Shown: piece after piece, positions 1 to 64,000 of the stretch
How positions within the stretch are numbered: the first letter of the stretch is position 1
How the letters are laid out: each line of letters starts with the position of its first letter
Source of the DNA: an uncultured Flavobacteriales bacterium
Lineage (GTDB): Bacteria > Bacteroidota > Bacteroidia > Flavobacteriales > UBA1820
NCBI GenBank assembly: GCA_902478645.1
Contig: CABSLV010000004.1
Coordinates: 24,411-88,410 of the forward strand
DNA length: 64,000 nucleotides
Direction of reading: 5' to 3'
Position numbers and translations under genes: made by a program
The notes under the pieces: generated by a model
Database searches by the model: none
What the model was told of the DNA's origin: nothing
What the model saw: only the letters and a program-made list of their open reading frames with translations

Positions 1-593
1 TCCAACATGTACGTACGGTAGGAAGTGCCGAAGACCTCGCGGAAGCGGACCTTCATCCGCCGCTCGTGCAGCACTTCGCTGGGGGAAAACGTCTCGAGCA
101 GTTTGACGGCCTGCCCCTGCGGGCCTTCCGAGATGAGAAACTCCCCGGTGGAGACGTCCAGGAAAGCTACGCCGACCCCTTTCTGCCCGAAATGCACCGC
201 CGCCAGGAAGTTGTTCCGTCCCGAGGCGAGCACCTGATCGTTCATCGCCACCCCGGGGGTAACGAGCTCCGTTACGCCGCGTTTGACGATCTTTTTGGCC
301 AGTTTCGGGTCTTCCAGCTGGTCGCACACCGCTACCCGCCGGCCGGCCAGCACCAGTTTGGGCAGATAGGTGTCGATGGCGTGGTACGGAAAACCGGCCA
401 TCGCCGTTTCGGTGGGCAGCCCGGCGCTGCGCTTGGTGAGCACAATGCCCAGGATGCGGGAACACTCCACTGCGTCCTGCCCGTAGGTTTCGTAAAAGTC
501 GCCCACCCGGAACAACAACACCGCATCGGGGTGTTTGGCTTTTATGGCGTTGTACTGCGCCATCAAGGGGGTTTCGGTCGTTTGTTTTGCCAT
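1..593 (-). CDS. mutS: DNA mismatch repair protein MutS, N-terminal ~197 codons (gene runs off the window start)
   Basis: Hand translation of the minus strand from the ATG at 593 gives [41 protein letters not shown]..., the canonical MutS domain I start. It is absent from the ORF track because it is open at the window edge. Confidence 0.9.
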
Positions 594-620
594 CGTCGTC
601 TGCTCTTTTCCTCCACGAAG

Positions 621-1571
621 TTAAGAAAATTTCCGTCCCTGCCAATGCCCGCCGGAGCGCATTTTGGCGATGATCTCGCGTTGGATCTCGGGCACGCGCC
701 ACTCCAGCCCCCAATCGGGGGCAAGGCGATACCGGGGCGGGGTCTCGGAGATGAAACGCTCCACCGGCAGATCGGGACGAAGGCGTTCGAGCACTTCGAT
801 GATGAAATCTTCGTATTCCTCCCGACGCTCGAAAAGATGGATCCCTGCCCGATCGCCCTGCAACCAACGCTTTGCCAGCGGCGTGTCGCGCATAAGCTGG
901 AGCTGATGGAATTTTACGGCCGAGAGGGGAAGCTCGTTGATCTGCCGCACGGAATCCAGTTCCCGCTGCCGCCCGGTAAGTCCGAAGAGAAAATGCGCAG
1001 CGGTGTGAAGCCCCCGCCGAGCCGTACGCCGGATCGCGCCCCGGGCCGCGGCGTAGTCGTGCCCCCGGTTTACCTGCGCCAGGACATCGTCGTAGACGCT
1101 TTCCACGCCGTACTCGATGCTGACGAAATGCGTGCGGGACAGGGTGGCAAAAAAATCGAGCATGGCCTCGTCCATGCAGTCGGGACGGGTGCCTATCACC
1201 AGGCCGGAGATAGCGGTATGAGACAATACCCTGGCATAGAGAACCTTAAGATGGTCGGGGTCGCCGTAAGTATTGGTGTAGGCCTGAAAGTAGGCGACGA
1301 ATTGCGCGCTGCGGGGATAGCGTTTGCGCAAGAACCCGATCCCTTCCTCGATCTGCACATCGATGTCCGCGTGGTGGGTATAAAACGGGACGAAGGCTTC
1401 GTTGTTGCAGAAAGTGCAGCCTCCGGTGCCCACCCGCCCGTCGCGGTTGGGGCAAGTAAATCCCCCGGAGAGCGACACTTTCTGCACGCGCCCGCCGAAA
1501 CGCTCCTTGAGCCTTTCGGCCGCGCTGTTGTACGGAAGGGCATCGCCCCAGGGAAAACTCTCGGGAATCAT
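621..1571 (-). CDS. TIGR01212-family radical SAM protein
   Basis: 316 aa with a CPNRDGRVGTGGCTFC cluster motif. Overall similarity to the YhcC/TIGR01212 family. Confidence 0.85.
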   Translation of the reverse strand: MIPESFPWGDALPYNSAAERLKERFGGRVQKVSLSGGFTCPNRDGRVGTGGCTFCNNEAFVPFYTHHADIDVQIEEGIGFLRKRYPRSAQFVAYFQAYTNTYGDPDHLKVLYARVLSHTAISGLVIGTRPDCMDEAMLDFFATLSRTHFVSIEYGVESVYDDVLAQVNRGHDYAAARGAIRRTARRGLHTAAHFLFGLTGRQRELDSVRQINELPLSAVKFHQLQLMRDTPLAKRWLQGDRAGIHLFERREEYEDFIIEVLERLRPDLPVERFISETPPRYRLAPDWGLEWRVPEIQREIIAKMRSGGHWQGRKFS

Positions 1572-1596
1572 CTTCTCTTGGCGGTTTTACAAACGG

Positions 1597-2316
1597 TTAG
1601 AACAAGGCATGCCCCACCGAAGCCGCCGCCACGGCATACAGGGCCGCCGTCTCGGTGCGCAGCCGCGCCTGCCCCAGCGAAACAGGCACATACCCCGCCT
1701 TGAGCGCCGCGTCGAGTTCCTCGGGAGAGAAGTCGCCCTCGGGGCCTATCAGGACGATGCTGTCCTGCGAACGCGCCAACAACGAAGCCGCCTGCTGGCG
1801 TTCCCCCTCCATGCAGTGAGCCATCAGACGGCAGGCGGAAGACGAAGCCGTCTGGCGGAGAAACGTCCGAAAATCGGTCGGAGGGTCGAGCTGCGGGAAG
1901 GTCGCCTTGAGGGACTGCTTGCCGGCCGAGATGATGATCTTTTCCCCCCGGTCACGGTTGTACACCCTCCGTTCGCTGCGGGCGCAGATAAGCGGAGTGA
2001 TACGGTCCACGCCGATCTCGGTGGCTTTCTCGAGCAGCCACTCCATCCGGTCGTTGGATTTGGTGGGTGCTACGGCAATGTGAAGGCGGTAGGGACGCCG
2101 CTGGTCGTCCTCCAGGGTCTGCTCCACGCGTACCGAGACCCCCGAAGGACTTGCCAGGGCGATCCGTCCGCGCACCATCACTCCCCGTCCGTTGGTCGCC
2201 AGGAGGGTTTCGCCTTCGACCATCCGCAGGACTTTGACCACATGGTGGCTTTCGTCCTTGTCCAGGGTAAAAAACTCCTCGGAAGGGAGCAGGGAGGGAG
2301 CGTAAAAGAGTTGCAT
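1597..2316 (-). CDS. rsmE: 16S rRNA (uracil1498-N3)-methyltransferase
   Basis: 239 aa. MQLFY start, ...HHVVKVLRM..., and a C-terminal LIGPEGDFSPEE...LGQARLRTETAA SPOUT knot motif. Confidence 0.85.
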   Translation of the reverse strand: MQLFYAPSLLPSEEFFTLDKDESHHVVKVLRMVEGETLLATNGRGVMVRGRIALASPSGVSVRVEQTLEDDQRRPYRLHIAVAPTKSNDRMEWLLEKATEIGVDRITPLICARSERRVYNRDRGEKIIISAGKQSLKATFPQLDPPTDFRTFLRQTASSSACRLMAHCMEGERQQAASLLARSQDSIVLIGPEGDFSPEELDAALKAGYVPVSLGQARLRTETAALYAVAAASVGHALF

Positions 2317-2340
2317 ATCCGGAAATGATGTTTTCTTCGT

Positions 2341-3369
2341 CTAGAGCGAATACCGCGCCTGCGCCACGGCGGACTCGTCGGTGAACTGCCCTCGGAGGTA
2401 CTTGAAATACCCCGTTACGGCGATCATCGCGGCATTGTCCGTGGTAAACTTGAGGGCCGGCAGGTGCAGGACGATCCCCTGCCGGGAAGCGGCCTGCTGC
2501 AAAGCCTCGCGCAAGCCCGAGTTGGCCGAAACGCCACCGGCGATGGCTGCCTCACGGATGCCGGTCTGCCGGACGGCACGCAGGAGTTTGGAGACCAATA
2601 TGTCCACGATCGTCCCTTGTACCGAAGCACAAAGGTCGGCCAGGTGTTCCCGGACGAAATCGGGGTCTTCCTTTTCCTTTTTCTGTAAAAAGTACAACAC
2701 CGAGGTCTTGAGCCCCGAGAAACTGAAATCCAGCCCGCCCGGTTCGGGGCGGGAAAAGGAGAAGGCCTTCGGATCGCCCTCCCGCGCCAGGCGGTCGATG
2801 TGCGGTCCGGCCGGATAGGGCAAGGAAAGCATCTTGCCGATCTTGTCGAAAGCCTCACCCGCGGCATCGTCGATGGTCGAACCCAGGACGGTCTGTTCCA
2901 GGTAGTCGTCCACCCGCACGATCTGCGTGTGTCCGCCGCTGACGGTCAGACACAGGAACGGGAAATGCGGCACGGGGCGGCCGCTGCCGTCTTCCACGAA
3001 ATTGGCCAGGATGTGCCCCTGCATATGGTTGACCTCGATCAAAGGGACTCCCAGCGCGACCGAAAGGCTCTTGGCAAACGAGGTGCCCACCAAAAGCGAA
3101 CCCATCAGGCCCGGTCCGCGCGTAAAAGCGATTGCGGTTATGTCCTCTTTGCGTATATTTGCTTGTCTGATGGCAGCATCGACCACCGGGACGATATTCT
3201 GCTGGTGGGCGCGCGAAGCCAGTTCGGGGACTACGCCTCCCCAGAGTTCGTGGACTTTCTGCGAGGCGATGACGGTGGAAAGCAACTGCGTACCGCGCAC
3301 CACGGCCGCAGAGGTGTCGTCGCAGGAGGATTCGATGCCCAGGATAACGGGCTGCTCAAATGTTGTCAT
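2341..3369 (-). CDS. tsaD: tRNA N6-adenosine threonylcarbamoyltransferase
   Basis: ILGIESSCDDTSAAVV, GPGLMGSLLVG and HMQGHI motifs. Start trimmed to the internal ATG at 3369 (MTTFEQPVILGIESSCDD). The upstream 31 codons in the track ORF look non-coding. Confidence 0.92.
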   Translation of the reverse strand: MTTFEQPVILGIESSCDDTSAAVVRGTQLLSTVIASQKVHELWGGVVPELASRAHQQNIVPVVDAAIRQANIRKEDITAIAFTRGPGLMGSLLVGTSFAKSLSVALGVPLIEVNHMQGHILANFVEDGSGRPVPHFPFLCLTVSGGHTQIVRVDDYLEQTVLGSTIDDAAGEAFDKIGKMLSLPYPAGPHIDRLAREGDPKAFSFSRPEPGGLDFSFSGLKTSVLYFLQKKEKEDPDFVREHLADLCASVQGTIVDILVSKLLRAVRQTGIREAAIAGGVSANSGLREALQQAASRQGIVLHLPALKFTTDNAAMIAVTGYFKYLRGQFTDESAVAQARYSL

Positions 3370-3479
3370 GGGACAAAAATACGTAAAGGCGAGCGCAGCG
3401 GCAAGGGAGAAAACGAAGTTTTCGCACCGCGCCAACGGCCGAGAGTGCCGCCTGTTTTTCAAAAACGAACATTATCCGC

Positions 3480-6400
3480 ATGAATAAAATCGCCCGGAGG
3501 GCGTCCATATGGCTGACTGGTCTGTTGCTGCTCGTAGCCTTGGCAGCGGGCAGCCTGTTGCTTTCGCCGGTGCAGAGCTTCCTGGGAAGAAAAGCCGCGG
3601 AACTCCTCTCGCAGCACATCCCCCAGCAGGCGAGCATCGGGCGGATCGACATCCGACCGTCTGGACGGATCTTCCTTTCGGACATCCGGGTGCTGGACCA
3701 CCGGGGAGATACCCTGATCGCCATCGACTCGGTCCGGGCACGGATAAAGCGGAGCTCGCTGTGGACCGGCCGCCTGGCCTTCCGGCAAGCCGACCTATAC
3801 GGCCCGAAAGTGCGGGTGATCAAATATCCCGGGGAGGAGCGCTCCTCCCTCGCACTGTTTCTGGAGCACCTCAAGGGCGAAAAGAAAAGACCTTTTTATC
3901 TGGACATCGCCCGTGTCCGTTTGCTCTCGGGGGAGTTTTCCTTCCGGGACGATGAAAAAGGGCAGCACGAGGCCGTACAAAACCTGTCTTTGGGCGTGTC
4001 CGGGTTGTCGATCGCCCCGGGCGACTACCGCGCTACGCTCGACTCCCTGCAGGCGCAAGGCCGCGACGGGAGCCGGATCCGCCATCTCTCGGGAGAATTC
4101 CGCTTTGCCCCCCGGGGGATCATCGCCGACGGGGTAAAACTGCTCACCGAATACAGCGACCTGTCGTTTTCGGCTTCCGCGTACCTGCCCGAGAAAGACT
4201 CCACGGGGCAGACCTTCGGGCAACGCCTGCGCCAGGGAGAGTTTTCCCTATCTGTCGATTCCTCGCACATCGACCCGCGCGACGTCCGGCCGTTTTACCC
4301 CCGGGCGGAAGGGATCCCTCCCCTCGAACTCGCGGCCCACATCGTGGCACAAAAGGGTCTTCTGGATGTAAAAAATCTCGACTTGTCGGTCGGCGATCTG
4401 CTCTCTGCCGACCTCTCCGGCCGGATAGACGCCCCGACTTCGCTGCGGGAAGGCAGCGGAAACATCGTGCTGAAAAATCTCCGGATACTGCCCGGGGAGG
4501 CCCTCGCCGTGGCCAAACGAGCCGCCGGTGGAAAACTCTCCGGAAAGGCCCTCGACAAACTCTCCTCGGTGGCCTACCTTTCGGGAAGCGGGCTGCTCAC
4601 CTTGGAAAAAGGGAACGTAACTTCCGTCGTTTCGCTCACCACCCGTCAGCACGGGCGGATCTTCCTGCGCGGACAGTCCACCGACCTGTGGAATCGGAAA
4701 AATGCCCGCTATACGGCGCGCGCAGTGCTGGAAAACGTCAATGCCGGCCTGCTCACCGGTTCGGAGAGCCTGGGGAAAACCACCCTCTTTGCCGACATCC
4801 GGGGACGGGGTTTCCAACCGGACAACGCGACGGTAGAACTCCGTTCGTCGATCCCGCTGCTGGAATTCCGGCAATATCCCTACTCCGGCATCTCCCTGCA
4901 AGCCGACCTGAAAGGCGGAGTACTGGCCGTCGAGACGACGGTAAACGACCCGAATCTGGCTGCCAAGGTCTCCACCCGGGTGGAACGGGGTGCGGAAAAA
5001 GGCTCGCTGCACACCTATCTGGACATGTACCTGGACCAGAGCGACCTTCACGCCCTGGGACTGGTGCAGGACAGCATCGTCAACCTGCGCGGTACGATCC
5101 AGGCGGAACTCATCGGTTCGGGACCGGACGACGTGCTGGGAACGGTCGATCTCTCGGAGATGAGCTACAACAACGGCAACAACTACTACTACATCGACCG
5201 GATCCGCATCGCCTCCGAACAGATCGACAGTCTTTCCCGCCGCCTTTCGATCGAATCCGAAGACTTGTTCAGCGGACACATCCAGGGCAACTATCTCCTT
5301 TCCCAAGTCCCCGCTGCAGTGGCCAACGGGCTGCTCTCGGGCTTCAAAGCCTACCGGAAAAAGGAAGTAACCCCCGGACAGCAATACGACTTCCAGTTCA
5401 ACATCACGGCCTCGAACGTAAAGATCGTCAATACCCCCCTGATCTTCGACGGACGTACGCACTTCGGCGGACGGGTCGATACTTCGGGCGATGATTTCTC
5501 CCTCGAGATCCTGGCCGACCGGATCAACTACCGGGACATCCTGGTCGATACGCTCCAGATGCGCCTCAACACCGCCCTGGCCAACGTGCTGACCCTCCAG
5601 GCCGACAAATTCATCAACCCGGTGTACAGCATCGAAGGCTTGGACTTCTCCGCACTGCGCTACGCGGACAGCCTGGCCATCCGCAGCGACTTTCACAAGT
5701 GGAACAGCGCGGACAGCATTGCTTTCCACCTCAACGCCTACCAGAAGGACGACGCGCAGGGGAACATCATCGTGGGTTTCCTCCCCTCACGGATCGATCT
5801 GGAACACCTCGGTTGGCGTTTCGGCAGCCAGGGGATCCCCGGACGCGACCGCGTCGTATGGAACGTGAACAGCGGCGAAGTACGCATCGATTCGATCGAG
5901 ATGACCTCCGGGGAGGCGATGATCGGCGCCGGGGGATTCTACACCCCGCGCGATTCGATGGACCTGCGGCTGGAGGTCCGTTCGCTCGACCTTTCACGAA
6001 CGGTATTCCTGCGCAACAATGTCCCGCTGGAAGGCAACCTCAACGGGCTTCTCCACCTCTCCCGGGTCGATGCCCAGGCTACGGTCATCCCGGAAGCCTC
6101 CCTGCGCATCGATTCGCTGGCCATCGGGACGAGCCGCATCGGCAACTTCGATCTGTCGGTAGTGGCCGACCTGGGGAAAGGCTACGTGAGTACCTCCGCC
6201 CACCTGATCCACGGAGCGAGGGAAGCTCTGGCGCTTTCCGGCGGATTAAGGATCGAGGAGCGAAGCCTGACCCCCGAGATAGACATTTCGCTGGACAGCC
6301 TGCCGGTCGATGCGGTGCATTACCTGCTGCCTACGGTTTTCAACCGATCGAGCGGTTACGCCTCGGCCCGGCTCGAAATGCGCGGGCGGTTGCGACAACC

Positions 6401-8054
6401 CGACATCAACGGAACCGTCCGTCTGGACGGGACCCGACTGGGGATCAATTTTACCAACGTGGAATACTCCGTTCCCGACGGTACGATGGTGCCGGTGCGC
6501 AACAGTTTCTTTTACTTCGAGAAAATCCCGGTGCGGGATGTGATCTATGGCACCCAGGGAACCTTGCAGGGCCGGATCTACCACGACCGGTTCAAACCCT
6601 GGTATCTCGACCTGCGCGCCGACGCCGACCGGATGCTGGTACTCAACACCACGGGCGAGAACGAAGAGAAATTTTACGGACGGGTCTTCGCTACGGGTTA
6701 CCTGCAACTCCAGGGCCCGACCCAGGCGTTAAAATACAACATCGCAGGCCGTACCGAACGCAATACCACCTTTGCCATCGACATCGGCAGCACGTCGGAC
6801 TTCAAGGAATCCCAGATGATCACTTTCGTCCCGCCCCACGGCTCTCACGTAGACTCACTGCTGTTGAACCTGAAAAAGAAGATCGTCAAGACAGCGGCCT
6901 CCTCCTCGAGCGAGATGGACATCGCCATCCAGGCCACCCCGCAGGCCACCCTGACCCTTTACCTGGACAAAGCCACCGGGCACATGATCCAGGCCACCGG
7001 ACAGGGAAATCTCTCCATGCATCTCTCACCCAAAGGGACCTTTACGCTCAACGGGACTTACGAAGCGACGGGAGGAACCTACAACTTCGTATACACCATC
7101 ATCAAACGGCCTTTCAACCTGCTCTCGGGCGGAAAGATCACTTTCGACGGCGACCCGGCCAACCCTTCGCTCGACCTTTCGGCTTCGTACAAGACAACCG
7201 TCAAACCGGCCGTATTCCTGTCCTCCGTGGCCGAAAACGCCCGGGAAGAAGTCCTGACCACCATTCACTTGACGGGCGATCTGAACAATCCGGTGTACAA
7301 TTTCGACATCCAGATGCCCCGCGCCACCGAAAACGTCCAGGAGGAACTCGCTTACCGCCTCTCCGACCAGGAACAACTCAACCAGCAGTTCATTTCGCTG
7401 ATGGTGCTCAATTCGTTCTCGGCCAGCGGGGAAAATGAAAACCAAAACCTGGTGGCCACCGGTGTATCGGGCCTGACGGCCAACATGCTTTCCTCGCAGT
7501 TCTCCAACATCCTCCAGCGTTTTGTCCAAGGAGTGGACATCAACGTCAATCTCAATACCGCCACCAACCGATACATCGGCACGACCGAAAGCACGGATGT
7601 GGAGATCGGGGTTTCCACCAAATTTTTCGGCGACCGCATGACGGTAAACGGCATCGTGGGCGTACCGACCGGCACCACCCAGTCCGACCTGGTCGGGGAC
7701 GTGGAGATCGAATACAACATCACCCCCGACGGACGGCTTCGCGCCGTGTTCGTCAACCGTCGTCAGAACGACTACCTGAACAACCAACAAGGCTACCTGC
7801 AAAGCATCGGTGTATCGTACCGGCAGGAATTCAACACCTTCCGCGAACTAGGAGCCTTGATCAAACAATCCTTCTCCGGGAAAAAATCCGAACAGCGACG
7901 CAAAGCCCGCGCCGAACGAAAAGCCGAACGCATACGCGAGCAACAACCCCTCCCCTCCCCGGAGCTCCTGCCCACTCCGGCGACCGACACACTCGACACG
8001 GTGCCCGAAACACCTGCCACAGACAGCGCCACTGCCAAAATCTCTTTCCGATGA
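3480..8054 (+). CDS. tamB: Translocation/assembly module protein TamB-like (AsmA/DUF490 family)
   Basis: 1524 aa. N-terminal membrane anchor (IWLTGLLLLVALAAGSLLL), a very long beta-rich body and a DUF490-like C-terminal region. Divergent from tsaD. Confidence 0.75.
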   Translation: MNKIARRASIWLTGLLLLVALAAGSLLLSPVQSFLGRKAAELLSQHIPQQASIGRIDIRPSGRIFLSDIRVLDHRGDTLIAIDSVRARIKRSSLWTGRLAFRQADLYGPKVRVIKYPGEERSSLALFLEHLKGEKKRPFYLDIARVRLLSGEFSFRDDEKGQHEAVQNLSLGVSGLSIAPGDYRATLDSLQAQGRDGSRIRHLSGEFRFAPRGIIADGVKLLTEYSDLSFSASAYLPEKDSTGQTFGQRLRQGEFSLSVDSSHIDPRDVRPFYPRAEGIPPLELAAHIVAQKGLLDVKNLDLSVGDLLSADLSGRIDAPTSLREGSGNIVLKNLRILPGEALAVAKRAAGGKLSGKALDKLSSVAYLSGSGLLTLEKGNVTSVVSLTTRQHGRIFLRGQSTDLWNRKNARYTARAVLENVNAGLLTGSESLGKTTLFADIRGRGFQPDNATVELRSSIPLLEFRQYPYSGISLQADLKGGVLAVETTVNDPNLAAKVSTRVERGAEKGSLHTYLDMYLDQSDLHALGLVQDSIVNLRGTIQAELIGSGPDDVLGTVDLSEMSYNNGNNYYYIDRIRIASEQIDSLSRRLSIESEDLFSGHIQGNYLLSQVPAAVANGLLSGFKAYRKKEVTPGQQYDFQFNITASNVKIVNTPLIFDGRTHFGGRVDTSGDDFSLEILADRINYRDILVDTLQMRLNTALANVLTLQADKFINPVYSIEGLDFSALRYADSLAIRSDFHKWNSADSIAFHLNAYQKDDAQGNIIVGFLPSRIDLEHLGWRFGSQGIPGRDRVVWNVNSGEVRIDSIEMTSGEAMIGAGGFYTPRDSMDLRLEVRSLDLSRTVFLRNNVPLEGNLNGLLHLSRVDAQATVIPEASLRIDSLAIGTSRIGNFDLSVVADLGKGYVSTSAHLIHGAREALALSGGLRIEERSLTPEIDISLDSLPVDAVHYLLPTVFNRSSGYASARLEMRGRLRQPDINGTVRLDGTRLGINFTNVEYSVPDGTMVPVRNSFFYFEKIPVRDVIYGTQGTLQGRIYHDRFKPWYLDLRADADRMLVLNTTGENEEKFYGRVFATGYLQLQGPTQALKYNIAGRTERNTTFAIDIGSTSDFKESQMITFVPPHGSHVDSLLLNLKKKIVKTAASSSSEMDIAIQATPQATLTLYLDKATGHMIQATGQGNLSMHLSPKGTFTLNGTYEATGGTYNFVYTIIKRPFNLLSGGKITFDGDPANPSLDLSASYKTTVKPAVFLSSVAENAREEVLTTIHLTGDLNNPVYNFDIQMPRATENVQEELAYRLSDQEQLNQQFISLMVLNSFSASGENENQNLVATGVSGLTANMLSSQFSNILQRFVQGVDINVNLNTATNRYIGTTESTDVEIGVSTKFFGDRMTVNGIVGVPTGTTQSDLVGDVEIEYNITPDGRLRAVFVNRRQNDYLNNQQGYLQSIGVSYRQEFNTFRELGALIKQSFSGKKSEQRRKARAERKAERIREQQPLPSPELLPTPATDTLDTVPETPATDSATAKISFR

Positions 8055-8788
8055 GCTCCAACCGATCCGCCGGCTTGTTCCGTTTCCAACGCTTTTCGAT
8101 GACCCATGCCCGCTCGCCGATGAAGATCGGTACGGACGGAGTCCTGTTGGGGGCCTGGTGCGACGGTTCGCAGGCCCGATGGGCGCTGGACGCAGGGACC
8201 GGTTGCGGGCTGATCGCCCTGATGCTGGCACAACGCTACCCGCTGTTGCAGGTAGAAGGCATCGACATCGATACGGGAGCCGTAGCCGACGCCCGGGAAA
8301 ACTTTGCTGGCAGCCCCTTTGCCGAGCGCCTTTCCGTGCGCCAGGGCGACGTGCTGACCGCCGATTTTCCCCGGCGCTACGACCTGATCGTCTCCAACCC
8401 GCCTTTTTTCACCGAAGACACCCTCCCTCCGGAGGCTTCCCGCGCCGCAGCACGCCATGCCGTCCACCTGCCGGCGGAGGCGTTTGCTCGCAAGATTACC
8501 CAGATCCTCGCCCCCTCGGGGCGTGTCGCGCTGATCTATCCCTACCGGGAGGCGGACCGGATCGTCGGCTTCTTTGCTGCAGAAGGTCTGTACCTGGCCC
8601 GGCGCACGGATGTGCGGGGCGGAGCCGGACGGCCGTTAAAACGTTCGCTGCTGGAATTTTCCTTCACCCCTGTACGGGCAGAAGAGGTGGCGGCAGATAC
8701 CTTGCAACTGTGCGAGGAAAACGGGAGGCGCAGCACACAATACCGGGAACTCACCCGAGGGTTTCATCCCGATACTCCCTCGTTGTAG
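8051..8788 (+). CDS. tRNA1(Val) (adenine37-N6)-methyltransferase (YfiC/TrmN6 family)
   Basis: FRFQRFSM...MKIGTDGVLLGAW start, GTGCGLIALMLAQR SAM motif and a DLIVSNPPFF catalytic motif. ATGA overlap with the tamB stop. Confidence 0.8.
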   Translation: MSSNRSAGLFRFQRFSMTHARSPMKIGTDGVLLGAWCDGSQARWALDAGTGCGLIALMLAQRYPLLQVEGIDIDTGAVADARENFAGSPFAERLSVRQGDVLTADFPRRYDLIVSNPPFFTEDTLPPEASRAAARHAVHLPAEAFARKITQILAPSGRVALIYPYREADRIVGFFAAEGLYLARRTDVRGGAGRPLKRSLLEFSFTPVRAEEVAADTLQLCEENGRRSTQYRELTRGFHPDTPSL

Positions 8789-8964
8789 GGATGGCCGCGA
8801 AAAAAATTAGCCAACATAGGGGATTGGCGTTCCCCGGGGATCGCCGCATCTTTGTCCATGTAATCATGGATGATTGATGTTGTATATTTTTTAATAGATT
8901 TTTGATCCCTGAAAGGCGCTTGCGACATTTCTTCTTTTCGGCAGGCGCCTTTTTCCATGCCTTG

Positions 8965-9564
8965 TCAGCAGCGGCTCTCCCATTCGTTCCGGATGCGGAC
9001 GAGCAAACGAGACAAACGCCGGAGAGCCCCCGGCGGCGGGACATGTCGTCGTCCCCGCGTACCGGCTACCCGCACACGGCGTACCTTCACTCCGCCGGCA
9101 CGAAGGATTTCTCCCACCGCACGCCCTGCTCCGCCGCTCTGCCCGAAAAGCCGGTCGAAAGGAAACGGGGTCGTACAGGCCGTTACGACGATTCCCCGAC
9201 GCCCCCGAAGTTTCTTCTGCGGCAACCCATGCGACCCCTCGCCCATGAAAACAGGCACCAGACGATCGAAAAGCACCTTGAGCGGGCCGCTCATGTTGGC
9301 CCAATAAACCGGCGTTCCCACGACGATGAGATCGGCCTGGCGCAGGAGATCTGCAACGCGGTGCGCGTCGTCCTCGGGCAGGCGGCATACGCCCTCGCGC
9401 CGACATGCCATACAGCCGGTACAGGGTTGGATGTGCAACCGGGAAGGGGAAAACAAGGATACTTCGCCGCCGATGGTCTTCGCGGCGTGTTCCATCATCC
9501 GGGAGATCAGCCCATCAGGACGGGGAGAACCATTGAGAATAACGGTACGTATCGGCCTTTTCAT
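8965..9564 (-). CDS. Flavodoxin-like fold NAD(P)H-dependent FMN reductase / iron-sulfur flavoprotein
   Basis: VILNGSPRPDG..., CTGCMAC and ADLIVVGTPVYWANMSGPLK motifs. Confidence 0.7.
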   Translation of the reverse strand: MKRPIRTVILNGSPRPDGLISRMMEHAAKTIGGEVSLFSPSRLHIQPCTGCMACRREGVCRLPEDDAHRVADLLRQADLIVVGTPVYWANMSGPLKVLFDRLVPVFMGEGSHGLPQKKLRGRRGIVVTACTTPFPFDRLFGQSGGAGRAVGEILRAGGVKVRRVRVAGTRGRRHVPPPGALRRLSRLLVRIRNEWESRC

Positions 9565-9591
9565 TTCCAGTAGTCCCCTCCGGGGAGGTTA

Positions 9592-9936
9592 TTATTTCCC
9601 CTCGGAATGCTCGTCGGTGGGGTCGAAAGGATACTTGCGCCGGGGATTGCGCGGGAACCATCCCTTGCGCACCCGTTCCTGTTGTTCGAAGATCTCCTTG
9701 ATGCCCCACAGGCAGGTGAAGGCAAACACGCCCAAAAGTGCCGACAGGGTGATGTCCTGCACGTACACTGCGGCGGCAATCCCGAGCAGCCCCAGCAGCA
9801 GGAAGGCCCACCAGATGCGGGTCCCGAAATAATACTCGCCTTTGATCACCGCCGGATGCGATGCGCCGATGATCAGAAAAGTCAAGGCTCCGATGAGCAG
9901 GCCGTTGAAGTTGAGGGTGTCAATCCATGCTTCCAT
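9592..9936 (-). CDS. Small membrane protein, DUF4491-like
   Basis: 114 aa with 3 hydrophobic helices and a conserved-looking GEYYFGTRIWW...KGWFPRNP tail. Family assignment is from memory. Confidence 0.55.
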   Translation of the reverse strand: MEAWIDTLNFNGLLIGALTFLIIGASHPAVIKGEYYFGTRIWWAFLLLGLLGIAAAVYVQDITLSALLGVFAFTCLWGIKEIFEQQERVRKGWFPRNPRRKYPFDPTDEHSEGK

Positions 9937-10101
9937 TTTCCGTAGCTGTTTTTAGGTATCGATCGGGGTAAAATTAGTCATTCCGGGGGATTTCCCCGGG
10001 AAATATTTTGCAATTATTTTGCGACCGTGGCGGGTTTCGGCCTGCCAGCCGAGGGAAAATTGGAGTAACTTTGCACCCGGAAAGGGTATAAAACGCGCAT
10101 T

Positions 10102-12618
10102 TTGGATACGGAAAAAACAGCACAAACGGTTCATTTGTCCGATCTCCAGGCTGGAGAGTGGGGCATCATCGTCAAAGTACAGGGACACGGAGCATTCCGC
10201 AAGCGGATCACCGAAATGGGATTCGTACGCGGACAACGCATCCGGGTGATCAAGAGCGCCCCGATGCTCGACCCGGTGGAATACGCCATCATGGGCTACC
10301 AGGTGGCCTTGCGCCGCAGCGAAGCCGACCTGATCGAGGTTACGCCCTGCAGCGAAGGGGAACATCCTTCCGCCACAACAGGCCCTGCGCCCGTCCCGCA
10401 GGCGGAAGTCTTCACCTCTGAGGACTGTCCCTGCCAGGCCAAACGCCCTGCCCACCTGCACGAAGCCCTGCGCACCATCGACGTCGCTCTGGTGGGCAAC
10501 CCGAACATCGGCAAGACTTCGCTGTTCAACGAAGCTTCCGGCTCGCACCAGAAAACGGGAAATTACAGCGGTGTTACGGTCGATGTGAAAACGGCCGTCG
10601 TCCACCACAAAGGCTATACCATCCGCCTGTCCGACCTGCCGGGCACCTATTCGCTGACCGAATATTCCTCCGAGGAAGTCTTCGTGCGCCGGCACCTGAC
10701 CGAAAAGACCCCCGACGTGGTGATCAACGTCATGGATGCGACCAACCTGGAGCGCAACCTGTACCTGACTACCGCTCTGATCGACATGGACATGCGCGTG
10801 GTAGTGGCTCTGAACATGTACGACGAACTGCTGCGCAGCGACCGGCGGTTCGACTACCGGGCCTTGGGGTCGATGATCGGCATCCCGTTCGTGCCTACCA
10901 CCGCCCGCGAAGGCCGGGGCATCGAAGAACTCCTGGACAAAGTGATCGAAGTCTTCGAAGGCAAGGAACCCACCGTGCGCCACATCCATATCCACTACGG
11001 ACAGGACGTGGAAAACGCCATCCGCGAGTTGCAGAAAGTCCTGCGGCAGGACAAGGACCTGATGGCCCGGTACTCGCCGCGCGACTTGTCGCTGCGCCTG
11101 TTGGAAAACGAAAAGACCGCCCGGGAATCGATCGGGAAAAGCCCGCAACGGGGCTTGATCGAACAGACGGCCCGCACCGCGGCGCAACGCCTGGAGAGCA
11201 CCTACGGGGAAAACGTGGAAACGATCCTGGCCGATGCCAAATACGGCTTTATCGCCGGGGCACTCTCCGAGACCCTGACGTTCAAGGACGGGCCTTCGCG
11301 CAAAAGCCGCGACCCGGATGCCCTGATCACCAATAAATGGCTCGGCTTTCCCATCTTTCTGGCCATCATGCTGGCCGTTTTCCAGGCGACGTTCTATCTG
11401 GGCAACTACCCGATGGAGTGGTTGGAAGCGGGCGTCTCGGCACTCGGGACTTGGGTGGGGAATGCCCTGCCGGATGGTTCGCTGCGCTCCCTGCTGGTGG
11501 ACGGCGTGATCAACGGCGTGGGAGGGGTGCTGGTATTCCTGCCCAATATCCTCATCCTGTTCTTCTTTATCGCGCTGATGGAAGATACGGGATACATGGC
11601 GCGCGCGGCCTTTATCATGGACCGGCTCATGCACCGCATCGGGCTGCACGGCAAGTCGTTCATCCCCCTGCTGATGGGCTTCGGGTGCAACGTGCCGGCG
11701 GTGATCGCCACCCGCACGCTGGAAAGCCGCAAGGACCGTATCCTCACCATGCTCATCATCCCGTTCACTTCATGCAGCGCGCGTCTGCCGGTCTATGTCC
11801 TGCTGATCGGCGCTTTCTTTCCCGAACGCAGCGGACTGGTGCTCTTTGCCCTCTACCTGACGGGCGTGGTGGTAGCCATCCTCTCTTCGCTGCTGCTCAA
11901 GAAAGTGTTTTTCCGCAAGGAAGAAGCTCCTTTCGTAATGGAACTGCCCCCGTACCGCATCCCCACCCTGGTGAGCGTGGTACGCCACATGTGGGACCGC
12001 GGGGTGCAGTACCTGCGCAAGATGGGAACGGTCATCCTGCTGGCTTCGGTCTTGATCTGGGCACTGGGGCATTACCCCGAGAAGGTGGACTACGCACAGG
12101 ACTACGACGCGCTGCGCGAACAGGTAGCGGCCCGGAATATCCCGGAACAGGAAAAAGAACGCTCCCTGGCCCACATCGACGCCCTGCAAGAGGCGGAAAG
12201 ACAAGAGAAATCCTACATCGGCCGGATCGGAAAAGCGGTCGAGCCGGCCATCGCCCCCCTGGGCTTCGACTGGCAGATCGGGGTGAGCCTGGTTACCGGA
12301 TTTGCCGCCAAGGAGATCGTCGTCAGCACAATGGCCGTACTCTCCAGTTCGGATGAAGACACCCAGACCCTCGGCGAGCGGCTCAAGGAACAGACCTACA
12401 CCTCCGGTCCCAAGGCCGGGCAAAAGGTTTACACGCCGCTGGTGGCCTTTACCCTGATGATCTTCATTCTGCTGTACTTCCCGTGCATTGCCACCATCGC
12501 CGCCATCGGCCGCGAATCGGGCAGCTGGCGATGGGCGCTCTTCACGGCCGTGTACACCACCTGCGTAGCGTGGGTGGTATCGTTTGCCGTTTACCGGATC
12601 GGACTCCTGTTTGCATAA
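10102..12618 (+). CDS. feoB: Ferrous iron transporter, FeoA-FeoB fusion
   Basis: N-terminal FeoA (LSDLQAGEWGIIVKVQGHGAFRKRITEMGF), G-domain (VALVGNPNIGKTSLFN) and a polytopic C-terminus. No in-frame ATG is present. The start is TTG at 10102 or TTG at 10135. A TAACTTTG -7-like box lies at 10066-10073. Confidence 0.9.
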   Translation: MDTEKTAQTVHLSDLQAGEWGIIVKVQGHGAFRKRITEMGFVRGQRIRVIKSAPMLDPVEYAIMGYQVALRRSEADLIEVTPCSEGEHPSATTGPAPVPQAEVFTSEDCPCQAKRPAHLHEALRTIDVALVGNPNIGKTSLFNEASGSHQKTGNYSGVTVDVKTAVVHHKGYTIRLSDLPGTYSLTEYSSEEVFVRRHLTEKTPDVVINVMDATNLERNLYLTTALIDMDMRVVVALNMYDELLRSDRRFDYRALGSMIGIPFVPTTAREGRGIEELLDKVIEVFEGKEPTVRHIHIHYGQDVENAIRELQKVLRQDKDLMARYSPRDLSLRLLENEKTARESIGKSPQRGLIEQTARTAAQRLESTYGENVETILADAKYGFIAGALSETLTFKDGPSRKSRDPDALITNKWLGFPIFLAIMLAVFQATFYLGNYPMEWLEAGVSALGTWVGNALPDGSLRSLLVDGVINGVGGVLVFLPNILILFFFIALMEDTGYMARAAFIMDRLMHRIGLHGKSFIPLLMGFGCNVPAVIATRTLESRKDRILTMLIIPFTSCSARLPVYVLLIGAFFPERSGLVLFALYLTGVVVAILSSLLLKKVFFRKEEAPFVMELPPYRIPTLVSVVRHMWDRGVQYLRKMGTVILLASVLIWALGHYPEKVDYAQDYDALREQVAARNIPEQEKERSLAHIDALQEAERQEKSYIGRIGKAVEPAIAPLGFDWQIGVSLVTGFAAKEIVVSTMAVLSSSDEDTQTLGERLKEQTYTSGPKAGQKVYTPLVAFTLMIFILLYFPCIATIAAIGRESGSWRWALFTAVYTTCVAWVVSFAVYRIGLLFA

Positions 12619-12627
12619 GACAAAGCC

Positions 12628-12858
12628 ATGCTGCAAGATATCCTCACCCTGATCATCGTGCTGGTGTGCGCCCTTCTGCTGGGAAGGCGTATCGTACGCA
12701 GCATCCGCCGCAATCCCTGCGACGGATGCTGCGGCCACGGCGGGTCTCATGCTTCGGGCTGCGCCGGATGCTCCCGGCCGTCCCACCGGCATCCGGGGCA
12801 AGGCTGCGCGGGTTGCCACCGGCATGAGAAGTCCCATGGATGCCCCCGGGGAAAATAA
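12628..12858 (+). CDS. FeoB-associated Cys-rich membrane protein
   Basis: 76 aa with one TM helix followed by a Cys/His-rich tail (CDGCCGHGG...CAGC...CAGCH). Lies immediately after feoB. Confidence 0.65.
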   Translation: MLQDILTLIIVLVCALLLGRRIVRSIRRNPCDGCCGHGGSHASGCAGCSRPSHRHPGQGCAGCHRHEKSHGCPRGK

Positions 12859-12913
12859 CTCCCCGAAGGTTCCTCCCACAGGAAAAAGGGAAAAGAGAAG
12901 AAGAAAAGAATCC

Positions 12914-13369
12914 CTACCGGTCGAACTCCGGGAAACACTTCAGGAAGTACTCCGGAGCGCGGGTAGGACGGCGCGTTTTGGCATCCACACAGGCCAGTAC
13001 CACTTCCCCGGTACAGATCAGCACCCCGTCCTGGTTGGTAACCCGGTAACCGAAGCGCACCCGAACGGAAGGCTTTTCGAGCAGCGTTACCTCCACGTCG
13101 AGCAGGTCATCGTAAAACGCCGGATGGATGTACTTAATGTGCAGGTCGGACACGGGCAGCATCACCCCGCCTTCCTCCTCCATCTTCTTGTAGGTCAGCC
13201 CCCGCGAACGCAGCATCTCCAAACGGGACACCTCGAAATACATCGCGTAATTGCCATGATAGACGAACGACATCCGGTCGGTATCGTTGTACCGCACCCG
13301 GACTTGGTTCACATAGCGCACTACGGGGTGCTCCGCAGCGCTCTTGCCGGCATCGTTCTTATTTGTCAT
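12914..13369 (-). CDS. Acyl-CoA thioesterase, YbgC/4HBT hotdog family
   Basis: VRVRYNDTDRMSFVYHGNY motif. 151 aa. Confidence 0.8.
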   Translation of the reverse strand: MTNKNDAGKSAAEHPVVRYVNQVRVRYNDTDRMSFVYHGNYAMYFEVSRLEMLRSRGLTYKKMEEEGGVMLPVSDLHIKYIHPAFYDDLLDVEVTLLEKPSVRVRFGYRVTNQDGVLICTGEVVLACVDAKTRRPTRAPEYFLKCFPEFDR

Positions 13370-13964
13370 CGGTGTGTGTTTTAAGGTATTCGGACAGAAA
13401 AGCGATCATCGCTTCGGTGGCACGCGCCCGGTGGCTGATGCGCCCTTTCTCCTCGAGGGTCATCTGGGCAAAGCTGCGGTCGCAGCCCTGGGGACGGAAC
13501 ACGGGATCGTACCCGAATCCTTCTTCCCCCTGCGGGCTTTCGAGGATTGTGCCCTCCACGCTCCCCTCGAAAAGGTATTCCCGGCCGTGAAGCCACAGTG
13601 AAATCACCGTTACGAAACGCGCCCGACGGTCCTGCACTCCGGCCATTGCCTGCAAGAGCTTGTCCACATTGTCCTGATAGGTCGCTCCCGGGCCGGCATA
13701 CCGGGCGGAATACACCCCGGGGGCGCCGTCCAATGCTTCGACCTCCAGTCCGGTATCGTCCGCAAAACAGTCCGCCGAGAAATGCTCGCGCACATACGCG
13801 GACTTCTGCCGGGCATTTTCCGTCAGGGTATCTCCCGTTTCGGGGATTTCCTCCCCGCTCAACTCCCAGTAAGGCTTCAACTCCACCCCGGAAGGCATCA
13901 GGGCGGCAATCTCTTCAAACTTGTGCCGGTTGTGGGTGGCCACGACCAATTTTATCTTTTCCAT
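13359..13964 (-). CDS. rdgB: Non-canonical purine NTP pyrophosphatase (RdgB/HAM1)
   Basis: LVVATHNRHKFEE, DDTGLEVEALDGAPGVYSARYAG and FGYDPVF motifs. Confidence 0.88.
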   Translation of the reverse strand: MEKIKLVVATHNRHKFEEIAALMPSGVELKPYWELSGEEIPETGDTLTENARQKSAYVREHFSADCFADDTGLEVEALDGAPGVYSARYAGPGATYQDNVDKLLQAMAGVQDRRARFVTVISLWLHGREYLFEGSVEGTILESPQGEEGFGYDPVFRPQGCDRSFAQMTLEEKGRISHRARATEAMIAFLSEYLKTHTDDK

Positions 13965-14010
13965 CGCTCGGATCGTTATTTTCTCTTGCAGTGCGGATGC
14001 GCTCCGTCCG

Positions 14011-15387
14011 TTATTTCTTGATATTGGGCAACTCCAGTCCGTAACCGTACCGGCGGTCGGCTTTCTTGAGCAGGATACTCACCGCTACGGACAGCACGGC
14101 AAACCCGCAGAACACCAGCATGGGCAGGGTATAGTCGTAGATGCTCGCTCCCTGCGGAGTGCGCCCTATCACGCAATAATGCTCCTGGATCGTTCCGATG
14201 AGGTTAGGTACTCCCCACAGGCCGATGTTCTGGATAAAGAAGATGAGCGCATAGGCTGTCCCGAGTTGGGAGACGGGGAATATCTTGGCCACGGCCGGCC
14301 ACAGAGCCGAAGGCACCAGCGAAAAGGCGATCCCCAGGATGACCATCAAGGCCACCGCCACCCACCACTGGTCCACGAAAGGCATGGCGTAGAGGAAATG
14401 GACGAAGATGAGCATGCCCGAGCCCAGGATCATCATCGAAGCCGAACGCCCCCGCCGGTCGATCACCCCGCCGAAGACCGGCGTGAGAAACAGTGCTCCC
14501 ATGGCCGGCAATCCCACGATGGAACCGGCAAAGTCCGGGTCGATCCCGTACTTGGAGACCATCATGGCCGAAGCGAATTTCTGGAACGGGAACACGCAGG
14601 CGTAAAACAACACGCACAGCAGCGCAATGAGCCAGAATCCCCGGTTTTTCACGATCCCCGCCACATCGCGGAACGAGAACTTTTCGTCGTCCGCCCCAGC
14701 GCTTTCCATCGCCCCTTCCTGACGGTCGAGCCGGCGGTCCATCACCGAGAAGACAAAGAACGACACCGCACCGCCTACCAGCAGCACCAGTCCGACGAGC
14801 ACCGGGGTCTCGAGTTGGAAGTTCCGCGCCAGAGGGATCGCCAGGCTGTACGCCGCCTGCGAACCGATGCGAGCCAGAGCCACCTGTACTCCCATGGCCG
14901 TGGCCAGTTCCTTGCCTTTGAACCAGCGGGCGATGATCTTGGTCACGGTAATTCCCGCCACCTCGGCGCCCACTCCGAAGACGGAATACCCGGCCGCTGC
15001 GACGAACACCCCGGTCTTGTACCCGAAGATCAATTCCTCATTGCCGGCCAAGGCCGTAATGCCGTAGTACTGCACCAGCGTTCCCCCGGCCATGAGCAAC
15101 ACGGCCAGTTTGCCGGTAAAGCGCACCCCGAAGCGGTCGATGAGAAAACCGCCCCAGATGAGCATCAGCAAAAATACGTTGAGGAAACTGTAGGCTCCGG
15201 TAAAAAATCCGAACTCCGAACCGCTCCACCCCAGCTGTTCCTCCAGCATCTCCTGCAGGGGAGCCATCACGTCGTTCACATAGTAGGCCGCCATCATGGT
15301 GAAAGCCACCACGGCCAGCGCCGTCCAGCGCATCGCGGCCGAATCGCGCAAAGTCCGCCCCGGGGCCGCTGTCATCTTGTCTGTCAT
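14011..15387 (-). CDS. MFS transporter
   Basis: 458 aa, about 12 hydrophobic helices, typical MFS loop motifs. A TAACTTTG -7 box lies on the minus strand at 15419-15426. Confidence 0.8.
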   Translation of the reverse strand: MTDKMTAAPGRTLRDSAAMRWTALAVVAFTMMAAYYVNDVMAPLQEMLEEQLGWSGSEFGFFTGAYSFLNVFLLMLIWGGFLIDRFGVRFTGKLAVLLMAGGTLVQYYGITALAGNEELIFGYKTGVFVAAAGYSVFGVGAEVAGITVTKIIARWFKGKELATAMGVQVALARIGSQAAYSLAIPLARNFQLETPVLVGLVLLVGGAVSFFVFSVMDRRLDRQEGAMESAGADDEKFSFRDVAGIVKNRGFWLIALLCVLFYACVFPFQKFASAMMVSKYGIDPDFAGSIVGLPAMGALFLTPVFGGVIDRRGRSASMMILGSGMLIFVHFLYAMPFVDQWWVAVALMVILGIAFSLVPSALWPAVAKIFPVSQLGTAYALIFFIQNIGLWGVPNLIGTIQEHYCVIGRTPQGASIYDYTLPMLVFCGFAVLSVAVSILLKKADRRYGYGLELPNIKK

Positions 15388-15602
15388 CGGGATAAAAAAT
15401 CTGTCTTTTATTATCCGACAAAGTTAGCCCTTTTTTCCGGGGTATGAAAACCGTTTTCTGCAAGACGGACTCGTTCCCCAAGAGTCTCTCCCGGGCAAAA
15501 AATGCGACGGGGAAAACCTCCCGGAGGAGGCGGCAAGAAAAGGTTAAATTACACCCGCCGCCTTGCCCCTCCCAAAACTTTTGCGTTACTTGCATCCGGC
15601 GA

Positions 15603-16319
15603 ATGAAAAACGAAACATCCTCTATGCCCCACCGCAAACTGTTCTCCCCCGACGACAAAATGTCGGACATCCTCCAGTCCAACTACGGCCTGCTGCCTCT
15701 GCTTCCCCGTTTCGGGCTCACACTGGGCGTGGGTGAAAAAACCGCCCGGCAACTCTGCCGGGAAAAAGGAGTGGACTGCACCCTGATGCTCACCGTCTTC
15801 AACCTCTATACCCATCCCGACTACCTGCCGGCCGTCGGACAGGTCGCTGCCCTGCCCTTGGAGGACCTGCTGGGATACCTGCTCTCCAGCCATCGGTATT
15901 ACCGCCAGGACCGCATCCCCCACATCCGGCAGCACCTGGAGCAGATCGTCGCTCCCCGTCCGGATGCCGAGGCCCGGGTGATGCTCGGCTTTTTCGACCA
16001 ATACGCCCACGAAGTCGCGCAACATCTCGACTACGAGGAAAACACCGTATTCCCCTACATCCGCACCCTGTCCCAGGGACGGAAATCGCCGCAATACGAC
16101 ATTTCGGTCTTCGAGAGAAACCATACGGACATCGAGGAAAAACTCTCCGACCTGTCGAGCATCCTGATCAAATACCTCACCCCGAGCGGCGACGGAAGCC
16201 AGGAAAACGAAATCCTGCTGGACCTCTACCTGCTGGGCGAGGACATCGCCCGCCATACCCTGATCGAAGACAAAATCCTGGTGCCGCTGGCCGGAGAACT
16301 CGAAAAACAAGCCCAATGA
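15603..16319 (+). CDS. Hemerythrin-domain protein
   Basis: H/E-rich four-helix pattern (SSHRYYRQD...HxxxE...NHTDIEEKL...ARHTLIEDKIL). Start trimmed to the ATG at 15603, and alternatives exist downstream. Confidence 0.6.
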   Translation: MKNETSSMPHRKLFSPDDKMSDILQSNYGLLPLLPRFGLTLGVGEKTARQLCREKGVDCTLMLTVFNLYTHPDYLPAVGQVAALPLEDLLGYLLSSHRYYRQDRIPHIRQHLEQIVAPRPDAEARVMLGFFDQYAHEVAQHLDYEENTVFPYIRTLSQGRKSPQYDISVFERNHTDIEEKLSDLSSILIKYLTPSGDGSQENEILLDLYLLGEDIARHTLIEDKILVPLAGELEKQAQ

Positions 16320-16930
16320 CCTCTCGCAAGAAATACCGTCTCGCCCTGATCGAACCTTCGGAGATCGTCCGCACGGGTGTCAAAGTCCTGCTGGCCGCCG
16401 AAGGCAGTTTCGAACTGACGGCCACGGCCGCCGACATCCGCCAATGGAGTGCCTTCCCGCCCGCCCTGCCGCCGGATGTCCTGTTGGTAAACCCTTCCCT
16501 GGCCGACCGGCACGGGCGCACCCACATCCGCACGTTGCTCTCGGCCGAGGCTTCGACTCTGGTGGGCGCGCTGCTGTACACGTACCTCCCGCAGGAAGAA
16601 CTCGCGCAATACGACTGCGTCGTGGAGATCGACGACCCGAAAGAGACGGTGGTCAAAAAACTGCTGCACGCCCTGCAAAACCGCGAGCGGGAAAACGAAC
16701 CGGCGCGCGAAAACCCCGAACTGTCCGAACGGGAAAAGGAGATCCTCGCTTCGCTGGTCAAAGGCCATACGCACAAGGAGATCGCCGCCATCCACCACCT
16801 GTCGGTGCATACCGTGATCTCCCACCGGAAGAACATCTCGCGCAAGACCGGTATCAAAACCGTATCGGGCCTGACGGTATACGCACTGCTGAACCACCTG
16901 ATCCGACCCGAAGACCTCGAAACGGAATAA
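16316..16930 (+). CDS. LuxR-family transcription factor with a degenerate receiver-like N-domain
   Basis: C-terminal LSEREKEILASLVKGHTHKEIAAIHHLSVHTVISHRKNISRKTG HTH. The N-domain has EP in place of the acidic DD pair. It has DVLLVN where DxxxxD with the phospho-Asp is expected. ATGA overlap with the upstream hemerythrin gene. Confidence 0.75.
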   Translation: MTSRKKYRLALIEPSEIVRTGVKVLLAAEGSFELTATAADIRQWSAFPPALPPDVLLVNPSLADRHGRTHIRTLLSAEASTLVGALLYTYLPQEELAQYDCVVEIDDPKETVVKKLLHALQNRERENEPARENPELSEREKEILASLVKGHTHKEIAAIHHLSVHTVISHRKNISRKTGIKTVSGLTVYALLNHLIRPEDLETE

Positions 16931-17079
16931 ACCGAACGTATTTTTCCTACCCCTTTTCGCCCCGGGGAGCGCCGGGAGTTTCCCTTCGATTCTCCCTTAC
17001 GCCTCCTTGTTGCCCCCTTTTGCCTTCTTTTACCCCCCCCCTGCCGCCCTGCTCTTTCCTTACGCAAGGAGGATCGGCC

Positions 17080-18168
17080 TCAAGCCTCCTGCGGGGGATA
17101 GTCCTGTGCCGGACGGCGTCCCGAGACGGCGGCCATGCCCGCTTGCACCAAAGCACCCAGTTCGTCCTCGCCGGGGTACAGATGTACCGGAGCGATAAAC
17201 TCGATGCGGGGGATAAGGCTGGCCATCACCACCTTGTTTTGCGCCATGCCGCCCGTGATCAGGATCGCATCCACCCGTCCCGAAAACACCGGTGCGAGCG
17301 AGCCGATCTCCTTGGCCACCTGATAGACCAGCGCATCGAAGATAAGGCCGGCCTGAGCGTTTCCTTCCTGGTCGCGCATCCGCACCACTTCGCGCATGTC
17401 GCTCACTCCCATGTAAGACAGCACCCCGCCCCGGCCGTTGATCATGGCCAGCATTTCGCGCTGGGTGTACTGCCCCGAAAAACACATCCGCACCAGATCG
17501 CCTACCGGCAAGGTACCGGAGCGCTCCGGAGAGAACGGCCCCTCGCCGTCGATGGTCTGATTGACATCCACCACGCGGCCTGCGCGGTGAGCCGCTACGG
17601 AAATCCCCCCACCCATGTGGGCGACGATGAGGTTGAGCTCCGAATAGAGCCGACCGATCTCGGCGGCATACCGGCGGGCGGTCGCCTTTTGGTTGAGGGC
17701 ATGGAAAAACGATTTGCGTACAAAGTTGGGATGGCCCGATATGCGGGCTACGGGGTCCATCTCGTCCACCACCACCGGGTCGGCGATGTAGCACGGGATC
17801 CCTCCCAAGTCCTGGGAAATGGACTGGGCGATAAAGGCTGCGATGTTGCTGGCATGGCGGGTTGCGCTGGTACGCAGGTCGGAGAGCATCTGTTCGTTGA
17901 TGCGGTACGTCCCGGAAGGGATGGGACGCAGCACGCCCCCGCGCGCCATGATAAAATCGAGGGTGGACAAGTCGATCCCGGCCTGCTCCAGGGCCTCGAG
18001 CACCGCGCGCTTGCGGAAATCGAGCTGGTCGAGGATGTCCGCAAAGGGAGCGAGTTGTTCGGGTGTGTGGCCGATATTCTTTTCAAACGACAGGGTAAGG
18101 TCTTCGAACACCCCGATTTTGGTCGAAGTCGAACCGGGGTTGATCACCAGGCTTCTGTATTTCTTCAA
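17080..18168 (-). CDS. buk: Butyrate kinase
   Basis: (M)KKYRSLVINPGSTSTKIGVFED start. ASKHA-fold motifs HMGGGISVAAH and ITGGMA. The start codon is TTG at 18168. Confidence 0.9.
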   Translation of the reverse strand: MKKYRSLVINPGSTSTKIGVFEDLTLSFEKNIGHTPEQLAPFADILDQLDFRKRAVLEALEQAGIDLSTLDFIMARGGVLRPIPSGTYRINEQMLSDLRTSATRHASNIAAFIAQSISQDLGGIPCYIADPVVVDEMDPVARISGHPNFVRKSFFHALNQKATARRYAAEIGRLYSELNLIVAHMGGGISVAAHRAGRVVDVNQTIDGEGPFSPERSGTLPVGDLVRMCFSGQYTQREMLAMINGRGGVLSYMGVSDMREVVRMRDQEGNAQAGLIFDALVYQVAKEIGSLAPVFSGRVDAILITGGMAQNKVVMASLIPRIEFIAPVHLYPGEDELGALVQAGMAAVSGRRPAQDYPPQEA

Positions 18169-18300
18169 GGTTTCTGTGGATAAAACGGTTTTTCTTTTTC
18201 TTCTCCGGATTTTTCTTTCTCTGCCTCCTTATCCGGGTCTTTTCTTCATTCGGGTTCTTCCTGCAACTTCTCTTGTGCAGCTCCCCTCCCCCTCCCGAGG

Positions 18301-19206
18301 TCAGCGCAGCGAGCCTGCTACCGCCAGAGCGATCGAGGCCAGTTTGGCATCCATCGTATCGGCGCGCGAAGTGAGCACGATGGGTGCTGCCGCCCCGAGG
18401 ATGACGGCTCCCATGCGGCATTCGGTAAAGAAGGCAAAGGACTTGTAGAGGAGGTTGCCCGCCTCGATATCGGGAGCGAGCAGGATGTCGGCATCGGCCG
18501 CTACGGGACTTTCGAAGTGCTTGTCGCGTTTGCTCTCCTGCGAGACCGCCAGGTCGAAGGACAAGGGGCCGTCCACCAGGCAATCAACGATCTCTCCCCG
18601 GGCGTTCATCTGCTTGAGCGCGTCGGCATCGAGGGTAGCGGGCATCTTGGGGTTCACCTGCTCGATGGCCGCCAGTACGGCCACCTTGGGCGTGTCGATG
18701 CCCAAACGACGGACAAAGTCCACCGTATTTTGCACGATGACTGCTTTTTCTTCCAGGGTGGGAGCGATGTTCATCGCTGCATCGGTGAGTACCAGGAGCT
18801 TGTGGTAGGCCGGGATCTGGAACACGGCCAGATGAGAGATCAACCGGTCGGTACGAAGCCCCCACTGGCGGTTGAGCACTCCTTTCATGATCTGCGGGGT
18901 GGTCACCCCGCCTTTCATCAGGATGTCGGCCTGCCCGGAGCTGACCATGCGCACCGCTGTTTCGACCATTCCTTCGGCATCCTCGGCTTCGACGATCTGC
19001 ACGCCTTCCACCGAACGGCCCAGGTTTCGGGCGGCCTCGTGGATCTCGTCCCGCCGGCCGACCAGGATGGGGGTAACGAACCCCATCGCCGAGGCTTCGA
19101 GCGCAGCCTCCAACGCATGTTCATTGGACGCCTGGCACAGGACCAGACGGCATCCGTGCCCCTTCTGACGGGCAAGGGAAAAAATATCGTCGATCGTTTT
19201 TATCAT
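18301..19206 (-). CDS. ptb: Phosphate butyryltransferase
   Basis: 301 aa PTA_PTB family (ILVGRRDEI..., ILMKGGVTT, SRADT). Lies upstream of buk. Confidence 0.85.
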   Translation of the reverse strand: MIKTIDDIFSLARQKGHGCRLVLCQASNEHALEAALEASAMGFVTPILVGRRDEIHEAARNLGRSVEGVQIVEAEDAEGMVETAVRMVSSGQADILMKGGVTTPQIMKGVLNRQWGLRTDRLISHLAVFQIPAYHKLLVLTDAAMNIAPTLEEKAVIVQNTVDFVRRLGIDTPKVAVLAAIEQVNPKMPATLDADALKQMNARGEIVDCLVDGPLSFDLAVSQESKRDKHFESPVAADADILLAPDIEAGNLLYKSFAFFTECRMGAVILGAAAPIVLTSRADTMDAKLASIALAVAGSLR

Positions 19207-19257
19207 GGTGTGATGGTTGTTTTTTCGTTTTCTTGCCTTTTACAGCGAAGGATTCTT

Positions 19258-20487
19258 TCAGGCGGTTTTCGCCCCTTGCGCTACCGCGAAACGGGCGAGT
19301 TGGCTCTGGGCATATTTGCGGGTGACGCGGAATTCCGCCGGAGGGTTGTCCGGCAGGTCGAACATCGCATCGGTGAGCACCGCCTCGCACAAGGTGCGAA
19401 GCCCCCGCGCCCCGGTCTTGAACTCCAAAGCCTTGTCCACGATGTATTCCAACGCTTTTTTGTCGATCTTCAGCCGTACTCCGTCCATCTCGAACAAGCG
19501 CTCCATCTGGCGCACGACGGCATTGCGGGGTTCGGTGAGGATACGCAACAGGTCCTCGCGGGTCAGGGCATCCAGGTGCGTGATCACCGGCAGACGGCCG
19601 ATCAACTCCGGAATGAGCCCGAAAGACTTCAAGTCCTGCGGGGCTACGTAACGCATGATGTTTTCCGAGGAGATCGTCCCCAGGTTCTCGGCCGAATAAC
19701 CCACCGTCTGTTTGTTGAGCCGCTGGCTGATCTTGCGCTCGATCCCGTCGAATGCGCCGCCGGCGATGAACAGGATGTTGCGGGTGTCGATCTCGATGAA
19801 TTTCTGTTCGGGATGCTTGCGTCCGCCTTGCGGGGGAACGTTTACCTTGGCCCCCTCGAGCAGTTTGAGCATGGCCTGCTGCACTCCTTCGCCCGACACG
19901 TCGCGGGTGATGGAGGGGTTGTCGCTCTTGCGGGCGATCTTGTCGATCTCGTCGATAAAGACGATGCCGCGCTCGGCCTTGCGCACGTCGTAGTCGGCGG
20001 CCTGCAAGAGTTTGGTCAGCATGGTCTCCACGTCCTCCCCTACGTAACCGGCTTCGGTGAGCACCGTGGCATCGACAATGGTAAAGGGCACGTCGAGCAG
20101 CCGGGCGATGGTCCGGGCGAGCAGCGTCTTGCCCGTACCGGTGGGCCCTACCAACAGAACGTTGGACTTTTCGATCTCCACCTCCTCGTCGCGCTTCTGC
20201 CCCAGGCGTTTGTAGTGGTTGTACACCGCTACCGAGAGGACTTTCTTGGCCTCCTGCTGGCCGATGACATACTGGTCGAGGTAGGCCTTGATCTGCGAGG
20301 GGCGTTTGATCTGCGAAAGATCGACCGAAGTCTCCTGCTCATCCTGCCGGGAGACTTCCTCCTGGAGGATGCGCATGGCCTGTTCGATACACTCGTCGCA
20401 GATGTTGGCGTCGAGCCCGGTGATCAGCAGGCGGGTCTCGCTCTTGGGACGCCCGCAGAATGAACAGTGTTTCTGATGGTTTGCCAT
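19258..20487 (-). CDS. clpX: ATP-dependent Clp protease ATP-binding subunit ClpX
   Basis: Zinc-ribbon CSFCGR...C..C, Walker [15 protein letters not shown] and an [10 protein letters not shown] motif. Confidence 0.95.
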
Positions 20488-21182
20488 TATTTGGTCGAGG
20501 GGGTGTGTTTCTTTTTCTTTTCGAGGATCTCGTCGATCATGCCGTACTCCAGGGCTTCGGGCGAGGTCATCCAGTAGTCGCGGTCGGAGTCCTTTTCGAT
20601 CTTTTCAAACGGCTGACCCGAATGTTCGGCCATGATGGTGTAGAGTTCGTCGCGCAGTTTCTTGATCTCGCGCGCCGTGATCTCAATGTCGGACACCTGG
20701 CCCTGCGCGCCGCCCATCGGTTGGTGGATCATCGTGCGGGAATGCCGCAAAGCGGCCCGCTTGCCCTTCGCACCGGCACACAGCAACACAGCGGCCATCG
20801 AAGCGGCCATACCGGTACAGATGGTGGCCACGTCCGGGCCGACGAACTGCATCGTATCGTAAATGCCCAATCCGGCATACACGCCTCCGCCGGGCGAATT
20901 GATATAAATGCTGATGTCCTTGGTCGCATCCACCGAGGAGAGGAACAGGAGCTGCCCCTGGATGATGTTGGCCACGTCGTCGTTGATGGCCGTGCCCAGG
21001 AAAATGATGCGGTCCATCATCAGGCGGGAAAACACGTCCATCTGGGCAACATTGAGCTGGCGTTCTTCGATGACCGTGGGCGAGATATACTCCCCATAGA
21101 CCGAGGCATAACTATCCAAACGATAGCTGGAAATGCCCAGATGCCCTACGGCATATTTGCGGAATTCGTCTTTTTCTTTCAT
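20487..21182 (-). CDS. clpP: ATP-dependent Clp protease proteolytic subunit ClpP
   Basis: [22 protein letters not shown] (active-site Ser) and MIHQP motifs. 1-nt overlap with the clpX start. A TATTTTTG -7 box lies on the minus strand at 21212-21219. Confidence 0.95.
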
Positions 21183-21251
21183 TGCAGTATGCGTTGTCTT
21201 TTCTTCGGTTGCAAAAATAAGAAATCGTCCCGGTACTGCCCAACGGCGCCC

Positions 21252-22355
21252 TTACAGGACTTTGGCAAAAATATTGCGGTCGTAATCGCCGTACTTGTGC
21301 TCCACGTATCCTACCTTGGCGTATCCCATCGCCAGGAAATTGTTCTCGCTGTGGATATTGCGGGGGGAAATGGTGGCCAGAAGCTCCCGTATACCGCGCT
21401 CGCGGGCTACCGTTTCAAGATGCTCCATCAACTCCCGCTGCAAGCCCTGCCCGCGATGGGAAGGACGCACGATGACGAGTTTGATGTTGGCATACACCGA
21501 ATAGTCCTCCACTTGCCGGCCGAGGTACTGCACCAGGTTTTCCTCCGTATCGCGGGCAAAATAGAGAATGGCAAAGCCCACGAGTTCCCCCCGGGAAAAA
21601 GCCCCCACGACGAAATGGTTCTCCAGACAGTCGCGCAGCACCGAAGCGGGATTGGCCCGCAGGATCTGCTTGTCCTCCATCTGTGCGAAGGCTTCGTCCT
21701 GTATGGCCAAAAGGCCGCCCAGATACGGAACGCCGATCTGCGCATAGGTGATCTGCTGTGCATCGGGGTCTTCGCCATAGACAGGGCATCCCTTGGCAGA
21801 ACGGTACGCCTCCCACACCTGCTGGAGTTCCTGGATGTTCCCGAAATTGCCTTTGGCAATCTTCCGCCGGTAGATACAACGGTTGCGCACCGCAATAAAG
21901 AAACGGTAGGCGAACAGGTCGTCGATGGTCTCGATGCGCAACACGCCTTTCTTGCGCAGGACGTTGAGCACCTCGAAAAAGGTCAGGTAATTGGATATGT
22001 CGCTGTTTTCGAGCTGTTCGATCTCCCTTTCGGCCTTGCGGAGCAGACCTTCCTCCGCCTGGCAACTCAACAAACGCTGGTAATTGTCCAATGCGGCATA
22101 CACCCGTTTGTAATCGGGATTGGAGACAAAAGAGGTGTTGATGTTGGCGATGAACTCGGCCTCGGCGATGTCGTTGGTCATTTCGAGTTCCCGATACACC
22201 AGAATGACACCCACCGCAGCTACCACCAGCGACGAGACGGACAACAGCGTAGCCAGGATATGCTGATACCCCATCATGTTGAGCAGGGCCACGATCGCCG
22301 AACAGATAACGGCTGTGATCAGAATCAGCCATACGGTATGTTTTTTCTTTTTCAT
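21252..22355 (-). CDS. Membrane-anchored GNAT N-acetyltransferase fusion (2 TM + unknown middle domain + GNAT)
   Basis: Start trimmed to MKKKKHTVW at 22355. Two TM helices. The middle region has a NYLTFFEVLNVLRKKGVLRIETIDDLF pattern. C-terminal GNAT with an acetyl-CoA motif VRPSHRGQGLQRELMEHL. Confidence 0.7.
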   Translation of the reverse strand: MKKKKHTVWLILITAVICSAIVALLNMMGYQHILATLLSVSSLVVAAVGVILVYRELEMTNDIAEAEFIANINTSFVSNPDYKRVYAALDNYQRLLSCQAEEGLLRKAEREIEQLENSDISNYLTFFEVLNVLRKKGVLRIETIDDLFAYRFFIAVRNRCIYRRKIAKGNFGNIQELQQVWEAYRSAKGCPVYGEDPDAQQITYAQIGVPYLGGLLAIQDEAFAQMEDKQILRANPASVLRDCLENHFVVGAFSRGELVGFAILYFARDTEENLVQYLGRQVEDYSVYANIKLVIVRPSHRGQGLQRELMEHLETVARERGIRELLATISPRNIHSENNFLAMGYAKVGYVEHKYGDYDRNIFAKVL

Positions 22356-22446
22356 AACGCTTTGCTGCAAAAGGAGAAACGACATTTTGCCGATAAAGGT
22401 ACGCAAAATCCGCCGACGATCCCCCGGATTTCCTTCTCCGGCCCAT

Positions 22447-22478
22447 AAAAAAGGGCGCCGGAGTCTCTCCGGCGCCCT
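22447..22478 (-). terminator. Intrinsic terminator after tig
   Basis: 11-bp GC stem agggcgccgga/tccggcgccct with loop gtctc. A T6 run follows on the minus strand. Confidence 0.8.
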
Positions 22479-22502
22479 TTCCTATCGACGGCAAATGTCT
22501 GT

Positions 22503-23849
22503 TTACTTCTTCTTGGCCGCAGCAACCGCTTTGACGAATTCGTCGAGGGTTACTTCCTTGACCTTGTAAGGCACCTTCTCCTTGAAGATGTCCATCAGTT
22601 TTTCGCGCACCAGCATGTTCTGGATACGGCCTACCTCCTCGCGGTTTTTCAACACGCGCTCCAAGATCGGGTCGAGCTGTTCGTCCGGCATCCCGGCCTG
22701 ACCGTACTGGGCCATCTGCATGCGCAGCAGGTCTTTGGCACGCTGCTGGATCATCGCATAGTCGATGCGCACCCCGGCGTCGAGCAAAAGCTGCGTTTCG
22801 ATCAACTGGTAACGCAGGCTCTTTTCCGAATCCTTCATCTGCTGCTCGGCTTCCTGATCGGTCATCGGCTTTTCGGCCGAAGCCATCAGCCAGCGGCGCA
22901 GGAAGTCCGTCGGCAGGTCAAATTTCGTATTCTCGATCAGGTAGTCGATCGTATCGGTCATCATCTGAGCGTCGGTCTCGGTGCGGAAAGCAGCCTCGGC
23001 CTCCTCCTGGATCTTCTGACGGAAAGCCGCTTCATCGGCCACCGCCTCCGGACCGTAGAGACGTTCGAAGAGTTCCTTGTCCAAAGCATGGGGCTCGACG
23101 TTGGTGATGCGGGTGATGGTCAGCACCAGCGTATCGGCGAAGTCCTGGCACTCGTCGGCCGACTTGCCCAAGAACTGCGACAGGCGGGTAGCAGACTTGA
23201 AGTCCTTCGGAGATACCTCTACTGCATCGCCTACCTTCTTGCCGATAAAGTTCTTGGCATTCTTTATGTCGGCTACGATGATCATCCCCTCCTTGTACGC
23301 ACCGGGCTGGTACAGGTTGCCGTCCTTGTCGCGGGCTTCGATGTTGACTACCACGTCGGAAGCCTTTTCCACCTGCTCCATCGGCGTCATCTTGCCGAAC
23401 TGTTTGGCCAGGCTGGCGATGTGGTCTTCGATGTACTCGGGGCTCACCTTGATGCGGTACGAAACCACCTTCTTGGCTGCATCCTCGGGTTTTACCTTTA
23501 CCTGAGGGATCAGGCCGATCTCGAACTGGAACGAGAAGTCCCCGCCTTTCTCCCAGTCGATGTTCTGGGGCACGGGCAGAGGCTGTCCGAAAATATCGAG
23601 TTTTTCCTTGCGGAGGTAGTCGTCCACTGCCGCATTGACCACTTTATTGACCTCTTCGGCCAAGGCCATCGTACCGTACTGTTTGCGGATGACCGAGGCG
23701 GGTACCATCCCTTTGCGGAATCCCGGAATGTTCGCGTTCTTGCGGATATTGGCCAGCGATTTTTCCACAGCATCTTTGTAATCGGCCTGGTCCACATCCA
23801 CCCGGATGACGGCATTCAGGGCGTCCTTGTCTTCTCTCGAAACTTTCAT
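22503..23849 (-). CDS. tig: Trigger factor
   Basis: 448 aa. N-terminal ribosome-binding PGFRKGMVP motif and overall trigger factor architecture. Confidence 0.92.
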   Translation of the reverse strand: MKVSREDKDALNAVIRVDVDQADYKDAVEKSLANIRKNANIPGFRKGMVPASVIRKQYGTMALAEEVNKVVNAAVDDYLRKEKLDIFGQPLPVPQNIDWEKGGDFSFQFEIGLIPQVKVKPEDAAKKVVSYRIKVSPEYIEDHIASLAKQFGKMTPMEQVEKASDVVVNIEARDKDGNLYQPGAYKEGMIIVADIKNAKNFIGKKVGDAVEVSPKDFKSATRLSQFLGKSADECQDFADTLVLTITRITNVEPHALDKELFERLYGPEAVADEAAFRQKIQEEAEAAFRTETDAQMMTDTIDYLIENTKFDLPTDFLRRWLMASAEKPMTDQEAEQQMKDSEKSLRYQLIETQLLLDAGVRIDYAMIQQRAKDLLRMQMAQYGQAGMPDEQLDPILERVLKNREEVGRIQNMLVREKLMDIFKEKVPYKVKEVTLDEFVKAVAAAKKK

Positions 23850-23908
23850 GTTTGTTCTGCGCTAAAATTCTTGTGGTATTACCTTGATTTTTTCTCTGAT
23901 TAAGAGCG

Positions 23909-23939
23909 CAAAGGTACTCTTTTTATACCGGTTTACAAA
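23909..23939 (-). promoter_or_regulatory. Bacteroidota-type promoter for tig
   Basis: On the minus strand, TTTG (23936-23939), a 19-nt spacer, then TACCTTTG (23909-23916). This matches the TTTG / TAnnTTTG consensus. Confidence 0.6.
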
Positions 23940-23943
23940 AATT

Positions 23944-25377
23944 TTAGAAGCCTATGTTCATCGAACCCTCGGCCAGACGGTCGGCATCCCGCTCGGTAAC
24001 GATGCGGTCGTATTCGCCCTCGGGGTCTTCGGAAAGGCCCGCCAGACGCACCGCCGTACGCTGGGAGATGAGTTCCCGCCCGCCGTTGGCCAGATTGAGT
24101 GCCTGGATCATCGCCGAACGGTCGTCCACCATGAAAGGCTCGATGCGCTGGCTCACCTCGATCTGGTCGATGTAGGGTTCGAGTGCATTGTTGAGCACCC
24201 CCAGGTAGCGGCGTATCAGGTTCATGCGGCGTTCGAGGTACTGCCCGAAGAGCTCGCCCTTGTTCTGCACCTTCAGGTGCGCATCCAGGAAGAGCATCCG
24301 CAGGGCCACCCCGGACAGATTGGCCAGCCCCTTGACCGAATCGAACGAAATGTCGGGCGTCTGGGTCGTGCTGTAAATCATGCTGAGCAAGGTACTGATC
24401 TCCAGCCGGACGGACTCCGGAGCCTGTTGCCACGAAAGGTACTGCGCCGTCGAATTGGCCTCGCCTTCGATGATCGCCCCGGTCTCCCCTTTGCGGGCAA
24501 ACCCGCGGATCTCGCCCGTCACGAAGATCTTGGGCGAAGCGTGGTAATCGTTCGTATCGGCAAAATTGGACAACAGTTTTTCCAAACGCTCGATCAGAGG
24601 CTGCACATCGGCCCACTCGCTCTTTTCCTGCCGGCCGTACACCACCGGGATCTTTCCCAGGATGTTTTCCCTGCGCTCCACCAGCGCCCACGAACCCTTC
24701 TCCTGACGCTCGAAGCGCACGATCTCCTGGTCCGTGTAGGTCTCGAAATACTCTTTCTCCACCCCCGTCTCCACCGTGGCATACCGCCGGGAAAACGCCG
24801 TCATGTCGCCGTAGTGGTCGAACAGGGGGAACAGTCCGTCCTCTTGCGAGGGCGACAGCAGGGAAACGCGCAACTTGTACTGCGAAGGCGTCTGCCCCAC
24901 GAATGAAAAGCGCTCGTTGCGGCCCACACGTGCCCAAAACCCGTTCTCGGGCACCGGATACCACAGCTCGGCCGCTTCCGTCTCCCAAAGGATGGTACGG
25001 GCCAGACGGCGGTTGAGCGAGTCGATCTTGTTGTCGGTCAAGGTGCGCCGTACCGCCTCGAAAGCGCCCGCCTGTCCATCGCTGTCCGTGGCACAGGTTA
25101 CCTGTACCGGATGGCCGAACAGAAAAGCCACTGCCCGCTCCACGATGACCCGCTGGAGCGGCAACGCGATGCGGGCTACCTTTTCAAAACGCTCGATCTG
25201 TCCGTCCGTTCCCCGAACCGCTTTGTCGGGACGCTCCGAGATGTCGAATATCCGATGTCCGCGCGGGTCGTACTGTTGGCGCAATCGGGTGATCTGCGGC
25301 TGCGGCGTGGCGCGCCGGCTCAAGGCTTCGACCCATTCGTTGGCCGAGGTGCCTTGCACGAGGTCTTCTATTTTCAT
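23944..25377 (-). CDS. Phage portal protein homolog (SPP1 gp6-like), orphan
   Basis: 477 aa from MKIEDLVQGTS at 25377. Segment-by-segment resemblance to SPP1 gp6. Examples: NRRLARTILWETEAAELWYPV; GKIPVVYGRQEKSEWADVQPLIERLEKLLSNFADTNDY; ALRMLFLDAHLKVQNK; and a C-terminal LISQRTAVRLAGLSEDPEGEYDRIVTE. Confidence 0.78.
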   Translation of the reverse strand: MKIEDLVQGTSANEWVEALSRRATPQPQITRLRQQYDPRGHRIFDISERPDKAVRGTDGQIERFEKVARIALPLQRVIVERAVAFLFGHPVQVTCATDSDGQAGAFEAVRRTLTDNKIDSLNRRLARTILWETEAAELWYPVPENGFWARVGRNERFSFVGQTPSQYKLRVSLLSPSQEDGLFPLFDHYGDMTAFSRRYATVETGVEKEYFETYTDQEIVRFERQEKGSWALVERRENILGKIPVVYGRQEKSEWADVQPLIERLEKLLSNFADTNDYHASPKIFVTGEIRGFARKGETGAIIEGEANSTAQYLSWQQAPESVRLEISTLLSMIYSTTQTPDISFDSVKGLANLSGVALRMLFLDAHLKVQNKGELFGQYLERRMNLIRRYLGVLNNALEPYIDQIEVSQRIEPFMVDDRSAMIQALNLANGGRELISQRTAVRLAGLSEDPEGEYDRIVTERDADRLAEGSMNIGF

Positions 25378-25433
25378 TTCTTTTCGAGTTTGATTTGTTT
25401 TCGTTCCGACGGACAAAAGACCGCCTTTTCTCA

Positions 25434-25465
25434 CAAATATAATCAAAAAAGAAATAAAATCCAAA
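25434..25465 (-). promoter_or_regulatory. Bacteroidota-type promoter for the portal homolog
   Basis: On the minus strand, TTTG (25462-25465), a 20-nt spacer, then TATATTTG (25434-25441). It lies about 55 nt upstream of the ATG at 25377. Confidence 0.65.
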
Positions 25466-25527
25466 TACCTCTCCTCATGACAAAACTCCATCGACCCGCA
25501 ACACACTGCCACGCCCCGAAAAACCCC

Positions 25528-26001
25528 TCACCACCCCGAAGAACGCGCTTCCAGGGCCAAGAGGAACGCTTTGGCGGCCATTCCCCCCGCATAGCCGGTC
25601 AGGGATCCGTCGGCTCCCACCACCCGGTGGCAGGGGATCACGAGGACTAGCGGATTGACGTGGCAGGCGCGACCGACGGCCCGGGAAGCCCGGGGACGTC
25701 CTACTTGTGCGGCGATCTGCCCGTACGTGCGGGTTTGCCCATAGGGTATCCCGAGAAGCGCTCGCCATACCGCCCGGGAAAATGCGCTGCCCTGCCCTCC
25801 GAGCGGAAGGTCGAACTGCCGGCGCTGCCCGGAAAAATATTCCCCGAGTTGGGCGGTCGTCTGCGCGAGGAGGTCCGTGCGCTGCAAGACTTCCCCCGGA
25901 GAAAGCGGGCGTCGGCCGAAAAACACTTCCACCAGCCGGGAGTCTTCCTCTGCCGCGCCCATCCACCCGATGGGGGTTTCGAAATAGTGCATGTACTTCA
26001 T
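25528..26001 (-). CDS. ogt: Methylated-DNA--protein-cysteine methyltransferase
   Basis: YGQIA...VGRACHVNPLVLVIPCHRVV active-site PCHR motif. Start trimmed to MKYMHYFETPIG at 26001. Confidence 0.88.
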   Translation of the reverse strand: MKYMHYFETPIGWMGAAEEDSRLVEVFFGRRPLSPGEVLQRTDLLAQTTAQLGEYFSGQRRQFDLPLGGQGSAFSRAVWRALLGIPYGQTRTYGQIAAQVGRPRASRAVGRACHVNPLVLVIPCHRVVGADGSLTGYAGGMAAKAFLLALEARSSGW

Positions 26002-26263
26002 CGTTTTCTTTTTCTGCAAGACACCTCTCCGGCAAAGATAAACCGGGAGGGACATCCGGACAAGCCGTTTTCCCCATTTATCCACCGAGGCAATGCACAA
26101 GCGGCGCAAGAAAATAGGCTCCGTGTCCGCCATTTGCCCAAAGATTCGTATTTTTACTTCGCATTTGCGTTTACCCCCTGGGGGCTCCGCAGGGCAACGA
26201 CAAGGTTGCAAAGGGTACGTCCCAGAAAACAGCAACCTAAAAAAAACAGCACGAAAGAAAAAA

Positions 26264-27283
26264 ATGGCAAAAACCATCCTGGTTACCGGCGGGGCGGGCT
26301 ACATCGGCTCGCACACGGTGGTCGAACTCCAACAGAAAGGCTTTGAAACGGTCATCGCGGACGACCTGTCCAACTCGTCGGCCCAAGTGATCGACCGTAT
26401 CGAGCGCATCACCGGCATCCGTCCGGCCTTTGAACAGATCGACCTGAAAGACGCCGGAAAGGTTCGTGAACTTTTCGACCGATACCCCATCGCCGCTACC
26501 ATCCACTTTGCCGCGTCGAAGGCCGTCGGCGAATCGGTTCAAAAACCGCTGCTGTACTACCGGAACAACCTGGTGGGCCTGCTCAACATTTTGGAATGCC
26601 TCCGCCAACAGAACGGCGCGTTGGTCTTCTCCTCCTCCTGCACCGTATACGGCCAACCCGAACATCCGCCCGTACGGGAGACCGACCCGATCCAACCGGC
26701 CGAATCCCCCTACGGCAACACCAAACAGATCTGCGAAGAGATCATCCGCGATACGGTCAAAGCCTATCCGCAGGTGCAGGCCGTGCTGCTGCGTTACTTC
26801 AACCCCATCGGGGCGCACCCTTCGGCCCTGATCGGCGAACTTCCGCTCGGGGTGCCGCAAAACCTGCTTCCCTACATCACCCAAACGGCGGCCGGTATCC
26901 GGGAATGTCTCTCGGTCTTCGGCAACGACTACCACACCCCGGACGGCACGTGCATCCGCGATTATATCCACGTGGTGGATTTGGCTCAGGCTCATGTAAA
27001 AGCCGTCGACCGCCTGCTAAACAGGCAAAATACCGAGCCTTGCGAGGTGTTCAACCTGGGCACGGGGCATGGTTACAGCGTGCTGGAGGTCATCCGTTCG
27101 TTCGAGAAGGTAACAGGCATCCGCTTGAACTACCGTATCGCTCCCCGCCGCGAGGGAGACATCGAACAGATCTGGGCCGATCCTTCCCGGGCAGAACAGG
27201 TCCTGGGCTGGAAAGCCGAGCGGTCGTTGGACGAGATGACGCTCTCGGCCTGGCGCTGGCAGCAGTCGCTCAAACAGTCTTAG
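26264..27283 (+). CDS. galE: UDP-glucose 4-epimerase
   Basis: MAKTILVTGGAGYIGSH Rossmann start, YGNTK catalytic motif, 339 aa. Start trimmed to the ATG at 26264. Confidence 0.92.
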   Translation: MAKTILVTGGAGYIGSHTVVELQQKGFETVIADDLSNSSAQVIDRIERITGIRPAFEQIDLKDAGKVRELFDRYPIAATIHFAASKAVGESVQKPLLYYRNNLVGLLNILECLRQQNGALVFSSSCTVYGQPEHPPVRETDPIQPAESPYGNTKQICEEIIRDTVKAYPQVQAVLLRYFNPIGAHPSALIGELPLGVPQNLLPYITQTAAGIRECLSVFGNDYHTPDGTCIRDYIHVVDLAQAHVKAVDRLLNRQNTEPCEVFNLGTGHGYSVLEVIRSFEKVTGIRLNYRIAPRREGDIEQIWADPSRAEQVLGWKAERSLDEMTLSAWRWQQSLKQS

Positions 27284-27353
27284 GGAAATAACAACTGAGG
27301 GGGCTGGTGGCTTCCGTTTGGGAATCTTGACGAGAAACCCTCTCCTTTCTCCC

Positions 27354-27414
27354 ATATCTCCCCAAGCGGGCGAGGGCGGGCCTTTGGCCCGCCCTCGCCC
27401 GCTTGGGGAGATAT
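27354..27414. terminator. Perfect 29-bp-stem palindrome, probable bidirectional terminator
   Basis: atatctccccaagcgggcgagggcgggcc-ttt-ggcccgccctcgcccgcttggggagatat. Lies between convergent galE and the AAE transporter gene. Confidence 0.6.
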
Positions 27415-27430
27415 GGAATCTAAAAAAATC

Positions 27431-29101
27431 TCACGCCAAAAAGATCACCAACAACTGCGCCGAAAGTACGCGCAGGAACATCACCAGCGGATAGACCGTC
27501 GAATAAGCCACGGCCGGCAAGTCCGTCGGGGTCTGCTCGTTGGAAAAGGCCAAAGCCGGCGGGTCGGTCGTCGCTCCGGCGATCAAGCCGAGCAGGGTAA
27601 AATAATTCATCCGGAAAGCCAGACGCGCGATCACCCCCGCGACACACAGCGGGATCACCGTGATCAAAAATCCGTACCACACCCATATCAAACCGCCGCC
27701 ATCGACCACCGTAGCCACGAAATCCTCCCCGGCGCCCAGTCCCACCGCCGCCAGGAAGAGCGCAATGCCTACCTCGCGCAACATCAGGTTGGCACTGGCC
27801 GTAGTGTAAGTAACCAGTTTGAAACTCGGGCCGAAACGGCTCACCAGGATTGCCACGATAAGCGGACCTCCGGCCAATCCCAGTTTCACCGGCTGCGGTA
27901 CTCCCGGGAAAACAAACGGGATAGAACCCAGGGCCACTCCCAGGAATATTCCCACGAAGATCGTGATCAGGTTCGGTTCGCGCAGGCGCCGCATCGAATT
28001 GCCCAGCAGTTTTTCCACCCCCGCGATGTTCTGCTCCGGTCCTACGACCGTCACGCGGTCGCCCACCTGCAGAGCCAGGGCGGGATGCGCTACCAGGTCG
28101 AGTCCCGCACGATTGACCCGGGTAATGTTCACCCCGTAGGCACGCTGGATATGCAGTTCCCCGAGCAAACGCCCGTTGAGTTCACTGCGGGTAACCATGA
28201 TACGCCGCGAGACCAACTGTTCGTCCAGTTTCTGCCAATCGGCGCGGTGCATTTCTTCTACCCGTGAACCGATGAACGCCGTGATGGCATCCATGTCCTG
28301 CCGCGCCGCGATGACCAACAAGCGGTCTCCCTCGCCCAGCGTCGTATCCGAACCGCCTATCTCCACCGAACCGTCGGCATGCAACACCCGCGAAGCGACG
28401 AATTTCTTACCTACCAAATGCGAAATCTCCCGGATCGTCTTGCCGAAGATCGCGGGATTGTTCACCTGCATCGAAACGTGAGTAGCACGCGCCATCTTCT
28501 CGGCCGCACGGTTCTGCGCCGCTTCGGTTTCCTTGCCGTAATCGATCCGGAACACTGCCCGCAGCAACATATACACCAGGATGATCCCGATCACGCCCAA
28601 CGGATACGCCACCGCATATCCCATCGCAATGGTCGGATCATCCCCGCCCATATCCTCCACCGCTTGCTGAGCCGCACCCAAACCGGGAGTATTGGTTACC
28701 GCACCCGAAAGGATACCTACCATCGTGGTGATCGGCGTCCCGGTGGCCCAAAAGATACACAGGGTGGTCAGCACGCCCAATGCCACGATCAGGATGGCAA
28801 ACATGTTCAGGCGAAGCCCTCCGCGTTTGAACGCCGAGAAGAAGCCCGGCCCGACCTGCATACCGATGGTATAGACGAAGAGAATAAGGCCGAACTCCTT
28901 GACAAAGCCCAGGATCGAGGGCTCGATCCGCATTCCGATGTGGGAAAGGAAGATCCCGGCAAAAAGCACCCAGGTGATCCCCAGCGAAATGCCCCATACT
29001 TTGATTTTTCCCAAGAGTACGCCCAGGGCGATCACCACCGAAAAAACGGCCACCGTATGGGCGATTCCCGACCCGAAAAAAAGCTCGTACAACCAGTTCA
29101 T
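27431..29101 (-). CDS. Putative transporter, YidE/YbjL (AAE) family with two internal TrkA-C domains
   Basis: 556 aa. N- and C-terminal polytopic halves flank a soluble RCK_C-like duplication. Confidence 0.8.
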   Translation of the reverse strand: MNWLYELFFGSGIAHTVAVFSVVIALGVLLGKIKVWGISLGITWVLFAGIFLSHIGMRIEPSILGFVKEFGLILFVYTIGMQVGPGFFSAFKRGGLRLNMFAILIVALGVLTTLCIFWATGTPITTMVGILSGAVTNTPGLGAAQQAVEDMGGDDPTIAMGYAVAYPLGVIGIILVYMLLRAVFRIDYGKETEAAQNRAAEKMARATHVSMQVNNPAIFGKTIREISHLVGKKFVASRVLHADGSVEIGGSDTTLGEGDRLLVIAARQDMDAITAFIGSRVEEMHRADWQKLDEQLVSRRIMVTRSELNGRLLGELHIQRAYGVNITRVNRAGLDLVAHPALALQVGDRVTVVGPEQNIAGVEKLLGNSMRRLREPNLITIFVGIFLGVALGSIPFVFPGVPQPVKLGLAGGPLIVAILVSRFGPSFKLVTYTTASANLMLREVGIALFLAAVGLGAGEDFVATVVDGGGLIWVWYGFLITVIPLCVAGVIARLAFRMNYFTLLGLIAGATTDPPALAFSNEQTPTDLPAVAYSTVYPLVMFLRVLSAQLLVIFLA

Positions 29102-29316
29102 ACCCCTGTTTTTTTGAATGCCGCGAAATTAGCAATAATATCGATGCAAAAAAAGCCCCGAAACCGACACTTTTCTCTTCCGAACTGCCAGTCCCTCACC
29201 CCGCAAGCCAGTCCGCGAAAGCCCCCTCAAACCTCTCTATAGCGCCCCCTTCCACAAACAAAAGGCCCCGGGGACTCGCCCGAGGCCAACGATTAGGTCC
29301 ATTTGCCGGAAAAGTT

Positions 29317-30156
29317 CTACTTCGCCTTTTCGGCCATCTCCCGGAAATAATTGTCGAAGAAGACCAAATGATACTTTACCGAATTGGTCCAATACGACCA
29401 GCTGTGGCTCCCCGGACGGGAGATGAAATCGTGATCGATCCGGCGGTATCTCATCAACTCGTGCAAACGTTCGTTCACCGGATAGAAAGAATCGCTCGTC
29501 CCGCAGTCGAACAGGATCTTCAGACTGCCGGGTTTGAGCAGATACAACTGGTTCATGATGCTGTACTGTGCCCACCGCTCGGGATACTCCGCCTGTGAAC
29601 CCAACTTTTTTTCCATGTTTTCATTGGCCGGGAACGACTGTATGTCCAGTCCTCCGCTCATCGAGGCGCAGGCACCATAAAGATCCTGATGGCGGAACGA
29701 CAGGTAAAATGCACCCTGTCCGCCCATCGAGAGTCCCGTAATGCCACGCCCCTCCCGCGAGGCGATCGTACGGTAATGCTGGTCGATGTAGGGCAGCAGT
29801 TCGCGCGTCATGTAGGTCTCGTACCGGCTGGTGGAGTCAGCCGGAGCGTCCCAGTACCAGCTGTAAGGATTTCCGTCGGGACAAACGATGATCATGCCGT
29901 AACGCGAGGCGAGTTCCGGCAGGAAAGGCGCTTTCTTGATCCAGTTGGTATAGTCGCCCGTAGCACCGTGCAACAGATACACCACCGGAAAACGGGCGTC
30001 CTTGTCCGTTTGATACGCAGCCGGAGTAATGACCACGTTCTTGATGTTCTTCTTCATCGAAGCGCTCCACACGGCGACCGTGTCCACCGATTGCGCTTCC
30101 GCTGCGCCGCAAAGCACTGCAGCCAGGATAACAAAAAGCGATTTGAAGTGTTTCAT
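29317..30156 (-). CDS. Secreted esterase (putative esterase/CE1-like alpha/beta hydrolase)
   Basis: Signal peptide MKHFKSLFVILAAVLCGAAEAQ, VVYLLHG and the GLSMGG nucleophile elbow. Start trimmed to 30156. Confidence 0.75.
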   Translation of the reverse strand: MKHFKSLFVILAAVLCGAAEAQSVDTVAVWSASMKKNIKNVVITPAAYQTDKDARFPVVYLLHGATGDYTNWIKKAPFLPELASRYGMIIVCPDGNPYSWYWDAPADSTSRYETYMTRELLPYIDQHYRTIASREGRGITGLSMGGQGAFYLSFRHQDLYGACASMSGGLDIQSFPANENMEKKLGSQAEYPERWAQYSIMNQLYLLKPGSLKILFDCGTSDSFYPVNERLHELMRYRRIDHDFISRPGSHSWSYWTNSVKYHLVFFDNYFREMAEKAK

Positions 30157-30493
30157 TGTATATGTCCCTATTTTTTGATACGATCCTCTCTTTCCTACCG
30201 GCCGGAAAACTGTTTTTCCCTTCGAAAACACCAGGCTTGAAGAACACCACCGGCTCACGCAAACCCGAAAAACAAAAGTAACGAATTCCTCCCAAAAAGC
30301 CTGCCCATTCTTCTCAATTTCGACAAATCCACCCTCCTATCGTCCAACCGCCACATCCGGATTCCTCCAAACATTCGATGCGCGCAACCCTCTCCTGCAT
30401 GGATTCAGACAGCTTTTTTTCTTACAAAAGGAAAAAACACAAAAACATTTTGCCATTTCAATTAAAATACACAACTTGCAGACATACAAAAAG

Positions 30494-30658
30494 ATGAATC
30501 CATATCAATTATTCCCCAATATTTATTTTATCATGAAAACAAGCGCAAAACTCCTGCGAAGGATTTCCTATTCCCCTCCTACGGCCACACTGGTCGAGGT
30601 AACCGTCGAGAGAGGCTTTGCCGTCTCTCTGCCGGATGACACTGTCAATCCTTGGTAA
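30494..30658 (+). CDS. Micro-ORF 1 (54 aa), paralog of micro-ORF 2
   Basis: MNPYQLFPNIYFIMKTSAKLLRRISYSPPTATLVEVTVERGFAVSLPDDTVNPW. The last 27 aa plus stop are identical to micro-ORF 2 despite 7 nucleotide differences, all synonymous. The track ORF starts at an upstream TTG (30476). Confidence 0.55.
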   Translation: MNPYQLFPNIYFIMKTSAKLLRRISYSPPTATLVEVTVERGFAVSLPDDTVNPW

Positions 30659-30689
30659 AATTGCACACACCTCCACGAACACGATAAAA

Positions 30690-30843
30690 AAACGTCCGTT
30701 TATTATGGCAAAGATATAATAAAATATCTTAAAGTAGCTAAAATTGCATTAAAATTAGCGACAAGCAAGTATGGACATTGTTTTGTCGTTTTGTTTTTGG
30801 AAAGCCCCCCATGTTTATTCTTATCCGAAATAAACGGACGTTT
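30690..30843. promoter_or_regulatory. Candidate invertible promoter (inverton): perfect 15-bp inverted repeats flanking a 124-bp AT-rich segment
   Basis: IR-L is aaacgtccgtttatt (30690-30704). IR-R is aataaacggacgttt (30829-30843). They are exact reverse complements. The internal segment carries a consensus -7 box TATCTTTG on the minus strand (30709-30716). That box points away from the downstream genes in this assembly. Confidence 0.5.
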
Positions 30844-30851
30844 AACCCATC

Positions 30852-31016
30852 ATGTCTAATAACCCTTACACTAAATTTGTCATGCAACACAAACATCTAA
30901 CTTTCCGACACAACAAAATCGAGACTTACACTCCTCCGACCGCCACACTGGTCGAAGTAACAGTCGAGAGAGGCTTTGCCGTCTCGCTGCCGGACGACAC
31001 GGTCAATCCTTGGTAA
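30852..31016 (+). CDS. Micro-ORF 2 (54 aa), paralog of micro-ORF 1
   Basis: Hand translated; it is below the track length cut-off. MSNNPYTKFVMQHKHLTFRHNKIETYTPPTATLVEVTVERGFAVSLPDDTVNPW. An in-frame TAA lies 2 codons upstream of the ATG. The stop is 19 nt before the lipoprotein ATG. Confidence 0.6.
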   Translation: MSNNPYTKFVMQHKHLTFRHNKIETYTPPTATLVEVTVERGFAVSLPDDTVNPW

Positions 31017-31035
31017 CCCTTATCCCACGAACACG

Positions 31036-34000
31036 ATGAAAAAACTATGCTTTCTGTTGAGTCTGGCTACGATCGTCGGACTCGGCTCCTGCTCGCGGGA
31101 TTTCAGCGAGACCGATCCTACTCCCTCGGCACAGGGAACCCACTCCCTGAAAGCCTCCATCGCGCAAAGCGAACCCACCACCCGCACCGGCTTGGGCGAC
31201 AAAGACGAAGAAAACGGTACAACGCCCTTGTTGTGGGTAGCAGGTGACAAAATCGCCGTAGTCGACGACGCAGAACCCAATACCGTACACCAGTACATCC
31301 TCGACCCTGCTGCCGCCGGACAGACCGAAGGCACGTTTACCGTCAGCGAAGGGGATGGCGTCCAGGGCGCTGCTTCCATCACGGCGTACTACCCTTATAC
31401 GTTCTATTCGGCTTCGCAGGGGTTGTCCGTGCCCGCCACCCAACAGTACAAGGAGGGACGGACGATGGAAACCGACATGCTCCCCATGTACGCCCATTCT
31501 TCCGGGGCGGAAGTGGGCGAGTTGGACTTCCATCCCGTTGCCGGGCTGATCAACCTGCAACTGACCAAAAACGACAAACTGAACGAAAGCCGTCTGTTCT
31601 ACTCCGTCAAACTGGTTTCCTCCGAGGATAACCTCGCCGGGAAAGGTTCCCTCGCCGACGACAGCGAAGGATACAAGGTGCTGACCATCGACGGGGACGA
31701 TGCCTCGAAAGAGATCACCTTCTCTTTGGGCGAAAGCGGTTTAGCCCTCAAGGAAGGCGAAATCACCTCCCTAATGTTCGTCGTACCGGCCAAAACGTAT
31801 AGTGCCTCCACGTTGAAGTTCGTCCTCACGTACAAAAACAGCCCGGACGATGCCGACTTCCAGACCATCGACCTACCCGTCCGCTCGGCGGTAGAAGTAC
31901 AGCGCGGACATATCGTCAATTTTGCAGCCACCGATGTCGGCCTGTTGATTTCAGGCATCGCTCCTGAAGAGGTAAAAGAAGTCATTACCGACGCAGCCAC
32001 CTCCGGTGAGTCCGAGATCCCGCAAGTGATCGAAGTGGTGGGCATGGATGCCGGCGGGGAATATACCATCGAGCTCCCCACGGTGTACAATGAAACGAAA
32101 AATCAGGAAACCATCTCGTTGGTAGCTACCGACGTTGCGGCCGGAGCTACCATCCTTGTGCAGGAGACTGCCGCCACGGGGATCGCTCCCCAGCAGTATG
32201 TGAGCCTCGCCAATGCCACCGACAACTCCTGCAACGTAGCCGTCGAACTGCCCAACTCGACCGTCACCCTCGACGGCACGTTCGACAACGTGGAAGCTAC
32301 CACCGCCGACCAGACGCTCATCATCCCCTCGGGGACCGTCGTGCAGAACCTGACGGTCAAACAAGGCTCGGTCAAGATCTACGGTACGGTCAAGAACCTG
32401 ACTACCGCCTCCGGCTGGAGCGGAGAGATCGTTCGCGGGATTTCCTCCCAGGAATGCTTCGACAAAGCCATGGAAAACGACGCCTCGATCAACTATACGT
32501 TCGACTACGCTCTGATCGACCGCCCCATCCCGAACCTCGACGGAAAGGGAAAAACGCTGGCGCTCCCGCTGAAAGTCTCGGCCGACGCAACCATTTCCAA
32601 CCTCACCATCCGTCCTTCGGAGTCCATCGAGGCCAACGGCATCACCATCCTTCAGGACAGCGTCGATCTGTCGCTCAACGGAGTGGACATCTACGTTTCC
32701 TCCAACAACTCCTCCGCCGGGCTGAACACCGGACTGCTGATCGCCGAAGTGAACAACGTTACGGCCACCTTGAAGGATTGCCACATCGTCGTGCCCAAGA
32801 GCTACCAGCGCGGTATCAACATGCATAGCGCAAAAACCGCCGGTACGACCACCGTTACCCTGGACAACACCCACATCGGACCTACGCTCGAACCCCTGAC
32901 CACGGATTACAGCCACGACACCTACACCCAGGAACAGATCGACGCGTTCAAAGCCCGCGTGGACAGCCGGGGTGTCAGCTTCGGCGGACCGCACAGCGCC
33001 CGCTACGTGCTGAACCTGCGGAACGGTTCGGTGATCGAAGGAGTATTCTACGCCATCAACTTCACGTACTACGCCGCTCCGGTAGAGATCAACGTGGATC
33101 GTTCGATCATCGACGGTCGCTGCGCCTTCAACATCTGGGCCAACGGCGAAGGAACGAAGATCAACGTAACGAACGGCTCGAAACTGGTGGGACGCAACTA
33201 CTTCCCCGGTCCGACAGAGGTTTATGCCAATATCGTCATCGAAAGCAAAGCCAACGGACAGGCAGCCGAGAACAACGTCATCACCGTGCGCGACAGCGAA
33301 TTCCACTGCTTCAACGAACCGCAAACCAATACCAACTGGCAATACGCGCTCGATGTCCGCTCCGAAGGGGTCAACACCATCCAGCTGCTGGGTGAGACCA
33401 AGATATACGACCACAGCGGACGCCTTCCCCATGCCATCGATGTCGGAGGCTGGAGCAACCAGTTTGTCATCGACCCGAGCGTATCCTTCGCCATGGGCAT
33501 GGAAGGAGCGACCATCCTGCCGACACACATCTGGGACGGTTCTTCGTTCAAATTCCCCGGGAAAGCCCTGGACGGCAAATACTACATCGGCGAGCCTTCC
33601 CAGCTGGCCGCACTCACCCTGCAGGTCCCCGAAGGGATGGACATCGTCCTGGTACGCGACCTGGACCTGAACAACCATCCTTGGCTGGCCAAATATCCCA
33701 CTTCCGGCACTAAAGCCAATACGGTGGACGGCGGCGGCCATACCATCTACAACCTCAACACCGGTACGGTCGGATGGGATACCAAGACGGAATGTCCGGG
33801 ACTGTTCTCGGCCTTTGCCGGTACGATCAAGGATCTCACGATAGAGAATGCTACCGTGTACGGTTCCCGGGCAGGTGCTCTCGCCGGCCGACTGGACTAC
33901 GGCACGATCACCAATTGCCACGTGAAGAACGTTACCTTTATCGGAGGAGCACAAAAGATGGCTGGCTTGATCGGCTTTATCAACGGAAACGGTGACATCG

Positions 34001-34440
34001 TTCTGGACGGTTGCTCGGTCGACGGATGCCTGATAGTCAACGACCCTGCCCCGAAAGGCGACGATGGTGCTGCCATAACCGGCGATGCATCGTGCATGGC
34101 CGGAGGATTGGTCGGATTCATCCAGTCTTTCAACCACAAGGTGGACATCCGGAATTGTTCCGTGAAAAACACGACTGTGCAGAGCGGTCTGCTTTGGGAC
34201 AACTATTCGGGATGCACTTCGCACGAATTCATCGGCAACATCGCCAACACCTACAAATACCCCAATGCGGTGTTTACGCTGACCAACAACACCATTGAAG
34301 GTTCCTCGTGCGATGCAAAAGTCCGCATGAACGACTATTTCGGATTCTGCTATACGGGCGAATCCGGACAGACCGATCCTTACGCCCGGGTAGTGGTCGA
34401 CGGAGAGGTTATCACCGAAGGCCCGGCCGCCGGCGAATAA
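31036..34440 (+). CDS. Large surface lipoprotein: fimbrillin-like N-domain, beta-helix-like middle, C-terminal GLUG repeats
   Basis: Lipobox MKKLCFLLSLATIVGLGSC. N-domain pattern WVAGDKIAVV...TAYYPY...LDFHPVAGLINLQL, typical of Bacteroidales fimbrillin/Mfa-like lipoproteins. C-terminal repeats AGALAGRL, MAGLIGFI and MAGGLVGFI...IRNCSV match the GLUG motif. Start trimmed from 30976 to 31036. Confidence 0.8.
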   Translation: MKKLCFLLSLATIVGLGSCSRDFSETDPTPSAQGTHSLKASIAQSEPTTRTGLGDKDEENGTTPLLWVAGDKIAVVDDAEPNTVHQYILDPAAAGQTEGTFTVSEGDGVQGAASITAYYPYTFYSASQGLSVPATQQYKEGRTMETDMLPMYAHSSGAEVGELDFHPVAGLINLQLTKNDKLNESRLFYSVKLVSSEDNLAGKGSLADDSEGYKVLTIDGDDASKEITFSLGESGLALKEGEITSLMFVVPAKTYSASTLKFVLTYKNSPDDADFQTIDLPVRSAVEVQRGHIVNFAATDVGLLISGIAPEEVKEVITDAATSGESEIPQVIEVVGMDAGGEYTIELPTVYNETKNQETISLVATDVAAGATILVQETAATGIAPQQYVSLANATDNSCNVAVELPNSTVTLDGTFDNVEATTADQTLIIPSGTVVQNLTVKQGSVKIYGTVKNLTTASGWSGEIVRGISSQECFDKAMENDASINYTFDYALIDRPIPNLDGKGKTLALPLKVSADATISNLTIRPSESIEANGITILQDSVDLSLNGVDIYVSSNNSSAGLNTGLLIAEVNNVTATLKDCHIVVPKSYQRGINMHSAKTAGTTTVTLDNTHIGPTLEPLTTDYSHDTYTQEQIDAFKARVDSRGVSFGGPHSARYVLNLRNGSVIEGVFYAINFTYYAAPVEINVDRSIIDGRCAFNIWANGEGTKINVTNGSKLVGRNYFPGPTEVYANIVIESKANGQAAENNVITVRDSEFHCFNEPQTNTNWQYALDVRSEGVNTIQLLGETKIYDHSGRLPHAIDVGGWSNQFVIDPSVSFAMGMEGATILPTHIWDGSSFKFPGKALDGKYYIGEPSQLAALTLQVPEGMDIVLVRDLDLNNHPWLAKYPTSGTKANTVDGGGHTIYNLNTGTVGWDTKTECPGLFSAFAGTIKDLTIENATVYGSRAGALAGRLDYGTITNCHVKNVTFIGGAQKMAGLIGFINGNGDIVLDGCSVDGCLIVNDPAPKGDDGAAITGDASCMAGGLVGFIQSFNHKVDIRNCSVKNTTVQSGLLWDNYSGCTSHEFIGNIANTYKYPNAVFTLTNNTIEGSSCDAKVRMNDYFGFCYTGESGQTDPYARVVVDGEVITEGPAAGE

Positions 34441-34469
34441 ACCGCTCCCCGATCTTTTCACCAAATATG

Positions 34470-34506
34470 CACCCGGGAGATCTTTGGATCTCCCGGGTGT
34501 TTTTTT
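34470..34506 (+). terminator. Intrinsic terminator after the lipoprotein gene
   Basis: cacccgggagatc-tttg-gatctcccgggtg followed by T7. Confidence 0.85.
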
Positions 34507-34551
34507 GCACAAAAAAAGCCTTGCAACCCTTTCGCTGCAAGGCCTTGTCCG

Positions 34552-34636
34552 TACTCGGGATGGGACTCGAACCCACACGGACATTTCTGTCCAAAGGATT
34601 TTAAGTCCTTCGTGTCTACCATTTCACCACCCGAGC
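34552..34636 (-). tRNA. tRNA-Leu (anticodon UAA)
   Basis: Minus strand GCTCGGGTGGTGAAATGGTAGACACGAAGGACTTAAAATCCTTTGGACAGAAATGTCCGTGTGGGTTCGAGTCCCATCCCGAGTA. Cloverleaf with a long variable arm and anticodon loop CTTAAAA. A TACCTTTG -7 box lies at 34662-34669 on the minus strand. Confidence 0.92.
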
Positions 34637-34809
34637 ATCCGCCCGGAAAAAACGAGCAGGGCAAAGGTAAAGATTTTTTGCCATTTCGCCGTTATCCGAA
34701 TGCTCTTCTCCGAAGCCATTCGCACAAAAGCACAGAAAATCAAGAGAAAAAGGATATCCATCCGGATTCTTTTCAGTAGATTTGTACATTCTAGTAACAC
34801 TTCCCTGCC

Positions 34810-35853
34810 ATGATACGAAAGATCACATTCCCTGTCCTTGCCTTGGGCGGCTTGCTATTCATCCTTCTGTCCGGGTTCGCCCCTTTTCCTCAAAACGAAC
34901 AGAGCGAAGCAACGACCTCGGAGATCGCTCCGGAAGAAGACTCCACCGTATCCGTCATTGCCTGGTTTTGCAAAGGAGACACGATGACCTACTGGATCCA
35001 TGACGGTCAGTGGAAAGTCGTCGGAGGGGATACGATCCAAACTCTCGGCGTCCACACCAAGGTGATGCTCACCGTAACAGATTCCTCTTCGAAAGGCTAC
35101 GCGCTGGAATACCGTTTTTTGGAATTCGACTTTGACCCGATCGAAGGTTCCGAGACCCAAAACATCGTGAATCTCGCCGCAAGCCAGCTCCAGAAAGACA
35201 TCGTGGGTACCGTCATCCGATTCCACACCGATGAAGTAGGGCAGATCACAAAATACGAAAACCTCAAAGAAGTCAAAAAACAGGCCAAGGACCTTTTTTC
35301 CAATTTCGTACAGCAAATGCCGTACATCGACTCTTTGGCGGCAGACGGGATAAAGATAGAACCACTGCTCAAAAAGATCGGTTCCAGCGACCTGCTGATA
35401 GACGGATACGTCGAGGAACTCGAGATGCTCTTCCGATGCCATGGGAACCAATACCCCATCGGGGAATTCACCGAGCATCAGGATGCCACAGAGACGGAAT
35501 ACGCCTCCGACACGTATATGGCGGTAGGGATGGATCCGGAAACCTACGAATACGACCTCCGGATCGACGTCGACAACTACATCCCGAAAGAAGACCTCAA
35601 AAGCCTTGTCGGTGACTTGGCCGACCTGTTGCTGGACAAGGACGCAGCGCAGGAGGCCAAGAAGGAAATCGCGACCGAATTCGACCAACAGATCCAGAAC
35701 GATGCGGTGTACGGCTCCTATCTGCACGCAAAATACTTCCCCGACGGATGGCCCGAAGACATCATTTATCAGGAGAAAACCTTACTGGAGGGACAAGGAA
35801 AACTGACGCAGAAATACATCACGTGGGATTACCGGAGCGTGGGCAATTTTTAA
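34810..35853 (+). CDS. Hypothetical membrane-anchored/secreted protein
   Basis: 347 aa, N-terminal hydrophobic anchor, acidic soluble body. No family recognised. A TAGATTTG -7 box lies at 34777-34784. Confidence 0.6.
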   Translation: MIRKITFPVLALGGLLFILLSGFAPFPQNEQSEATTSEIAPEEDSTVSVIAWFCKGDTMTYWIHDGQWKVVGGDTIQTLGVHTKVMLTVTDSSSKGYALEYRFLEFDFDPIEGSETQNIVNLAASQLQKDIVGTVIRFHTDEVGQITKYENLKEVKKQAKDLFSNFVQQMPYIDSLAADGIKIEPLLKKIGSSDLLIDGYVEELEMLFRCHGNQYPIGEFTEHQDATETEYASDTYMAVGMDPETYEYDLRIDVDNYIPKEDLKSLVGDLADLLLDKDAAQEAKKEIATEFDQQIQNDAVYGSYLHAKYFPDGWPEDIIYQEKTLLEGQGKLTQKYITWDYRSVGNF

Positions 35854-35998
35854 CATTCAAGCCCCGCCCGGGCAAACATTCTACCTGAGGCTTTGGGAAA
35901 ACCACGGCTTATGACCGGTTGCACCATCCTTATACCTTTCGAAAAGAAAGAGATGAGAGAAAGCTACCGCACATCCCCCCTCTAAAAAACATAAACCC

Positions 35999-36961
35999 AT
36001 GAAACTGCTGCTACCCCTCCTCGTCTCGACACTCCTGCTGTCGTCCTGCGCCTCCCTGTTCAACCCGGAACATTGCCGGACGGACTTCCGATCCCCCGTA
36101 CCGAGAACCGTCCTCATCGACTCCACCACGATCCGGGTGCAACCCGGCAAAGCCACCCCCGTGGCTTTCATGCGGGGGAACCAAACGAAAGAAGCGGTAC
36201 TGATCACCGACACCCGCACCGACACCATCGAGGTCCGTCCCCGGTGGAGCGAAGCCTATTACTTCAACTTCGCCACCTGCGGGATAGGCTTTCTCTTCGA
36301 CGGCAAGACCCCGAAAAAATGGAAATACCCCTCGACCCTGCGCCTTACCGACCGGTACATCGACAGACATCGCAAAGGTGCCGACCCGTATGCGGACTAT
36401 CGGTATGCCGACAAAGGCTCCTGGAACCTCCACATAAGCCTCCCATACGCCAATGCCTTCTACTCGGCCTATGGAAAGGAAAACCAGTGGGGGGCGGGAT
36501 TTCTGGGACTGTCCCTGGGGCTGTCCTACCACACGAGCGACAAGACATTCGTCAACCTCTCCGCCGCCGGCATCCTGGACTCCGAAATACCGATCCCCGT
36601 CGCGATCGATTATGAAAGCCCCCAGGTCAAGGACCACCGGTATTCGATCCTGGCCAACCTGTCGAACAATCACCTGCTGCTGCAAAAAAGACTTTCCCTG
36701 GGATACGGCCTCTCGTATGGATACGACACCTGGAATACGATCCACCACGGGATAGCCCAAGAAGGGGAAAAACAAGAAAACATCCATCGCACCTCGCTTT
36801 CCCTGGGATTTGTCTTTCCCGTATATTACTACACCCGGCGCAGCTTTTATCTGGGGATGGTCTATCGGCCCATGCTCGTGCAGTTCGCGCACGGGACGCA
36901 TTTCAAGTACCAGCACACCCTCAGTTTCGATTTCGGATGGCGCATCCGGCTGACCAAATAA
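35999..36961 (+). CDS. Hypothetical lipoprotein with a beta-barrel-like C-terminal half
   Basis: Lipobox LLLSSCAS. The C-terminal half has alternating aromatic/small residue strands (LSLGLSYH, LSLGYGLSYGY, LSLGFVFPVYYY, TLSFDFGWRIRL). No family recognised. Confidence 0.6.
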   Translation: MKLLLPLLVSTLLLSSCASLFNPEHCRTDFRSPVPRTVLIDSTTIRVQPGKATPVAFMRGNQTKEAVLITDTRTDTIEVRPRWSEAYYFNFATCGIGFLFDGKTPKKWKYPSTLRLTDRYIDRHRKGADPYADYRYADKGSWNLHISLPYANAFYSAYGKENQWGAGFLGLSLGLSYHTSDKTFVNLSAAGILDSEIPIPVAIDYESPQVKDHRYSILANLSNNHLLLQKRLSLGYGLSYGYDTWNTIHHGIAQEGEKQENIHRTSLSLGFVFPVYYYTRRSFYLGMVYRPMLVQFAHGTHFKYQHTLSFDFGWRIRLTK

Positions 36962-36977
36962 AACGTTCCTGTCTTCC

Positions 36978-37946
36978 TTACAGGAGAAGATTGAACAGAT
37001 ACCCGGACAAGACGATAAACAGACTCACCACCCCAAAAAAGATACCGACCAGGCGCCAAGTCATCACTTTTTTCAACAGGATCGCCTCCGGAAGGGACAA
37101 ACCCACCACCGCCATCATAAAGGCGATGGCTGTTCCCAAGGGGATTCCCTTGGCCACCAGCACCTGCACTATCGGAACGATCCCTGCCGCATTGGCATAC
37201 AACGGAACGGCACAAAGGACAGACAACGGTACGGCCCACACGTTCTCCGAAGACATGTATCGTTCAAAAAATCCCTCGGGAACAAAACCGTGCATCCCCG
37301 CTCCGACCCCGATCCCGATCAGGACATAAATCCATACCCGCCGCACCACGCTCCAGGCATCCTCGACGATCGCCGGAAGTCTTTGACGGAAGGATGCTTC
37401 TTCTTTCTCCCAACCCCCCGCCTGGCCTTGAGACAAAGAGGACATCTGACGCACCCACGGGGCCAGATAACGCTCCAGCGAGAGGCGCCCCAACACGACC
37501 CCTCCCAGCACTCCCAACAGGATTCCGCTGACCACGTAAATAGCCGTTACCCGCACGCCGAACGACCCCAAAAACATCGCTACCGCCACTTCATTGACCA
37601 ACGGCGAAGTGATCAGAAAGGCAAACGTCACCCCCAAGGGGATTCCCCCCTTTACAAAACCGATAAACAACGGGATCGACGAACAGGAACAAAACGGAGT
37701 GATCGCCCCGAAGACCGAAGCGAAAAGATACTGAAATCCATACAACCGCCTTGTGGTCAAATACTCCCTCAGGCGTTCTATCGGAAAATAAGCATTGACC
37801 ACCCCCATGGCCAGACAAACCAGAAACAACAGCAGAAAGATCTTCATGCTGTCGTAAAAAAAGAAGTGAAGCGCCTCGCCCCAGCGGGTTCCTGCCTCGA
37901 GCCCCAGCACATCGAACACCAGGACATCTGCCAACCGACGTATCAT
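36978..37946 (-). CDS. Permease, UPF0718/ArsP-like (putative organoarsenical efflux)
   Basis: 322 aa polytopic protein with a TPFCSCSSIP motif. Last gene of an arsR-trx-arsC cluster. 4-nt overlap with arsC. Confidence 0.72.
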   Translation of the reverse strand: MIRRLADVLVFDVLGLEAGTRWGEALHFFFYDSMKIFLLLFLVCLAMGVVNAYFPIERLREYLTTRRLYGFQYLFASVFGAITPFCSCSSIPLFIGFVKGGIPLGVTFAFLITSPLVNEVAVAMFLGSFGVRVTAIYVVSGILLGVLGGVVLGRLSLERYLAPWVRQMSSLSQGQAGGWEKEEASFRQRLPAIVEDAWSVVRRVWIYVLIGIGVGAGMHGFVPEGFFERYMSSENVWAVPLSVLCAVPLYANAAGIVPIVQVLVAKGIPLGTAIAFMMAVVGLSLPEAILLKKVMTWRLVGIFFGVVSLFIVLSGYLFNLLL

Positions 37947-38368
37947 CCCTGCTTCTTAAGATTGGTCCGATAAAAATCCTGGAATACCTCCCGTATCTGA
38001 TCGCGCACCCGCCGAAACCCCTCTGCGACCTCTTGCGGTGCTGCTTTGATCTGCGCGGGATCCTCAAAACCCAGATGGACACGATGCTTTACCGCAGCGG
38101 TAAAAACCGGACAATGCTCCTTTGCCCCTCCGCATACCGTGATCACATAATCCCACTCAAGGGCCCGATACTCCTGTACCGAATGCGGCACGTGGCCGGA
38201 GATGTCGATACCTACCTCGGCCATGGCTGCTACCGCCTGCGGATGCACCTGCGCAGCCGGGGAAGTCCCGGCGGAAAACACCTCCAACTCCGGATCGAAC
38301 AACTGCAAAAAACCATGCGCCATCTGACTGCGGCAACTGTTTCCCGTACACAAAATCAGGATCCTCAT
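37943..38368 (-). CDS. arsC: Arsenate reductase, LMW-PTPase (thioredoxin-coupled) type
   Basis: ILILCTGNSCRSQMA P-loop, 141 aa. Confidence 0.88.
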   Translation of the reverse strand: MRILILCTGNSCRSQMAHGFLQLFDPELEVFSAGTSPAAQVHPQAVAAMAEVGIDISGHVPHSVQEYRALEWDYVITVCGGAKEHCPVFTAAVKHRVHLGFEDPAQIKAAPQEVAEGFRRVRDQIREVFQDFYRTNLKKQG

Positions 38369-38381
38369 CTTCCCCCCTCCT

Positions 38382-38633
38382 TTACTCTTCTCCGTCCGAT
38401 TCCTTCAACAACTCCTTGACCTGCTCCAGCGACAGCCGACGGCCTTTGGCTACCACCTTCCCGTTCACGACCAAAGCCGGCAGCGACATTACGTTGTAGG
38501 ACATGATCTTCACCAGGTCCTCTTCCTTTACCACCGTTGCCTGCCGGCCTTCTTCGGCCACGGCTTGTTTTACCGTTTCGTAGAGGGCCTTGCATCCGGC
38601 GCACCCTGTTCCCAATACTTTAATTTCCATCAT
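38382..38633 (-). CDS. Thioredoxin-fold protein (redox-active disulfide protein 2-like)
   Basis: 83 aa. IKVLGTGCAGCKAL CxxC motif and ...LPALVVNGKVV. Confidence 0.75.
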   Translation of the reverse strand: MMEIKVLGTGCAGCKALYETVKQAVAEEGRQATVVKEEDLVKIMSYNVMSLPALVVNGKVVAKGRRLSLEQVKELLKESDGEE

Positions 38634-38689
38634 CGTTTTATAATTTGTTTTTCGTCAAACAACGAACATTCATATTCTAAAAAAAAATT

Positions 38690-39016
38690 TCAGTCGCAAC
38701 AAGACTTCTTCCGGGCACAAACACAAAAGAAGTCGGAAAAAGCCGCCCGAGCCAACGCCCAATTCTCGCGATGGATGCAATACTTCACTTTCGGCGGAAG
38801 GATTTCCCCCTGAATGAGTCCTGCTTCCTTGAGCTCCTTCAGATGCTGGGATACGGTCGCTTTCGAAATGGGCAACACCTGATGGATATCGCCGAAGAAA
38901 CACTCGTCCCGCTCGGCCAGAAAACGCAGGATGGAGATCCGGGCAGGATGCCCCATCGCTTTGGCAAAACGCGCCAACTGTTCCTCTGCATGGGGATAGT
39001 TCTTTTCTTCCATCAT
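38690..39016 (-). CDS. arsR: ArsR-family metalloregulator
   Basis: MMEEKNY...FAKAMGHPARISILRFL...ATVSQHLKELKEAGLI wHTH. C-terminal Cys cluster FFCVCARKKSCCD. The track ORF (to 39349) over-extends across a tandem repeat and tRNA flank. Confidence 0.85.
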   Translation of the reverse strand: MMEEKNYPHAEEQLARFAKAMGHPARISILRFLAERDECFFGDIHQVLPISKATVSQHLKELKEAGLIQGEILPPKVKYCIHRENWALARAAFSDFFCVCARKKSCCD

Positions 39017-39091
39017 AAGGCCATTGATATTGTTCGCAAATATACGAACAATATCGAAAAAACAAACCCTTCTCTTCCCGAAAAACATGCT

Positions 39092-39264
39092 CGCTTCATC
39101 TGCCCGGCAAACAAAAAAGACAGGAAACCCGATCTGCGCTTCATGCCCGCAGGCAAAGCCCATTTCCTCTGCAAACAAAAAAGACAGAAACCCGATCTGC
39201 ACTTCATTCCCGCAGGCAAAGCCCATTTCCTCTGCAAACAAAAAAAAGACAGAAACCCGATTCC
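39092..39264. repeat. Tandem repeat of about 63 bp: 2 full copies plus a shorter leading copy
   Basis: Units at about 39092-39136 (short), 39137-39199 and 39200-39264. Consensus cRcttcatKcccgcaggcaaagcccatttcctctgcaaacaaaaaagacagaaacccgatctg. Each unit repeats the 3' half and T-run of the tRNA-Gly terminator. Confidence 0.8.
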
Positions 39265-39278
39265 TTCGGATTCCTGTC
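39240..39278 (-). terminator. Intrinsic terminator after the tRNA-Gly pair
   Basis: Minus strand gacaggaa...tttctgtc stem (one G-U pair) followed by T8. Confidence 0.6.
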
Positions 39279-39304
39279 CCTTTCGCACCTTCTGCCGTGC
39301 CCTC

Positions 39305-39379
39305 TGGAGCGGAAAACGGGATTCGGACCCGCGACCCCCACCTTGGCAAGGTGGTGCTCTACCACTGAGCTATTTCCGC
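39305..39379 (-). tRNA. tRNA-Gly (anticodon GCC), CCA encoded
   Basis: Minus strand GCGGAAATAGCTCAGTGGTAGAGCACCACCTTGCCAAGGTGGGGGTCGCGGGTCCGAATCCCGTTTTCCGCTCCA. Confidence 0.93.
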
Positions 39380-39402
39380 AATTGTGTCAAAAAACTTCGT
39401 CG

Positions 39403-39475
39403 AGCGGAAAACGGGGCTCGAACCCGCGACCCCGACCTTGGGAAGGTCGTGCTCTACCAACTGAGCTATTTCCGC
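39403..39475 (-). tRNA. tRNA-Gly (anticodon CCC), CCA not encoded
   Basis: Minus strand GCGGAAATAGCTCAGTTGGTAGAGCACGACCTTCCCAAGGTCGGGGTCGCGGGTTCGAGCCCCGTTTTCCGCT. Confidence 0.93.
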
Positions 39476-39514
39476 CTATCCGCACCGCGCTGATACACGG
39501 CGCATACAGGACTG

Positions 39515-39546
39515 CAAATATAGCGTGCTTAATTTTTTCTACCAAA
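39515..39546 (-). promoter_or_regulatory. Bacteroidota-type promoter for the tRNA-Gly pair
   Basis: On the minus strand, TTTG (39543-39546), a 20-nt spacer, then TATATTTG (39515-39522). Confidence 0.65.
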
Positions 39547-39711
39547 TTTTTTTCCGCATCGCTCCCCCGAGCGCAGTTTTTCCCCCTTTTCGCATCGGGG
39601 AGTACCCGCCCGGGAATGCCTCCCCGCACTGTCAGGCTGCTCCAAAAAGGAAACTTGCCGTCCCCGGGAGGGATCGTCGCTGCGCCCATCCCGGGGAGCG
39701 TCGGCCTCCTG

Positions 39712-41001
39712 TCAGATCAACAGTTCGAACAAGGTCGGATTGTCATTGACATACTGGTACTTGATCCCCTGCCCATCCATTCGCTCCACCAGTGCCTGGA
39801 AATCCTCGGGATGCTGCACCTCGATACCGATCAAGGCCGGACCTTTCTCGCGCGCCGTCTTCTTCTTGTACTCGAAGAACGTTATGTCGTCCGTAGGCCC
39901 GAGGACATCGGTCACGAAGCTCTTCAGCGCGCCGCTGCGCTGGGGGAAGTTCACGATGAAATAGTGTTTCAGTCCCTCGTAGAGCAAGGAACGACCCTTG
40001 ATCTCCTCCATGCGGGTAATGTCGTTGTTGCTCCCGCTGACGATGCACACCACGTTCTTGCCCTTGATCTTGTCCTTGTAAAAATCGAGCGCCGCGATGC
40101 TCAACGCACCGGCCGGTTCGACCACGATCGCATCGGAATTGTACAGCCGGAGGATCGTCGTGCACACCTTTCCTTCGGGCACAGCGACGATATCGTCGCA
40201 CACCTGCTGACACAGGGAAAACGTGAGCTGGCCTACCGTCTGGACAGCAGCTCCGTCCACAAATTTGTCCACCTCGTCCAGCGTTACGACATGCCCGGCC
40301 GCCAGCGAAGCCTTCATGCCGGCTGCCCCGGCCGGCTCCACTCCGATGATCTTGGTCGAAGGACTCATGTGGCGGAACACACTCCCCACTCCGGAGATAA
40401 GCCCTCCGCCCCCTACCGGGACAAAAACATAGTCGATCGACTCCTTGACTTCCTGAAGGACCTCCAAGGCAACCGTACCCTGGCCTTCGATGATCTTCGG
40501 ATCGTCGAACGGAGGGATGAACACCATCCCGTCGCGCTCGCACTGCGCGATCGCTTCCTGATTGGCCGCGTCGAAGGTATCGCCCACCAGGACGATCTCC
40601 ACCTGGTCGCCACCGAACATCCGGACCTGATCCCGTTTCTGTTTGGGGGTAGTTACCGGCATGAAGATGCGCCCCCGAATGCCCAACTTGCTGCACGAAT
40701 AGGCCACTCCCTGTGCATGGTTGCCCGCACTGGCGCATACTACGCCGCGCTGGGCCTGCTGCGGGTCGAGGGAACGGATCTTGTTGTACGCCCCGCGGAT
40801 CTTGTACGAACGTACCATCTGCAAGTCCTCGCGTTTGAGCAGCACATCGGCGCCGTAACGGTCCGAAAGGTTCCGGTTGCGCTGCAACGGGGTCGGCTCC
40901 AGGATTTCCGAAAGGGTATGCTCGGCTTTCATCACATCGGAAAGCACCGGAAAATATTTTTTACTGTCCATCGTATCTGTTTTTGTCGTATTCTTTTCCA
41001 T
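39712..41001 (-). CDS. ilvA: Threonine ammonia-lyase (biosynthetic threonine dehydratase)
   Basis: KREDLQMVRSYKIRGAYNK PLP-lysine motif, GGGGLISG and a single C-terminal ACT-like domain. 429 aa. Confidence 0.9.
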   Translation of the reverse strand: MEKNTTKTDTMDSKKYFPVLSDVMKAEHTLSEILEPTPLQRNRNLSDRYGADVLLKREDLQMVRSYKIRGAYNKIRSLDPQQAQRGVVCASAGNHAQGVAYSCSKLGIRGRIFMPVTTPKQKRDQVRMFGGDQVEIVLVGDTFDAANQEAIAQCERDGMVFIPPFDDPKIIEGQGTVALEVLQEVKESIDYVFVPVGGGGLISGVGSVFRHMSPSTKIIGVEPAGAAGMKASLAAGHVVTLDEVDKFVDGAAVQTVGQLTFSLCQQVCDDIVAVPEGKVCTTILRLYNSDAIVVEPAGALSIAALDFYKDKIKGKNVVCIVSGSNNDITRMEEIKGRSLLYEGLKHYFIVNFPQRSGALKSFVTDVLGPTDDITFFEYKKKTAREKGPALIGIEVQHPEDFQALVERMDGQGIKYQYVNDNPTLFELLI

Positions 41002-41076
41002 CTTATACTGCCTGTTAAAACGGGAACTGCCACAACCGATACCGCCTGCGGGAAAGCACCTCCCCGCATACGCGGA

Positions 41077-42156
41077 TCAGCGGATCGAACGGGCAATGTA
41101 ATCGCCTACTGCCTGCGTACCGCTGGGCTTCTGTCCCGCCTCGGCGATGTCTTCGGTAACCACCCCTTCCTGGATGCTGCGCGCCACCGCCTCGCGGATG
41201 GCCGCGCCTTCCTTCGACAGGGAGAAGGCATACTCGAACATCATGGCTGCCGAGAGAATGGTGGCCACCGGATTGGCAATGTCGCGCCCGGCCGCCTGAG
41301 GATACGACCCGTGGATCGGCTCCAAAAACGAAGGGTGAACCCCCACCGAAGCCGAAGGCAACAATCCGAGCGAACCGGTGATCACGCTCGCCTCATCGGT
41401 AAGGATGTCGCCGAACATGTTCTCGGTAACGATCACGTCGAAATGCGAGGGTTGCTGGATGATCTTCATCGCGGCGTTGTCCACGAACATGTATTCCACC
41501 TCGACCCCCGGATACTGCGGAGCCATCTCCTGCACCGTCTGACGCCACAGGCGCGAAGTAGCCAGTACGTTGGCCTTGTCCACTACCGTGAGCCGTCCCC
41601 GGCGCTTGCCGGCGTATTCGAAAGCCAGACGGACTATACGCTCGATCTCTTCCCGGCTGTACACGCACGTATCGTAAGCCGTCTTCCCATCTTCGGAACG
41701 TCCCTGCGGACGGCCGAAGTACATCCCGCCGGTGAGCTCCCGCAGGAAAACGAAATCCGCCCCCTGGACAACCTCGCTGCGCAGCGGCGAACGGTACAAC
41801 AGGCTGGGAAAGGGCGACACCGGACGGATATTGGCATAGAGTCCCAGCGCCTTCCGCATGGCCAAAAGCCCCTGCTCGGGCCGTACCCGGGCCGAAGGGT
41901 CGTTGTCGAAACGTGGGTCGCCGATCGCTCCGAAGAGCACCGCATCGGATTCCATGCACACCCGGTGGGTCTGCTCGGGATACGGGTCGCCATAGCGGTC
42001 GATCGCGGCCGCTCCAACCTCCGCGTAAGTGTACTTTGCCTGGTGTCCGTAGCGGGCACAAACGGCATCGATGACTTTGACGGCCTGTGCCGTGATCTCA
42101 GGGCCGATCCCGTCGCCGGGCAATACTCCTATCTTGAATTCCATTGTGTATGACAT
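41077..42156 (-). CDS. leuB: 3-isopropylmalate dehydrogenase
   Basis: [13 protein letters not shown] and [26 protein letters not shown] motifs. Start at 42156 (MSYTMEF) or 42144 (MEF). Confidence 0.92.
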
Positions 42157-42163
42157 ATTTTGT

Positions 42164-42754
42164 TTATTCGGTTCTGTTTTTCTCGAACTCCTCCACGCGC
42201 CCGCGCTGGCTGACCAGATAGTCGACATCGTCGTATCCGTTGAGCAGGCACTGCTTCTTGTAGGAAGAAATATCGAAATGCTCTGCACCCACTCCGGGGG
42301 CTTCGATCGTCTGACGCTCCAGGTCGATGGTCAGGCGCAGCGAAGGGTCGGCCTGCACGGCCTCAAACAGCCGGGCGAGGTACTCCGGGGAGACCTGTAC
42401 GGGCAGAAGGCCGTTGTTCAAGGCGTTCCCGCGGAAGATGTCGGCGAAATAACTGGACACTACCGCGCGGAATCCTGCCCCCAGGATGGCCCAAGCGGCA
42501 TGTTCGCGGCTCGATCCGCAGCCGAAGTTCTTGCCGGCCAACAGGATCTGACCGCCATACCGGCTATCGTTGAGCACGAAATCCGCCCGGGGCGTTCCCT
42601 CGGGCGTGTAACGCCAGTCGCGGAACAGGTTCTGCCCGAAGCCCTCGCGCGAGGTAGCCTTGAGGAAACGGGCAGGGATGATCTGGTCGGTATCGATGTT
42701 CTCAATGTTCACGGGCACTGCCGTGGTAGTGAGTACGGTAAACTTTTCTATCAT
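42164..42754 (-). CDS. leuD: 3-isopropylmalate dehydratase small subunit
   Basis: [13 protein letters not shown] and [16 protein letters not shown] motifs. Confidence 0.92.
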
Positions 42755-42949
42755 GTCTTCGATGGGGCTGGGCCCTTTTGTTTCATTTTGTTTCTTTGCT
42801 TTTCCCTTTCTTCACCCCGCATGGAGGCCGCGCTCTCACGCGCGCTCCCCTGCAGAATCCTCAGCGGGCTTTCCTTTCTTCCTCTCTTAAGTGTTTTTTC
42901 CTCCCCCCCCGGCAAGGGAGAAATGCACCCGCCCGCCGGGACGAAGATG

Positions 42950-44341
42950 TCAGTGTGCCAAAGGATCGGTTACCACGCCCGTTACGGCAGCGGCGGCCGC
43001 TACCAGCGGTCCGCACAGCAGCGTGCGCGCACCGGGGCCCTGGCGTCCCTCGAAGTTGCGGTTCGAGGTGGACAGACAGTATTTTCCGGCCGGGACTTTG
43101 TCGTCGTTCATGGCCAGGCAAGCCGAACAACCGGGCTGGCGAAGTTCGAACCCGGCCTCCTGCAGGATGTCGCGCAGGCCTTCTTCGATGGCCAGCCGCT
43201 CGACTTCCTTGCTCCCGGGCACGATCCAGGCCGTTACTCCCGGGGCTTTCCGTTTGCCCTTCACATACTGGGCAAAGGCGCGCAGGTCCTCGATCCGGCC
43301 GTTGGTGCAACTGCCGACAAAGACATAGTCCACCCGTTTGCCGAGCATCGGCTCTCCTTCGTGGAAATCCATGTAGTCCAAAGCCTTGTGGAACGATGCG
43401 CGGGATTTTTCCTCCAGCGTGTCGGCTTGGGGGATACGGTCCGTTACCCGAAGTCCCATGCCCGGGTTGGTCCCGTAGGTGATCATCGGGGCGATGTCCG
43501 CCGCATCGAACTCGACTTCGGCGTCGAACCGGGCATCGGGGTCGCTGTGCAAGCGGCTCCAACGCTCCACCGCACGGTCCCAATCGGCTCCCTTGGGGGC
43601 GAATTCCCGTCCGCGGAGGTACTCGAAGGTTACCTCGTCCGGGGCGATCATCCCTCCGCGGGCGCCCATCTCGATGCTCATGTTGCAGACGGTCATGCGG
43701 CCTTCCATCGAAAGGCTGCGGATGGCACTGCCGGCAAATTCGACGAAATACCCCGTGCCTCCGCCCGTTCCCAGGCGGGAGATGATGTACAGAATGACGT
43801 CCTTGGCGCAAACTCCTTCGCGCAACTGGCCTTCCACCCGGATGCGCATGGTCTTGGGACGCACCTGGAGTACGCACTGCGAGGCGAGTACCATTTCCAC
43901 TTCGCTGGTGCCTATCCCGAAGGCGATGCAGCCCAAGGCGCCGTGCGTAGAGGTGTGGCTATCCCCGCACACGATGGTCATGCCGGGCTGGGTAAGCCCT
44001 GTCTGCGGGCCGACGACGTGGACGATGCCGTTGCGGGGCGACCCTACTCCGAAGATTTCGATGCCGTTTTCGGCACAGTTTTTCACCAGGGTTTCTACCT
44101 GGGTGCGGGACTGCGGGTCGCGCGGGGGGAGTTCCTGATGTTCGGTGGGGATGTTGTGGTCCGGGGTGGCCGTTACCTGCCGGGGACGGAAGACGGAGAT
44201 CCCCCGCCGGCGAAGCCCTTCGAAAGCCTGCGGGCTGGTTACCTCGTGGATGTACTGGCGGTCGATGTACAGAATGTCCGAGCCGCCTTCGACGTGCCCC
44301 ACTACGTGAGCATCCCATATTTTGTCGAATAAAGTATTCAT
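42950..44341 (-). CDS. leuC: 3-isopropylmalate dehydratase large subunit
   Basis: [14 protein letters not shown] start. Aconitase-family Cys ligand motifs VCGDSHT, GSCTNGR and CSACLAMN. Start trimmed to 44341. Confidence 0.93.
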
Positions 44342-44590
44342 GTTCGTTTGGTTGATGATCGCTCGTTTTTTTGTGTTTTTCGGATCGGGTATCCTTTCCG
44401 CCTCATTTCCTCTTCTTCTCTTCCGGATGCGCATCTTTGCTGCTCGCCCCCCGCCTTCTCTCTTCCGCCGTGCGCCGGTTGCCGGATCGCCGTCCCGCCC
44501 CGTTCCTTCCCTATCCCCGTCTTTTGCCCTTTTGAGGGCTTGCCTGTCTCCTCGGGGAAGAAACTCCGGTGCGTTTTGCGAAAAGGGGCG

Positions 44591-46081
44591 TCAGGCGATT
44601 TTGCTCAAGGCATCGAGCAGGGATTCCACCGAGGCGGTAACGATGTCGGTATTGGCTCCGAAGCCGTAATACATCTTGCCCTTGTGGGAAACCTGGATGT
44701 GTACCTTGCCCAGGTCGTCGCTGCCGCGCGTGATGGCCTGCACGAGGAATTCCTCGATGTGTACCCGGCGTTTGGTAATGCTCTTGACGGCATTGAAGGC
44801 GGCATCGACCGGACCGTTGCCATAGGCTGTCTCGGTGAAGGTATCGCCGCCGAAGCTGATCTGCACGGTGGCCGTAGGTACGGTGGACTGTCCGCAAACA
44901 ACCTGAAGCGTTTCCAGCTTGATGGGAGCATCCACCTTGGTGCGTCCGGCGAGGACTTCGAGGTCGCGGATGGAGATGTCCTTTTTCCGGTCGGCCAGTT
45001 CGAGGAATTTCTGATAGATGGCATCGAGTTCCTCCCCTTCCGGCGTGTAGCCCAGCTCCTTCAAGTGGTGCTTGAGGGCGGCGCGACCGCTGCGGGCGGT
45101 CAGGATGATGCTCGACTGATCCACCCCGACGTCTTCCGGGTCGATGATCTCGTAGGTCTCACGGCTCTTGAGTACCCCGTCCTGGTGGATACCGGAGGAA
45201 TGCGCAAAGGCGTTGCGGCCCACGATGGCCTTGTTCGGCTGTACCGGCACACGCATCAGGTTGGATACCAAGTGGCTGGTATTGATGATCTCGCGGGTGT
45301 TGATGCCCACTTCGTAGTCCAGGTTCTTGTGGCAGGCGATGGCCATGACCACTTCTTCGAGCGCGGTATTGCCTGCGCGCTCGCCCAGACCGTTGATCGT
45401 TACCTCGGCCTGCCGCGCTCCGTTCATGATGGCGGCCAGGGTGTTGGCGGTAGCCATGCCGAGGTCGTTGTGGCAATGGGTGGAGAGGATGGCCTTGTCG
45501 ATATTGGGCACATGGTTCATCAGGTAGGCGATCTTCGCGCCGTATTCCGAAGGCAGGCAGTATCCGGTGGTATCGGGGATATTGACCACCGTCGCCCCGG
45601 CCTGGATGACGGCTTCCACCACCCGGGCAAGGAACTCCTCGTCCGTGCGGCCGGCATCCTCGGCGTAAAACTCGACGTCGTCCACGAAGGTGCGGGCATA
45701 CTTGACCGCATCGACGGCCCGGCGGATGATGTCCTCGGGAGTGGAATTGAGTTTTTCGTAGATATGGTAGGGAGAGGTTCCGATACCGGTGTGGATGCGC
45801 CCGCGTTTAGCGTATTTGAGGGCGTCGGCAGCTACCTCGATGTCCTTTTTCACGGCACGGGTCAGCGCGCAGATGGTGGGACGGGTAACGGCCTTGGAGA
45901 TTTCGACCACCGAATTGAAGTCCCCGGGCGAAGAAATGGGGAATCCGGCTTCGATAATGTCCACGCCCAGTTTTTCCAGCTGGCGCGCCACCTCGATCTT
46001 TTCAATGGTGTTCAACTGGCAGCCCGGCACCTGTTCGGCGTCGCGGAGCGTGGTGTCGAAAATGTAAACTTTCTCGCTCAT
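44591..46081 (-). CDS. leuA: 2-isopropylmalate synthase
   Basis: [27 protein letters not shown] and a C-terminal LeuA dimerisation/regulatory domain. Confidence 0.93.
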
Positions 46082-46326
46082 GGTCTTATGTGTTTCGTTT
46101 TTATTCCTTTGTATTTTCGGGGTTCATCCCCCCCTTCCCTCCTGCTCCCCTCCCCCTGTCCGGGTGCTCCGCAGGGATTGAGAATCAGGCGCGGGAAACG
46201 CCCCCTTTCTTTCCGGGGGACTTTGCGGCCGGCGACCCGATCAAAGGCGGCCGGCCCGGCCCGAAGGCCTCATGGGTAAACTGCCGTTGGTATTCCCAGG
46301 GGAAAACCGACGGCAGGAAATGGCGG

Positions 46327-47373
46327 TCAGTTATTTTCCGGACGGAGTTTGCGTACCACGGCACCTGCCTGCCACATTTCGGAATTGTGCATCTCCTCCA
46401 ACTCCTTGTTCAGCTTTTCGCGGTAATCCGGCTGGCTGTTCGAGTCGATGGAGCGCTGGGCTTCGTTGCCGGCGGCCACTTCGCGGTACAGTTCTTCAAA
46501 GACCGGTTTGGCAGCATCGCGGAACTTCTTCCACCAGTCCAAAGCACCGCGCTGAGCGGTGGTCGAGCAGTTGGCATACATCCAGTCCATACCGTTCTCG
46601 GCGATGAGCGGCATCAGGCTCTGGGAAAGTTCCTCGACCGTTTCGTTGAAGGCTTCGGAAGGCGTATGGCCGTTTTCACGCAAGGTGTCGTACTGAGCGG
46701 CAAAGATACCCTGGATGGCTCCCATCAGCGTACCGCGTTCGCCGGTAAGGTCGGAGTACACTTCCTTCTTGAACGTGGTCTCAAACAGGTAACCCGAACC
46801 TACACCGATACCGAGGGCGATCACACGGTCTTTGGCACGGCCGGTAGCATCCTGGAAAACAGCATAGCTAGAGTTCAGTCCGCGTCCCTGGAGGAACATC
46901 CGGCGCAGCGAGGTGCCCGAGCCTTTGGGAGCGATCAGGATTACGTCCACATCCTCCGGAGGAACGATGCCCGTGCGCTCCTTGTACGTGATGCCGAATC
47001 CGTGCGAGAAGTACAGCGCTTTGCCTGCCGTGAGGTGTTTCTTGATCGTCGGCCACATGGCGATCTGGCCGGCGTCGGAAAGCAGATATTGGATGATGGT
47101 ACCCTTTGCGGCTGCCTCTTCGATCTCGAAAAGCGTCTGGCCGGGAACCCAGCCGTCGGCTACGGCCTTGTCCCAACTCTTGGTGCCTTTGCGCTGGCCC
47201 ACGATGACGTTGAAGCCATTGTCCTTGAGGTTGAGGGACTGTCCGGGACCCTGTACGCCGTATCCGATCACGGCGATCGTTTCATCTTTGAGCGTTTCGA
47301 GAGCCTTCGAGAGAGGGAATTCGTCGCGGGTGATCACATTTTCCTCGACCCCTCCGAAATTCATTTTTGCCAT
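46327..47373 (-). CDS. ilvC: Ketol-acid reductoisomerase
   Basis: IAVIGYGVQGPGQSLNLKDNG Rossmann motif. Start trimmed to MAKMNFGG at 47373. Confidence 0.93.
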   Translation of the reverse strand: MAKMNFGGVEENVITRDEFPLSKALETLKDETIAVIGYGVQGPGQSLNLKDNGFNVIVGQRKGTKSWDKAVADGWVPGQTLFEIEEAAAKGTIIQYLLSDAGQIAMWPTIKKHLTAGKALYFSHGFGITYKERTGIVPPEDVDVILIAPKGSGTSLRRMFLQGRGLNSSYAVFQDATGRAKDRVIALGIGVGSGYLFETTFKKEVYSDLTGERGTLMGAIQGIFAAQYDTLRENGHTPSEAFNETVEELSQSLMPLIAENGMDWMYANCSTTAQRGALDWWKKFRDAAKPVFEELYREVAAGNEAQRSIDSNSQPDYREKLNKELEEMHNSEMWQAGAVVRKLRPENN

Positions 47374-47407
47374 GGTTGTAATGTTTTTTGGTTGATAATT
47401 CCGTGTT

Positions 47408-47959
47408 TTATTTCGTTTCTTGTTCTTTTCTTGAGGCTTCCTGTTCTTTCCTGAATTCGGCAATACCGGGACACTCGTCCAGCAGGTAATCCTTGCCCTT
47501 GATGATGGCTACCGAACCCGTGCGGGCGAATTGATGGACCCCATAGGGACGCAGGAGCTCCAGCAATGCCTGCGTTTCGCTCGTATGGCCGGTTTTTTCC
47601 AGCACGATGTAGTCGTCGCCGATCTCCAGGATGCGTACATGATGGTCGCGCACGAGGTTTTCGACATTGCGGTTGCGGGACACCTTGTACAGGGCGATCT
47701 CCTGCTGGACCACCTCATCGGGGGTATGGACGAAGGCCTTGAGCACTTCGACGCGTTTTTCGATCTGGCGTACCATCTTTTCCACCTTTTCCGGATCGGT
47801 ATTGACCACGATGGTAAAACGGTGGATGCCCGCCACGGCCGACTCCGAAGTGGTCAGGCTTTCGATATTGACATTGCGGCAGGTGAGCACCGTGGTAATC
47901 TGGTTGAGGATACCCACTTTGTTTTCCGAGAAAACGGTCAGGATGTATTGTTTTTCCAT
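47408..47959 (-). CDS. ilvN: Acetolactate synthase small (regulatory) subunit
   Basis: ILTVFSENKVGILNQITTVLTCRNVNIESLT ACT domain. Confidence 0.88.
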   Translation of the reverse strand: MEKQYILTVFSENKVGILNQITTVLTCRNVNIESLTTSESAVAGIHRFTIVVNTDPEKVEKMVRQIEKRVEVLKAFVHTPDEVVQQEIALYKVSRNRNVENLVRDHHVRILEIGDDYIVLEKTGHTSETQALLELLRPYGVHQFARTGSVAIIKGKDYLLDECPGIAEFRKEQEASRKEQETK

Positions 47960-47980
47960 GATTCTTCGCTGGGTTTTACG

Positions 47981-49723
47981 TCATTCGAGCATAATATCGG
48001 ATACCGCCGCACCGGCCGGCACCATGGGGAACACATCGTCTTCCTTTTCCACCCGGACCTCCAGGAGGAATGCATCCGGACTTTCGAGCATCCGGGCAAT
48101 GGCCCCGTCGAGGTCTTCGCGTTTTTCCACCAGCTCGTATCCCACTTCGTTGGCACGGGCGATGAGCGAATACTCCGGACTGAGCATATCGGTAAACGAG
48201 TACCTGCGGTTATAGAACAGTTCCTGCCACTGACGCACCATGCCCAGATAGTTGTTGTTCAGCAGGACGATCTTGACTCCCACGCGGCTCTGCATGATGG
48301 TAGCCAACTCCTGGATATTCATCTGCAGACCTCCGTCGCCCACGAACAGGACCACCTGCCGATCGGGACAGCCCAACTTGGCCCCCACCGCTGCCGGCAG
48401 TCCGTAGCCCATCGTGCCCAGACCGCCCGAAGTAATGAGCGTACGCGGAGTCGTATATCGGCAATACCGCGCGGCAAACATCTGGTGCTGGCCTACGTCG
48501 GTTACCATGATCGTGTCCTTGGGAGCTGCATCCGACACTTTGCGTACCGCCTCCCCCATCCGGATGCGTCCCGAAGCCGGATGCAGGGCCGGAGAGATGA
48601 TCTTTTGCTCCTCGACCTTGTCGCATGCGCGGAATTCGGCGATCCACGCGCTGTGGTCCTGCGCAGAAACCATCTCGGTGAGCATCGGCAAGGTCTGTTT
48701 CACATCGCCCACCACCGGCACGTCGGCATAGACGATCTTGTTCACCTCCGAGGGGTCTATCTCCAGGTGGATGATCTTGGCCCCCATCCCGAACTTGTCC
48801 GGATCGCCCGTCACGCGGTCGTCGAAACGCATTCCGATGGCCACCAACAAGTCGCAATCCTTGTTCTTGATGTTCGGCCCGTAGTTGCCGTGCATCCCGA
48901 GCATGCCTACGTTCTGCGGGTGGTCGCTCGGCAAGGCCGAAAGCCCCAGCAGGGTCGAGGCGGCCGGCATGCCGCTTTTCTCCAGAAAAGCGACCAGTTC
49001 CTTTTCGGCATTTCCCAACAGCACACCCTGCCCCACCAGCGCCATCGGCCGACGGGCCAGGTTGATCAAACGTGCCGCCTCGGCCACCTGTTCCCGATCG
49101 GGAGCGGGAGTAGGCACGTAGCTGCGGATATGCTCCACTTTCTTGTAACAAAAATCCATCATCCCCACCTGGGCATCCTTGGTGATGTCCACCACCACCG
49201 GACCCGGGCGTCCGCTGCGGGCGATGTAAAAAGCCTTGGCAATGGCCTCGGGGATGTCCTGCGCCCGCTTGACCTGACAGTTCCACTTGGTTACCGCCTG
49301 GGTGATGCCGATGAAGTTGGTCTCCTGAAAGGCATCCGTGCCCAACAGCGAGGAAGCCACCTGTCCGCTGATGAGTACCACCGGGGTGGAATCCAACAAA
49401 GCGTCGGCCAGGCCGGTTACCGTATTGGTCGCCCCCGGTCCGGAGGTAACCATGCACACTCCCACGCGGCCCGTGGCACGGGCATAGCCCTCGGCGGCAT
49501 GCACCGCAGCCTGTTCGTGGCGCACCAGGATGTGGTCGATCCGATCGCGATAGTCGTATAAGGCGTCGTAGATCGGGATCACCGCGCCGCCCGGATACCC
49601 GAAAATGGTTTCCGTGCCTTCCGCCAGGAAAGACTCGATGATGGCCTGCGAACCGGATATTCGCCGGGGAGTCCCGCAGGGATTGTTGGAAGTCTGTGTA
49701 TCTTGTGTATCTTTTGTGTTCAT
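47981..49723 (-). CDS. ilvB: Acetolactate synthase large subunit (biosynthetic)
   Basis: ThDP enzyme motifs GYPGGAVIPIYDAL and GGLGTMGYGLPAAVGAK...GDGGLQMNIQEL. Start trimmed to MNTKDTQ at 49723. Confidence 0.92.
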   Translation of the reverse strand: MNTKDTQDTQTSNNPCGTPRRISGSQAIIESFLAEGTETIFGYPGGAVIPIYDALYDYRDRIDHILVRHEQAAVHAAEGYARATGRVGVCMVTSGPGATNTVTGLADALLDSTPVVLISGQVASSLLGTDAFQETNFIGITQAVTKWNCQVKRAQDIPEAIAKAFYIARSGRPGPVVVDITKDAQVGMMDFCYKKVEHIRSYVPTPAPDREQVAEAARLINLARRPMALVGQGVLLGNAEKELVAFLEKSGMPAASTLLGLSALPSDHPQNVGMLGMHGNYGPNIKNKDCDLLVAIGMRFDDRVTGDPDKFGMGAKIIHLEIDPSEVNKIVYADVPVVGDVKQTLPMLTEMVSAQDHSAWIAEFRACDKVEEQKIISPALHPASGRIRMGEAVRKVSDAAPKDTIMVTDVGQHQMFAARYCRYTTPRTLITSGGLGTMGYGLPAAVGAKLGCPDRQVVLFVGDGGLQMNIQELATIMQSRVGVKIVLLNNNYLGMVRQWQELFYNRRYSFTDMLSPEYSLIARANEVGYELVEKREDLDGAIARMLESPDAFLLEVRVEKEDDVFPMVPAGAAVSDIMLE

Positions 49724-49769
49724 ATTTATGGATTTGCCTGATGAAAAAATCGTTTTACCCGCTCGCACC

Positions 49770-51623
49770 TCATCGTTCGATCTCCCGCACAGCGCCCTTG
49801 TCGGCCGAGCTTACCAGCATGGCGTACGCTTGGAGCGAACGCGGCACGACTCGCTGGCGGGATACGGGTTTGAATTCTTTCATGGCCTTCATCCGGCGGT
49901 CTATCTCATCGGCATCGACCAACAGTTCGATGCGCCGCTCGGGGATGTCGATAGCGATGCGGTCGCCGTCGCGCACAATGGCGATCTGCCCGCCGGCCGC
50001 CGCCTCGGGCGACACGTGGCCGATGGAAAGTCCCGAGGAACCTCCGGAGAAACGCCCGTCGGTTACCAGGGCGCAAGCCTTGCCCAGGTGCATCGACTTG
50101 AGATACGACGTGGGATAGAGCATCTCCTGCATTCCCGGGCCGCCCCGCGGGCCTTCGTAGCGGATCACCACTACGTCGCCGGCCTTTACCCGTCCGCCGA
50201 GGATACCCTCCACGGCCTGTTCCTGCGATTCGAAGACTACGGCCGTTCCCTCGAAGCGGAAAAGCGACGGATCCACCCCTGCCGTCTTGACAATGCAGCC
50301 GTCGGCTGCTATGTTTCCTTTCAGCACGGCCAAGCCGCCGTCCTGGAAATACGCGTGTTCCACATCCCGGATGCAGCCTTGCGCACGGTCGGTATCCATC
50401 TCGGGATAATACGTCTGCTGCGAACCCATCTCATTGGAAAAACGTCCTGCGGGAGCACTGAGGTACAGTTTCTTCGCCTCGGGCGAAAAGTCCGGCGAGG
50501 CCACATCGTAGCGGGCCAGCACATCGCCCAGGGTCTCTCCGTCCGCCCGGTTGACCAGCGTATCGACCAGTCCGGCACGGGCCAGGATCCCCAGGATCGC
50601 CATGATACCTCCGGCGCGGTTGACGTCCTGCACGTGGTAATGTCCGTTGGGCGCCACCTTGCACAACACCGGCACCCGGCGAGAAAGGCGGTCGATATCG
50701 GCCATCGTGAAGTCCACGCCCGCTTCCCGGGCGATGGCCAGCAGGTGCAGCACCGTATTGGTCGAACCTCCCATGGCGATGTCGAGCGACATTGCATTCT
50801 CGAAGGCTGCCTTGGTGGCCACCGAACGCGGCAGGCCCGAATCGTCCCCGTCGCGGTAGTACCGCTCGGCCATCCGGACGATGGTGCGCGCCGCACGGCG
50901 GAACATTTCCTCGCGGTTGGCGTGCGTAGCTACGACCGTGCCGTTGCCGGGGAAGGCCATTCCGATGGCTTCGGCCAGGCAGTTCATCGAATTGGCGGTG
51001 AACATCCCGGAACACGAGCCGCATCCGGGGCAGGCGCACCCTTCCAATTCCTGCACGTCGGCATCGGACACGCTGGCGTCGGCACTCATGACCATCGTAT
51101 CGATCAGATCGACCCCGCGTCCGCGGAAATTGCCGGCTTCCATCGGCCCGCCGGAGACGAATATCGTGGGGATGTTCAGCCGCATGGCGGCCATGAGCAT
51201 CCCGGGAGTTATCTTGTCGCAGTTGCTGATGCACACCAAGACATCGGCCTTGTGCGCATTGACCATGTATTCCACGCTGTCAGCGATGATCTCGCGCGAG
51301 GGCAGCGAATAGAGCATACCGTCATGCCCCATGGCGATCCCGTCGTCGATGGCGATGGTATTGAACTCGGCGGCAAAGCAACCCAGGGCTTCCACTTCGG
51401 ACTTGACGATCTGTCCCACCCGGTGCAGATGCACGTGCCCGGGGACGAACTGGGTAAACGAATTGGCGATCGCGATGACCGGGCGCCCCATCTGTTCCTT
51501 TTTCATGCCATTGGCCTTCCACAGCGCGCGTGCTCCGGCCATGCGGCGGGAATCCATCGTCTGTGCGCTGCGAAGCGGGTTTTTCATTTCTTCTTTTTCC
51601 ATGACGGTATCTTTTGTTTTCAT
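49770..51623 (-). CDS. ilvD: Dihydroxy-acid dehydratase
   Basis: RALWKANGM..., [12 protein letters not shown] and [20 protein letters not shown] motifs. Start uncertain: 51623 (MKTKDTV), 51602 or 51587. Confidence 0.92.
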
Positions 51624-51641
51624 GCGAAACGAGCAGGATCG

Positions 51642-51673
51642 AAAAAAGCCTCTCTCACCGAGTGAGAAAGGCT
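51642..51673 (-). terminator. Attenuator terminator of the ilv-leu operon leader
   Basis: RNA AAGCCUUUCUCAC-UCG-GUGAGAGAGGCUU, 13 bp with one G-U pair, followed by a U6 run. It lies 19 nt upstream of the ilvD ATG. Its 5' arm can alternatively pair perfectly (13 bp) with GAGUGAGAAAGGC at the end of the leader ORF (51711-51723). Confidence 0.8.
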
Positions 51674-51703
51674 TTCGTATGTGTCCGAAAAACGGCCGCA
51701 ACT

Positions 51704-51781
51704 TCACGCGCCTTTCTCACTCCCTGGGGTAATGACCACGGGCAGCAGCAGGACGCCAATTAGAGCAACGGCATTTTTCAT
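51704..51781 (-). CDS. ilv leader peptide (25 aa, BCAA-rich)
   Basis: Hand translated: ATG AAA AAT GCC GTT GCT CTA ATT GGC GTC CTG CTG CTG CCC GTG GTC ATT ACC CCA GGG AGT GAG AAA GGC GCG TGA. This gives [25 protein letters not shown]. Ten of the thirteen residues 5-17 are Val, Leu or Ile. Confidence 0.75.
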
Positions 51782-51803
51782 TGTATTTTCTTTATTGACC
51801 CGA

Positions 51804-51836
51804 CAAATGTAATGCGATCTTTCCTTTCGTTCCAAA
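51804..51836 (-). promoter_or_regulatory. Bacteroidota-type promoter for the ilv leader/operon
   Basis: On the minus strand, TTTG (51833-51836), a 21-nt spacer, then TACATTTG (51804-51811). It lies about 23 nt upstream of the leader ATG. Confidence 0.65.
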
Positions 51837-51885
51837 TGTTTTCTTGACTTTTTTACACCCGGAAACGTTTTTTTATGAAAAAGAT

Positions 51886-52542
51886 TTATTCTGCCCGGAC
51901 GTTTTTTTTCTTGCGCAGGGCCTTATACACCAGAAAAGCCACCACCACCGCACACGCAGCAATAAAGAGATAGCCCATCTCGTGGCTGTACTGGTTGATC
52001 TTCTCCTGCAACTGCTCCCGGGTGTCGATCCCCGGCACGGTGGAAAGATAGTACCCGATGGCCGCCAGGATGCAGTTCCAGATACCCGCACCGAGAGTCG
52101 TGTAGAGCAGGAACGGCCCCATTTTCATCCGCGCCAGTCCCGCCGGAATGGAGATCAGCTGGCGGATGGCCGGCAACAGACGTCCCACGAAAGTGGACAC
52201 CGCCCCGTGTTTGTCAAAATAATCCTCGGCCTTCTGCACCTTTTCCTGGTCGATCAGGCACATGTGCCCCAAACGGCTGTTGGCAAAGCGGTAAACGATG
52301 GGGCGTCCCAGCCAACGCGCCAGGTAGTAATTGAACAGCGCGCCGATGTCCGCACCCAGGGTAGCGAACAGCACCACCAGCGAAATGCTCATCTTGCCGT
52401 CGATGGCCGCCATGTAGGCCGCCGGGGGGACGACCAGTTCGGAAGGAAAGGGGATAAACGAACTCTCGATCGCCATCAGGACCGTGATCCAGAAGTAATT
52501 GAGGTTGTCGAGGATCGCTTGGATGAATTCTGCGGATTCCAT
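51886..52542 (-). CDS. dedA: DedA-family membrane protein
   Basis: ESSFIPFPSE... and GRLLPAIRQLISIPAG motifs. 218 aa. Confidence 0.85.
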   Translation of the reverse strand: MESAEFIQAILDNLNYFWITVLMAIESSFIPFPSELVVPPAAYMAAIDGKMSISLVVLFATLGADIGALFNYYLARWLGRPIVYRFANSRLGHMCLIDQEKVQKAEDYFDKHGAVSTFVGRLLPAIRQLISIPAGLARMKMGPFLLYTTLGAGIWNCILAAIGYYLSTVPGIDTREQLQEKINQYSHEMGYLFIAACAVVVAFLVYKALRKKKNVRAE

Positions 52543-52688
52543 ACGGGAAAACTTTGGTTTTTACTTTGCGAAAATAAAAAGAATCTCCCGATTTTTCGCC
52601 CTGCCCGCTCCGCGCGGGACAAAAAATCCGGGAAAAACACTACCTTTGACCTTTGGCGCGCAAAGTGCCCTTGCTTTTTATCACACGT

Positions 52689-54488
<1,800 letters not shown>

Positions 54489-54598
54489 CCCCGCCCCGTC
54501 CCCCGGGATTTCCGCCGAGGGCCGAAAAGATCCCCTGCCGGACAACACTCCCGCACGCAGTCTGAACACAGAAAGACAAAAGACAACATAACAAACGT

Positions 54599-55090
54599 AT
54601 GAAAGTAGGTATCATCATGGGGTCGGACTCCGACCTGAAAATCATGCAGCAGGCCGAAGCCGTCCTGCACGAACTGGGTGTCGAAACCGAAATGGATGTC
54701 ATGTCCGCCCACCGCACGCCCGAACGGGTATTGGACTATGCCCGGGGAGCTTACGAGCGCGGAGTAGCCGTGATCATCGCCGGAGCGGGCGGCGCCGCCC
54801 ACCTGGCCGGATTTGTCGCCGCGGTGAGCGCCATGCCGGTGATCGCCGTTCCCATCAAATCGTCCAACTCGATCGACGGCTGGGACTCCATCCTTTCGAT
54901 GCTGCAAATGCCTTCGGGCGTGCCGGTAGCCACCGTCGCCCTGGACGGCGCCCGCAACGCCGGCATCCTGGCCGCACAGATCCTTTCGGTAGCCGATCCG
55001 CAGCTCCACCAGCGCCTGGTGGACTTCAAGGAAGCGATGAAGGAAAAGGTCTATGCCGCCAGCGCCCGGGTACGCGAGCAAGCAAAATAA
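54599..55090 (+). CDS. purE: N5-carboxyaminoimidazole ribonucleotide mutase
   Basis: VGIIMGSDSDL, SAHRTPE and AGGAAHLAG motifs. Confidence 0.92.
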   Translation: MKVGIIMGSDSDLKIMQQAEAVLHELGVETEMDVMSAHRTPERVLDYARGAYERGVAVIIAGAGGAAHLAGFVAAVSAMPVIAVPIKSSNSIDGWDSILSMLQMPSGVPVATVALDGARNAGILAAQILSVADPQLHQRLVDFKEAMKEKVYAASARVREQAK

Positions 55091-55234
55091 GTTCTCTCCT
55101 TCCGGGACGACCACAACGGTAGTTCCCAAAAATCCGAAAGACCGGAGTGCCCGTGGCCACCCCGCAACGACTTCGCCCGAAGGCAAAAACACCCCGAAGG
55201 GAGAAGCATTGAAAAAAGTTGAAAAAAATACGTA

Positions 55235-55280
55235 TTTTTGTCCCGCTGGAAACCGCTCCCGGCTTTCAGCGGGACAAAAA
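55235..55280. terminator. Hairpin flanked by A/T runs, probable terminator after purE
   Basis: tttttgtcccgctg ... cagcgggacaaaaa, a 14-bp stem with an 18-nt loop. A-run upstream and T/A-run within the arms. Confidence 0.45.
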
Positions 55281-55508
55281 ATATTCGTTCCATCCCACCG
55301 ATAGATAGCAGGCATTGAAAAAACTCTTTCCCGTTTTTGCACGCCGCTGCGTGTTTTTCATCCGCATCTGAAGCCCGGCCCGTACCGGTGATCCCCTTCT
55401 GCGGGCTTCTGCAAGTGCTCCGCTTTTCGGGATCCGTTTCTCCCCGATTTCTTTTTCACCGATCGTTCCACCGGGTTTTGTTCCCTCAAAAATTCGCATT
55501 ATCAAAGG

Positions 55509-56906
55509 ATGAAAACAAGTTACATAGACCTGATCGACCAGACGTTCTACTTCCCGCAGGAAGAATTCGACCTCAAAGGAGACAACCTCACCTTTCACGG
55601 CATCGATCTGATGGGGCTGATCGAGAAATACGGAACTCCGCTGCGCCTGACCTACCTGCCGCGCATCTCGGAAAACATCCAGCGGGCCAAGCGCATCTTC
55701 GCCCAGGCGATGCAGAAGAACGATTACCACGCTTCGTACAACTACTGTTACTGCACCAAAAGTTCGCATTACAGCTTCATCCTGCACGAAGCGCTCAAGA
55801 ACGACATCCACATCGAGACTTCCTCGGCCTACGACATCCCCATCGTGGAAAAACTGATCGCCGAAGGACGCCTGGCCAAAGACAGCTACATCCTGTGCAA
55901 CGGATTCAAACGGGGCAAGTACATCGACTACATCGCCCGGCTGATCAACACCGGCCACCCGAACACGATCCCCATCATCGACAACGATGACGAAATAGAC
56001 TACCTCTGCCAAGCGATCGACCGCCCCTTCGAGATCGGCATCCGCATCGCCTCGGAAGAGGAACCGAAATTCACCTTCTACACTTCGCGTCTGGGCATCA
56101 AGTACCGAGACATCGCTCCCCTGTACCGCCGGGTGATCAAAAACCACCCGAAGGTTCGGCTGAAGATGCTCCACTTTTTCATCAACACCGGCATCAAGGA
56201 CAGCGCCTACTACTGGAACGAACTGCTCAAATGCCTCAAGGTGTACGCCGACCTGAAAAAGGACTGCCCGGAACTCGATTCGCTCAACATCGGCGGGGGC
56301 TTCCCCATCAAGACTTCTCTGGCCTTCGAGTACGACTACCAGTACATGGCCGACGAGATCATCGGACAGATCAAGATGATGTGCGAAGACCGGGAAATCC
56401 CGGTACCGAACATCTTCACCGAATTCGGCACCTTTACCGTCGGGGAGAGCGGAGCAACCATCTACGAAGTGATGCACCAAAAGGAGCAGAACGACCGGGA
56501 ACGTTGGGACATGATCAACTCCTCGTTCATGACCACCCTGCCGGACGCCTGGGCCATCAACCAGCGTTTTGTCCTGCTGCCCATCAACCGCTGGCGCGAC
56601 CCGTACGAACGGGTACTGATGGGAGGGCTGACCTGCGACTCGGACGACTTCTACAACTCCGAACAGCACGTCAATGCCATCTACATGCCGAAATTCAGCG
56701 AGAAAAAACCGCTTTACATCGGATTTTTCAACACCGGAGCCTACCAGGACGAATTGGCCGGCGTAGGCGGCATCCAGCACTGCCTGATCCCCCAGCCGCA
56801 ACACATCATCATGGACAAGGACGAGCACGGGAACTACACGGACCGTGTCTTCCGTCGGGAACAGACGGCCGAGGAATTCATGGAAATCCTGGGCTATAAC
56901 GAATAG
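55509..56906 (+). CDS. Fold-type III PLP-dependent decarboxylase, short arginine decarboxylase-like
   Basis: 465 aa. YIDLIDQTFYFPQEEF...YGTPLRLTYLP...YCTKSSH (PLP Lys)...HIETSSAYD. Resembles the approximately 465-aa arginine decarboxylases of Flavobacteriia (from memory). Confidence 0.75.
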   Translation: MKTSYIDLIDQTFYFPQEEFDLKGDNLTFHGIDLMGLIEKYGTPLRLTYLPRISENIQRAKRIFAQAMQKNDYHASYNYCYCTKSSHYSFILHEALKNDIHIETSSAYDIPIVEKLIAEGRLAKDSYILCNGFKRGKYIDYIARLINTGHPNTIPIIDNDDEIDYLCQAIDRPFEIGIRIASEEEPKFTFYTSRLGIKYRDIAPLYRRVIKNHPKVRLKMLHFFINTGIKDSAYYWNELLKCLKVYADLKKDCPELDSLNIGGGFPIKTSLAFEYDYQYMADEIIGQIKMMCEDREIPVPNIFTEFGTFTVGESGATIYEVMHQKEQNDRERWDMINSSFMTTLPDAWAINQRFVLLPINRWRDPYERVLMGGLTCDSDDFYNSEQHVNAIYMPKFSEKKPLYIGFFNTGAYQDELAGVGGIQHCLIPQPQHIIMDKDEHGNYTDRVFRREQTAEEFMEILGYNE

Positions 56907-56960
56907 AAAAGCCGTTCATAAAGGCATCTGAATGCTTTTTTTCGGTTTTTTCGAGAAAAA

Positions 56961-56993
56961 TTTGGCGGTTTCAAAAATTTAACCCTATATTTG
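56961..56993 (+). promoter_or_regulatory. Bacteroidota-type promoter for tRNA-Phe
   Basis: TTTG (56961-56964), a 21-nt spacer, then TATATTTG (56986-56993). The tRNA 5' end is at 57006. Confidence 0.7.
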
Positions 56994-57005
56994 CACCGCT
57001 GTAAA

Positions 57006-57078
57006 GGTACCCTAGCTCAGTTGGTAGAGCAAAGGACTGAAAATCCTTGTGTCCCTGGTTCGATTCCTGGGGGTACCA
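57006..57078 (+). tRNA. tRNA-Phe (anticodon GAA)
   Basis: GGTACCCTAGCTCAGTTGGTAGAGCAAAGGACTGAAAATCCTTGTGTCCCTGGTTCGATTCCTGGGGGTACCA. Anticodon loop CTGAAAA. The T stem CCTGG/CCTGG has a central U-U mismatch. Confidence 0.9.
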
Positions 57079-57097
57079 CAAACAAAAGCATTCCTCC

Positions 57098-57131
57098 ATC
57101 GCGGCAACCGTACAGGTTGCCGCGATTTTTT
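57098..57131 (+). terminator. Intrinsic terminator after tRNA-Phe
   Basis: atcgcggcaacc-gtaca-ggttgccgcgat followed by T5. Confidence 0.85.
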
Positions 57132-57265
57132 GTTCTCAGCATCGTTCACGACGGCGCCCCTCTCCCAGATACTCCCGACAAAAAGTCCGTTTTTCCCCCA
57201 ACCTTTCCTTTGAGGAGGAAAATTAATCGTTACATTTGTTTTCAGGATCAAAAAAACGACAGACG

Positions 57266-57922
57266 ATGAAAATACACGACTACAGCCAGGAGAAATCCCT
57301 GCTCAGTTCCTACATTGCCCAACTGCGCGATGTAAACCTCCAGAAAGACCGCATGCGCTTTCGCCGCAACCTGGCCCGCGTAGGAGAACTCCTCGGATAC
57401 GAACTCTCCAAAACGCTCGCCTACCAGTCCCAGGAGATCACCACACCACTGGGGACAAAATCCTGCGCCGTACTCCAGGACGAGGTCGTCATCTGCTCGA
57501 TCCTGCGGGCGGGGCTCCCTCTGCACGGAGGGCTGCTGGACTGTTTCGACCAGGCACAAAACACCTTTATCTCGGCCTACCGGCACCACCAGGAAGGCAG
57601 CCACGATTTTGACATCGTGGTCGAATACCTCGCTTCTCCCTCCCTCGAGGGGAAAGTGCTGATCATCGCCGACCCGATGCTGGCTACCGGCTCGTCCATC
57701 ATGGCGGTGTTCGAAGCACTGAAAAAATGCGGCACGCCGCGTTGCATTCACATCGTATCGGTGATCGGATCGACCTTTGGGGTGAAGGCTATTGCAGACC
57801 ATTTTGCGCCGTATCCGGCCGAACTGTGGATCGCTACGGTGGACGACGGGCTGAACGAAGACAAATACATCGTTCCGGGACTGGGCGACGCAGGAGATCT
57901 GGCTTTCGGGGAAAAACTGTAA
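57266..57922 (+). CDS. upp: Uracil phosphoribosyltransferase
   Basis: LRDVNLQKDRMRFRRNLARVGELLGYE and VLIIADPMLATGSS (PRPP motif) and YIVPGLGDAGD. Start trimmed to 57266. Confidence 0.9.
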   Translation: MKIHDYSQEKSLLSSYIAQLRDVNLQKDRMRFRRNLARVGELLGYELSKTLAYQSQEITTPLGTKSCAVLQDEVVICSILRAGLPLHGGLLDCFDQAQNTFISAYRHHQEGSHDFDIVVEYLASPSLEGKVLIIADPMLATGSSIMAVFEALKKCGTPRCIHIVSVIGSTFGVKAIADHFAPYPAELWIATVDDGLNEDKYIVPGLGDAGDLAFGEKL

Positions 57923-57941
57923 TTCTAAATCCTTTCTCATG

Positions 57942-57984
57942 CAAACAAAACGGGCGACCCTTGCAGGGCCGCCCGTTTTGTTTG
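57942..57984. terminator. 20-bp-stem palindrome, bidirectional terminator
   Basis: caaacaaaacgggcgaccct-tgc-agggccgcccgttttgtttg with one mismatch. Lies between convergent upp and the GH20 gene. Confidence 0.7.
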
Positions 57985-58003
57985 ACGAGAATATTGAACC
58001 GGA

Positions 58004-59635
58004 TTACCGGGTCGTCGGATCGTAATACGGAATGTCATACATCCGGAAGAAATCCTCCGAGAAGCGGACTCCCCACAGATCGTACCGTTCGAACTGATCG
58101 GGCATCTTGCGCAGGAAGCGCTCCCAATCCTTCTTTTCCGGCTGGGACCATACGTTTTCCGCCAAAGCGGACATACGCGGGAACAGCGCCATTTCCACCT
58201 TGCCCGTCGTGGGGAAATACTCCGTCCACATGCAAGCCTGCGCACCGATGATGTTGGCAGCCTGCTCCGGGGTCAGTTCGGCAGGGATAATGTCGTAATT
58301 GTACACCTTGTCCAAGGGAAGATAACCCTGGTGCGACACCTGCTGCTGATTGCGGGACTGGAGATTGTTGTAATACGAGTAACCCGAGGGCGTCATGATG
58401 ACCCGATGGCCGGACTTGGCGGCCGTAATGCCTCCGGCGGTTCCCTGCCAGCTCATCACCATCGCATCGGGAGCCAAACCGCCTTCGAGGATCTCGTTCC
58501 AGCCGACCGTCGTCTTTCCTTTCTTGGCGATCACATCCCCCACATAGTGGATGAAATAGCTCTGGAGTTCTTCTTCGTCCTTCAAGTTGTGCTCTTTCAT
58601 GAATTGCTGAGCCTGCTCGGACTCCTTCCACCATTTCTTGGCACATTCATCGCCTCCCACATGGATGTACTGCGAGGGGAACAGGTCGCACAACTCCGAG
58701 AACACATCGGTCAGGAAGGCGAACACCTCCGGCTTGGGTGCCAACACGTTGTTGAACTTGTTGTAGATTCCCCAGGTCTGGGCCGTCTTGTGCTCCAGAT
58801 CCGGCTGGGTGCTGAATTCGGGATGCACAGCCAGTACCGCCATGCAATGGCCCGGGATGTCGATCTCGGGGATAACGGTGATATAGCGTTCGGCGGCATA
58901 TTCAACGATCTCCTTGGCCTGCTCCTGGGTATAGTAGCCTCCGTAGGGACGTTTGCGGTACGTGCCGGGATACAATCCAAGGATTTCCCCTTCGCGGGTA
59001 GAGCCTTGGGCGGTGAGTTCCGGGTGGGACTTCATCTCCAGGCGCCAAGCCTGGTCATCGGTCAGATGCCAGTGGAAATAGTTCATCTTGTGCAACGCCA
59101 GATAGTCGATATAGCGTTTTACGTATTCCACCGGGAAGAAATGCCGGACGCAGTCGAAGTGCATGCCCCGGTATTCGAAACGGGGATAATCGTGGATCGT
59201 CACCGCCCCGATGATGGGCAGCACTCCCGCCCGGGTAGGCAGCATCTGGATAAGGCTCTGCATGCCATAGAACACACCTGGACCGTCATTTCCCTCGATA
59301 CGGATCACTTCGGGAGTAACCGTGAGGGTATATCCGCCCGAGATCTCCCCGTTTTTCCGATCGGAAAAGACGATCAGATCCTCGCCCGCATCTTTCTTGG
59401 CCAGAGCCAAACGGTATCCGAAATGGCGGTTGAAATAGTCGATGAAGTACTTTGCCGATTTTTCCGCCTCTTTGTCGGCTGCATACACGCGCGTAGCGCG
59501 GGAAATGGTAAACTGCCCCTGGCCGGAGGTCATCTCAACGGGTTCGGGAATGATCGTGGGCAAAGGAGCGTTCTTTTGCTGGGCGGAAAGGGCGCCAAAG
59601 AGCAGCAAAAAAAGACTGAAAAATGTTGTTCGCAT
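58004..59635 (-). CDS. Beta-N-acetylhexosaminidase (GH20), secreted
   Basis: Signal peptide MRTTFFSLFLLLFGALSAQQ. RGMHFDCVRHF, HWHLTDDQAWR and the HVGGDE catalytic motif. Confidence 0.9.
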   Translation of the reverse strand: MRTTFFSLFLLLFGALSAQQKNAPLPTIIPEPVEMTSGQGQFTISRATRVYAADKEAEKSAKYFIDYFNRHFGYRLALAKKDAGEDLIVFSDRKNGEISGGYTLTVTPEVIRIEGNDGPGVFYGMQSLIQMLPTRAGVLPIIGAVTIHDYPRFEYRGMHFDCVRHFFPVEYVKRYIDYLALHKMNYFHWHLTDDQAWRLEMKSHPELTAQGSTREGEILGLYPGTYRKRPYGGYYTQEQAKEIVEYAAERYITVIPEIDIPGHCMAVLAVHPEFSTQPDLEHKTAQTWGIYNKFNNVLAPKPEVFAFLTDVFSELCDLFPSQYIHVGGDECAKKWWKESEQAQQFMKEHNLKDEEELQSYFIHYVGDVIAKKGKTTVGWNEILEGGLAPDAMVMSWQGTAGGITAAKSGHRVIMTPSGYSYYNNLQSRNQQQVSHQGYLPLDKVYNYDIIPAELTPEQAANIIGAQACMWTEYFPTTGKVEMALFPRMSALAENVWSQPEKKDWERFLRKMPDQFERYDLWGVRFSEDFFRMYDIPYYDPTTR

Positions 59636-59775
59636 AATTCTTTAACGTTTTTTGTGGTACAGGTTTTCCGGCATTGCGAGAATACCGCTTGAAAGTTGCA
59701 AATATAACCGATAAATCGGTTTTCCCGGCAAATGGTTTATCTTTGTCTGATCGTAAAAAACAAAAAAGTGCCGAA

Positions 59776-60861
59776 ATGTTAGACATTGCCCGCCTGCCGG
59801 CAGGAAAGCCTGCGTACCATACCCGTTGGACATGCCCCTCGAACATCGCCATCGTCAAATACTGGGGCAAACGGGAAGGCCAGCTCCCGGCCAACCCCTC
59901 GGTGAGCCTCACCCTGGAAGCCTGCTACACGGATACCACCCTCGACGTTTCGCTCCGCTGTGGGGAAGGAGACGACCGGCCGTACCGGATCGAGGTCCAG
60001 CTCGACGGGCAGCCGGCACCGGGATTCGTCCCCAAGATCGAACAGTTCTTCGACCGGATCGCCCCCTACGCACCCTATCTGCGCGACTATGCCTTCGTGC
60101 TGCACACCTCCAACAGTTTCCCGCATTCCTCGGGCATTGCTTCGTCGGCTTCGGGCCTGGGAGCCTTGGCCGCCTGCCTGGTGGATTTTGAAAATGCCTG
60201 CTCCGCTCCCTTGGCGCAGGAGGACTTCCTGCGGCGGGTATCGTTTTACGCCCGGTTGGGGTCGGGAAGTGCCTCCCGAAGCATTTATCCCGGTGTCGTC
60301 CTGTGGGGGGAATGCCCCTCGGTACCCTCCTCGTCCGACCTGTACGCCGTACCACTCCCCGAGGCGGACATCCACCCCGTATTCCGAGACCTGCGGGACA
60401 CCGTCCTGCTGATCGAACACGGAGCCAAAAGCGTATCCAGCACCGCCGGACACGCCCTGATGAAAGGGCATCCGTATGCCCCGGCGCGGTTTGCCCAAGC
60501 CCGAGAGCACGTGGAACGCCTGCGGGAAATCCTCCGACGGGGCGACGTAGCGGCATTCGGAGCCTTGGCCGAGCGCGAAGCACTGACCCTGCACGCGATG
60601 ATGATGGCCGCCGACCCGTGTTACATCCTGTTCAAACCGGCGACGATTGCCGTGCTGGACGCCGTATGGCAATACCGGAAAGAGACTCTCGTGCCCCTTT
60701 ACTTCACGCTCGATGCCGGCGCCAACGTACACTTGCTCTATCCGGCCTCGGCCGAAGTGCCCGTTCGGGAATTCCTCGCCACTGCCCTCTCTCCCCTGTG
60801 CCAAGGGAGAATGATCCACGACCGGGTCGGGACACAAGGGGTCCGAAAAGCCGCCTTGTAA
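59776..60861 (+). CDS. Diphosphomevalonate decarboxylase-like GHMP kinase-fold enzyme
   Basis: SNIAIVKYWGKREGQLPANPSVSLTL and NSFPHSSGIASSASGLGALAACL motifs. Start trimmed to 59776. Confidence 0.8.
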   Translation: MLDIARLPAGKPAYHTRWTCPSNIAIVKYWGKREGQLPANPSVSLTLEACYTDTTLDVSLRCGEGDDRPYRIEVQLDGQPAPGFVPKIEQFFDRIAPYAPYLRDYAFVLHTSNSFPHSSGIASSASGLGALAACLVDFENACSAPLAQEDFLRRVSFYARLGSGSASRSIYPGVVLWGECPSVPSSSDLYAVPLPEADIHPVFRDLRDTVLLIEHGAKSVSSTAGHALMKGHPYAPARFAQAREHVERLREILRRGDVAAFGALAEREALTLHAMMMAADPCYILFKPATIAVLDAVWQYRKETLVPLYFTLDAGANVHLLYPASAEVPVREFLATALSPLCQGRMIHDRVGTQGVRKAAL

Positions 60862-60871
60862 GTTCTGCAGT

Positions 60872-60917
60872 TGCCGGGAAAGGGGCATAAAAAAGCCGCA
60901 CCCCGATGGGGTGCGGC
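60872..60917. repeat. 46-bp direct repeat, copy 1 (contains a terminator hairpin)
   Basis: tgccgggaaaggggcataaaaaagccgcaccccgatggggtgcggc is identical to 61599-61644. The hairpin gccgcacccc-gat-ggggtgcggc is preceded by A6, so it reads as a terminator on the minus strand after the 140-aa ORF. Confidence 0.9.
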
Positions 60918-60940
60918 TCTACTGCCGGGCAGAAAAGTCC

Positions 60941-61363
60941 TCACAGCTTCTTGCGGCGGGACTGCGCGGCATACAAAGCCGACAACTCGTCGAACTCTTT
61001 GTGCAAGGCCGCTAATCTCTCCGGATCCTTTTCAATAATACAAGCTGAACGCATATATGATTTTTTTACAATGATATTCTGTATATCAAACCTGTGGATA
61101 ATTTTCATCCCAGTCATAATCATAACCCGCGATAATGCATTCAACTCATTGCTCCAAAATGCACCTCGTTGACTGTTTTCTGCCCTATCCATCACAGTAT
61201 CTGCTTTTGTTAGAAAGCGTTCTATTTCCTCTTTAGAAATAGGTAATTTCCCCCCCTCTAAGATCCGATGAGCGGTATCGCATAAGAGAGTCAAGGCCGG
61301 TTCGAAATCGTTTGCATCGACCAATTCATCGACCTTTTTGTACAAAGAAGTAAAATCTATCAT
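60941..61363 (-). CDS. Hypothetical protein (140 aa), compositionally chimeric ORF
   Basis: ATG at 61363. No family recognised. The 5' roughly 340 nt are AT-rich, while the last 70-80 nt (encoding ...LHKEFDELSALYAAQSRRKKL) are host-like GC-rich. Confidence 0.5.
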   Translation of the reverse strand: MIDFTSLYKKVDELVDANDFEPALTLLCDTAHRILEGGKLPISKEEIERFLTKADTVMDRAENSQRGAFWSNELNALSRVMIMTGMKIIHRFDIQNIIVKKSYMRSACIIEKDPERLAALHKEFDELSALYAAQSRRKKL

Positions 61364-61401
61364 GGCTTTATCGGTTTTATGGTGTTAAACATGGTTCACG
61401 G

Positions 61402-61598
61402 TTACATTTCCAATCGCATCACCCGCTGAGGTTTTGTCCATTTATCTCTATTAGGCACGTATATCTGGAGGAGGCCGCCCTCGGTCCGGTAGATGCCGTT
61501 CTGGATTGGAGCGATTTCGCTCTCAAAGATAGGGATTCCCTCCTTGAGCTCTTCCTGTTTCGGCGTAATTTTGTAGATATAGTATTGCCGGGCCCGGC
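61402..61598 (-). pseudogene. Start-less ORF fragment (probable gene remnant)
   Basis: The reading frame ...ARQYYIYKITPKQEELKEGIPIFESEIAPIQNGIYRTEGGLLQIYVPNRDKWTKPQRVMRLEM has no ATG/GTG/TTG until near its end. The track ORF gets its start (TTG 61662) only by reading through repeat copy 2 and its terminator hairpin. Confidence 0.45.
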
Positions 61599-61644
61599 TG
61601 CCGGGAAAGGGGCATAAAAAAGCCGCACCCCGATGGGGTGCGGC
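61599..61644. repeat. 46-bp direct repeat, copy 2 (contains a terminator hairpin)
   Basis: Identical to 60872-60917. Flanked by A-runs on both sides. It lies directly downstream of the stop of the 61666-61884 ORF on the minus strand. Confidence 0.9.
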
Positions 61645-61665
61645 AAAAAAATAGAAGAACAATGC

Positions 61666-61884
61666 TTACATAGGTTTGGGATATTCTGCCAAAAATTCCC
61701 GCTTGAAATCCTCCCATAGCGAAAAACTCTCGCGCAACACCGCCTCCAACTCGTCGTAATCGCCGAAAAAAGGATAAAGCGGTACTTGTTCCCGAGGAAC
61801 ATTCATCAACAATCCATACAATCCCATCCATATCCTCGATAAGGGACGTACTAATTTTTTATCACGAAATACAGCCCAAATCAA
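61666..61884 (-). CDS. Hypothetical small protein (72 aa from TTG, or 53 aa from the ATG at 61827)
   Basis: Open frame ending ...DYDELEAVLRESFSLWEDFKREFLAEYPKPM. No family recognised. Followed by a terminator hairpin. Confidence 0.35.
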   Translation of the reverse strand: MIWAVFRDKKLVRPLSRIWMGLYGLLMNVPREQVPLYPFFGDYDELEAVLRESFSLWEDFKREFLAEYPKPM

Positions 61885-62002
61885 TTCTACCTGACCATAT
61901 TCAAGTGCTATATTAAATTTGGGTAATTATATACAAGTTTACACCAACACATTTTTGTTTGTGTATTTTTTTACTATATTTGTGTCGTGATCGAATTTAA
62001 TT

Positions 62003-62911
62003 ATGAAAGACTTCAATTCATTAATAGAGTTATTCATAGCTTTCCCGGATGAACAAAGTTGCATTAATCATTTGGAACGACTTCGTTGGAATGGAATTGT
62101 TGTTAGTCCATTTGATCCTACATCGAAAGTCTATAAATGCAAATATAACAAATATAGATGCAAAAACACAGGGAAATATTTCAATGTCAAGACGAATACT
62201 CTTTTTGATAGCTCAAAAATTGAACTAAGAAAGTGGTTTGCTGCTATATGGCTTGTTACATCCCACAAAAAAGGTATTTCCTCTTTACAGTTAAGTAGAG
62301 ATATAGATGTAACACAGAAGACAGCATGGTTTATGCTTCAACGTATTCGTAATTGTTTTGGAATAGAAAACAACGATAAACTTAGCAACACCGTTGAAGT
62401 TGATGAAACCTATATAGGAGGAAAAAACAAGAATAGACACACTAACAAGAGAGTAACAGGTTCACAAGGGCGCAGCGTAAAAGACAAATCACCTGTTCTT
62501 GGAATGGTGGAGCGAAAAGGGAAACTTGTAGCAAAAGTTGTGAAGAATACAAGCGGAGGTATATTAACTCCACAGATCATTAATTTTGTTAAAGATGCTC
62601 TTATATATACCGATGAATGGTGGGGATACAATTCTATCAAAAAGTTGTTCAAACACAGCTATGTCAATCACCGATCTAATGAATATGTAAGAGGAGATGT
62701 ATATACAAATACTATTGAAGGTTTTTGGTCGATTCTAAAACGAGGAATTATAGGTATCTACCACTTTACATCAAAACAACACTTGCAACGTTACGTGGAT
62801 GAGTTTGTTTTCAGATACAACACAAGAAAACATACGGATGGAGAGAGATTTAATCTTCTGATCAGAAACAATGAACATCGTTTAACTTATAAAGAATTGA
62901 TATATGGATAA
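62003..62911 (+). mobile_element. IS1595-family (ISXO2-like) transposase gene
   Basis: 302 aa. The N-terminal zinc-ribbon region (CINHLERLRWNG...YKCKYNKYRCKN...) is followed by a DDE_Tnp_IS1595-like core (VEVDETYIGGK...IYTDEWWGYN...NTIEGFWSILKR). Very AT-rich relative to the backbone. TATATTTG box at 61975-61982. IS ends not identified. Confidence 0.8.
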
Positions 62912-63851
62912 TAGAGTAAGAAATCGTGGAGAGTTGGATTTAGCAGGGATAAAAATACCTTGTTATGTTCTTGAAGATGGAACAAGAGTATTGTCAGGAA
63001 GAGGAATGCAAGAAGCTCTAAATATGGTTGATGATAATGGAAAAACATCGGGCCATAGGATATTGAGATATTTGAGTCAAAAAACACTTAAACCATTTAT
63101 TTTCAAGGATAAAGGGTTGGGCCACTTTAATCCATTAACTTGTTATGATGGAAATAAGAAAATAAACGGTTATGAGGCTACCGTATTAGTTGATATATGT
63201 GATGCTTTTTTAGAGGCAAGAAAACACATAAAACTATCATCAAGGCAGGCTATTATTGCTGACCAATGTGAAATACTCGTTAGGGCGTTTGCTCGATTAG
63301 GTATAATCGCCCTTGTCGATGAGGCAACAGGATACCAAAATGAAAGGGAGCATCTTGAACTTCAAAAGATATTAAGTGCATATATATCCGATGAAATTCT
63401 AAAATGGCAACTTACATTTACGGATGATTTCTATCGCGAGATATATCGCTTATGGGGACTTCCTTTTATTCCTAAATATATTCGACAAAAGCCTTCATTT
63501 ATTGGGAAGCTTACACGTAAATATATATATGAAGAATTACCTAAAGGTGTGGTCGAAAAGATACAAGAAAAAGTAGAGAAAACTGAAAAAGGAAACTGGA
63601 AATACAAGTGGCACCAAACCCTTACCCCAGAAATTGGTCGAGAACATTTGAAACGTCAAATTATTGAGGTTACAACACTGATGTCAATATCTCAATCAAA
63701 GGAACAGTTTGATGCTTTATTCCAACAAAAGTATCATAAGGTTGTACAACTGGAAATGGAGTTCAATGAAGTAGTTGAAGAGCCTAAAACATATGATTTC
63801 GATACAAAATTGATGATTGCATTATCATCCAATCCCCATAGAAAGGAATAA
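62904..63851 (+). CDS. P63C-domain protein
   Basis: 315 aa. The pattern IPCYVLEDGTRVLSGRGMQEAL...GYEATVLVDICDAFLEAR...IIALVDEATGYQ...FYREIYRLWG is typical of phage/Bro-associated P63C domain proteins (from memory). 8-nt overlap (ATGGATAA) with the transposase gene. Confidence 0.7.
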   Translation: MDNRVRNRGELDLAGIKIPCYVLEDGTRVLSGRGMQEALNMVDDNGKTSGHRILRYLSQKTLKPFIFKDKGLGHFNPLTCYDGNKKINGYEATVLVDICDAFLEARKHIKLSSRQAIIADQCEILVRAFARLGIIALVDEATGYQNEREHLELQKILSAYISDEILKWQLTFTDDFYREIYRLWGLPFIPKYIRQKPSFIGKLTRKYIYEELPKGVVEKIQEKVEKTEKGNWKYKWHQTLTPEIGREHLKRQIIEVTTLMSISQSKEQFDALFQQKYHKVVQLEMEFNEVVEEPKTYDFDTKLMIALSSNPHRKE

Positions 63852-64000
63852 CTGGATGAATGTAATTATATATGTAAGAAAACACATCTTCCACGATTTG
63901 TATTATACATATAAAATCTTCATTCTTCATATCTTCATGGAATAGAAATATTTTTGTAATACAAAAACAACTAATAAATTTGCTACATGAACTGGAACAA

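Follow-up and report, generated by a model that had tools for sequence, protein, structure and literature searches.

Portal proteins have been viewed solely as the one distinctive vertex of a virus head. In RcGTA and PBSX, the portal gene lies within the head cluster, beside the genes for TerL and the capsid protein. Another head protein, the HK97-fold capsid protein, has been domesticated as a nanocompartment in the encapsulins, which are encoded together with cargo genes. A dominant-negative logic is known from Gag genes of endogenous retroviruses, namely mouse Fv1 and sheep enJS56A1. In 2014, Bobay, Touchon and Rocha reportedly described multi-gene prophage remnants that are inherited vertically within enterobacterial species and kept under purifying selection. 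Phage satellites practice capsid-assembly piracy on their helper phage, as an excerpt of one account describes for SaPI CpmAB, P4 Sid and PICI (PMC6893505).

The gene analyzed here lies in a 64-kb stretch of DNA from a gut Flavobacteriales bacterium (the window, 64,000 nucleotides). It belongs to the same family as the portals of SPP1 (gp6) and 80alpha (PF05133) and shares with them the predicted fold over the full length, the invariant residues and the pattern of constraint. However, no terminase, MuF, scaffold or capsid neighbors were found beside it, and the gene is chromosomal, vertically inherited and of host composition, with its own conserved promoter and an insertion in the wing domain. 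RcGTA g3, PBSX XkdE and FpGTA I are likewise domesticated portals that are inherited vertically under host control and purifying selection, but they lie inside head-tail clusters, whereas the window portal stands alone in all the DNA examined. Unlike the multi-gene enterobacterial remnants, it is a single structural gene fixed across a roughly family-deep lineage. As in the encapsulins, one phage head protein appears to have been domesticated for a host purpose, yet here the protein is a portal rather than a capsid, and no cargo or partner is evident. The logic that we propose below is that of Fv1 and enJS56A1, in which a viral structural protein kept by the host spoils the assembling particle of a related virus; those genes are eukaryotic retroviral Gag genes with arms-race evolution, whereas the window portal shows no sign of positive selection. 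Satellites are also chromosomal and interfere in trans with the head assembly or packaging of a helper, as proposed here for the portal, but a satellite moves, can be induced and comprises several genes, among them those for an integrase and for replication; no such features were found at the window portal.

The portal gene (positions 23944 to 25377, minus strand) encodes 477 amino acids, with an ATG start and a TAA stop (23944-23946) included in these coordinates, and is a full-length member of the SPP1/80alpha type. The initial annotation had recognized it as an SPP1 gp6-type portal, and both profile and structural comparison bear this out. In the profile search, the protein matched Pfam PF05133 (SPP1 gp6-like) with an E value of 3.2e-46 and 158.6 bits (cutoff, 25.5), and residues 66-465 were aligned with positions 39-412 of the 416 in the profile. 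PHROG 64, annotated as portal protein, matched it with an E value of 7e-62. The AlphaFold2 (AF2) model of the monomer (pLDDT, 80.7; pTM, 0.75) contains the wing, stem helices, clip, tunnel loop and crown in the canonical order, and in Foldseek its best matches were the 80alpha/SaPI1 portal, SPP1 gp6 and the NF5 portal (E values of about 1e-16; 447-501 aligned columns). The SaPI1 capsid uses the 80alpha portal, and it is this solved structure that is the best structural match of the window portal. A search of the PDB with the portal sequence returned no match, and the score for the TIGR01538 equivalog (60.5 bits) was below the cutoff of 165.85. The C-terminal motif pointed out earlier is present as SQRTAVRLAGLSEDPEGEYDRIVTE, and the protein sequence is without a signal peptide or transmembrane segment.

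We then compared 10 domesticated with 56 other portal sequences and found 50 invariant and 62 near-invariant columns common to both sets; the clade-specific substitutions in the domesticated portals were conservative ones only. The conservation profile runs parallel with that of phage portals, and no domain appears relaxed or remodeled. The most constrained part is the region of the stem, clip, tunnel loop and alpha6 (residues 256-380; positions 24238 to 24612, minus strand), in which omega was 0.01-0.04 and the majority identity across the lineage was 88-98%. Portals of this family assemble into 12- or 13-mer rings around a central channel, and the clip of the AF2 monomer (277-314), within this region, has low pLDDT, which we interpret as what may be expected of a region that folds between subunits. 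The wing carries a clade-specific insertion of about 10-15 residues (approximately residues 145-163; positions 24889 to 24945, minus strand) that is missing from at least 70% of the aligned phage relatives. Its residues F147 and W148 are invariant, and the AF2 model places two short helices in it (H147-151 and H155-161).

The neighborhood of the gene is that of a bacterial chromosome. As noted before, ogt (methylated-DNA-protein-cysteine methyltransferase; 25528 to 26133, minus strand) lies upstream and tig (trigger factor; 22503 to 23849, minus strand) lies downstream, with intergenic spaces of 150 and 94 nt beside the portal gene. ogt is the upstream neighbor in this species only. tig, which we regard as context rather than as part of the element, is the first gene of a conserved downstream block, tig-(GNAT)-clpP-clpX-pta-ackA. 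No terminase, capsid, protease, tail or integrase gene was found among the Pfam-labeled genes of the 64-kb window, where the labels are those of called genes on exact-match contigs that cover most of the window and leave few genes unlabeled. Four genes without a Pfam label gave no match when scanned against PHROGs, and tblastn of the window with phage TerS, TerL, MuF and capsid proteins returned nothing. The search for traces of these four proteins was also negative in about 290 kb of partly overlapping DNA of the lineage, including the orthologous loci. The earlier observation that there are no phage genes nearby is thus upheld by Pfam labels, PHROGs and tblastn, with nothing phage-like found within 24 kb on one side of the portal and 38 kb on the other.

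A low-GC mobile island occupies 61-64 kb of the window, 36 kb from the portal, and contains an IS1595 transposase, P63C and SocA_Panacea but no head genes. A 1159-amino-acid protein just past the right end of the window was considered as a head gene, and about 40 of its residues (80 in tblastn) are common with phage MuF/ADP-ribosyltransferase proteins; we judged this to be a polyvalent-protein motif in a mobile island.

The portal gene has a putative promoter of the Bacteroidota sigma-A type (25434 to 25465, minus strand), with TTTG at -33, a 20-nt spacer and TATATTTG at -7. The 64-kb window has 5 occurrences of TTTG-N17-21-TATATTTG versus 0 expected, among them those upstream of tRNA-Gly and tRNA-Phe. 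The full consensus promoter first described, with the -7 octamer of the tRNA genes, is borne out. Its 3' 24 nt (25434-25457, TTATTTCYTTTTTGATTATATTTG) are identical in 15 of the 15 domesticated loci, are missing from the other 221 loci compared and from IMG/VR, and precede no other gene in the DNA examined. Between the -7 box and the ATG is an A-rich 5' leader (25378 to 25433, minus strand) that differs in length among species, with a partly conserved AAAYAAATMAAA-like stretch. The separate promoter attributed to tig was also located, as TTTG-N19-TACCTTTG (23909 to 23939, minus strand), beginning 4 nt past the portal stop codon; in the orthologues its -7 box is conserved, while the -33 TTTG is present in the high-GC ones only. 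No terminator-like site was seen in the interval between portal and tig. The invariant promoter of its own, together with the intact gene at a locus 5 kb away from tig, supports the proposal that the portal gene is a stand-alone transcription unit.

All members known so far of an isolated lineage of gut Flavobacteriales carry an orthologue (62-99% identity), placed without exception a short distance upstream of tig-clpP-clpX. The orthologues are intact across about 11 species-level clusters, which is not the picture of a strain-specific gene with decayed orthologues. Close relatives are entered at NCBI as "Flavobacteriales bacterium" MAGs, and among named organisms, Flavobacteriaceae have the nearest trigger factors; the host had at first been placed, wrongly, in the Rikenellaceae/Bacteroidales. 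The lineage is roughly family-deep, with 76% identity in ClpX and saturated dS. In a 1.98-Mb contig (ENA ERZ28750037 contig_11423), the portal lies at about 622.6-624.1 kb; GCA_028709885.1 and the MAGs CALJDR01, CAUHQV01 and JAFYKQ01 are further candidates for complete or near-complete genomes. Across the lineage, the gene on the upstream side of the portal has changed at least 4 times, and through these changes the portal has kept its place ahead of tig-clpP-clpX. In one species, portal and tig are separated by an insertion of 5 kb; the portal there is still intact and conserved, so adjacency to tig is not required. Of the suggested ogt-portal-tig synteny, the conserved part is therefore the portal-tig region; the ogt-portal arrangement is not conserved, and direct adjacency to tig is broken in the species with the insertion. 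Among the matches listed in a metagenome scan with the tig alignment, 0 of 80 distant tig loci (30-36% identity) had the portal gene. A +1 frameshift allele was observed in one strain, seen in three samples (SRR33759882, SRR30123995 and SRR10680639), and the portal is thus not essential but accessory.

In a neighbor-joining bootstrap tree on purpose-written distances, the domesticated portals form one clade (100 of 100 bootstrap replicates). The series of portal identities across species matches the tig series, and portal identity correlates with that of tig (r=0.78) and clpX (r=0.86). The dS of the portal equals the dS of the neighboring genes. The window portal has a GC content of 0.61 and a GC3 of 0.80, while the GC3 of tig, clpP and clpX is 0.77-0.83, in agreement with the host-like base composition that had been noted; across the lineage, the GC3 of the portal follows that of the host over a range of 0.35 to 0.80. 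Horizontal spread between species was considered and rejected, since the clade is monophyletic, dS and GC3 match those of the host, and portal identity correlates with that of host genes. As judged from these comparisons, the results show that the portal was acquired once, by the ancestor of this lineage, and has passed down vertically from there. A mild incongruence was seen for one member, L233, which joins the high-GC species by portal and the low-GC species by tig and clpP; we attribute it, without a test, to rate or composition effects.

We also analyzed selection on the gene. In three comparisons, the omega of the portal was 0.126, 0.032 and 0.036, versus 0.12, 0.026 and 0.040 for tig, so that the dN/dS of the portal (0.03-0.13) equals that of tig, and omega was <0.32 in all portal regions. 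Six DNA haplotypes that differ at up to 5% of synonymous sites code for one identical protein, although this within-species polymorphism is biased since the contigs were retrieved by exact protein identity. That protein is the commonest allele and is found in 577 indexed blocks of the collection. The substitution rates show that the lineage keeps the portal under purifying selection as strong as that on trigger factor, and the initial annotation, in raising a domesticated portal, is supported by synteny, selection, fold and the conserved promoter. Taken at the level of sequence, this suggests that the bacterium now uses the virus part for itself.

All relatives of no more than 51% identity with readable neighbors adjoin phage head or packaging genes, and portals with 33-51% identity were found in Porphyromonas and Riemerella siphophages and in hundreds of IMG/VR contigs. 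The portal of phage005 has 45% identity, and those of the Riemerella siphophages have 33-37%. In the relatives examined, the portal follows TerL directly or after a few kilobases of inserted cargo. The GC content of the related viral contigs gave no clue to phages infecting the lineage. Within the DNA examined, the analysis shows the window portal to be the one gene left from a Bacteroidota siphophage head-packaging module. Emticicia contains a similar, capsid-less TerS-TerL-portal remnant, in which TerS and TerL have been preserved alongside the portal, with equal selection on them; packaging genes can therefore outlive capsid genes locally. Conflict-type cargo (STAND NTPase and SUKH immunity proteins) lies beside the portal of this remnant. 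We offer the loci of Emticicia, which can be cultivated, as an intermediate stage of the same decay path, and they suggest that the single-gene domestication of a portal may be a recurring process in Bacteroidota.

We consider the chances slightly better than even that the portal works without a capsid or terminase of its own, as a free-standing ring that would be either an antiviral decoy or a new cellular ring machine. The most likely mechanism, to which we assign a probability of about 0.4, is that the free-standing ring is a dominant-negative decoy, which would interfere in trans with the assembly of phage heads. Procapsid assembly begins at a single portal vertex, so that a pre-made host ring with conserved wing and clip surfaces could be taken up instead of the phage portal. 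The host rings would act on the head assembly or DNA packaging of infecting siphophages with 45-51% identical portals, and the outcome would be dead-end or mis-packaged particles. The wing insertion (residues 145-163) is the candidate feature that could render the ring non-productive. The cell would keep a constant supply of free portal rings; when a portal is expressed by itself, it assembles into 12-mer rings that are not toxic (PMC13017515). In favor of the decoy, we count the complete portal with all family-invariant positions kept, its single acquisition and vertical descent, the purifying selection on it, the stand-alone unit with its invariant promoter, the accessory nature seen in the frameshift allele, the existence of plausible phage targets (the Porphyromonas, Riemerella and IMG/VR portals) and the conflict-type cargo beside the Emticicia portal. 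Against it, there is no arms-race signature, omega being low everywhere and the clip nearly invariant. The gene also lies among core housekeeping genes rather than in a defence island, and its fixation throughout the lineage contrasts with the patchy distribution that is usual for defence genes. PADLOC-DB 2.0 had no match for the portal, ogt or GNAT, and no precedent for a decoy, orphan or domesticated portal was found in the literature, nor was a description of accession JFBN01. Co-assembly with a phage scaffold and capsid at about 50% identity is uncertain, and with every interface intact, the effect of a host ring on a phage might be to assist it instead of blocking it.

The portal could alternatively belong to a dispersed gene transfer agent (GTA) or another domesticated particle, with the terminase, capsid, scaffold and tail genes of its particle at other loci of the approximately 2-Mb genome, which we regard as possible but doubtful. 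Lineage-wide fixation, vertical descent, a housekeeping-like omega and constraint parallel to that of phages are traits of GTA genes, and the outlasting of capsid genes by packaging genes in Emticicia would fit as well. GTAs can be encoded at several loci (PMC12946183; the same appears in an excerpt of PMC5026251), but the FpGTA I portal sits in a head cluster beside the genes for TerL and the capsid (PMC12946183). By the features used to recognize GTAs, we found vertical inheritance with purifying selection across the lineage, whereas clustered head and tail genes with TerL and major capsid were absent from the 64-kb window and the orthologous loci. The empty flanks (24 and 38 kb) and the negative search of the 290 kb of lineage DNA speak against this reading, as does the occurrence of the 24-nt promoter block at no other gene in the DNA examined. 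A tRNA-grade promoter on the portal alone also fits poorly with 12 copies per capsid and the tight regulation of GTAs. The literature search found no GTA in Bacteroidetes. A new cellular function is unlikely in our estimate; the ring would then be a scaffold, a channel or a machine that handles DNA or protein, perhaps tied to tig, clpP and clpX, and a portal counterpart of the encapsulins. The housekeeping-like rate and fixation, the persistence upstream of tig-clpP-clpX through all upstream-neighbor changes, the apparently strong, constitutive promoter and the clade-specific insertion with invariant aromatic residues speak for it. Yet a new function should shift the constraints, and these are the same as in phage portals; moreover, tig adjacency is dispensable, a frameshift allele circulates, and neither a signal peptide or transmembrane segment nor a conserved partner gene nearby was found.

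It is highly improbable that we are dealing with a neutral remnant whose reading frame has stayed open by chance, or with a gene retained only as the carrier of the tig promoter at its 3' end. The tig promoter does begin 4 nt past the portal stop, and one frameshift allele exists. However, the 1.4-kb open reading frame is intact in the roughly 11 species-level clusters at saturated dS with low omega in every region, its own promoter is invariant, and it is intact where a 5-kb cassette precedes tig. The omega values, invariant promoter and separated locus effectively refute the remnant reading, and because of the intact separated gene and selection at the amino acid level, we reject the idea that the gene is kept only for the tig promoter or as a member of a tig operon. 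The chance that the portal belongs to a prophage, complete or cryptic, or to a phage satellite with its other genes just beyond the examined region is close to nil. Only the origin of the gene and the mobile island 36 kb away would favor it, and that island is without head genes. Both flanks carry housekeeping genes syntenic between species, and inspection revealed neither an integrase or att-like repeat nor any gene for replication or structure; a prophage just outside the flanks, raised at the outset as a point to check, is refuted for the 24 kb to one side of the portal and the 38 kb to the other.

The portal also offers a dated, clean example of amelioration, in which one phage gene can be followed through host GC3 values from 0.35 to 0.80. 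If the gene belongs to a dispersed GTA, it would be the first in Bacteroidota as far as we know, and in a common gut organism; if its function is cellular, a new protein machine would be at hand. A decoy would represent a new class of bacterial antiviral defence by a viral structural mimic, one that is missed by defence-finders, as the lack of a PADLOC match indicates. If the free-standing ring is correct, it would be the first portal to be domesticated as a single gene, and a counterpart of the encapsulins and of Fv1-type restriction factors. A portal kept alone throughout a lineage, with housekeeping constraint and its own promoter, suggests that the ring can be useful outside a virus of the same genome.

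The 477-amino-acid protein encoded at 23944-25377 (minus strand) matched the Pfam SPP1_portal profile (PF05133; E=3.2e-46), scoring 158.6 bits (cut-off 25.5 bits) over profile positions 39-412 of 416, and matched PHROG 64, "portal protein," with E=7e-62. A PDB sequence search with the protein found no match. We then modeled the protein with AlphaFold2 using 66 homologues (pLDDT 80.7, pTM 0.75). In the model the wing leads into a stem helix, the clip and a second stem helix, then the tunnel loop, a long kinked helix and the crown, which is the canonical order. The top Foldseek matches were the solved portals of 80alpha/SaPI1 (8vd8), SPP1 gp6 (7z4w) and NF5 (9m6k), with E~1e-16, TM of 0.5-0.66 and 447-501 aligned columns. 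Because of this element order and Foldseek ranking, we consider the predicted portal fold confirmed across the full length of the protein. By sequence and fold it belongs to the SPP1 gp6/80alpha portal family, in line with the SPP1-type portal proposed in the initial annotation. Its context is not that of a working phage portal gene, as there is no packaging module and the protein scores under the TIGR01538 equivalog cut-off.

Pfam labels of the genes called on exact-match metagenome contigs covered most of the window and gave mutS, tsaD, tamB, feoB, ackA, pta, clpX, clpP and a GNAT gene. Next come tig, the portal gene and ogt, then galE and genes for an Asp-Al_Ex transporter and an esterase, with an ars operon, ilv/leu genes, lepA and a GH20 gene further along. 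A few genes had no Pfam label, and a PHROGs scan of four of them found no match. The absence of nearby phage genes was borne out by tblastn of the window with phage TerS, TerL, MuF-type head and capsid proteins, which found nothing. The 1134-aa ORF at 31036-34440 (+) and two ORFs of about 320-350 aa (34810-35853 and 35999-36961), all without a Pfam or PHROG match, adjoin a low-GC patch (0.44, 30-31 kb) and tRNA-Leu. The sole mobile DNA in the window was a low-GC island at 61000-64000 (GC 0.33-0.42 versus about 0.58), which encodes a transposase of the IS1595 family (62003-62911), a protein with a P63C domain (62904-63851) and a SocA_Panacea protein, and is probably a recent mobile insertion beside a mevalonate-diphosphate decarboxylase-like gene. 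On contig L069 (1-7633) the island continues about 5.6 kb past the window end, and a 1159-aa protein further out carries a short MuF/ADP-ribosyltransferase-like motif.

A search of 5.8 billion proteins returned portal orthologues at 99, 83, 82, 79, 79, 77, 74, 66, 64, 62 and 62% identity, followed by a fall to 51% or lower; members of the series were 475-478 aa long, except where a different start had been called or a contig end truncated the gene. We examined seven species-level lineages, represented by the window with locus L001 and by loci L003, L004, L005, L062, L064 and L233. In all seven, the portal gene lay upstream of tig-(GNAT)-clpP-clpX-pta-ackA on the same strand. The ogt half of the proposed ogt-portal-tig order was not general. 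The window's species has ogt as the upstream neighbor, and L003 and L004 have ogt together with an ORF for a membrane protein that, judged by its N-terminus, is possibly PnuC-like. L005 instead has an RND efflux pump and its outer-membrane factor, as read from the ORFs; L062 and L064 have galK and galT with a small lipoprotein gene, and L233 has NamZ. The GNAT acetyltransferase between tig and clpP (21252-22355, minus strand; 367 aa with a hydrophobic N-terminal segment) occurs in L003, L004, L233 and the window's species but not in L005 or L064, and is a lineage-specific insertion in an otherwise widespread tig-clpP-clpX cluster.

The portal gene is carried by gut MAGs labeled "Flavobacteriales bacterium" at NCBI, and all the lineage genomes are metagenome derived. 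Their trigger factors formed the same kind of series (100, 88, 84, 82, 67 and 64%) before dropping to 43% and lower, where the named matches were Lutibacter, Aquimarina and Flavobacterium. The host lineage is therefore an isolated Flavobacteriales branch, not the Rikenellaceae of the initial annotation. Insofar as clusters of the portal series can be matched to those of tig, every known member of the lineage carries the portal gene. The nearest outgroup tig locus had no portal, nor did any of 80 distant Bacteroidota tig loci.

The portal gene was acquired once, long ago, and has since descended vertically with full compositional amelioration and under strong selection on both protein and promoter. 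In a neighbor-joining tree with 56 other portals, the domesticated sequences formed one clade (bootstrap 100/100). Portal identity between lineages correlated with that of tig (r=0.78) and clpX (r=0.86). Since portal GC3 tracked that of the host genes from 0.80 (window) to 0.35 (L064), the gene has drifted in composition along with each host, in keeping with the host-like base composition first noticed. Across the seven lineages, GC3 of the portal, tig, clpP and clpX orthologues spanned about 0.35 to about 0.80. This is a very wide spread in composition for one lineage, and it may account for the mild disagreement between portal- and tig-based grouping of L233.

Purifying selection was evident from NG86 dN/dS values of 0.126 (window versus L003), 0.032 (L003 versus L004) and 0.036 (L062 versus L064) for the portal gene, compared with 0.120, 0.026 and 0.040 for tig, with matching dS; between deeper lineages dS was saturated. 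Every portal region is constrained: omega was 0.01-0.04 across aa 256-380, which hold stem, clip and tunnel, and 0.06-0.32 in the rest of the protein. The domesticated clade retained every one of the family's 50 invariant and 62 near-invariant positions, and its conservation profile paralleled that of the phage relatives, from which it differed by conservative substitutions and an insertion (about aa 145-163) in which F147 and W148 are invariant. The window's species had six DNA haplotypes (5% or less synonymous-site difference) with one identical portal protein, a comparison that is illustrative only because the contigs were retrieved by protein identity. This protein was indexed in 577 blocks of the collection searched.

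The portal promoter, TTTG, 20 nt, TATATTTG, was found at 25434-25465 (minus strand). The pattern TTTG-N17-21-TATATTTG had five exact occurrences in the window, with none expected, and as first described the box is common to tRNA genes (Gly and Phe). The four other sites were at 39037-39066 (-), 39515-39546 (-), 56961-56993 (+) and 61954-61982 (+); two of them lie ahead of these tRNA genes, a third ahead of the IS1595 transposase gene and the fourth at 39.0 kb. The separate tig promoter, TTTG-N19-TACCTTTG, was also recovered, beginning 4 nt past the portal stop codon, and no terminator-like site was found between the two genes. Upstream of the portal gene, the 24-nt block TTATTTCYTTTTTGATTATATTTG was identical in 15 of 15 loci despite unalignable flanking DNA between species, and was found neither in the other 221 loci compared nor in IMG/VR. 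Read from the alignment, a hairpin and T-run directly before the block in three species looks like a terminator of the upstream gene. Conservation of the block exceeds that of the tig promoter. It indicates selection on portal expression, and the block is perhaps also under selection as a regulator site.

The portal gene is independent of its adjacency to tig, and no partner phage gene was present in the lineage DNA examined. In the abundant species of orthologue P0165 (74% identity), a ~5-kb four-gene polysaccharide cassette (GFO_IDH_MocA oxidoreductase, hexapeptide transferase, UDP-glucose dehydrogenase and flippase; L233 11762-16237) separates the portal gene from tig. Because the portal gene and its promoter are intact there, retention through tig co-transcription or carriage of the tig promoter was rejected. 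In one haplotype of the same species (L230 4001-5429, L231 1511-2939 and L232 4001-5429), an additional T at nt 873, within the clip, shifts the frame by +1 and splits the gene into 319-aa and 144-aa ORFs; seven further substitutions set this haplotype apart from the intact L233 allele. It is a natural loss-of-function allele and occurred in three independent samples and sequencing runs. The portal gene is therefore dispensable in some settings and not essential.

All relatives at 51% identity or lower with readable neighbors adjoin phage head or packaging genes, usually in the order TerS-TerL-portal-MuF-type head protein-...-capsid. The closest isolated phages by portal infect Porphyromonas gingivalis (45.5%), followed by Riemerella siphophages (33-37%); the top IMG/VR match was 51%. 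Three species of Emticicia (Cytophagales) share a syntenic locus of TerS-TerL, 0.2-6 kb of variable cargo, portal and host genes (E. soli GCA_037860775.1, L245 1710-11389; E. agri, L040 3-8038; Emticicia sp. 17c, L022 4777-11338); of the host genes, an OMP gene and adh_short are common to E. agri and E. soli. In none of the three is the portal followed by a MuF, scaffold or capsid gene. TerL and portal are intact with omega of 0.05-0.08, equal to that of the adjoining host outer-membrane protein gene. Emticicia is a second lineage that keeps a packaging remnant lacking capsid genes, possibly an intermediate stage of the same decay.

The Emticicia TerL-portal gap behaves like a cargo hotspot, with cargo including an NB-ARC/TPR STAND NTPase, SUKH immunity proteins and methyl- or acetyltransferases. 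The NTPase (L022 6997-9849, plus strand; 950 aa, Avs-like architecture) lies exactly between large terminase and portal, the two protein classes that Avs-type sensors recognize; the same gap in E. soli holds two SUKH/SMI1 proteins and a methyltransferase.

As to function, we infer, with a probability of roughly 0.4, that a stand-alone portal ring would act in trans on phage head assembly or packaging, the host ring serving as a dominant-negative decoy. This reading fits best because the gene is alone, has a strong constitutive-type promoter and an unchanged portal constraint profile, and segregates a loss-of-function allele, and because related phages are abundant. Portals expressed alone form harmless dodecamers (PMC13017515). 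However, there was no arms-race signal, the setting is one of core genes, PADLOC gave no match for the portal, and the literature search found no precedent. The evolutionary pattern is best fitted by a portal belonging to a dispersed gene transfer agent (GTA), but the portal would then have to lie apart from all other head genes, unlike in the GTAs considered (PMC12946183); we hold this reading to be less likely than the decoy. Somewhat less probable still is a new cellular role, which the housekeeping-like rate and neighborhood favor but the unchanged constraints do not fit. The data effectively exclude that the gene is a neutral remnant or part of a hidden prophage.

In its mode of inheritance, the lone portal resembles GTA portals and domesticated defective-prophage genes, but unlike them it is one gene on its own, fixed throughout a lineage of roughly family depth, a case for which the literature search found no description. 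Phage-gene domestication as such is already known; there is a real chance that this portal is new in function.

Follow-up and report, generated by a model that had tools for sequence, protein, structure and literature searches.

Two micro-ORFs stand in tandem upstream of a large predicted lipoprotein gene in an uncultured gut Flavobacteriales lineage (UBA1820 / Ca. Merdimorpha), and both end in the same peptide sequence. The question raised by this locus is what keeps so short a tail unchanged, why it is present twice, and what lies between the two copies. Analysis of the window (i.e., the whole 64-kb stretch of DNA considered here) and of related loci suggests that the locus is a phase-variable, inverton-controlled surface-lipoprotein operon, in which a leader micro-cistron has been duplicated around the switch. 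The switch itself belongs to the known inverton type of phase variation; what is new is the strongly conserved leader micro-cistron and its duplication. The anatomy of the locus taken alone (inverton, micro-ORFs, and modules) is regarded as highly probable, and the whole package, in which module history and a cis-leader function are added to the anatomy, is given a probability of about 0.5.

Paired micro-ORFs with a common C-terminus

Both micro-ORFs are located on the plus strand. Micro-ORF 1 (MKTSAKLLRRISYSPPTATLVEVTVERGFAVSLPDDTVNPW; 30533..30658) consists of 41 codons plus TAA, and micro-ORF 2 (MQHKHLTFRHNKIETYTPPTATLVEVTVERGFAVSLPDDTVNPW; 30882..31016) of 44 codons plus TAA. A first-pass annotation, made from the DNA letters alone, reported an 84-nt direct repeat at 30575-30658 and 30933-31016; these coordinates are exact, and the two copies are 92% identical. 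As that annotation also described, all seven differences between the copies fall at third codon positions and all seven are synonymous. By the Nei-Gojobori method, there are 7 synonymous versus 0 non-synonymous differences over 22.3 versus 58.7 sites (dS 0.41, dN 0). The chance of finding seven out of seven changes at third positions is approx. (1/3)^7 = 5e-4, and that of finding only synonymous changes under neutrality is approx. (22.3/81)^7 = 1e-4. No third copy of the 84-nt repeat is present in the 64-kb window. Homology between the copies does not end at the stop codons but extends approx. 30 nt farther, where a 21-nt repeat is located (CCACGAACACGAT[A/G]AAAAAAC; 30673-30693 and 31025-31045), the second copy of which contains the ATG of the lipoprotein gene.

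The two ORFs had been described as each exactly 54 codons long; this equality proved to be a coincidence, since both upstream ATGs are absent in relatives. In particular, the ATG at 30852 formerly assigned to ORF2 reads AAG, AAA, or AAC in relatives, and the ORF1 start at 30494 is not conserved, the upstream region being devoid of Met in loci L001-L006. The conserved starts are those at 30533 and 30882, on which gene callers and homologs in public assemblies agree.

The shared tail forms a conserved 29-codon block, Y-x-PPTATLVEVTVERGFAVSLPDDTVNPW, with copy 1 at 30569..30655 and copy 2 at 30927..31013 (both on the plus strand). When 44 copies representing 16 haplotypes from approx. 30 related assemblies are compared, 15 of the 21 variable sites in the block are third-position sites, and replacements are few: an R/K and a T/V polymorphism and the variable x of Y-x-PP. 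Copy 1 shows nine synonymously variable codons and one non-synonymously variable codon within PPT..NPW across 18 loci; its single replacements are P to L (L024) and V to L (P0006), and its start, frame, and stop are intact in 18/18 loci. This synonymous-biased variation, both within and between copies, bears out the earlier proposal that both ORFs are protein-coding and under purifying selection. The arrangement of a variable N-terminus and an invariant C-terminus was likewise confirmed, with five unrelated N-terminal types now recognized. Each comprises 12-16 residues ahead of the invariant Tyr and is polar and basic (K, R, H-rich), and the total length of the micro-ORF product is constant at 41-45 residues. 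The last 29 residues are under strong purifying selection, while the first 12-16 are free to change yet remain polar and basic.

An explanation of the constraint at the RNA level was rejected: the region spanning ORF2 and the lipoprotein gene start folds with z = -0.84, and Rfam searches return nothing. The ratio of dN to dS (0/0.41), the third-position bias, and this z value indicate that constraint falls on the amino-acid sequence and not on RNA. The hydrophobic and polar residues of the block alternate in a beta-strand-like pattern, which would suit a binding peptide as well as a leader.

The invertible segment and its predicted promoter

The first-pass annotation overlooked the element that organizes the whole locus, namely an invertible segment with a predicted promoter between the two copies. 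It is a 154-bp inverton (30690..30843), to which no fixed strand applies, bounded by a 25-nt inverted repeat. The left arm (30690-30714, plus strand) and the right arm (30819-30843, minus strand) are 84% complementary, and each contains a perfect 15-nt core, AAACGTCCGTTTATT, at 30690-30704 and 30829-30843, respectively. The core is found in two exact copies, compared with 0.45 expected at up to 2 mismatches. Read from the sequence, it is a palindrome with an asymmetric central dinucleotide (AAACG-TC-CGTTT), and the crossover falls inside the 15-bp core.

Inversion is visible in the comparison of related strains. Alignment with L006 shows the stretch between the inverted repeats reversed, and the inner 104 bp match the window at 103/104 positions in the forward direction in L001-L004 and at 103/104 positions as the reverse complement in L005 and L006. 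Exact flips are found between strains that are approx. 99% identical: in the pairs L004/L005 and L003/L006, the 154-bp segment is 100% identical yet inverted, with flanks of approx. 99% identity. Among loci with a recognizable inner segment, which come from independent assemblies, 11 have the window-like (left) orientation and 10 the right orientation. Moreover, assemblies break at the switch, with a run of N exactly between the cores in L008 and a contig end inside the segment in L009.

The inverton carries a perfect Bacteroidota -7 box (TAnnTTTG), TATCTTTG, at 30709..30716 on the minus strand, leftward in the window; the -33 element beside it is approximate only. TAnnTTTG occurs 37 times in the window versus 16 expected, mostly just upstream of genes. 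One such box, TACTTTTG (30273..30280, minus strand), marks the left edge of the intergenic region, upstream of a divergent esterase gene (29317-30156, minus strand; Esterase Pfam match). The box of the inverton is also found in the diverged inverton of L018, where it reads TATATTTG, and in the most distant lineage, L010 (TATCTTTA). ON and OFF states were assigned from the orientation of the -7 motif. The state captured in the window is predicted to be OFF, with the predicted promoter directed leftward and not toward the lipoprotein gene. Inversion would place the box at 30817-30824 on the plus strand, approx. 57 nt before the ORF2 ATG, and the predicted promoter would then read into micro-ORF 2 and the lipoprotein gene, giving the ON state.

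The inverton and the ORF2 leader are nearly invariant: 2 SNPs and 1 indel were found in the 154 bp among 20 loci, whereas the lipoprotein gene shows a dS of 0.16-0.26 between the same strains. The leader (30844..30932, plus strand) is 89 nt long, covers the predicted 5' UTR of the ON state together with codons 1-17 of ORF2, and is invariant across 23 loci except at 30853-30855, the ATG formerly assigned to ORF2. Its composition, with 26 C and 6 G (C/G 4.3), is C-rich and G-poor and lies at the 99.9th percentile of the window. Judged by this composition, the leader may resemble a Rho-loading (rut-like) site.

Neither a serine- nor a tyrosine-recombinase signature was found in the 64-kb window by crude motif scans and Pfam assignment of the neighboring genes, which fits inversion by a putative distant master invertase of the kind represented by Mpi. 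Mpi-type invertible promoters of gut Bacteroides control capsular polysaccharide and other surface loci. The inverted-repeat consensus of the Bacteroides fragilis serine invertase Mpi is quoted in PMC8375218 as ARACGTTCGTN. In the form quoted there, this consensus, which is from Bacteroides while the present host is a member of Flavobacteriales, is matched by AAACGTCCGT at 9/10 positions. The invertons of the B. intestinalis capsular polysaccharide (CPS) loci are 183-186 bp long and have the repeat GTTCGTTTAA (PMC8375218), which is matched by GTCCGTTTAT at 8/10 positions. The present locus resembles Mpi-type promoters in having a short segment bounded by inverted repeats (154 bp, compared with 183-186 bp in B. 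intestinalis), an internal TAnnTTTG, both orientations in nature, and a surface molecule as output. It differs from them in its host lineage and in its first cistron, a 44-codon micro-ORF in place of upxY/upxZ. The output is also different, consisting of a single lipoprotein gene, with a duplicated leader module around the switch, and Mpi has no counterpart among the recombinase signatures sought in the window.

Bacteroidales surface-protein and fimbrial invertons are, as far as is known, driven by nearby tyrosine recombinases, and we know of no conserved leader micro-ORF described for them. Mfa1 fimbriae of Phocaeicola vulgatus are phase-variable and inverton-controlled (PMC12940148). The present locus is similar to Bacteroidales fimbrial invertons and to those of B. 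fragilis outer-surface proteins in that promoter inversion appears to gate a gene for a large surface lipoprotein or adhesin-like protein; it differs in that no recombinase was found nearby and the lipoprotein has not been placed in a fimbrillin family. In E. coli, the type 1 fimbrial switch fimS is a 314-bp element with 9-bp inverted repeats and the adjacent tyrosine recombinases FimB and FimE. Like the present inverton, it is an invertible promoter element that governs ON/OFF expression of a surface adhesin structure; however, its repeat length, element size, and adjacent recombinases are different, and the fim switch is not known to have a leader micro-ORF.

The lipoprotein gene and the origin of the two copies

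The gene downstream of micro-ORF 2 (31036..34440, plus strand) encodes a predicted surface lipoprotein of 1134 aa. The protein has a signal and a lipobox with Cys19 (MKKLCFLLSLATIVGLGSC), followed by acidic residues, features that we take to suggest a surface location. It had been called fimbrillin-like, a description that could not be confirmed: Pfam identifies only a GLUG motif, NCBIfam returns nothing, and neither database yields a fimbrillin-family match. The one match from a PDB profile search is weak and galectin-like. The C-terminal 800 aa are beta-rich, with weak parallel beta-helix matches in a fold search, and the AlphaFold model is unreliable for residues 1-306, with a pLDDT below 50 in the N-terminal domain.

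A synteny check supports the proposed linkage of the micro-ORF to this gene, which is real and conserved across lineages. In syntenic relatives, the gene order is esterase, 41-aa ORF, 44-aa ORF, and a gene encoding approx. 1137 aa. In every lineage, 19-30 nt separate the stop codon of the micro-ORF from the lipoprotein ATG (19 nt in the window), and no terminator or promoter was found between the two. A sigma-70 promoter scan, which is not applicable here, was empty, and the one terminator-like match was at chance level. The micro-ORF and the lipoprotein gene are therefore probably co-transcribed. The family is present in 2 of 185,579 species genomes, those of Flavobacteriales bacterium UBA1820 and Ca. 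Merdimorpha stercoravium, and at four further metagenome loci; one variant occurs on 408 contigs, and the family is common in gut assemblies. Each genome has one locus, and the peptide is never found away from the lipoprotein gene or its switch. In the diverged L010 locus, a micro-ORF encoding P0008 (MYQKPAKSHPNGGARYNPPTVTLIEVSVERGFAATLPDDHANPW), whose substitutions are conservative, lies 30 nt upstream of a lipoprotein ortholog with 51% identity; compared with this locus, dN is 0.15 in the block and 0.43 in the lipoprotein. The core unit is thus the inverton, the micro-ORF, and the 1134-aa lipoprotein gene, kept together even where the lipoprotein is only 51% identical. No related micro-ORF was found at L015, a distant lipoprotein-homolog locus with DUF6562 genes.

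The peptide family had not been recognized from the sequence, and it is indeed named in none of the sources consulted, with Pfam, NCBIfam, PDB, and Rfam all lacking a match. For both peptides, Pfam, NCBIfam, and PDB sequence-profile searches found no family. An exhaustive phmmer search of 1.84 billion representatives retrieved only this family, the diverged member P0008, and one weak strand-motif match to a 6979-aa giant repeat protein, which is probably coincidental. The peptide has no similarity to the lipoprotein itself. A small secreted peptide, as suggested earlier, is unlikely: inspection of the sequences reveals no signal peptide or hydrophobic signal segment in any of the N-terminal types.

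Two further proposals concerned a product that would leave the cytoplasm or act outside the cell: a RiPP-like precursor of a modified or secreted product, and a donor-strand-like partner that would complete the lipoprotein fold. The small size of the peptides, the invariance of one half, and the strand-like character of the block are compatible with such roles, and a radical SAM gene is located downstream of the lipoprotein gene in several relatives. This gene, however, is set apart from the lipoprotein gene by a tRNA-Leu on the opposite strand and does not occur in the 64-kb window, where the peptides are intact; this argues against a modified-peptide pathway and leaves the suggested precursor with a recognition element without an enzyme partner. 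The combination of a variable N-terminus with an invariant C-terminus is, moreover, the reverse of a typical RiPP precursor, and neither a signal peptide, a double-glycine motif, nor a nearby transporter is found. A donor-strand role is weakened by the absence of a fimbrillin family match for the lipoprotein. The RiPP candidate was rejected, with no modifying enzyme in the window and the radical SAM gene separated by a tRNA in relatives, and these proposals taken together are considered very improbable.

Comparison of related loci also indicates how two copies came to flank one switch. Micro-ORF 1 lies in an add-on module of approx. 340 bp (30345..30684, plus strand), which was delimited by alignment with L013 and L018. 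The ORF1 module is present in the window and in L001-L006 and absent from L013 and L018; in L013, L014, and L018, which lack ORF1, the upstream region of the esterase gene directly abuts the left inverted repeat. At its right junction, the module has T[G/A]AAAAAAC, which recurs beside the left repeat and where the lipoprotein gene starts. Copy 1 is followed by a vestigial lipoprotein-gene start region, CCACGAACACGATAAAAAAAC (30673..30693, plus strand), in which the former start codon reads ATA at 30684-30686 in the window and ATG in L001-L008. What was duplicated is accordingly a whole leader module, composed of the block, the spacer, and the start codon of the large gene, and not a free-standing gene. 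At the equivalent position, UBA1820-type loci carry another ORF1 module, whose upstream neighbor is also a different gene; the ORF1 of this module has the type C N-terminus and its own perfect TATATTTG box. For the type B ORF1 of the window, no exact TAnnTTTG promoter was found.

These features point to a modular recombination history. Recombination at the shared TGAAAAAAC would have joined a module made up of inverton and leader to a separate leader module lying upstream, and the product would contain two tandem leader cistrons. The 84-nt direct repeats may be able to recombine again. In two independent assemblies (L007 and L019), a type-C N-terminus continues into a copy-2 tail immediately ahead of the lipoprotein gene, giving a single ORF and no switch. 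These loci resemble switchless deletion products and reflect either deletion between the direct repeats or assembly collapse across a 38-nt identical run. The copies also exchange synonymous variants, with copy 1 of L006 nearly equal to copy 2 of the window.

ORF1 could also be a relic, left behind when recombination brought in the switch, with ORF2 as the only functional copy; the apparent constraint on ORF1 would then be due to a recent leader role, gene conversion with ORF2, and recombination between strains. The absence of the module from L013 and L018 (no consequence is apparent there), the decay of the vestigial start codon in the window, the exchange of variants between copies, and the lack of an exact consensus promoter ahead of ORF1 in the window are in keeping with this view, as are the private non-synonymous changes (P to L, V to L), which are confined to copy 1. 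On the other hand, copy 1 has at least five synonymous variants not seen in copy 2 (GGA, ACT, CCT, ACG, and GAA) and only one or two replacements in 18 loci and 8 haplotypes, its reading frame is intact from start to stop in every one of these loci, and the type-C ORF1 has a perfect box of its own. The relic view is judged unlikely, though part of the evidence favors it.

Candidate functions of the conserved peptide

As to the role of the peptide, a cis-acting regulatory leader is tentatively preferred among the functions considered. Translation of the micro-ORF would cover the C-rich, G-poor (Rho-loading-like) leader, and the conserved C-terminal 29 residues, in length close to the ribosome exit tunnel, would exert their effect while still nascent. 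With its end at NPW-stop, the nascent chain would then set transcriptional read-through or re-initiation at the ATG of the lipoprotein gene, which lies 19 nt farther on. Hints of this kind of leader include the lack of an RNA structure or Rfam family that would account for the constraint, the lack of a predicted fold for the peptide alone, the invariant C-rich leader, and the lack of an intervening terminator or promoter. That ORF1 remains intact, though it no longer lies beside the lipoprotein gene, speaks against a role in cis; its conservation may derive from a recent join and gene conversion.

Regulatory leader peptides whose nascent chain acts at the stop codon of the leader itself include TnaC of the E. 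coli tna operon and SpeFL, which precedes speF. Common to these and to the present micro-ORFs are a short ORF (24-44 codons) placed immediately ahead of the gene under control, conservation of the peptide sequence and not of the RNA, a conserved part of approximately exit-tunnel length, and C-rich, G-poor surroundings as at Rho loading sites. The present micro-ORFs differ in showing no sequence similarity to either peptide, in being combined with a DNA switch, and in occurring as two tandem copies, and both arrest and Rho dependence are putative here.

Nearly as likely as the cis-acting leader, and thus also tentative, is a trans-acting cytoplasmic small protein, in which a basic tail and an acidic, beta-hairpin-like block would bind a partner. 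Candidate partners include the pre-lipoprotein, a regulator that coordinates other surface loci, and the invertase, for which the peptide might serve as a directionality or feedback factor. Under these circumstances, ORF1 would supply the peptide constitutively and ORF2 would supply it in the ON phase only. Constraint on the peptide sequence and not on RNA agrees with a trans-acting product, and so does the state of copy 1, which is intact and varies mostly synonymously despite its separation from the lipoprotein gene. The K, R, H-rich composition retained through five unrelated N-terminal types and the strand-like block, with its weak likeness to the repeated strand motif of the giant repeat protein, point the same way. 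However, AlphaFold gives no confident fold for the peptide alone (pLDDT 66, no secondary structure), and the partners named are candidates only, the peptide bearing no resemblance to the lipoprotein. A trans-acting protein is also less readily reconciled with the confinement of the family to the lipoprotein gene or its switch, at a single locus per genome in so few species genomes.

A bolder extension of the cis-acting leader would make the micro-ORF the first nascent-peptide regulator (by ribosome arrest or Rho antitermination) in Bacteroidota, placed in series with an inversion switch, with deletion between the direct repeats locking the gene under a fixed promoter; this is considered doubtful. 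If it were true, one lipoprotein would be gated jointly by two layers, the first stochastic (ON/OFF) and the second translational and conditional, possibly with ligand sensing, and deletion between the duplicated leader blocks would remove the switch, of which L007 and L019 may be examples.

Gut Bacteroidota vary their surface mainly by promoter inversion, but very little work has been devoted to the step that links the flipped promoter with the first large gene. At the present locus, a near-frozen 29-residue tail accompanies a phase-variable lipoprotein gene across lineages whose lipoproteins have diverged to 51% identity. Conserved micro-ORFs together with assembly breaks beside surface-protein genes can flag invertons in uncultured organisms, and direct repeats around a switch can yield variants without the switch. 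If the peptide regulates expression, it would add a second layer of control to inverton-based phase variation and would offer a compact, testable model, for which a leader of approx. 200 bp suffices in reporter assays.

Leader and N-terminal segments of the micro-ORFs

The 89-nt leader at 30844-30932, which reaches into ORF2, the second of the two tandem micro-ORFs (30882-31016), is identical in 23 loci, with the position of the ATG proposed by the first-pass annotation as the sole exception. Even synonymous sites in the neighbouring conserved block vary more than this leader does, and its composition is strongly skewed towards C and away from G (C/G 4.3). The near-invariance and skewed composition of this sequence suggest either that the module has spread recently or that constraint acts at the nucleotide level.

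ORF1 (30533-30658) begins with 14 N-terminal codons (30533-30574) that share only 27/42 nucleotides, without any indel, with the corresponding segment of the related locus L001 (6001-6042), while the flanks are 86-96% identical. The short segment is a divergence hotspot in which amino-acid changes predominate. A 16-nt fragment (TCGTCCAACCGCCACA; 30340-30355) that is 88% like the beginning of the conserved block lies exactly where the ORF1 module (30345-30684) begins on the left; it could be what is left of an older copy, or the match could be due to chance. A further resemblance to the block, at E 3e-4, was found in the giant repeat protein P0009 (6979 aa), in which the motif TL(T)EVTADRSYAVS(I/F)P recurs about every 318 residues; this likeness is probably a generic strand pattern and not homology.

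Variation downstream of the micro-ORFs

The lipoprotein gene (31036-34440, + strand) is broken in one assembly, L029, into two ORFs of 460 aa and 659 aa (1658-3135), so that the gene may be turning into a pseudogene in this strain, which has its switch in the leftward orientation. Further downstream lies a tRNA-Leu gene (34551-34636, - strand), and an unannotatable 347-aa ORF lies beyond it (34810-35853). A radical SAM gene takes the place of this ORF in loci L001-L006 and L013, and both genes are present in L008. The interval 34551-35995 is a tRNA-adjoining variable region. At the window end, 62003-63851 has a GC content of 0.34 vs ~0.58 and encodes a transposase of the IS1595 family (DDE_Tnp_IS1595) next to a gene with a P63C domain; this stretch is probably a mobile element of recent acquisition.

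Inverted repeats and possible outputs of the switch

In the related locus L020, whose orientation is leftward, a 1-nt deletion at about 1310 changes the left repeat core from GTCCG to GTCG; the switch may be locked, or this may be an error of sequencing. In the L018 lineage (2950-2975), the right half-site of the right repeat is replaced (AAACGGAC joined to ATATT), and a wholly different leader and N-terminus (MHEKHQLSQDSRIGYYI) start there. As this breakpoint coincides with the presumed crossover site, it hints at module exchange by a recombinase.

In the predicted OFF orientation, the promoter of the inverton (30690-30843) is aimed at the divergent esterase (29317-30156, - strand) and Asp-Al_Ex transporter genes, and in L013 a mere ~150 nt separates it from the start of the esterase gene; thus, the switch might toggle two outputs instead of acting as a plain on/off device. 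A perfect TAnnTTTG box (TAAATTTG; 30872-30879, + strand) ends 2 nt upstream of the ORF2 ATG. The L001-type ORF1 has a similar TATTTTTA-TC-ATG, and type D and type E leaders have no counterpart of the box. If the 30872-30879 box were a promoter, transcription would begin at the ORF2 ATG or immediately downstream of it, and ORF2 would be bypassed.

What the first reader, a model, noticed from the sequence alone, without database searches (positions are those of the whole stretch)
30690..30843. Candidate phase-variable invertible promoter between the micro-ORFs, apparently in the OFF orientation
A perfect 15-bp inverted repeat flanks a 124-bp AT-rich segment: aaacgtccgtttatt at 30690-30704 and aataaacggacgttt at 30829-30843. 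A perfect 15-mer IR this close together is not expected by chance. The only consensus Bacteroides -7 box in the segment is TATCTTTG, with a TTAG -33-like element 21 nt upstream. It lies on the minus strand at 30709-30716, 4 nt from IR-L, and fires away from micro-ORF 2 and the lipoprotein. After inversion it would sit at about 30817-30824 on the plus strand, roughly 28 nt upstream of the micro-ORF 2 ATG. The IR core AAACGTCCGT is one mismatch from the ARACGTWCGT core I recall for Mpi-dependent invertons of B. fragilis surface loci. No recombinase gene lies in the window, so a trans-acting invertase would be required.
Basis: partly seen in the sequence, partly recalled or inferred. Interest (0 to 1): 0.8.

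Follow-up and report, generated by a model that had tools for sequence, protein, structure and literature searches.

The report
Invertible promoter switch for surface lipoprotein
A 124-bp stretch of DNA flanked by 15-bp inverted repeats really does flip in wild gut populations of an uncultured Bacteroidota bacterium, most likely turning a large surface lipoprotein on and off; this is a well-known kind of switch, found here in a lineage where none has been described.

Summary
The perfect 15-bp inverted repeat (30690-30704 / 30829-30843) is real and rare (about 0.04 expected per window).

Decisive evidence: in about 31 independent public assemblies of the same locus, the 124-bp interior occurs in the window orientation about 20 times and exactly reverse-complemented 11 times. 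The breakpoints are always at the repeat boundaries, and the interiors are identical. Orientation shows no phylogenetic signal (at least 7 flips among 27 strains), so this is a fast reversible switch.

The segment carries one Bacteroidota -7 box (TATCTTTG). In the window it points away from micro-ORF 2 and the lipoprotein (OFF). In flipped assemblies it points at them. On the other strand there is a terminator-like hairpin with a U-tract.

The repeat matches the published Mpi-type (serine master invertase) repeat of Bacteroides at 10/11 positions, or 12/14 against the merged B. fragilis + B. intestinalis repeat. The window holds no recombinase gene, so the invertase must act in trans.

The host is the uncultured gut lineage Flavobacteriales UBA1820 / Ca. 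Merdimorpha, not Bacteroides. Some strains lack the cassette entirely.

Promoter activity, ON/OFF assignment and the invertase are inferred, not shown. Verdict: a new member of a known kind; moderate interest.

The parts
30690..30704 (+). IR-L, AAACGTCCGTTTATT. It contains an internal perfect dyad AAACG-TC-CGTTT and is the putative crossover site.
   Evidence: Invariant in 33 of 34 copies from other assemblies. Orientation junctions fall at its inner edge.
30705..30828 (.). Invertible interior, 124 bp and 26% GC. The window holds it in the 'W' state.
   Evidence: About 20 distinct assemblies carry it as in the window and 11 carry it reverse-complemented (122-123/124 identity to the reverse complement, about 72/140 in the same orientation).
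30829..30843 (-). IR-R, the reverse complement of IR-L.
   Evidence: 35 of 35 copies invariant in the window-type lineage; L002 has 2 changes in the outer arm.
30709..30716 (-). Bacteroidota -7 promoter box TATCTTTG (consensus TAnnTTTG). It points leftwards in the window and rightwards, towards micro-ORF 2 and the lipoprotein, after inversion.
   Evidence: In the diverged relative L002 it is TATATTTG: all consensus positions kept, only a free position changed. TAnnTTTG is enriched upstream of same-strand genes in this window, 12/37 against 2.7 +/- 1.6. The consensus is cited in PMC4747536.
30738..30741 (-). -33-like TTAG (within TTTTAG), 21 nt upstream of the -7 box. A weak match to TTTG.
   Evidence: This zone is poorly conserved in L002 (8/11).
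30757..30798 (+). Terminator-like hairpin (30757-30790) followed by the U-tract TTTTGTTTTT (30789-30798). In the window state it faces rightward transcription coming from micro-ORF 1.
   Evidence: RNA fold -11.9 kcal/mol, z = -2.7; the opposite strand gives only -6.0. U-tract 10/10 and stem retained in L002. The simple terminator scan did not call it. Its function is inferred.
30533..30658 (+). Micro-ORF 1 (41 aa; an alternative start at 30494 gives 54 aa).
   Evidence: The C-terminal 27 aa are identical to micro-ORF 2 despite 7 synonymous differences.
30575..30693 (+). Direct repeat, copy 1: the micro-ORF 3' part, a spacer and a pseudo-start (ATA here, ATG in all other strains) followed by AAAAAAC. 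It ends where IR-L begins.
   Evidence: Copy 2 is at 30933-31045.
30882..31016 (+). Micro-ORF 2 (44 aa from the conserved ATG). First gene downstream of the switch.
   Evidence: protein P0012 is listed in 493 blocks of the collection.
30933..31045 (+). Direct repeat, copy 2, running into the real lipoprotein start ATGAAAAAAC.
31036..34440 (+). 1134-aa lipoprotein (signal peptide with a lipobox Cys, GLUG motifs, probable parallel beta-helix). The presumed regulated gene.
34551..34636 (-). tRNA-Leu on the opposite strand. It marks the end of the unit the switch can control; the next gene, starting at 34810, has its own -7 box at 34777.
29317..30156 (-). Divergent esterase gene with its own -7 box (TACTTTTG, 30273-30280, minus strand). 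It lies on the side the switch promoter faces in the window state.

Best explanation
This is an invertible promoter (an inverton). A site-specific recombinase encoded elsewhere in the genome recombines the two 15-bp inverted repeats and flips the 124-bp segment between them. The enzyme is most likely an Mpi-like serine 'master' invertase, which would cut at the asymmetric centre TC of the dyad AAACG-TC-CGTTT. The segment carries a Bacteroidota-type promoter at one end and, on the opposite strand, a terminator-like hairpin with a U-tract.

In the window's orientation the promoter fires leftwards, away from micro-ORF 2 and the lipoprotein, and the hairpin faces any read-through from micro-ORF 1. 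The lipoprotein is therefore OFF. After inversion the promoter sits 4 nt from IR-R, transcription would start in or near IR-R, and micro-ORF 2 plus the 1134-aa surface lipoprotein are ON. The unit ends before the opposite-strand tRNA-Leu.

Shown here: the inversion, its exact boundaries, its recurrence, and the absence of a local recombinase. Inferred: promoter and terminator activity, the ON/OFF assignment, and the class and identity of the invertase.
For: Inversion: the interior is reverse-complemented, with collinear flanks, in L003, L010, L011, L013, L017, L019, L037-L040 and L042. It has the window orientation in about 20 other distinct contigs. Junctions are always ...CGTCCGTTTATT|ATGG (window state) or |TCGG (flipped). 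The contigs come from different assemblers and studies, and two have long-read-style names (L036, 250 kb, window state; L037, 411 kb, flipped).

Both states occur in both genomic contexts. Opposite states occur in near-identical flank haplotypes, 12-23 SNPs per 2.3 kb, with identical interiors. At least 7 changes are needed on a 27-strain tree, indistinguishable from shuffled labels at 8.3 +/- 1.1.

Promoter: there is a single perfect TAnnTTTG in the segment. Its consensus positions are conserved in the diverged L002 inverton (7/8, differing at a free position), while filler sequence is 6/14. The motif predicts gene starts in this genome. The geometry matches B. intestinalis Mpi-type invertons, where the TSS maps inside the proximal IR.

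IR class: 10/11 to ARACGTTCGTN and 12/14 to the merged ARACGTTCGTTTAA. The dyad has a 2-bp centre.

Trans-acting enzyme: no Resolvase, Recombinase or Phage_integrase domain in any gene-sized ORF of the 64 kb, nor in the 8.6 kb upstream in the other context. Master invertases acting on distant sites are established in B. fragilis.

Terminator.
Against: No transcript data, so promoter activity and the OFF assignment rest on consensus and geometry. The -33 element is weak (TTAG) and poorly conserved. A fixed perfect -7 box (TAAATTTG, 30872) just before micro-ORF 2 could give orientation-independent expression in this lineage, though it lacks a -33 element and is absent from L002. The hairpin is only moderately stable and the terminator scan did not call it. 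Only two diverged inverton types were available for comparison. No invertase gene and no second site with the same IR were found, since the rest of the genome could not be searched. The dyad can also be read as 6-bp arms around a 6-bp spacer (AAAAAA-CGTCCG-TTTATT), which would fit a tyrosine recombinase. The centre is TC, not the TT of the published Mpi consensus.
Confidence: 0.8

Rival explanations
1. The segment inverts, but its main regulatory output is not a promoter for the lipoprotein. It could act as an orientation-dependent terminator or insulator for read-through from micro-ORF 1. Or, in the window state, it could drive an antisense RNA across micro-ORF 1 or extra transcription towards the divergent esterase.
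For: Hairpin plus U-tract on the strand opposite the promoter. In the window state the -7 box faces micro-ORF 1 (antisense) and the esterase. In L002-type strains the inverton lies only about 190 nt from the esterase start. A terminator-like site on the minus strand at 30558-30544 would end such an antisense RNA. No-cassette alleles express the lipoprotein, if at all, from upstream of the single micro-ORF.
Against: The esterase has its own conserved -7 box. L002-type strains have no micro-ORF 1, so read-through control cannot be the ancestral role. The consensus positions of the -7 box are what is best conserved next to the IR. The two roles do not exclude each other.
Confidence: 0.12
2. The recombinase is a tyrosine recombinase (Tsr-like) acting in trans, not an Mpi-like serine invertase.
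For: The dyad also fits A/T-rich arms around a 6-bp spacer CGTCCG. B. fragilis has tyrosine master invertases (Tsr0667, Tsr19) that act on distant promoters, including one in front of a lipoprotein cluster.
Against: The IR matches the published Mpi-type repeat at 10/11 and 12/14. Tyrosine invertases are usually encoded beside at least one of their sites, and none lies within 30 kb on either side.
Confidence: 0.25
3. The two orientations are old, fixed structural alleles of different strains (a one-off inversion), not an active phase-variable switch.
For: All the evidence comes from consensus assemblies, one orientation per contig. No read-level heterogeneity within a single sample was shown directly.
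Against: At least 7 independent changes on the strain tree and no phylogenetic signal. Interiors are identical in both states. Both states occur in both genomic contexts. Several contigs end inside or at the segment (L014, L015, L045), and one MAG has an N-gap exactly from IR to IR while a contig with identical flanks shows the flipped state.
Confidence: 0.04
4. Chance inverted repeat, assembly artefact, or terminal inverted repeats of a small non-autonomous transposon (MITE).
For: The region is AT-rich, where repeats arise more easily. A 15-mer IR is expected a few times per genome by chance (0.04 per 64 kb).
Against: Exact reciprocal inversion in many assemblies made with k-mers far longer than 15 nt, and apparently with long reads, cannot be an artefact. 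There is no target-site duplication and no other copy in the 64 kb. The IRs are conserved in a relative whose interior has diverged to 94/130. No Rfam family matches.
Confidence: 0.01

Closest known systems
Mpi-controlled invertible promoters of Bacteroides capsular polysaccharide loci (B. fragilis PSA-PSH and other Mpi targets; B. intestinalis PVR7-12)
   Same: A short AT-rich promoter segment between perfect short IRs. The IR sequences are closely similar (ARACGTTCGTN / GTTCGTTTAA against AAACGTCCGTTTATT). The -7 box TAnnTTTG lies next to one IR, so the TSS falls in or near the proximal IR. The invertase acts in trans from a distant gene. The target is a surface structure.
   Different: The interior is 124 bp, not about 183-186 bp. 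The centre of the dyad is TC, not TT. The regulated unit is a micro-ORF plus one beta-helix lipoprotein, not a CPS operon with UpxY/UpxZ. The host is an uncultured Flavobacteriales-affiliated gut lineage, not Bacteroidales. No mpi homologue has been identified.
Tsr19 (BF2766) invertible promoters IVp-I / IVp-II of B. fragilis
   Same: An invertible promoter with a TAnnTTTG box. [quoted passage not shown]
   Different: That enzyme is a tyrosine recombinase encoded next to one of its sites. Here no recombinase lies within about 30 kb, and the IR resembles the Mpi type.
fimS switch of E. coli type 1 fimbriae (FimB/FimE)
   Same: A single promoter on a short invertible segment bounded by short IRs, giving ON/OFF control of a surface structure (my own knowledge).
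   Different: fimS is 314 bp with 9-bp IRs and adjacent tyrosine recombinase genes, uses a sigma-70 promoter, and belongs to another phylum.
Clostridioides difficile cwpV / flgB switches
   Same: The orientation of a short invertible segment in a 5' region decides whether transcription proceeds into the gene. For cwpV this works through a terminator that forms in one orientation (my own knowledge; the flgB switch paper PMC5386303 was listed but not read).
   Different: Those segments lie downstream of a fixed promoter and carry none of their own. Here a promoter box is on the segment, and the terminator role is only inferred.

Membership tests
Invertible promoter (inverton) | A pair of inverted repeats bounds a short intergenic segment | tested here: met
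   Perfect 15-nt IRs, 124 nt apart; 0.04 expected by chance per window.
Invertible promoter (inverton) | Both orientations exist in nature, with breakpoints at the repeats | tested here: met
   11 flipped against about 20 window-state distinct contigs; junctions exactly at the IR edges; at least 7 independent changes.
Invertible promoter (inverton) | Both orientations coexist within one clonal population or sample (phase variation proper) | not testable with these tools
   No raw reads were available. Indirect hints only: contigs breaking in the segment (L014, L015, L045) and an IR-to-IR N-gap in MAG L046, while L003, with identical flanks, is flipped.
Invertible promoter (inverton) | The segment carries a promoter that drives the adjacent gene in one orientation only | tested here: inconclusive
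   A single perfect TAnnTTTG, with consensus positions conserved in L002 and correct geometry after flipping; the motif predicts gene starts here. No TSS or expression data. A fixed second box lies at 30872.
Invertible promoter (inverton) | A cognate site-specific recombinase | not testable with these tools
   None in the 64-kb window or in 8.6 kb of the alternative context. The rest of the genome could not be searched.
Mpi-type (serine master invertase) inverton of Bacteroides | IR matches the published consensus ARACGTTCGTN | tested here: inconclusive
   10 of 11 positions match; the mismatch (T to C) is in the central dinucleotide. 12/14 to the merged B. fragilis + B. intestinalis repeat. 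Close, but not an exact match.
Mpi-type (serine master invertase) inverton of Bacteroides | An mpi-family serine recombinase gene in the genome that inverts the site | not testable with these tools
   Genome-wide search was not possible. None in the window.
Mpi-type (serine master invertase) inverton of Bacteroides | Several loci in one genome share the IR (a regulon of the master invertase) | tested here: not met
   Within the sequence available, no other pair was found: only one lone 1-mismatch hit of the 12-nt core, at 57181. This covers 64 kb, not the whole genome, so it is a weak negative.
Mpi-type (serine master invertase) inverton of Bacteroides | The downstream operon is a capsular polysaccharide locus beginning with upxY/upxZ | tested here: not met
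   Downstream are a 44-aa micro-ORF and a GLUG / beta-helix lipoprotein. Mpi also flips non-PS regions in B. fragilis (13 regions, 7 of them PS), so this feature is typical, not strictly defining.
Local tyrosine-recombinase switch (fimS/FimBE, Tsr-adjacent invertons) | Recombinase gene adjacent to the invertible segment | tested here: not met
   No Phage_integrase-domain protein in the window or in L046 upstream.
MITE / small transposon | Terminal IRs with a target-site duplication and multiple dispersed copies | tested here: not met
   Flanks AAAAA|...|AACCC show no duplication; single copy in 64 kb.

The most novel reading that the evidence does not exclude
The element is a compact dual-function cassette, with a promoter on one strand and a terminator on the other. 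It is flipped by an Mpi-family serine master invertase operating outside the Bacteroidales. The cassette itself is gained and lost in the population by recombination between the duplicated micro-ORF / lipoprotein-start repeats. One species would then maintain three heritable regimes for the same beta-helix surface lipoprotein: no switch, switch ON and switch OFF. A conserved 41-44-aa peptide is co-expressed, and its role is unknown.
Probability: 0.25. Interest if true: 0.55.

Novelty: new member of a known kind. Interest (0 to 1): 0.4.

Why it matters
Invertible promoters are a main way gut Bacteroidota vary their surfaces, and that variation affects immune evasion, phage resistance and colonisation. 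This case extends an Mpi-type repeat and promoter architecture to an uncultured human-gut lineage (UBA1820 / Ca. Merdimorpha) that is barely mentioned in the literature.

It also shows that orientation polymorphism can be demonstrated from public assemblies alone. And it provides natural controls: strains with no cassette, and one candidate locked allele. Together these make the function of the lipoprotein and of the conserved micro-peptide testable in metagenomic and metatranscriptomic data.

It does not change the concept. A specialist would expect such switches in this phylum.

Tried and rejected
- **Mpi consensus string.** Exact-string literature searches for ARACGTWCGT and ACGTWCGT found nothing. 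Coyne 2003 (PMC193581) and Jiang 2019 (tried as PMC6543533) are not held. The supplements of the hCom2 inverton paper contain no matching IR strings. The consensus was finally obtained second-hand from PMC8375218.
- **Metagenome and genome scans.** Scans using the lipoprotein N-terminus as query returned only 4 and 2 loci. Exact-protein look-ups of the micro-ORFs were far more productive.
- **More diverged relatives.** P0003 turned out to be a no-cassette allele. The two P0018 contigs stop about 84 nt upstream of the micro-ORF, so they could not show whether an inverton exists there.
- **Extra core hit in L004.** It was dismissed because that 1.85x contig is unrelated to the window beyond about nt 2770 and is probably chimeric.
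- **Sigma-70 promoter scan.** It found nothing and does not apply to this phylum.
- **Rfam.** No hit.
- **Micro-ORF function.** No Pfam or NCBIfam family, and only 3 relatives among 1.8 billion representatives.
- **Lipoprotein fold.** The AlphaFold model is poor (mean pLDDT 57; the N-terminal 306 residues are below 50), and Foldseek hits are weak (best E 3e-4, TM 0.1-0.2). All hits are parallel beta-helix proteins, so this gives a fold class only.
- **First gene call.** My first greedy ORF selection picked antisense ORFs and was replaced by a codon-usage-scored set.

Full report
**1. The observation**

The sequence is as described. AAACGTCCGTTTATT occupies 30690-30704 and its exact reverse complement occupies 30829-30843, enclosing 124 nt. 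With mismatches the repeat extends to 25 nt at 84%. In 100 dinucleotide-preserving shuffles of the 64-kb window, a perfect inverted 15-mer with a 20-1000-nt spacer turned up 0.04 times per shuffle. The only other real one is a 65-nt palindrome at 27352-27416. The interior is about 26% GC in a 57% GC window. The -7 box TATCTTTG lies on the minus strand at 30709-30716, 4 nt from IR-L, with TTAG 21 nt upstream, as stated.

**2. Context**

The 880-nt intergenic region lies between a divergent esterase gene (29317-30156, minus strand, PF00756) and a 1134-aa lipoprotein gene (31036-34440, plus strand, GLUG motif). It holds two paralogous micro-ORFs. Their conserved starts are at 30533 (41 aa) and 30882 (44 aa). 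Their last 27 codons encode identical peptides despite 7 nucleotide differences. Across all fetched copies, 17 of 27 variable sites are at third codon positions.

The 3' part of micro-ORF 1, its trailing spacer and a pseudo-start (ATA here, ATG in every other strain) followed by AAAAAAC duplicate the sequence that runs from micro-ORF 2 into the real lipoprotein start. IR-L begins exactly where this duplication ends.

A tRNA-Leu on the opposite strand (34551-34636) and a separate -7 box at 34777 show that whatever the segment controls ends with the lipoprotein.

**3. The decisive test: orientation in other assemblies**

I fetched the locus from public assemblies in two ways, neither of which depends on the IR. 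One used the lipoprotein N-terminus as a query. The other used exact look-ups of the micro-ORF proteins.

Among about 31 distinct contigs with a complete segment, about 20 have the window orientation and 11 have the interior exactly reverse-complemented. The flipped ones are L003, L010, L011, L013, L017, L019, L037, L038, L039, L040 and L042. Their identity to the reverse complement is 122-123 of 124, against about 72/140 in the same orientation. In every case the flanks are collinear and the switch occurs at the inner edge of the 15-nt repeats...CGTCCGTTTATT|ATGG or |TCGG.

The contigs come from different studies and assemblers. Two have long-read-style names (L037, 411 kb, flipped; L036, 250 kb, window state). 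A 15-nt repeat cannot mislead assemblers that use k-mers of 100 or more.

Both states occur in both genomic contexts. These contexts are strains with the esterase next to micro-ORF 1, and strains with about 5.8 kb carrying a BcrAD/DUF2229 gene inserted between them.

**4. Active switch or fixed alleles?**

I aligned 2.3 kb of right flank from 28 loci. Opposite orientations occur in closely related haplotypes (12-23 SNPs), while the interiors are identical. On a neighbour-joining tree of the 27 loci whose orientation is known (L046, N-gapped, left out), at least 7 orientation changes are required. Shuffled labels need 8.3 +/- 1.1, and 21% of shuffles need 7 or fewer. Orientation therefore has no detectable phylogenetic signal, which is what a fast reversible switch predicts.

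There are indirect hints of within-sample heterogeneity. Three contigs begin inside the segment (L014, L015, L045). In the UBA1820 MAG (L046) the stretch from IR-L to IR-R is a 46-N gap, while contig L003, with identical flanks, shows the flipped state. The gap could instead be masking by the tool, although its length (46, not 124) looks like a scaffold gap. I could not examine reads.

**5. What the segment carries**

The Bacteroidota -7 consensus TAnnTTTG (cited in PMC4747536) occurs 37 times in the window. It is enriched upstream of same-strand genes, 12 of 37 against 2.7 +/- 1.6 for random positions, so this promoter grammar applies in this organism.

The segment has exactly one perfect box. 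In a diverged relative (L002: interior 94/130 identical, no micro-ORF 1) the box is TATATTTG. All consensus positions are kept and only a free position has changed. IR-L is 15/15, and the filler at 30800-30813 is only 6/14. The -33-like element is weak and poorly conserved.

On the opposite strand there is a hairpin (30757-30790) followed by TTTTGTTTTT. Its folding energy is -11.9 kcal/mol (z = -2.7), against -6.0 for the other strand. The stem and the U-tract (10/10) persist in L002. The simple terminator scan did not call it.

My reading of the two states is as follows. In the window state the promoter points left and the hairpin faces read-through from micro-ORF 1. In the flipped state the promoter sits 4 nt from IR-R and points at micro-ORF 2 (58 nt to its conserved ATG) and the lipoprotein.

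One caveat: a fixed perfect box (TAAATTTG, 30872-30879) lies 2 nt before that ATG. It has no -33 element and is absent from L002.

**6. The recombination site and the enzyme**

Each repeat contains a perfect dyad, AAACG-TC-CGTTT. The arms keep matching outwards, 7 of 8 positions at IR-L and 6 of 6 at IR-R. Two symmetric arms around an asymmetric 2-bp centre is how serine-invertase crossover sites are built (established knowledge for Hin/Gin-type enzymes). A reading with a 6-bp spacer, which would fit a tyrosine recombinase, cannot be excluded.

However, Shkoporov et al. 2021 (PMC8375218) quote ARACGTTCGTN for B. fragilis Mpi sites. They also report 183-186-bp CPS promoter segments in B. intestinalis flanked by GTTCGTTTAA, with the TSS inside the proximal repeat. 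This IR matches these at 10/11 and 8/10, and the merged repeat at 12/14. One of the two differences is in the central dinucleotide.

Pfam scans of every gene-sized ORF in the window found no Resolvase, Recombinase or Phage_integrase domain. None was found in 8.6 kb upstream in the other context either. The only mobile-element genes are an IS1595 DDE transposase and a P63C protein in an AT-rich tail at 62-64 kb, plus an orphan phage portal gene.

The enzyme must therefore act in trans. There is precedent: B. fragilis has three master invertases that act on distant sites. No second site with the same core exists in the 64 kb. The rest of the genome was out of reach.

**7. Organism and regulated gene**

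The closest reference genomes are 'Flavobacteriales bacterium UBA1820' and 'Candidatus Merdimorpha stercoravium'. NCBI files the latter under Flavobacteriales incertae sedis. The common micro-ORF 2 allele is listed in 493 blocks of the assembly collection, including human-gut metagenome assemblies. UBA1820 appears in only three held papers, none of them about phase variation.

The lipoprotein family is narrow, with 7 clusters, and has no PDB relative by sequence. It carries GLUG motifs and a weak pectate-lyase-like adhesive-domain match. A low-confidence AlphaFold model (mean pLDDT 57; residues 310-1050 mostly 70-90) gives only weak Foldseek hits. All of them are right-handed parallel beta-helix proteins: PL6 lyases, phage tailspikes, and the autotransporter passengers EspP and Fap2. 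A surface beta-helix adhesin or glycan-binding protein is a reasonable guess, but weakly supported.

**8. Structural polymorphism of the cassette**

Five contigs have a single micro-ORF directly before the lipoprotein, with no IRs at all: L004, L028, L032, L033 and L047. L028 lies on a 159-kb contig.

L002-type strains have the inverton but no micro-ORF 1. There IR-L is preceded by CTGAAAAAAC, which shares TGAAAAAAC with the lipoprotein start. I infer that the window-type arrangement arose by joining a 'simple' allele to an 'inverton' allele at this 9-nt microhomology. Recombination between the resulting direct repeats can then delete the cassette again.

L035 has a 1-nt deletion in the centre of IR-L, which makes it a candidate locked allele. 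L006 and L009 keep IR-R and about 30 nt of flipped-state interior, including the -7 box, and then continue into AT-rich foreign DNA.

**9. Comparison and verdict**

In its workings and in its repeat sequence, the element is closest to the Mpi-type invertible promoters of Bacteroides. I do not file it as a proven member. The consensus match is 10/11. The downstream genes are not a CPS operon. No mpi homologue and no multi-site regulon could be tested.

As an inverton in the general sense, the structural criteria are met, and natural inversion is shown at the level of consensus assemblies. Promoter function is well supported but not demonstrated.

This is a new member of a known kind in an undescribed host lineage. 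Interest is moderate (0.4): unsurprising to a specialist, but solidly verified, and it comes with useful natural controls.

Noticed in passing
window 30533-30658 and 30882-31016: Two paralogous micro-ORFs (41 and 44 aa) share an identical C-terminal 27 aa (PPTATLVEVTVERGFAVSLPDDTVNPW) despite 7 synonymous differences. Across strains, 17 of 27 variable sites are at codon position 3. The family is tiny: 7 clusters among 5.8 billion proteins and 3 hits among 1.8 billion representatives. There is no Pfam or NCBIfam match, and the function is unknown.
   Followed up: partly
window 30575-30693 vs 30933-31045; loci L004, L028, L032, L033, L047, L002: The cassette (micro-ORF 1 3' end, pseudo-start, inverton, micro-ORF 2 5' end) is present or absent between strains. 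Five contigs have one micro-ORF directly before the lipoprotein and no IRs. L002-type strains have the inverton but no micro-ORF 1. The 9-nt microhomology TGAAAAAAC between the lipoprotein start and the IR-L flank suggests how the duplication arose.
   Followed up: partly
L035:2805-2830 (ERZ27280910 k141_281921): IR-L has a 1-nt deletion in the central dinucleotide (AAACGTCGTTTATT). This is a candidate naturally locked allele in the window orientation, or an assembly error.
   Followed up: no
L006 and L009, about 2850-2962: IR-R plus about 30 nt of flipped-state interior (including TATCTTTG) is joined to AT-rich foreign DNA encoding two ORFs of 215 and 308 aa with no Pfam hit. This is either an insertion into the segment or a rearrangement.
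   Followed up: no
L046:8619-8664; L045:1; L014:1; L015:1: In the UBA1820 MAG the stretch exactly between the two IRs is 46 N, while contig L003 has identical flanks and shows the flipped state. Three other contigs begin inside the segment. This is consistent with assemblers failing on mixed orientations, but the N run could also be masking by the tool.
   Followed up: partly
window 30872-30879 (+): A perfect -7 box, TAAATTTG, lies outside the segment, 2 nt before the conserved micro-ORF 2 ATG. It has no -33 element and is not conserved in L002. It could give orientation-independent, leaderless or internal transcription.
   Followed up: partly
window 30685-30720 and the flipped state (e.g. L013): The pseudo-start before IR-L is an intact ATG in 33 of 34 other copies. 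It opens an 11-codon ORF in the window state (MKKRPFIMAKI) and a 48-codon ORF in the flipped state. Probably a relic of the duplication, but it is orientation-dependent.
   Followed up: no
window 30544-30558 (-): A terminator-like site on the minus strand, inside the micro-ORF 1 coding region. It would end a leftward (antisense) transcript from the segment's promoter in the window state.
   Followed up: no
L046:2817-7916 vs window about 30157-30500: Strains differ by an indel of about 5.8 kb between the esterase and micro-ORF 1. It carries a 1406-aa BcrAD_BadFG/DUF2229 protein and a 292-aa ORF.
   Followed up: partly
window 23944-25512 (-): An orphan SPP1-type phage portal protein gene (PF05133, E = 1e-45) sits between the trigger factor gene and galE, with no other phage genes nearby.
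   Followed up: no
window 60900-64000: An AT-rich tail with atypical codon usage carries an IS1595 / ISXO2-like DDE transposase (62003-62911) and a P63C-domain protein (62904-63851). Probably foreign or mobile DNA.
   Followed up: no
window 27352-27416: A long perfect palindrome: inverted 15-mer seeds run across 27352-27416, giving arms of about 23 nt. It lies between galE and the convergent transporter gene and is probably a bidirectional terminator.
   Followed up: no
P0019 (6979 aa, not in the window): A giant protein contains 5 stretches that match residues 19-38 of the micro-ORF peptide, hinting that the peptide resembles a repeat unit of large surface proteins.
   Followed up: no
L048:1-90 and L049:1-90: In a more distant species (micro-ORF 65% identical), two independent contigs both start about 84 nt upstream of the micro-ORF, right at a TATCTTTA box. 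This could be another assembly break at an inverton.
   Followed up: no
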